NCBI GenBank assembly: GCA_043801585.1
Contig: JAZDLX010000065.1
Location: forward strand, 1-18,692
Direction: 5' to 3'
Length of the DNA: 18,692 nt
DNA from: a bacterium
Lineage (GTDB): Bacteria; Electryoneota; Electryoneia; Electryoneales; Electryoneaceae
Notes under the pieces: model-generated
The model's input: the letters and a program-made list of their open reading frames with translations, nothing else
What the model was told of the DNA's origin: nothing
Database searches by the model: none
Shown: piece after piece, positions 1-18,692 of the stretch
Position numbering within the stretch: the stretch's first letter is position 1
How the letters are laid out: each line of letters begins with the position of its first letter
Made by a program: the position numbers and the translations under genes

Positions 1-2779
1 CCATCGCCTCCGGCAGGATCGGATGATCGACCGTCGAGGGCTTGCCCGTCATCGCCTCCGTGGCCAGAACCTCCTGTTCCTCACGGTGGCGTTTCAGCGA
101 ACCTGTGGCCGGACTCGCAGCGTAGCCTCGTCCTACATATCGGATGACCCGGCCCGGGAAATGATGCAACAGGACACTTCTCATGTAGCTCCAGCCACCG
201 CGGTTTTTCGGCTCCTCCTGTGCCCAGACGAGTTCCGTGTCCTCGCCGTATTGACCGACCAGTTGCAGCAGCAGATCCTCGCGCATCGGATAGAACTGTT
301 CGACACGCAGGATCGCCACATCCTTGACCCCGGTTTCCTGACGCTTGGAGATGAAATCGTAGAACACCTTGCCGCTGCACAGTACGACACGCCGCGCTTT
401 CTTCGGAGGCGACGGATCATCCATGATCTCCTGGAAATTACCCTCGATCAAATCGCTGACGAGTGAGACCGCCTCGGGCAAACGAAGCATCGACTTGGGA
501 GTCATGATGATCAGCGGACGGCGGAAGGGACGTTTTATCTGCCGCCGGAGTACATGGAAGTATTGCGCCGGTGTTGTCAGGTTGCAGACCTGGATGTTGT
601 TCTGGGCGCACGTCTGAAGGTAACGCTCGAGGTATGCGTTCGAATGCTCCGGTCCCTGTCCCTCGTAGCCGTGCGGCAACAGCATCGTGATGCCGCTCGT
701 CCGCTGCCATTTCGACTGGCTGCTGACGATGAACTGGTCGATGATCACCTGGGCGCCATTTGCAAAATCTCCGAACTGCGCCTCCCACATCACCAGCATA
801 TTCGGTTCGGCGAGGGTGTAGCCATATTCAAAGCCGAGCACGGCGGCTTCGGTGAGCGGACTGTTGTACACGCAGAACCGCGCCTGATTATCGTTGATGT
901 GCATCAGGGGGATGTACTTCTCTCCCGTCTTGCTGTCAAACCAGACGGCGTGGCGCTGGCTGAAGGTTCCGCGCTGGCTGTCCTGGCCGGAAAGGCGCAC
1001 GGGCGATCCCTCCGCGAGCAGGCTTCCGAGGGCGAGCGCTTCGGCGTAGGACCAGTCGACATGTCCGCCCTTTTTGACGACTTCCATTTTCTCTGGCAGA
1101 TAGCGGCCGATTTTGGGATTCAGGTTGAATTTCTCGGGTACCGTAGTCAGCATCCGGGCCACTTCAATCAACAACTTTTTCGGCACACCGGTTTGGACCG
1201 TCTTCGGCGAATAATCCGATTCCATCCCGGACCAAAGATGCTCGTATGCCTGAACCTCCTCGGTGGGATGTTCGCTGCGGGCGTACTCGAAATGACGCTG
1301 CAACTGGCTCTGGAAATCCTTGCCGATCTGATCCGCTTCCTCCTGCGAAAGTTCGCCCGCCTCGACAAGGCGTTTGGTGTAAATTTTCCGCGCGCCCGGA
1401 TGCTTTTTGATCTTCTCGTACATCTTCGGTTGTGTGAACGCGGGTTCATCGCCCTCGTTGTGGCCGTATTTCCTGTAGCAAAGCATATCCACTACGACAT
1501 CGCGGCCGAATTCCTGGCGGAATCTCAGCGCCAGTTCACAGGCGTAGACAACCGCCTCCGGGTCGTCCCCGTTTACATGGAAGATGGGCGCGTCGATCAT
1601 CTTGGCGACGTCCGTGCAATAGGCGGTCGACCGCGATTCGGTGGGGTCGGTGGTGAAACCGATCTGGTTGTTGACGATGATATGCAACGTGCCACCGGTC
1701 CTGTACCCGGTGAGCTGGCTCATGTTCAGGGTCTCCGCGATCAGTCCCTGACCGGGAAACGCAGCGTCGCCATGAATCAGCAACCCAAGCACATTGCGGC
1801 GGTATTCGGTGTCGTTGCGCTGGCGCTGTTTCGCACGGACCTTCCCCAACGCCACCGGATTGACCGCCTCCAGATGGGAGGGATTCGCGGTCAGCGAGAG
1901 GTGGACGCTTCGCCCGTAACGGTTGCGGTGGTCCGACGAAAAACCCTTGTGATATTTCACATCGCCGTCGCCGCCGAAGTTGTCCGGGAGGACATTGCCC
2001 TCGAACTCGCTGAAAATCTGGCTGTAGGATTTGTCAAGGATGTTCGCGAGGATGTTCAGGCGGCCACGGTGGGTCATGCCGATTACAATCTCCTCCACCC
2101 CCTCCTCGGGCGCCATCTCGACGATGGAGTGAACTGCGGGGATCAGGGTTTCCGCGCCCTCGAGGCTGAACCGTTTCTGGCCCGGATACCTCGTCTGAAT
2201 GAACGCTTCGAACATCTCCGCGTCAACCAACTGCCGCAGGATCTCACGCTTTTTCGGCGTATCAAACGTTGGCCGGTTTTGATGAGGCTCCATCTGCGCC
2301 TGCAACCAGCGTCGCATCTGGAGGTTCTGGATGTGGGTGTATTGCACTCCGATAGTGCGGGCGTAGGTCTGGCGGAGGGTTGTGATGATGTCACGCAACT
2401 TCATCCGTGCATCGGCGTGGAGATGGCCGGTGTCGAACTCACGGTCCAGATCCTGTTCGCTGAAGCCGTATTTCTCGATCTCGAGATCTGGATGCGATTC
2501 CGCCGCCGGCTGCAACGGATTGATGTTCGCAATCATGTGTCCCTGGCTGCGGTAGGCGAAAATCAGGCTCGCAACCCGTGACTGCGCCGCCGCATCATCC
2601 GCCGCCAAACCCGATGCCTGCGGTATGCCAAATTCGAAGCCCTGGAAGAAATAATGCCAGCTCTCGTCCACGCTGTCCGGATCGTTCAGCCACTGCTGGT
2701 AGAGCTCTTCCAGGTATTGCGCACTCAACTCGCCGGGTTCACGGCTGCGGCCGGTCCCGGTGGCGTGCTCGCTTGCCAC
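1..2779 (-). CDS. sucA: 2-oxoglutarate dehydrogenase E1 component (3' end runs off the left edge of the window)
   Basis: Segments translated by hand on the minus strand. GTG at 2779 follows GGAGGG. N-terminus MASEHATG...AQYLEELYQQWLNDPDSVDESWHYFFQGF, then AYRSQGH, GMTHRGRLN, GDVKYHKG, NPSHLEAVNP, ThDP motif HGDAAFPGQG, WEAQFGDFANGAQ, LPHGYEGQGPEHS and C-terminal RYVGRGYAASPATGS. Start and 3' segments are in the same frame (about 926 codons in the window). Its absence from the ORF track is consistent with the stop lying beyond base 1. Confidence 0.96.
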   Translation of the reverse strand, partial: MASEHATGTGRSREPGELSAQYLEELYQQWLNDPDSVDESWHYFFQGFEFGIPQASGLAADDAAAQSRVASLIFAYRSQGHMIANINPLQPAAESHPDLEIEKYGFSEQDLDREFDTGHLHADARMKLRDIITTLRQTYARTIGVQYTHIQNLQMRRWLQAQMEPHQNRPTFDTPKKREILRQLVDAEMFEAFIQTRYPGQKRFSLEGAETLIPAVHSIVEMAPEEGVEEIVIGMTHRGRLNILANILDKSYSQIFSEFEGNVLPDNFGGDGDVKYHKGFSSDHRNRYGRSVHLSLTANPSHLEAVNPVALGKVRAKQRQRNDTEYRRNVLGLLIHGDAAFPGQGLIAETLNMSQLTGYRTGGTLHIIVNNQIGFTTDPTESRSTAYCTDVAKMIDAPIFHVNGDDPEAVVYACELALRFRQEFGRDVVVDMLCYRKYGHNEGDEPAFTQPKMYEKIKKHPGARKIYTKRLVEAGELSQEEADQIGKDFQSQLQRHFEYARSEHPTEEVQAYEHLWSGMESDYSPKTVQTGVPKKLLIEVARMLTTVPEKFNLNPKIGRYLPEKMEVVKKGGHVDWSYAEALALGSLLAEGSPVRLSGQDSQRGTFSQRHAVWFDSKTGEKYIPLMHINDNQARFCVYNSPLTEAAVLGFEYGYTLAEPNMLVMWEAQFGDFANGAQVIIDQFIVSSQSKWQRTSGITMLLPHGYEGQGPEHSNAYLERYLQTCAQNNIQVCNLTTPAQYFHVLRRQIKRPFRRPLIIMTPKSMLRLPEAVSLVSDLIEGNFQEIMDDPSPPKKARRVVLCSGKVFYDFISKRQETGVKDVAILRVEQFYPMREDLLLQLVGQYGEDTELVWAQEEPKNRGGWSYMRSVLLHHFPGRVIRYVGRGYAASPATGSLKRHREEQEVLATEAMTGKPSTVDHPILPEAM

Positions 2780-3137
2780 TGCATCCCTCCCACGGCACAG
2801 GAACCGCTCATCCACGATGAATGGACAGAACCCGCACTCGTCCTGCGTATGTGCAAAAGGCGACAGATCCTGCAAACTCCGTCGCCGCTGCCAATCGCCA
2901 ACAAATTAGGTAAAACTAAGATAATCCAAAAGGGGCCACTTTGTACCCCCAAACGTTGTCGGTCCGCACCTCCAGAGTCCAAATCCGTGTTCTTTCGGGG
3001 GAAGGAATCATGAGTACACCGTTTGCCCTTGAAGATTCATAACTACTTCACGGTGCAGATAAATGTGACAGGAATTCCAATGCTGAAAAGTCGGTATTTG
3101 AGTATACTGTCCCCGGGTTTACCCACGGATTCACGCT

Positions 3138-3956
3138 TTACGGGTTCAACAGAGCTCCATACAATTCAACTCGCCGGTCACGGAAGCGGTGGTTGTACGA
3201 GTTGTAACTCTTTTCGTCCGCCACCGACAGATCGACCTCGACCGTTGCGATTTCCGGTTTATCCGCTGACCCCGAGGCGAGGATATCGCCACGCGGGCCG
3301 GTAATCTGGCTCTGGCCGGTGAACGTCAACGACCTTCCAACCCGCTGCTCCGTCCCGACCCGGTTCGCCGTAACCACGTAGACTGAATTTTCCAGACAAC
3401 GGGCGAACATCGCGCGCTGACAATAGGGCATCACCAGGTTGCTGGGATGTGCGATGATCTGCACCCCGGCGAGCGCCAGCAGGCGAGCGGTCTCGGGAAA
3501 TGTCCAGTCAAAACAGATCATCATCCCGACCCGGCCTGCTGGAGTATCCACCACCTTCGGCGCTTCATCGCCCGGCGAAAACAGATCATTCTCCCTGTCG
3601 TACAGATGGATTTTCCGGTAGTTCATCAGGGTGCCGTCCGGTGTGGCGAGCATGGATGAATTGAAGAACCGCTGACCCTTCTGTTCCGGGTACCCGATCA
3701 CAACCGTGGTGCCGGTCTCACGGGCCAGCCGTTTCATCCTGCAGGACGTCTGCCCCTCGATGAACTCCTCCGCCATCGTGGCGAGCTCCGCCACGTTGAG
3801 GAATTCATACCCGCTGGTCGCCAGTTCCGGAAAGACCAGAAGATCCACATTGCCGGTCTCACGGACGATGCGTTCAATCTGCGCGATGTTTCCCTCGATA
3901 TCTTCGAAAATCGGCAGGAATTGGCCATAACCGATTGTTTTTATGGTTTCACTCAT
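3138..3956 (-). CDS. Carbon-nitrogen hydrolase (nitrilase/amidase superfamily)
   Basis: Glu-Lys-Cys triad motifs LLVFPELAT, YRKIHL and ICFD, plus ANRVG..FTGQSQI. ATG at 3956 is preferred over 3962 because GGGAG abuts the 3962 ATG and lies 6 nt before the 3956 ATG. Confidence 0.9.
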   Translation of the reverse strand: MSETIKTIGYGQFLPIFEDIEGNIAQIERIVRETGNVDLLVFPELATSGYEFLNVAELATMAEEFIEGQTSCRMKRLARETGTTVVIGYPEQKGQRFFNSSMLATPDGTLMNYRKIHLYDRENDLFSPGDEAPKVVDTPAGRVGMMICFDWTFPETARLLALAGVQIIAHPSNLVMPYCQRAMFARCLENSVYVVTANRVGTEQRVGRSLTFTGQSQITGPRGDILASGSADKPEIATVEVDLSVADEKSYNSYNHRFRDRRVELYGALLNP

Positions 3957-4091
3957 CTTCATCTCCCGATGTCACATGCATGGAAAATGTGCCGAATACA
4001 CGAGAAATTGGTCGGTTTTCTGCAATTTCTGAACGAAATCGATCGAAATTCTCCACATTTTCAACTTATCCGGCTCTTTCTGGATCAGAAA

Positions 4092-4115
4092 CCCGACCCT
4101 GAAGGGTTGGGCCAC
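4092..4115 (-). repeat. GTGG-tagged REP-like palindrome
   Basis: Minus strand reads GTGG-CCCAACCC-TTCA-GGGTCGGG: a tetranucleotide tag followed by an imperfect 8-bp stem. It is intergenic, just downstream of the citrate synthase pair. Confidence 0.6.
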
Positions 4116-4168
4116 CCCCGATCAAAAACTACTGTTTTATTACGATTTCTTGCGGATTTTTCTGTTTT

Positions 4169-5296
4169 CTATCTATCCGCCAGATAAACGGAACCCGGCT
4201 CGATCATCGCTCCGCCGGGAAGGTATTCAAGGCAATGCGCCATCCAACCGGTCTGGATCGCCAGGCAGAAGGGAATCGGGAACGCGCTCGCCGGAAGTCC
4301 CAGCGGATGGTAAACGAGGCCGGTGATGCTGTCTACGTTGGCGTAGATCCCCTTGCCGCCAAGCTCCGACTCGACAGTTTCCCGTAACGCCGAATAGGTG
4401 TCCCACATCCCCTCCAACCCCTTCGCTTTGAGCAGCGCGGAAGCGTGAGGTTCAAGGGCACGGACTCGCGGGTCGGGGCATTTGTAGACACGATGGCCAA
4501 AACCGGGGAAACGGAACCCCTCCCGAACCTTCTCTTTCACCCAGGCGTGAGCATGGTCAGGTCCCTCCAGTCGGCGCAGCATCTCGAACGAGAGCTGGTT
4601 GGCGCCACCATGCCGGACGCCGGAGAGCGCCCCCATCCCGGCGAGCACGGCGCTGCCCAGGTCGGCGCCGGTGGAAATCACCACCAGCGCGGCAAACGCG
4701 GCGGCGTGCAGCCCATGTTCCGCCTGCACAATCAGGCTCGCCTCAAAGGCTTTCGTTTCCATCTCCGATGGTACCCGCCCCAACGACTGATAGAGGATGT
4801 GCTGCGCGAAAGGCAGGTCATCTCGCGGCTGTAGCGGAGGCAATCCTTCAAGGTGCCGAATCGCCGCGGCCGCGAGGGAGGATGCCCAACTCAGAATCCT
4901 TGCCGGGCGCCGCCACTGGGCGTCAAGGTGGGTGTTTTCAGGTTCGGGAATGTGGCAGGCGGCGACGGTGAGCATCGTTCTGTACTGCGCGAGTGGGTGA
5001 GCGTCTCCGGGAATCCTGTCGAGGGCGGCAAAAGCCTCCTTGGGTGGGTTGCGCCATTGAACCAACTCGGAACGCCACTCCTCCAGCTTCACAGCATTGG
5101 GAAGGCTTCCGTGCAGAATCAGGTAGCTGACCTCCTCGAAGCAGCAGTGCCGGGCGAGATCCTCGACGTCATAGCTCCGGTAATAGAGCTTCCCCTCGCT
5201 GCCGTCCAACCGGCTGATATCGGTCGAACCAACGATAAGCCCCTCGAGGCCGCGGTTGTAACTCTGGATGTGCGGTGGATCGCTCCGCCCGATCAC
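4169..5296 (-). CDS. Citrate synthase family protein B (catalytic His/His/Asp intact, substrate pocket altered), 375 aa
   Basis: GLEGLIVGSTDISRLDGSEGKLYYR, AEHGL, GVRHGGAN, GFGHRVYKCPDPR, ANVD, GWMAH. The likely start is GTG at 5296, which overlaps the upstream TGA (GTGA) after AAAAGGGGG. The ORF-track extension to 5431 overlaps the upstream gene. Confidence 0.9.
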   Translation of the reverse strand: MIGRSDPPHIQSYNRGLEGLIVGSTDISRLDGSEGKLYYRSYDVEDLARHCCFEEVSYLILHGSLPNAVKLEEWRSELVQWRNPPKEAFAALDRIPGDAHPLAQYRTMLTVAACHIPEPENTHLDAQWRRPARILSWASSLAAAAIRHLEGLPPLQPRDDLPFAQHILYQSLGRVPSEMETKAFEASLIVQAEHGLHAAAFAALVVISTGADLGSAVLAGMGALSGVRHGGANQLSFEMLRRLEGPDHAHAWVKEKVREGFRFPGFGHRVYKCPDPRVRALEPHASALLKAKGLEGMWDTYSALRETVESELGGKGIYANVDSITGLVYHPLGLPASAFPIPFCLAIQTGWMAHCLEYLPGGAMIEPGSVYLADR

Positions 5297-6537
5297 GCAT
5301 CCCCCTTTTCCGGCAGAGGACGCCGGGCATGTCCGGTGTAGTGGGACAACGGTCGGTAAAGGCGGCCACCCTCGATCTCCTCCCGCACCCTCGCCACCAG
5401 TCCCGCCATCCGCCCCACGGCGTAGAGGCACGGCACCAGCGGCGCATCGGCTCCGAGCAGGTGAAACAGCAGCGCGGCGTAAAAGTTGATATTGACGTGT
5501 ATCCCGCGCGGAGCAAGCCGTCTCGTCGCCTCCTCCTCAACCGCACGGGCGGTGTAAAACAGCTCCTCGTAACCCTTGCGACTCGCGACGGATGCCAGCT
5601 CCCGTCTCAGCAACGTCACGCGAGGATCCGCCATGCGATAGACACGATGTCCGAACCCGGCAATCCTTCCGCCCCGTTCGATATGACTGCCCACCCAGTC
5701 GCGGCCATCTTCCGGGCCGCGCAACACAAGAAGCTGTCCCAGGACCTCCTCGACCGCACCCCCGAGCTTCGGGCCACGCAGCGCCGAGAGTCCCGCGACA
5801 ACGTTGTAGTAGGGGTCTGCGAGGCAACTGGCGACAATCAGCGAGGTGAAAGTTGGGGCGTCGAGGCCGTGGTCCGCATAGAGCACCCAGAGCAAGTCCA
5901 GTGTGGCGACATCACGCGGATCGGGATCGCCCTCGCACAGCGCTGCGACTGTGCATTCCGCAAGACTTTTTTCACTATCGAAGGCAACCATATCCCGGCC
6001 GGAACGAAGCCGTGCAATCTGGGCGACAAGCGCGGCGACCTGGCCGACTATCCGCATCTCCCGCCAATGCCTTTCGCCGGCGAGGTCGTCTGATGCTTTC
6101 AATTCATGGCACCCGAGCGCCGAAACTCCCGCCCGCAGCAGCCGTGTCGGGTGAGTGTTTTCCGGATCCATGTCGAGCAGCAAATCGAGCACTTCGGGCG
6201 GCAATGTGCGGCTTTCTCGCAGGTTCCTGCGGAACGTATCCCCGTTCGTGTACTCCGTACCGGGAGCCTCGCCGGTGATCAGCAGCCGAGCGACCTCTTC
6301 GAAACTGACCCGCCCGGCGAGCTGTTCCACGGGGATACCCCGGTAGGCGAGGGTTCCACTGGCCGGATCGAGCCAGGAGACCTTGGTCAACGAGGCGATG
6401 ACGCCGTTCAACCCTCGTCCAACCTCGGTTGTCACAGGCCATTCAAACGTTTTCTCACGCCAATCGTAGTAACCGTCAACCGTCCTTTTGACCTCGCTGC
6501 TCCGCACAACACCTCCGGAAAACGTCGTTGATTTCAT
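5293..6537 (-). CDS. Citrate synthase family protein A (catalytic His and Asp substituted, probable pseudoenzyme), about 414 aa
   Basis: GLNGVIASLTKVSWLDPASGTLAYRG, ADHGL, GFGHRVYRMADPR, GRMAG and RLYRP are present. It has GPKLGGA instead of GPxHGGA and NINF instead of NVDF. Start is ATG 6537, or alternatively GTG 6552. Confidence 0.9.
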   Translation of the reverse strand: MKSTTFSGGVVRSSEVKRTVDGYYDWREKTFEWPVTTEVGRGLNGVIASLTKVSWLDPASGTLAYRGIPVEQLAGRVSFEEVARLLITGEAPGTEYTNGDTFRRNLRESRTLPPEVLDLLLDMDPENTHPTRLLRAGVSALGCHELKASDDLAGERHWREMRIVGQVAALVAQIARLRSGRDMVAFDSEKSLAECTVAALCEGDPDPRDVATLDLLWVLYADHGLDAPTFTSLIVASCLADPYYNVVAGLSALRGPKLGGAVEEVLGQLLVLRGPEDGRDWVGSHIERGGRIAGFGHRVYRMADPRVTLLRRELASVASRKGYEELFYTARAVEEEATRRLAPRGIHVNINFYAALLFHLLGADAPLVPCLYAVGRMAGLVARVREEIEGGRLYRPLSHYTGHARRPLPEKGDA

Positions 6538-6601
6538 GAAGGTAAGCCCCACTGTAACAAAAGAACAACGGAGGATTTCCTGAAGCGCAGGGTGTAGTGA
6601 T

Positions 6602-6629
6602 TCAAGAACTTCGGATTCTCTGCCGATAC
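6602..6629 (+). promoter_or_regulatory. Putative sigma28 (FliA/SigD-type) promoter
   Basis: TCAA(G)-N16-GCCGATAC versus the consensus TAAA-N15/16-GCCGATAA, about 47 nt upstream of the ATG at 6676. Confidence 0.6.
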
Positions 6630-6675
6630 AGAGAAGAGGGACTCTCTTGTCCCGGGGTGTGGACTCTGTTCATTC

Positions 6676-7806
6676 ATGAGCCCGGATGAACCTGTGACGA
6701 TCGAACCCTACGCAAACGGATTTTCAACCGAGCTGGCTGCGGTCACTCTCCGCCCGAGTGGACTGCTGCGGTCAACAGCGGCGATCTCCGCCGTGCAGCA
6801 GTCATCCGTCTGTCCGAAGTGTGGACGTTCGGGATACGACTGCTGCGAGTACGACGACCGGATCATGATTTCGCCGGAAGGCCAGGCGAAGTCGATGGCA
6901 CTCGCCTCACCACAGGATCTCCTGAAGACTGCGCCTCAGGATTCGGGGCAGCAATCCACCGAAAGCTCCGATTCGACGAAGCGAAGCGATGACACGCCAT
7001 CTTCCCTGACGTCCGTAGCCGTCGATCCCATCACGAAGGAAGAAGCAGGCACAGAGAGCGGGACAGGCGGTGACAGCAGCCATGACAAGGAAAAAGAAAC
7101 CTTGGAACAGGGGCATGAATCGGCGAGCACAGTTCATGACGGCGAACTGTCTGAAGACGAGCAGAAAGAGGTTGACGAACTGAAGAATCGTGAGCAGGAA
7201 GTCCGTCAGCATGAAATGGCGCACAAATCCGCAGCCGGACAGCTTGCGGTTGGTGGACCGAATTACACGTACGAAACGGGACCGGATGGAAAGCAGTATG
7301 CCACCAGTGGCGAGGTCAAGATCGCTGTTGGTTCAGGACAGACCCCGGAAGAGAAACTGCACAACGCACAGCAGGCGGCACGCGCCGCCCTGGCGCCGTC
7401 GGAACCCTCCGGAGAGGACCGCCAGATAGCCGCTGAAGCGCAGCGTGTGGCGATGGAAGCGCAACAGGAACTCAATCAGGATCAGTCCGATGAGACAGGT
7501 CAGGCAGCAGATTCTCGTTCCACGGTCGCCGCTCATTTCGGGACGAAACCCACAGATCAAATCGACAAGCAGGACGGACAGGAAACTTCTTTAGCGCCGT
7601 CGTCAACCTCGCCGACTCAAGCCGATAATCCTGAGAAGTACGGTCACGAAGAAAGCCGAGATGTCAGCGAGTCAGACGACACCCCTCTCGCCCGCACACT
7701 TGCCCGTGTCGCGGACTCATACCGTCAGCAAACCACCCAGCATTCCCGGACGGTGAGTCTTGGCGATGATTTCACCTCAGGCGGCCGTCTCTCCCTGACA
7801 GCGTGA
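6676..7806 (+). CDS. SprA-related family protein (putative HExxH metalloprotein) with low-complexity acidic/Ser-Thr-rich flanks
   Basis: The core ELKNREQEVRQHEMAH...YTYETGPDGKQYATSGEV...TPEE...AALAPSEPSGEDRQIAAEA matches the SprA-related pattern (REVRAHExAH...GPDGxxYAxGGEV...AALAPAxPSxQD). Start could also be the GTG six codons downstream. Confidence 0.85.
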   Translation: MSPDEPVTIEPYANGFSTELAAVTLRPSGLLRSTAAISAVQQSSVCPKCGRSGYDCCEYDDRIMISPEGQAKSMALASPQDLLKTAPQDSGQQSTESSDSTKRSDDTPSSLTSVAVDPITKEEAGTESGTGGDSSHDKEKETLEQGHESASTVHDGELSEDEQKEVDELKNREQEVRQHEMAHKSAAGQLAVGGPNYTYETGPDGKQYATSGEVKIAVGSGQTPEEKLHNAQQAARAALAPSEPSGEDRQIAAEAQRVAMEAQQELNQDQSDETGQAADSRSTVAAHFGTKPTDQIDKQDGQETSLAPSSTSPTQADNPEKYGHEESRDVSESDDTPLARTLARVADSYRQQTTQHSRTVSLGDDFTSGGRLSLTA

Positions 7807-7858
7807 TCATCCCTTGTGCGATTCATTAGGGACTGTCCCTGATTACTCCCCGATGATT

Positions 7859-7951
7859 CCCGGCTGACGGGGCAGCCGGGCCACACATCCCTAAGCGTCG
7901 GGGCAGCCGGGCCACACATCCCTAAGCGTCAAAGCAGCCGGGCCACACATC
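7859..7951. repeat. 31-bp tandem repeat (about 2.7 copies) built on a GTGG-tagged REP-like palindrome, between convergent genes
   Basis: GCAGCCGGGCCACACATC starts at 7872, 7903 and 7934 (period 31). The first copy completes the hairpin CCCGGCTG-ACGGGG-CAGCCGGG-CCAC (7859-7884). Confidence 0.85.
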
Positions 7952-7992
7952 GACGGCTCACTTATTGGGAGAAATTCACTCTTTGAGTGGCG

Positions 7993-10509
7993 TCAAAGCA
8001 CTTTCGCGAGCACGAGAGTGCAATCGTCCTCAAGCATCTTCCGTCCGTGATAATGCATCAACTCCGCTTCAAGCTCAGCGAGAGTGTGGCTCGGTTCATG
8101 GTCTGCGGTGGCGTTGATGTACTGCTTGAGACGGACCACTCCGAATTCCCTGCCATCGGACGCTGTTGCCTCGGGAATCCCATCCGTATAAAGGAGAACC
8201 CGGTCAGTCGGCGACAATTTGACAGTTCCCTGCTCGTATTCGAGATTCGGCTTGACTCCAAGAATCAGACCACCTTCGGACAACTCGCGCGTACGACCGT
8301 TTTTATTGAACACAAGGGGCGGGTTATGACCGGCGTTGACATAGGTCAGAACACGGGTTTTCGGGTCGAAGATGCAGACAAAGAAGGTGATGTATTGTTC
8401 CGAGGGGGTGTTCGCGTGGATCAGATTGTTGATATGCGCGACCATCTGTTTGGGCTCCAATCCGAGAGTTGCGCACATCCGAAGGCTGGCCTGGAGATTC
8501 GCCATGATCAGCGCCGCACCCGCGCCCTTCCCTGAAACGTCTCCCACCGCGAGCAGTGTCCGGTCGTCCGGCAACTGGATGACATCATAGTAATCACCCG
8601 CCACTTCGAGACAGAAACGGCTGCGAGCGGCGACATCGAGACCCGGTGTCTCCGGAATCACGCTGGGGAGGAATCCCTGCTGGATTTGACGCGCCAGGTC
8701 GAGCTGCTCCTCCAGTCTGCGCTTGACGAGGTTTTCTTCCAAGAGGCGAAGGTTTTCGCTGGCGAGCGCCACCTGGTGGGTCAACCCGAGCAGAATGTCC
8801 ACGCTCTCCGGTGTATAGTCATGCCCGCGGGTAGTCCGACCGAGTGCCAGGAATCCGATCAAGCGGAGGCGAGCGAACAACGGGAGCACGAGGAAAATTT
8901 CCTCTTTGCGAATCCAGAACATCTGGCCGTCGGTGAACGGCACGCGGAAGGACGCCATCGCCTCATCGATCAGCACAGGGCGGCTGCTCCGTTCAAGATG
9001 AGCCACCAGGTCACTGGATTCGATGAACGGAGTCAACGACCCGTCATGGGTGTAGAAGACTCCATCGCTCTTCTTCAACACGGCGATCACTTTCGTGATC
9101 CCCAACGCTTCATGCAGACGCTGTCCGACGTGTTTGAAGAGGGTGTCACGATCCGGGAACGATCCCATCCGCTGCGCCAGGTCATCGATCATGATGCGCA
9201 CCTGGTAGCGTTCGGGATAGAACCGTCGTTCCAGCCAATCCTGCAGGAAACGTTGCGCGGGACTGACTCCCAGCGCCAGGGTCATCGCCAGCAGCAGAAT
9301 GGGGGTACGGCTGGTGATGCCCAGGTAGGTGATCAGGAAATGGCCTGCGCCATACACGATGGCAAAAAAGACGAGGAGCAGCGTTGCGGTCAGCAGAAAC
9401 ATGCGGGTCCCCCGCCGCAACTTCCCTTCCACTTCGAGCAGACGATATCGTCCGAAGGCGTAGGCGAGGCTGAGCGGTGTCAGCAGAAGCGCGAGAAATC
9501 CGACATTGGTCAGCAGGAGCTGGCCAGTCAGCGACAGATCGCTGAACCAATCACGCAGGAAACTTGCCGAAACCAGGAGGAAGGTGAGAGCTGTAACTCC
9601 AACAACGGAACCGCGAAGCACCAGTCTTGTCTGCCGCCGCTCAAGCAGCGTCCGAGCCTTGCGGTGGTGACGGTTCAGCAGGATCGTCCCGATCCAGAAC
9701 TGGGCAAGAATCACCGTGACCATCACCCGGGGATGATTCTGCACGACGTTGCTGCGGCTGATCAGCGCCCACATTCCAACAGCAACCTGCGGGCTGTAAA
9801 TGACCAGATATCCCCAGCGCCTGAGCCTCAGAAGCAACCGTGAAGTCCGTGGAAAAACCAGGTGAAGATTCAACCAGAGGCCACCGGCGAAGATCATCAT
9901 CACCCGCAAAACCCTGGAAATGGTCTCCTGTCCGGGAATCTGGAACGTTGCCAATCCCGGGCTTAAGAGAGTGAACATCGTCAACGGGAACGCCGCCATG
10001 GAATAGCAGAACAAGGTGAGCACCCGTACGCCGATAGATTCCGAACGCTTCTGAAATGCCCAGAGTCCGACACCGATAAACGAAAGAATGATCAGCAGTC
10101 GCAGGAATTGCAGCAACAGAAAGGGTATCTTTTCCATCGTCGAGATTTCATGGATCTTCAGGGTTGTACCACGAAGCCGGGTAAACCGTTTATATGAGAT
10201 CAAGATCCTCTCACCGGGCTCATGAGTTGCTGCGAGGAATCCGCTGATCTGATCATGACTGGTGAGGCTGTCGTTGATCGCGATCAGTGTATCACCATCC
10301 GAGGGAATGAAGGTACCCGTAAATTCGCTGCTGTCGACATCTGTGAACACCCAAGTGGCGCCATCCCTGGATTCGATTGTCGAGCTGATGACACCCTCGT
10401 CTGTCCAGGCACGAAGCTTGCTGCTCTCCCAGATGAAGAAGAGCATCACATAGGCCAGAAAAAGCAGGCCGGCGCTTAAGATGAGGCTTTTGATGACGCC
10501 CTTCTGCAC
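7993..10509 (-). CDS. Membrane PP2C/SpoIIE (RsbU-type) Ser/Thr phosphatase: N-terminal TM, PDZ-like domain, multi-TM region, GAF, PP2C
   Basis: PP2C motifs VAGDYYD, VGDVSGKG, YVNAGHNPP, LYTDG and DDCT. GAF-like LVLPL..RLIGFLALG...VALASEN. PDZ-like GDTLIAIND...GERILISYKR. GTG start after GAGGAGG. Confidence 0.92.
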   Translation of the reverse strand: MQKGVIKSLILSAGLLFLAYVMLFFIWESSKLRAWTDEGVISSTIESRDGATWVFTDVDSSEFTGTFIPSDGDTLIAINDSLTSHDQISGFLAATHEPGERILISYKRFTRLRGTTLKIHEISTMEKIPFLLLQFLRLLIILSFIGVGLWAFQKRSESIGVRVLTLFCYSMAAFPLTMFTLLSPGLATFQIPGQETISRVLRVMMIFAGGLWLNLHLVFPRTSRLLLRLRRWGYLVIYSPQVAVGMWALISRSNVVQNHPRVMVTVILAQFWIGTILLNRHHRKARTLLERRQTRLVLRGSVVGVTALTFLLVSASFLRDWFSDLSLTGQLLLTNVGFLALLLTPLSLAYAFGRYRLLEVEGKLRRGTRMFLLTATLLLVFFAIVYGAGHFLITYLGITSRTPILLLAMTLALGVSPAQRFLQDWLERRFYPERYQVRIMIDDLAQRMGSFPDRDTLFKHVGQRLHEALGITKVIAVLKKSDGVFYTHDGSLTPFIESSDLVAHLERSSRPVLIDEAMASFRVPFTDGQMFWIRKEEIFLVLPLFARLRLIGFLALGRTTRGHDYTPESVDILLGLTHQVALASENLRLLEENLVKRRLEEQLDLARQIQQGFLPSVIPETPGLDVAARSRFCLEVAGDYYDVIQLPDDRTLLAVGDVSGKGAGAALIMANLQASLRMCATLGLEPKQMVAHINNLIHANTPSEQYITFFVCIFDPKTRVLTYVNAGHNPPLVFNKNGRTRELSEGGLILGVKPNLEYEQGTVKLSPTDRVLLYTDGIPEATASDGREFGVVRLKQYINATADHEPSHTLAELEAELMHYHGRKMLEDDCTLVLAKVL

Positions 10510-10544
10510 TCCGCAACCTCCTCAGGATCAATCATTCGACGAAT

Positions 10545-13175
10545 TCAGTTTCCTCGACGTTTTCGTACTGTCTTTCTTCCAGAGCTCATTTTGCCGCCAC
10601 TCTTCTTTTGATTCCCGGCGACAGATCGTGCCCTCTCATGCTTCGGCACCGCCCTCGCGATCAGGAGAGTGAAATCATCCGCAAATGTATCAACACCGGA
10701 AAATAAAATTACCTGTTTACGCACTTCCGCAACAATCTCCTCGATCGGTTTTCCAACCTTTGACCGAATCGCATCGATGAGACGTTCCACGCCGAACTCC
10801 TGTTCCGCATTGTTCATCGCCTCGGTAACGCCATCGGTAAAGAGGACCAGGGTATCGCCGGGACGAAGTGTTATTTCTCCCACTTCATAGGTCCTCCGCG
10901 GCAGCACTCCAAGGATCAAGCCACCCACATTCAATGGTTCAACTTTGGCACTTCGTGCCCGAAGCAGCAAAGGAGGATTGTGTCCTGCGTTCACATATCT
11001 CATCCGTCCGGAGGAGAGATGTTCGGCGACAAAAAACGTGATATAGGATTCAATGGGGGTGTTCTGGCAGATGATGTCGTTGATCCCGGAAACCATGGCG
11101 CCAAGATCCGCCTGGACTCGCACGAGTGCCCGGAGGCTCGCCTGCAAGTTGGCCATGATCAGCGCTGCGCCCGCGCCTTTCCCCGAGACATCCCCCACCG
11201 CGATGACGGTTCGATTGTTTTCATCACGGATGACGTCATAATAATCACCCGCGACCTCGAGGCTGAACAGGCTGGTCGCCGCAATCTCCAGGCCTGGAGT
11301 CTGTGGGATACGCTGGGGAAGAAAACCCTGCTGGATCTGCCGCGCCAGGTCGAGCTGCTCCTCAAGACGTCGTTTCTCGAAATTCTCTTCCAACAGGACA
11401 TGATTCTCGAGCGCCAGTCCCAGTTGATCCGCCAGGCTTCCGAGAATCTGAACCTCCTCAATCCGAAAATGCTCGTCATCAACTTTGCCGCCAAGGGCGA
11501 GAATCCCCGCAAGTTTCGATCCGCTGGTCAAGGGCAAGATCAACACTATCCTGTTTTCCATCAACCATTCACGCTCACCGGGCAGCAGCGTTCTGTCCTC
11601 CTCCCCCGTGATCTCATCCACGAAAAGCGGCTGGCGTCGGAAATGGAGCATTCCAGTAAAACGGCTGTTGGGATCGAAAGGTGTGGGTTGCCGGTCCAAT
11701 GTTGTGAAACCCATCCCTTCTTCGAATTTGAGGGGAATCACCACCTTTACGCTCAGTCCGTCCCGCAGAGACTGGATCAGATCCCGGTAGAGCGTGTCAC
11801 GGTTCGGCATCGATGCGGCGCGGCGAATAAAATCGTTTATCAGAGCGCGCAGTTTCCGGCGTTCAGGATAGAATCGAACCTCCAGCCATCCCTGCAGCTG
11901 TTTCTGGATCGGAGCGACGCTCGCAGCGAGCACGACAGCCAGAATCAGCACCGGAGTGCGGCTGGTGATTCCGAAAACTTTGACCATCAGGTTGCTGGCA
12001 ACCAGAACAAGTACCAGCATCAGGGCGAGAAAGATGCCCGCTGTCAACGCATAACGTGTACCCCGGCGCAATTTCGCTTCAACATCGAAGAGTCCGCACC
12101 GGTTGAAAGCAATCAGAAAAGAATAGGGAATCAACAACATGAATAGAGTGAAAACGAGGACAATGAAAATACGTGCATCATTGGGGAGGCCGTTGATGGA
12201 ATTGGTCCCGAAAAAGATCAAGACAAGAACCATCAGAAGAAACGGAGTGAGACCAATGCCAGTTCCACGAGCAACCAGCCTCGTCTGCCGTTTCACCAGA
12301 TCCGTATCAGCTCTGCCATAATGGAAGCCGAGCAGTATAAAACCGGCAGCCATCTGCAGGATGATCGTGCCAAGCGAAAACCAGCCTGTGACAACGGGTG
12401 AGACCACACCGGTGATGACGAACAAGTAGACGATGATCATCGGCGCATAGCAGAGTGAATAGGCAAGCCACGGAAATTTCATCCTGATTTTCGAGGGTTT
12501 TGGGAAGAGAAAATGCAGGTTCAGCCAGAATGCGGAGAAAAAGGACGCATAGACACCAAGCCCATTTCTTATGAAAGGTTGCAAAGGTGAGAGAATTCCC
12601 GCTTTATACCCCTCAAGGGATTGGACTGCCTGCAGCATCATCGCAGCCAACGCGAAGCTGAAGAATGCAAAGGCACGCACGCTGGGTGAATTCGGCTGAC
12701 GGATCAGCCCGATCATTCCCACTGCAAAGAAAGCAAAAACAAGCAGGAAACGTACGATATGCATGGTTATAACGCTGATCAGGCGCACCGTGGGAACGGT
12801 GTGGGCGACAGCGTTGGCCGTGAGCGTGTCACCCTGAGACAGATAGACCACAGTGACCACCTCGCCAATGGGCATCGGCCGATCGACGTATTTCAACAAT
12901 TTCGCTGTCGTTGCCGTCTCCTGATTGACGGTGAGTAAGGTGTCTCCCCGGGAAGGACGTGGATGCTCTGGAAAATCACTCGTTTGTACATCAACAAAGA
13001 CGACAGTGCTGGCATCGCGGGCGATCACATCTGTCTGAATCGAACCGGATTTTTGCCAAAGGACGAGTGCACCGGAATGAATGATCAGCGATCCCAAGAA
13101 CAGAAGAAAGACCAGCCCGGCGGCTACCGCAGTAGCGATGGTAACAACTCGATCAATGCGGCCTTTCGAAGTCAT
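10545..13175 (-). CDS. Membrane PP2C/SpoIIE (RsbU-type) phosphatase paralog with the same architecture and a basic C-terminal tail
   Basis: VAGDYYD, VGDVSGKG, YVNAGHNPP, LFTDG and DDFT. GAF-like LILPL...GILALG...LALEN. PDZ-like GDTLLTVNQ...GEVVTVVY. ATG start after GGAGA. Confidence 0.92.
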   Translation of the reverse strand: MTSKGRIDRVVTIATAVAAGLVFLLFLGSLIIHSGALVLWQKSGSIQTDVIARDASTVVFVDVQTSDFPEHPRPSRGDTLLTVNQETATTAKLLKYVDRPMPIGEVVTVVYLSQGDTLTANAVAHTVPTVRLISVITMHIVRFLLVFAFFAVGMIGLIRQPNSPSVRAFAFFSFALAAMMLQAVQSLEGYKAGILSPLQPFIRNGLGVYASFFSAFWLNLHFLFPKPSKIRMKFPWLAYSLCYAPMIIVYLFVITGVVSPVVTGWFSLGTIILQMAAGFILLGFHYGRADTDLVKRQTRLVARGTGIGLTPFLLMVLVLIFFGTNSINGLPNDARIFIVLVFTLFMLLIPYSFLIAFNRCGLFDVEAKLRRGTRYALTAGIFLALMLVLVLVASNLMVKVFGITSRTPVLILAVVLAASVAPIQKQLQGWLEVRFYPERRKLRALINDFIRRAASMPNRDTLYRDLIQSLRDGLSVKVVIPLKFEEGMGFTTLDRQPTPFDPNSRFTGMLHFRRQPLFVDEITGEEDRTLLPGEREWLMENRIVLILPLTSGSKLAGILALGGKVDDEHFRIEEVQILGSLADQLGLALENHVLLEENFEKRRLEEQLDLARQIQQGFLPQRIPQTPGLEIAATSLFSLEVAGDYYDVIRDENNRTVIAVGDVSGKGAGAALIMANLQASLRALVRVQADLGAMVSGINDIICQNTPIESYITFFVAEHLSSGRMRYVNAGHNPPLLLRARSAKVEPLNVGGLILGVLPRRTYEVGEITLRPGDTLVLFTDGVTEAMNNAEQEFGVERLIDAIRSKVGKPIEEIVAEVRKQVILFSGVDTFADDFTLLIARAVPKHERARSVAGNQKKSGGKMSSGRKTVRKRRGN

Positions 13176-13212
13176 GGATACATCTCCGTATGCGATTTAG
13201 GGCAGGTGGAAA

Positions 13213-13854
13213 TTATGCAATTCCATGTTGTTTCTTGTATTCCAGCCAATTCTGTTTCAATTCGTAAAAGGACTTGAAATCAATCCTGAGAAGGAACGGA
13301 TTTGTCTTTTTCTCCTCGCCAATCGTCGAGACCGGTTTGACTCCAAAATCATGACCGGGAAAAACCCGCACGTTGTCCGGCAAACCCATCAATTTCCTGT
13401 GCAGGCTCTCGAACTCGCTGCGAGCCTGTTTCTCGGTTGTTGTCCCTCCCACCTTGCCAACAAACAGAGTATCCCCGGTGAACAGGGCATCGTCCACCCT
13501 CAGGCAGATGCAATCCTCCGTGTGGCCGGGCGTATGAATGATCTCCACCTCGTGGTCGCCCAACGGTAACCGGATTCCGTCGAGCAGTTTCACCTGCGTG
13601 ATCTCTTCGACGTCACCATATCCCATCGCGTGACGGCCGGTCAGCTTACGCATCCGCTCGTTGCCATTGGTATGGTCATCATGACGGTGTGTGTTGAACA
13701 CATAGTGAATCTTCAGTCCCCAGTCCTCGGCGTACATCGCCAGCGCATCGGGATCATAGGAGGGATCAACCACCATCGCCACTTTCCATTTTTCATCCGC
13801 GCACAGATAGGCAAAATTCCGGTCGCCCCCCGTTTCGAATTGCTCGATGATCAT
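13213..13854 (-). CDS. MBL-fold metallo-hydrolase (glyoxalase II / persulfide dioxygenase-like), 213 aa
   Basis: THRHDDH, HTPGHT, FTGDTLF, FPGH and STIGEEKKTNPFL. ATG 13854 follows GGAGGAAGGG, so it is preferred over the ORF-track start at 13944. Confidence 0.88.
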   Translation of the reverse strand: MIIEQFETGGDRNFAYLCADEKWKVAMVVDPSYDPDALAMYAEDWGLKIHYVFNTHRHDDHTNGNERMRKLTGRHAMGYGDVEEITQVKLLDGIRLPLGDHEVEIIHTPGHTEDCICLRVDDALFTGDTLFVGKVGGTTTEKQARSEFESLHRKLMGLPDNVRVFPGHDFGVKPVSTIGEEKKTNPFLLRIDFKSFYELKQNWLEYKKQHGIA

Positions 13855-14070
13855 ATCCCTTCCTCCTTTCACCGCGCCCTGAATGTACCTTGCATAGCGA
13901 GAAAAGGTGAGATGTTCGATAAAGGTACACCTGCTCCATCCCAACGGCGAGCAGGGAGTTTAAACCGCCGTCCAACCTGCTCGGGAGCCTCGAGCCTTTA
14001 CGAATGCTGGATTTTACGGCGCATCTTGAACCACGTTTAAACCCTCAAGCCTGTCTACCCTGGAGGCATC

Positions 14071-14784
14071 ATGACAGAATCTGCTGACACTGTGATCCGC
14101 CTGCAGGAACTGACGAAAGTTTACCATGGTGGCGGGGGCGACGTTGTCGCCGTGGATCACCTTTCGCTTTCCATCCCCTCCGGCGTCACCGTTCTCGCCG
14201 GTCCCTCCGGGTGCGGCAAATCAACCCTGGTCAATCTCCTGGGAGCATTGGACCATCCCACCTCCGGGATCGTCGAAGTCGCTGGACACATCCTGTCAGA
14301 ACTGAACGAAGACCAGATCGATCACTTTCGCCGAAAGACAGTCGGCATTGTTTTCCAGTTTTTCCATCTGATGCCGGTCCTGACGGTGCTGGAAAATGTG
14401 GCTCTTCCAGCCGAACTCGCGGGGACATCCCCCAGTTTGGCTCGTCAACGGGCGGCCGCTCTCCTCGAGCGGGTCGGGCTTGCACACCGGGCTGGCCATC
14501 AGCCGCATGAACTGTCCGGAGGCGAGATCCAACGGACCGCCATCGCCCGGGCACTGGTCAACAATCCCGCCGTCGTGCTCGCGGACGAACCCACCGGCAA
14601 CCTGGACAGCGCGGCGAGCCGCCGTGTGATGGAACTCTTCGCGGAAGCAGTTACCGGAGAGGGAGCATCCGCTGTGGTGGCCACCCACGATCCGGATGTT
14701 GTCGCCCGGGCGGACCGGGTTTTCCACCTGCTCGACGGACGGCTGGAACGGATCGAGGAGAACGCCGCCGGAGTACAGCCGTGA
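14071..14784 (+). CDS. ABC transporter ATP-binding protein (LolD/MacB-type)
   Basis: Walker [10 protein letters not shown]-loop GIVFQ, signature LSGGEIQR, Walker B/D-loop [12 protein letters not shown]-loop ATHD. GGAGG RBS. Confidence 0.95.
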
Positions 14785-17342
14785 GACCGCTTCCCCGATT
14801 GATCCTTCGCAACTGGGCCGCACGCCCGGGCCGAACCCTGCTCGCCATCGGTGGAGTTGCCCTCGGCGTGGCGGTCCTGCTCGCCGTGCGTGTCGCCAAT
14901 TACTCCGCCATCGAAGCGTTCACACGGACGCTGGAGATGGTTGCCGGACGAGCTGACATCGAAATTTTCGCCGAAGGTGAAGCGGGGATGGACCCGTCGA
15001 TCTTCCCGCCCTTCACCCGGATGAACGGCATCGCAGCCGCGACCCCGGCGTTCATGATGCGTGGGCACGCCGGGCAGTCACGACGGGGGATTCGCCTGAT
15101 GGGAGTCGATCTCGCGCGGGACAGCCGGGTTCGTCCCTGGTACCGGGCGGAACTCGAACCGGGCCAGGATCCCCTGACACTGTTCACGACGCCGAACGGC
15201 GCACTGATCACCCCCGCCCTCGCGGACGAATTGGGGTTGCGCCGGGGCGACCGGTTCCCCATTTATCACGCCGCGCAGGTGGACACGCTTGTGCTGATGG
15301 GATTGCTCGCGGGCGAGGATGTCAGCCAGGCGAGAAGCCGCGACCTCGTGGTCATGGACCTCCCGCGAGCCTGGGAGCTCACCGGTAACCGTCGCGTGAT
15401 TCACCGCATCGACCTGATCCTCGAACCGGGAATCCCTGTCGCTGACGCCCTCGCCGATCTGCGGACGTGGCTGCCTGCGGGTGTGACCGCCGAGGCGTCC
15501 GGTTGGCAACGCCCTCAGGCCCGCAAGATGCTCGCCTCGTTTCGTTTGAACCTGACCGCACTGGCGTTTGTGGCGCTCCTCGTCGCCGGATTTCTCGTGT
15601 TTCAGACCGTTTCGACCACGGCTCTCGAACGGCGGCGTTCGGCGGGTGTGCTCCGCTCGGTGGGGGCGTCGAGAAGGTTTGTCCGTGACCTGTTTCTCAC
15701 GGAAGGGGCCGCTCTCGGACTCACCGGTGGGTTGCTCGGGATTCCGTTGGGACTGCTGCTCGCCCGAGTGGCGGTGATCCTCGTCAGCCAATCCGTCAGC
15801 TCGATCTACCTGCTCGAGGGGACTCACCAGGTGTGGATACCGACCGAAGCGGTGATCACATCGTTCCTGCTCGGCCTCGGGGTATCGCTCCTGTCGGTCG
15901 CTCCGGTCGCGGCGGAAGCCTCGCGTGTTCCTCCGCGGGAAAGCCTCGCCCGCCAGACCCTCGAAGGGAAGCTCAATCCGCGTCGGCTTGCCCTGTTCGG
16001 CGCTCTGATGCTGGCTGTCGGCGGAGTGCTGACGAAATGGCCGCTGCAGCCGATCCCTGTGCTCAGCGGGTACGCTGCGGCGATGCTGCTTGTGTTCGGA
16101 ATGGCACTGGCGACGCCGTGGACGCTGGGAGTTCTCTATCGCATAATCATCGCCGTCGGCGGGAAAAAACTGGGGTCGGGCGTCCGTCTCGCGCTCGGTG
16201 TGCTCGTCCGTTCACGGCACCGGATCACCCCCGCCGTCGCCGGGCTGGCGACCGCCGTGGCGATGTGGCTCAGCGTGGACATGATGGTCCGCTCCTTCCG
16301 TGACACCGTGGACAACTGGATGCAGTCCACAATCACCGCCGACCTGATCGTGATGGCGGGCGGGTCGTTCAACGTCGGCAAACGGGATCTGCTCCCGCTG
16401 GACGTTTTCTTCGACATCAGGAACGCTCCGGGAATCGCCGACGCGGACCTTTTCAAGAGTGTCCGGTTGCCCATCGAGGGGTTGCCCACCACGGTGGCGA
16501 TGGTGGATGCCGGGTCGGTCGGACGTCAGGAACGGCTCTCCTACCTGGAGAAGGTGCACGGCGGCCAACCGACAGACGCCCTCACGGCGGGCGAAGAGGC
16601 ATGCCTGATCAGCGAGCCCCTCGCCTTCCGCAGTCATCTGAACGTCGGTGACACCCTTCGTTTCATCGGACCCATCGGCTCCGAAGCGCTCGCGATCGAG
16701 GGCGTCTACTACGATTATTCGAGCGACGCCGGACTTGTGCTGGTGGACCGTTCGTGGTATCTGAAACGGTGGCCGGAACCGTCAATCGAATCGGTGGCGG
16801 TGTACCTGCCGAAAGGGATGAGCCTTACGGAGGGACGACGGATCATCGAGCAGGCGGTGCCCCCGAAATACACCATCGAGATTTTCAGCAACCGGGATCT
16901 GCGCCGGGGTGTGCTCGCCGTCTTCGACAACACCTTCGCGATTACCTATGCGCTGGAGGCGGTGGCGGTGATGGTCGCGTTGCTCGCGGTCAGCGGAGGA
17001 ATGACAACCCTCGTGCAGGAACGGCGGCGCGAACTGGCGATCCTTCGTGCGGTCGGCGGCAGCCGCAGACAGATCCTCCGCCGTGTACTGGCCGAGGCGG
17101 GATTGATCGGATTTTCGGGATGGCTGCTGGGGGCTGTGCTCGGCGCCGCGCTCAGCGTCGTGCTCACCTACGTCGTCAACCGCTACTCCTTCGGCTGGTC
17201 CCTGCACCTGAAACTGCCCGGCGGCACCTTCGCGCTTTCGGGTGTGCTGATGATCGCCGCCGCACTGCTCGCGGGTGCGCTTCCCGCACGGAACGCGTCA
17301 CGGATTTCGGTGGCGGAGGGCGTCCGCGTCGATTCGGAATGA
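14781..17342 (+). CDS. ABC transporter permease, duplicated MacB-PCD/FtsX type
   Basis: RPGRTLLAIGGVALGVAV, and two FtsX-type motifs (ERRRSAGVLRSVGASRR and ERRRELAILRAVGGSRRQI). GTG start overlaps the ATPase stop (GTGA). Confidence 0.93.
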   Translation: MRPLPRLILRNWAARPGRTLLAIGGVALGVAVLLAVRVANYSAIEAFTRTLEMVAGRADIEIFAEGEAGMDPSIFPPFTRMNGIAAATPAFMMRGHAGQSRRGIRLMGVDLARDSRVRPWYRAELEPGQDPLTLFTTPNGALITPALADELGLRRGDRFPIYHAAQVDTLVLMGLLAGEDVSQARSRDLVVMDLPRAWELTGNRRVIHRIDLILEPGIPVADALADLRTWLPAGVTAEASGWQRPQARKMLASFRLNLTALAFVALLVAGFLVFQTVSTTALERRRSAGVLRSVGASRRFVRDLFLTEGAALGLTGGLLGIPLGLLLARVAVILVSQSVSSIYLLEGTHQVWIPTEAVITSFLLGLGVSLLSVAPVAAEASRVPPRESLARQTLEGKLNPRRLALFGALMLAVGGVLTKWPLQPIPVLSGYAAAMLLVFGMALATPWTLGVLYRIIIAVGGKKLGSGVRLALGVLVRSRHRITPAVAGLATAVAMWLSVDMMVRSFRDTVDNWMQSTITADLIVMAGGSFNVGKRDLLPLDVFFDIRNAPGIADADLFKSVRLPIEGLPTTVAMVDAGSVGRQERLSYLEKVHGGQPTDALTAGEEACLISEPLAFRSHLNVGDTLRFIGPIGSEALAIEGVYYDYSSDAGLVLVDRSWYLKRWPEPSIESVAVYLPKGMSLTEGRRIIEQAVPPKYTIEIFSNRDLRRGVLAVFDNTFAITYALEAVAVMVALLAVSGGMTTLVQERRRELAILRAVGGSRRQILRRVLAEAGLIGFSGWLLGAVLGAALSVVLTYVVNRYSFGWSLHLKLPGGTFALSGVLMIAAALLAGALPARNASRISVAEGVRVDSE

Positions 17343-17399
17343 TGTAGAAGAAAAGGTTCGATTCAGGTCTCATCCTGAATGTCAAGCTGGCCGTCAGGT

Positions 17400-17488
17400 G
17401 TCATCCTGAATGCGTCTTTTTGGCGTGAAGGATCTATCGTTGTGAGTACGTCGGGGACATGAAGGTGTGTTTCGTCGCGAGATCCTTC
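17400..17488. repeat. Partial GTCATCCTGAA...GAAGGATCT palindromic (CGTC-type REP-like) element
   Basis: Left arm GTCATCCTGAA-15nt-TGAAGGATCT (17400-17435). Only AGATCCTTC of the right arm remains (17480-17488). Confidence 0.7.
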
Positions 17489-17521
17489 TCCCGGTTGGTT
17501 CCTTATGGTGTTGCCTGAAAA

Positions 17522-17582
17522 CAGAAAAATGTACCAGGTACTTCTTATAACCCAAAATGCATGTACCTGGTACATTTTTCTG
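17522..17582. repeat. Perfect 20-bp inverted repeat with a 21-nt loop
   Basis: CAGAAAAATGTACCAGGTAC (17522-17541) and GTACCTGGTACATTTTTCTG (17563-17582). Each arm contains its own GTAC-CWG-GTAC mini-hairpin. Confidence 0.9.
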
Positions 17583-17610
17583 CTACGTCAAGCTGACCGG
17601 GCCACCCGTC

Positions 17611-17697
17611 GTCATCCTGAACGAAGTGAAGGATCTATGTGTCTCGCTTGTCTAAAACAAAGATTCTTCATCCGTCAGCTGACGGATTCAGAATGAC
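17611..17697. repeat. Complete GTCATYCTGAA...TGAAGRATCT inverted-repeat (CGTC-type REP-like) element
   Basis: Left arm (C)GTCATCCTGAA-CGAAG-TGAAGGATCT. Right arm AGATTCTTCA-TCCGTCAGCTGACGGA-TTCAGAATGAC, whose 16-nt inner spacer is a perfect palindrome. Confidence 0.85.
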
Positions 17698-17709
17698 TGA
17701 ATGTCAAGG

Positions 17710-17881
17710 TGACCCGGCCAGCTTGATGGCCGGGTATCTACTAAGCTGTTAGATGATTTCACCCTGCAAGGAAATAGTATTTTCTTAGTGCTGCCTTTTC
17801 TCTGATGAATGAATTGGTAATTCATCGTTTCCGCGATTCAGCAACAATATTTGAGACCCGGCCATCAAGCCGGCCGGGCCA
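17710..17881. repeat. REP doublet (REPIN/MITE-like): 26-bp inverted repeats around a 120-bp AT-rich core
   Basis: TGACCCGGCCAGCTTGATGGCCGGGT (17710-17735) matches the reverse complement of 17856-17881 (TGGCCCGGCCGGCTTGATGGCCGGGT) at 24/26. A third, truncated copy GTCAAGCTGACCGGGCCACCC lies at 17587-17607. Confidence 0.8.
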
Positions 17882-17902
17882 TCCATTAAGAGGATTCACA
17901 AG

Positions 17903-18692
17903 ATGATCGGTCGAAGGTTTCTGATAGCAGGGTTGGTTCCCCTGTTCGCACTTGCCCTTGCCGCGATGCCCTCCGCCGCGCAGGAGTGGAAAACTCCTGT
18001 TCCCGGCTACGAATGGTCCTTTCCGCGCGATCACGCCAACCACGGCGAGTACGCCGTCGAGTGGTGGTACTACACCGGCCACCTGCTGCCAGTCGGCGCG
18101 GACTCCACGGACCCGGACGCCTGGGTGCACATTCAGCTCACCTTCTTCCGTTCCGCCGCGGGTGGACCGGAGGTGCATCCCCTCTACTTTGCCCACCTGG
18201 CAATGTCCGGCGGTGCCACCGGCGACTTCGACTACGCGGAACGGATCGCACGCGGCACCCTCGGCGAGGCGGGTGCGGACGAGCCGGTGTACCACGTCTG
18301 GCTGGACGACTGGCGAGCGTCGCTGATCGGAAAGGACCAGGTGCTCGAAGCGTGGGATAAAGAGGTCGGCGGGTTCCGTCTGATCGCCACCCCCGAGGGC
18401 GAACCGGTACTCAACGGCGACCGTGGATTCAGCCGCAAGGGACCATCCGCTACCGAAGCCTCGTTCTACTACTCAATCCCCCGGATGTCAGCCACGGGCT
18501 ACCTGCTCCCTCCCGAGAACGAGGACGCCTCAATACCAAAACCAACAAATCAGTCCTCTTCCATTAGTCAGCCTGAACGAAGTGACCCGCAGCCCCGAAG
18601 GGGCAAGCTCGCCCGTCACGAAGTGACGGGCAACATTGGATCTATGTTTTCTTCCGGGAACACGAGCAGCTCGGCTCCTGAACCCATCGCCG
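17903..18692 (+). CDS. Exported lipocalin-like AttH/CrtC (carotenoid 1,2-hydratase-like) family protein (3' end runs off the right edge)
   Basis: Hand translation from ATG 17903 (GAGGA RBS). Signal peptide MIGRRFLIAGLVPLFALALAAMPSAA, then WSFPRDHANH, EWWYYTGHL, QLTFFR, YFAHLA, VWLDDW, PVLNGDRGFSRKG and ASFYYSIPR. The frame is open to the window end (263 codons), so it is absent from the ORF track. Confidence 0.9.
   Translation, partial: MIGRRFLIAGLVPLFALALAAMPSAAQEWKTPVPGYEWSFPRDHANHGEYAVEWWYYTGHLLPVGADSTDPDAWVHIQLTFFRSAAGGPEVHPLYFAHLAMSGGATGDFDYAERIARGTLGEAGADEPVYHVWLDDWRASLIGKDQVLEAWDKEVGGFRLIATPEGEPVLNGDRGFSRKGPSATEASFYYSIPRMSATGYLLPPENEDASIPKPTNQSSSISQPERSDPQPRRGKLARHEVTGNIGSMFSSGNTSSSAPEPIA
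18567..18647 (+). repeat. Intragenic copy of the REP-like left arm with a nested double hairpin
   Basis: GTCAGCCTGAACGAAGTGA...GGATCTATGT matches 17611-17640. The inner 52 nt contain GCCCC-GAA-GGGGC (18592-18604) and GCCCGTCAC-GAA-GTGACGGGC (18611-18631). Confidence 0.85.

Follow-up and report, generated by a model that had tools for sequence, protein, structure and literature searches.

The window considered here, that is the whole stretch of 18,692 nucleotides, carries two adjacent genes of the citrate-synthase fold, A and B, whose surroundings are as follows:

5293..6537, minus strand: gene A, 414 amino acids; citrate-synthase fold without the catalytic His and Asp
4169..5296, minus strand: gene B, 375 amino acids; citrate-synthase fold without Arg401 and Arg421
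5293..5296, minus strand: GTGA start/stop overlap of A and B, with a G-rich Shine-Dalgarno-like run ahead of it in the last part of A
3138..3962, minus strand: carbon-nitrogen hydrolase (PF00795), co-oriented; context only, at 8 of 27 loci
past the hydrolase, running off the left end of the window: 2-oxoglutarate dehydrogenase E1 gene, at 8 of 27 loci; assigned via a clustered orthologue

Both open reading frames are intact and of full length, and they cover the PF00285 profile (357 positions) almost wholly, A from 1 to 356 and B from 1 to 354. The GTG start of B (5296-5294) overlaps the TGA stop of A (5295-5293). Reading frames, profile coverage and codon positions thus bear out what an earlier note had read from this DNA, namely two full-length citrate-synthase-fold genes overlapping by GTGA. 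An in-frame NTGA overlap of four bases is kept in 61 of 63 full-length pairs (57 distinct at 95% identity, 24 at 70%), and the arrangement likely reflects translational coupling. Gene A may start at GTG 6507 instead of ATG 6537, giving 404 residues, since GGAGG lies just upstream and the two closest homologues are 404 residues long. A promoter and terminator scan of the locus stayed at chance level. The hydrolase and E1 genes are neighbours of the pair chiefly within the family to which the window belongs. On another contig the genome encodes an intact eukaryote-type citrate synthase, which makes it unlikely that the pair is the housekeeping enzyme; a further gene of the citrate synthase family is present in all five other pair genomes checked, with motifs seen intact in three.

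The predicted model of A matches type II citrate synthases with a TM-score of about 0.76-0.78 (normalised by the query), and that of B reaches 0.84-0.86 to the Thermus citrate synthase; the arm region is of low confidence in both single-chain models. The best NCBIfam matches of both proteins are type II citrate and 2-methylcitrate synthases. They score 273.8 (A) and 296.8 (B) for TIGR01800, whose curated cut-off is 421.3, and fall below the curated cut-off in every NCBIfam family listed (21 and 22, respectively). For PrpC (PRK12351) the scores are 186 and 225 against 550, and neither prpB nor prpD was found among the neighbour proteins scanned. For citryl-CoA lyase (PRK06224) they are at most 92 bits, from chains of 414 and 375 residues. 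HMG-CoA lyase (PRK05692) does not fit either: PF00285 is the sole match, PF00682 of the DRE-TIM enzymes is missing, and both proteins are citrate synthase folds. A domain profile search detected no DNA-binding or signalling domain on A or B.

Residues are named below in pig citrate synthase numbering (His238, Asn242, His274, His320, Arg329, Asp375, Arg401, Arg421) where they refer to the family. In protein A the decisive positions are:

5764..5766, minus strand: Leu258 replacing catalytic His274; His in 0 of 63 pairs (L 23, Q 22, T 12, others 6)
5485..5487, minus strand: Asn351 replacing catalytic Asp375; Asn in 62 and His in 1 of 63 pairs
5860..5862, minus strand: Asp226 replacing Asn242; invariant in 63 of 63 pairs and 120 of 120 proteins
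5353..5364, minus strand: C-terminal arm with Arg392 (61 of 63 pairs) and Arg395, the equivalent of Arg421 (62 of 63 pairs)

Of the one-chain catalytic set His274/His320/Asp375, A therefore has Leu258, His297 and Asn351. By alignment Leu258 corresponds to His264, Asn351 to Asp362 and Arg395 to Arg407 of E. coli GltA, and the codons of the three residues lie where the earlier note had placed them (5766-5764, 5487-5485 and 5355-5353). Its assignments by eye, for B as well as for A, are borne out when the proteins are aligned to solved structures and to GltA and PrpC of E. coli. A retains His238, His320, Arg329, Arg401 and a near-invariant Asn at position 375, and its own pocket is strongly conserved across the 63 pairs. 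Its CoA-side positions are relaxed (Arg291 basic in 28, Arg298 in 48 of 63), and it has a longer, conserved N-terminus. A is likely a non-catalytic partner that donates its C-terminal arm.

The corresponding positions in protein B are:

4610..4612, minus strand: His229, the catalytic His274, kept in 62 of 63 pairs
4331..4333, minus strand: Asp322, the catalytic Asp375, kept in 58 of 63 pairs
4256..4258, minus strand: Ile347 replacing Arg401; Ile 61 and Asn 2 of 63, Ile 117 and Val 3 of 120
4706..4708, minus strand: His197 replacing Asn242, in the same pocket as Arg401; His in 58 of 63 and 120 of 120
4199..4201, minus strand: Glu366 replacing arm Arg421; Arg in 0 of 63 (E 46, A 8, S 6, T 2, D 1)

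B keeps His238, His274, His320, Arg329 and Asp375, and the one-chain catalytic set is present as His229 (62), His268 (63) and Asp322 (58 of 63 pairs). The basic residues on the CoA side are kept as well, with Arg262 and Lys315 basic in 63 of 63 and Arg269 in 61 of 63. The arm is relaxed: position 363 is basic in 25 of 63, Glu366, whose codon lies at 4201-4199 as read earlier, aligns with Arg407 of E. coli GltA, and the tail past the arm is short (7-17 residues; control median 20). Ser323 takes the place of the Phe that follows the catalytic Asp, and Ala199 stands where 99% of controls have Ser. The controls were drawn from the 150 nearest representatives at 50% identity; 142 of them have a residue in all ten columns, 3 from the B family and 139 others. 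Among the 139, His274 is found in 138, Asp375 in 126 (Glu in 10), Arg401 in 139 and Arg421 in 135. Since these representatives nearly always keep the residues in question, the losses in A and B are not due to chance.

What do these positions contribute in a working enzyme? In the structure described in PMC6386500, Arg332 salt-bridges the C3 carboxyl, Asn182 touches both carboxyls, and the other carboxyl is bound by Arg351 from the partner subunit. By a hand-counted alignment these residues correspond to B Ile347, B His197, and B Glu366 or A Arg395; in a solved structure the Arg401 equivalent salt-bridges the alpha-carboxylate of oxaloacetate. B is likely a catalytic subunit with a remodelled acceptor pocket. 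The earlier note had described it as the mirror image of A. This holds for the kept His and Asp and for the lost arm Arg; it had overlooked that Arg401 is lost too, and His stands for Asn242.

The two genes travel together. Each of the 18 A loci, which lie in 16 of 41 related genomes, is followed by B; in a set of 14 loci this holds for 13, the fourteenth contig ending within A. Metagenomes provide 80 B loci, and A precedes B at all 59 that have at least 200 bases upstream, so that the expected co-occurrence of orthologues stands. The pair occurs in many uncultured bacteria. At least about 350 sequence clusters exist per gene, called citrate or 2-methylcitrate synthase where sources name them, and the ESM Atlas returned nothing beyond generic citrate synthase clusters. 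No natural A-B fusion turned up among 8000 longer candidates at E 1e-40, which is weak evidence. A and B are only 30% identical to each other, and in a quick tree of 99 rows each groups as a clade with a support of 100 and a long stem. The reciprocal substitutions first noticed in a single locus extend over the family: across the 63 pairs A never has His274 or Asp375 and B never has Arg421. For A the same absence extends to 120 orthologous proteins. Median dN/dS is 0.17 for A and 0.13 for B (highest A value 0.30; 100 non-independent comparisons). Both genes are under purifying selection, and the paired losses are a family trait rather than decay; recent decay of A, a doubt raised at the outset, is ruled out by the family-wide absence of His274 and Asp375 together with this selection.

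As suspected from the single locus, neither homodimer would have a complete site, A:A lacking the catalytic His and Asp and B:B lacking Arg421 and Arg401. A has retained the arm arginines, whereas these positions are relaxed in B, just as a heterodimer requires. More generally, the residues kept are those that a site made of the B core and the A arm needs, and those of the opposite site (A core and B arm) are relaxed. The interface helices, placed according to solved structures, carry family-specific size changes in opposite directions, A Gly137 against B Met108, and a second swap sets A Tyr243-Tyr244-Asn245 against B Gly214-Ser215-Ala216. The whole composite set, catalytic Asp included, is kept in 57 of 63 pairs. 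The pairwise identities of A rise and fall with those of B (r = 0.91), but such correlated divergence is expected of close neighbours even without binding, and the pocket residues that A keeps exceed what a purely structural partner would need. Judged from these patterns of conservation, A and B likely form a heterodimer.

The proposal that the arm Arg of A would complete the site of B does not hold, because B lacks Arg401, which acts in cis and cannot be supplied by A. For the same reason no A/B combination has a complete oxaloacetate site: the triad and Arg329, Arg401 and Arg421 are never united in one site by A:A, B:B or A:B, and the composite site is unlikely to be that of a citrate synthase. 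We lean slightly towards an A:B heterodimer whose live site uses something other than oxaloacetate. Such an assembly would be obligate, with coupled translation providing equal amounts of both chains and with a single working site formed by the catalytic residues of B and the C-terminal arm of A; the second site, of A core and B arm, would be catalytically dead. The Asp/His pair of B would enolise an acyl-CoA, probably acetyl-CoA, His320 and Arg329 of B would polarise the ketone of the acceptor, Arg395 of A would grip its distal carboxylate, and a methyl or bigger neutral group would rest against Ile347 of B.

Which acceptor could be bound in this way? As Ile347 and His197 of B replace Arg401 and Asn242, it may be one without an alpha-carboxylate, possibly a 3-oxo acid or an aldehyde. 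The best reading overall, and a tentative one, is that an acyl-CoA, likely acetyl-CoA, is joined to a 3-oxo acid lacking the alpha-carboxylate of oxaloacetate; its substrate hangs on one structural argument. In the simplest case, which taken by itself is unlikely, the acceptor would be acetoacetate and the chemistry of the HMG-CoA type. The adduct would match (3S)-citryl-CoA in geometry, a methyl group standing in for the carboxylate, and would be (S)-HMG-CoA (CIP priorities assigned by hand), and the reaction would be an HMG-CoA aldol or retro-aldol, or would yield free 3-hydroxy-3-methylglutarate if a hydrolysis step is kept.

Genome content says little in favour of a particular pathway, as gene-context surveys revealed no pathway gene travelling with the pair. 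Genome G000, with methylcrotonyl-CoA carboxylase and without HMG-CoA lyase, initially suited the idea that the pair replaces the lyase. The idea was rejected: in five of nine pair genomes reached via named loci a lyase exceeds the curated cut-off, in 13 of 41 relatives the carboxylase occurs with neither lyase nor pair, and many genomes of the phylum lack both lyase and pair. The pair genome G019 has neither the carboxylase nor an archaeal-type HMG-CoA synthase. The phylum, too, at first seemed to agree, a lyase-like match occurring in 12 of 79 genomes with none of the 18 pair genomes among them, but just 4 of the 12 are close to the lyase query (59-100% identity). Beta-keto acid cleavage enzymes were seen in 1 of the 79 genomes, which is not a pair genome. 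The archaeal-type HMG-CoA synthase, too, counts against the idea, as its gene is part of the leucine operon in a genome examined in its entirety. A cluster of HMG-CoA synthase, thiolase and DUF35 lies upstream of the pair at 4 of 27 loci, all from one family and three from one genus, a suggestive observation that we do not count.

The same remodelled pocket can be read differently. The identical Arg to Ile and Asn to His changes of B would also suit the same heterodimer and single site with a 2-oxo acid other than oxaloacetate, which we consider rather unlikely. Binding could be flipped, with the carboxylate on Arg395 of A and the side chain by Ile347, leading to citramalate-, isopropylmalate- or homocitrate-type products; the carboxylate would then sit one bond closer and may fall short of the arm Arg. 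Alternatively, a metal ion on the cluster His194/His197/His229/His268 of B could substitute for Arg401, although Arg329 is retained beside the supposed metal site. G000 lacks a strong DRE-TIM synthase match and has large and small subunits resembling homoaconitase/isopropylmalate isomerase as well as a homoisocitrate-dehydrogenase-like gene, and in the window's family an aminotransferase (7 of 27 loci) or 2-oxoglutarate dehydrogenase (8 of 27) lies downstream. Against this, the homoisocitrate-dehydrogenase-like gene is present in 69 and the isomerase-like large subunit in 55 of 79 phylum genomes, the pair in 18, and both genes also occur in members of the window's family without the pair. These distributions do not match, and the idea that the pair supplies a synthase absent from a 2-oxo-acid elongation pathway was rejected. 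The earlier note's version, in which the heterodimer still makes citrate or 2-methylcitrate and its dead site may be regulatory, draws on the best family matches and the same downstream 2-oxoglutarate dehydrogenase genes, and His197 could partly replace Arg401. It is very unlikely given that all 139 other representatives have Arg401 and none of the 63 B proteins does, that both chains score far under every curated NCBIfam cut-off, that the genome has its separate intact enzyme, and that no prpB or prpD was seen among the neighbour proteins scanned.

Catalysis itself may be secondary or absent, the pair acting mainly as a heterodimer that binds an acyl-CoA or carboxylate or regulates. The composite site is broken in 6 of 63 pairs (5 distinct), through replacement of Asp375 of B by Tyr or Gly in five and of Arg421 of A by Tyr in one, and two such pairs are still 91% (A) and 84% (B) identical although their synonymous sites are saturated. 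Since broken-site pairs stay conserved, selection can act on the pair through something besides this chemistry; the strongly conserved pocket of A, the lack of pathway neighbours and the precedent of Caulobacter CitA, an active citrate synthase with a catalysis-independent role (bioRxiv 10.1101/799742), point the same way. Yet the losses are limited to one clade, with support of 100 in both the A and B trees. To this clade also belong a frameshifted copy, L066, and copies that their genomes carry in addition to an intact pair, as would suit a relaxation of selection there. With the full set kept in the other 57 pairs, and no DNA-binding or signalling domain detected on either chain, we regard this explanation as improbable. 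Equally improbable are separate homodimers in one pathway, B2 acting on a substrate that needs neither arginine and A2 being a binding protein or another enzyme that uses Asp226 and Asn351. A2 would hold the full carboxylate-binding set His238, His320, Arg329, Arg401 and Arg421, which would directly explain the conservation of A; the two chains are only distantly alike, and PMC11615384 describes characterised prokaryotic citrate synthases as homo-oligomers. Homodimers leave unexplained, however, why B keeps the cis CoA-side bases and relaxes its arm while A does the reverse, why the interface helices change size in opposite directions, and why the tail of B is short.

Returning to the heterodimer with a live site in B, the broader claim of a natural pairing of pseudoenzyme and catalytic chain, its pocket rewired for a C-C reaction unrecorded for this fold, appears to us about evenly balanced. 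Candidate reactions would be acetyl-CoA plus acetoacetate to HMG-CoA or 3-hydroxy-3-methylglutarate, or a Re-type condensation with a 2-oxo acid. To our knowledge, described citrate synthases are homo-oligomers with a near-invariant acceptor pocket. If the claim is true, a textbook fold gains a new architecture and probably a new reaction, hundreds of "citrate synthase" sequences from uncultured bacteria belong to this heterodimer family, and the annotation of all those clusters is corrected. It would also be a clean natural case of duplicated subunits made mutually dependent through reciprocal loss of cis and trans residues.

The closest known systems are the type II Si-citrate and 2-methylcitrate synthases (T. 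thermophilus 1iom/1ixe, S. tokodaii 1vgp, M. sedula 6abx and E. coli PrpC), which have the same full-length PF00285 fold at 30-35% identity and TM-scores of 0.76-0.86. They share the GFGHR loop and the C-terminal arm with A and B, and their active site also spans subunits. Known members form homo-oligomers in which each dimer holds two complete sites, whereas here the residues are divided over two coupled genes, and the composite site, unlike theirs, is without Arg401 and carries His at the Asn242 position. The same fold serves citryl-CoA lyase and the CSH/CCL module of ATP-citrate lyase for binding or cleavage of (3S)-citryl-CoA (PMC10115795), and they offer a model for a retro-aldol role; these modules are about 260 residues long, and A and B, both full-length, stay within the 92 bits given above against cut-offs of 193-409. 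HMG-CoA lyase, a DRE-TIM metallolyase, catalyses the reaction proposed as the simplest fit on an unrelated fold and is a functional analogy only. Caulobacter CitA, finally, is an active enzyme and not, as A appears to be, a natural pseudoenzyme with a dedicated partner gene.

Two genes of the citrate-synthase fold, A and B, lie in tandem and share a 4-base GTGA overlap. The features discussed here are:

6537-5293, minus strand: gene A, intact, 414 aa
5296-4169, minus strand: gene B, intact, 375 aa
6676-7806 and 7993-13175, upstream of the pair: a SprA-related divergent low-complexity protein, then two tandem membrane GAF-SpoIIE phosphatases
13213-17342: a metallo-beta-lactamase-fold hydrolase and an ABC ATPase / FtsX/MacB permease pair, which look ordinary

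Both proteins match PF00285 almost end to end, share 30% identity and reach no curated NCBIfam cut-off. The predicted models resemble dimeric type II citrate synthases, with TM 0.84-0.86 for B (pLDDT 83) and 0.76-0.78 for A (pLDDT 80). The B family has a sharp edge: in a B profile search of 50%-identity representatives, one full-length representative scores 649 bits and the next full-length protein 342 bits. For A, GTG 6507 is the more likely start over ATG 6537, given GGAGG upstream and nearest homologues of 404 aa. The same genome (92% complete) encodes a third citrate synthase on contig C59, eukaryote-type, which passes PRK09569 with all motifs intact.

Residues were placed by alignment to E. 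coli GltA, E. coli PrpC and solved structures, and are numbered by the pig citrate synthase convention. A keeps His238, His320, Arg329, Arg401 and Arg421, and replaces His274 by Leu, Asp375 by Asn and Asn242 by Asp. B keeps His238, His274, His320, Arg329 and Asp375, and replaces Arg421 by Glu, Arg401 by Ile, Asn242 by His, Ser244 by Ala and Phe376 by Ser. An earlier note had proposed complementary losses in the two proteins, and the four codons it named are all right; for B it recognized the kept His274/Asp375 and the Glu at 421 but missed the other four replacements. These patterns are family-wide: of the 120 top-ranked A homologues (out of 360), none has His274 or Asp375, so the losses of A are not the recent decay that the note had weighed. 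Of the 120 top-ranked B homologues (out of 347), none has Arg401 or Arg421 and all have His at 242. As a control we took the best 150 50%-identity representatives from the B profile; all ten columns were filled in 142, 3 of them B-family. The 139 others carry Arg401 in 139, His274 in 138, Arg421 in 135 and Asp375 in 126 (Glu in 10).

The two genes also travel together, as the note had expected. A orthologues occupy 18 loci in 16/41 related genomes, with B next in every one, and B is present in 18/79 genomes of the phylum. Named pair records are labelled Acidobacteriota (including Thermoanaerobaculia), Calditrichaeota, candidate division LCP-89, Eisenbacteria and Pseudomonadota; B is visible in 13/14, and the remaining contig stops inside A. 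From 245 metagenome stretches encoding a B relative 80 were kept, and A lies upstream of B in all 59 with at least 200 bases upstream. Scanning 105 loci gave 63 full-length pairs (57 distinct at 95% identity, 24 at 70%), which keep the in-frame NTGA overlap in 61 cases. In 100 non-independent comparisons, dN/dS has a median of 0.17 in A and 0.13 in B. Since A lacks His274/Asp375 family-wide, is paired with B and shows low dN/dS, it is, judged from sequence, an old, selected, pseudoenzyme-like protein and not a decaying gene. Some loci deviate: B of genome G010 (L057:2309-3601) has ~60 extra residues inserted in frame in its small domain, before the GFGHR loop, and at L044 and L066 both genes are frameshifted (assembly error or pseudogene). 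The SprA-related and GAF-SpoIIE arrangement is confined to close relatives.

How could such proteins form a site? In the Metallosphaera citrate synthase the C-terminal loop is described as wrapping the neighbour subunit and supplying Arg351 to its site (PMC6386500). Among our 63 pairs, the positions needed for a site of B core plus A arm are kept: Arg262 (basic in 63), Arg269 (61), Lys315 (basic in 63) and Asn320 (61) of B, with Arg392 (61) and Arg395 (62) of A. The opposite site is relaxed in the A core (Arg291 basic in 28/63, Arg298 in 48/63) and in the B arm (position 363 basic in 25/63, position 366 Arg in 0/63). The kept basic residues are presumably CoA binders, after the Pyrococcus structure. 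Helices matching the dimer interface carry family-specific opposite size changes (A Gly137 versus B Met108; Tyr-Tyr-Asn in A versus Gly-Ser-Ala in B), which may contact each other. The B tail past the arm has 7-17 residues (control median 20; 12 or fewer in 1/112), and A is extended at its N-terminus by a conserved stretch that includes a Trp. An A:B heterodimer is likely. The note's observation stands; its interpretation is partly supported, with the heterodimer retained and a correction where B lacks Arg401.

That correction bears on the substrate. In the Metallosphaera enzyme Arg332 is described as salt-bridging the C3 carboxyl of citrate and oxaloacetate, Asn182 as touching both carboxyls and Arg351 of the partner subunit as binding the other (PMC6386500); by a hand count along the alignment they correspond to Ile347, His197 and Glu366 of B (the last to Arg395 of A). 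Arg401 is described as binding the carboxyl beside the ketone (preprint 10.1101/2024.11.06.622199), and His262 with Arg271 the carbonyl and alpha-carboxylate oxygens (PMC4601594). From these aligned roles, the composite site of B core and A arm would still have its enolisation residues, its carbonyl clamp and the anchor for the distal carboxylate, and a hydrophobic residue would take the place of the main anchor for the alpha-carboxylate. The pair is probably not a citrate synthase; a heterodimer that is also not an oxaloacetate enzyme, taken as one claim, is just about probable. A 3-oxo acid is our favoured acceptor, tentatively: one with a neutral group at the alpha-carboxylate place would be the simplest fit. 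Acetoacetate would give an adduct of (3S)-citryl-CoA geometry with methyl for carboxylate, namely (S)-HMG-CoA (CIP assigned by hand), the natural isomer. The main alternative is a 2-oxo acid, flipped or metal-bound. B Gln191 (His in GltA, Tyr in PrpC) and the Ser after the catalytic Asp suggest that the acyl donor may differ too.

Several results count against this reading. The neighbourhoods point to no pathway: in the window's family the genes downstream of the pair encode an aminotransferase, a carbon-nitrogen hydrolase and 2-oxoglutarate dehydrogenase, and in other lineages they are unrelated. Convergent with B in 38 loci (L167:1269-2456, minus strand, and 37 more) is a conserved gene of ~350-390 aa with no Pfam match. 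Genome G000 has a methylcrotonyl-CoA-carboxylase-like gene (assigned by resemblance and by an orthologue that sits in a leucine operon); an HMG-CoA lyase was not found there. The pair as lyase replacement failed: 13/41 relatives have the carboxylase without lyase and without the pair, and a lyase scores above cut-off in 5/9 pair genomes reached via named loci. Nor does the pair follow the orphan isomerase and dehydrogenase genes of G000, which are phylum-wide (55/79 and 69/79). G000 has a LeuD/HacB-like gene, the large subunit that goes with it and a gene resembling homoisocitrate dehydrogenase; a strong DRE-TIM synthase was not found there. Directly after the LeuD/HacB-like gene comes a weakly PF00682-like protein with no recognisable DRE motif (L067:835-2193; G000:C206:33219-34574), and such weak matches of 400-450 aa occur across the family. 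L204 (G038:C1:146000-160000) holds a leucine-type operon without lyase, its genes named by resemblance. In it, the genes for an archaeal-type HMG-CoA synthase, a thiolase and a DUF35 protein immediately precede, in the same orientation, those for carboxyltransferase, enoyl-CoA hydratase, biotin carboxylase, biotin carrier and acyl-CoA dehydrogenase. This suggests HMG-CoA synthase reversed for leucine breakdown, or an acetyl-CoA to isovaleryl-CoA route. Among the phylum's 79 genomes, 49 have the archaeal-type synthase, 12 lyase-like matches and one both.

Is the site always kept? It is broken in 6/63 pairs (five distinct), which form one clade in both A and B trees (support 100; 40 rows). Two of these pairs retain 91% identity in A and 84% in B though synonymous sites are saturated. 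Of two close relatives, L203 has an intact site in the part that is visible and L066 is one of the frameshifted loci. Relaxed selection after the reaction was lost would fit, and so would a non-catalytic job. Across the clade and its kin (L060, L063, L064, L041, L065, L066, L203) the site is broken in different ways and the proteins are conserved; at L063 a DASS anion transporter gene follows the pair. A's own pocket is highly conserved (Asp226, Arg306 and Arg376 each in 63/63 pairs), which neither reading fully explains.

A and B are a real, widespread and apparently undescribed two-gene family. The literature searched (main texts, few subscription journals, partly aimed at residue roles) describes no heteromeric or pseudoenzyme citrate synthase pair, and the 40 prokaryotic citrate synthases surveyed in PMC11615384 are described as homo-oligomers. 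Like Si-citrate synthase, the pair would work as an acyl-CoA aldol enzyme; unlike it, no combination of A and B chains brings the triad and all three arginines together in a single site.
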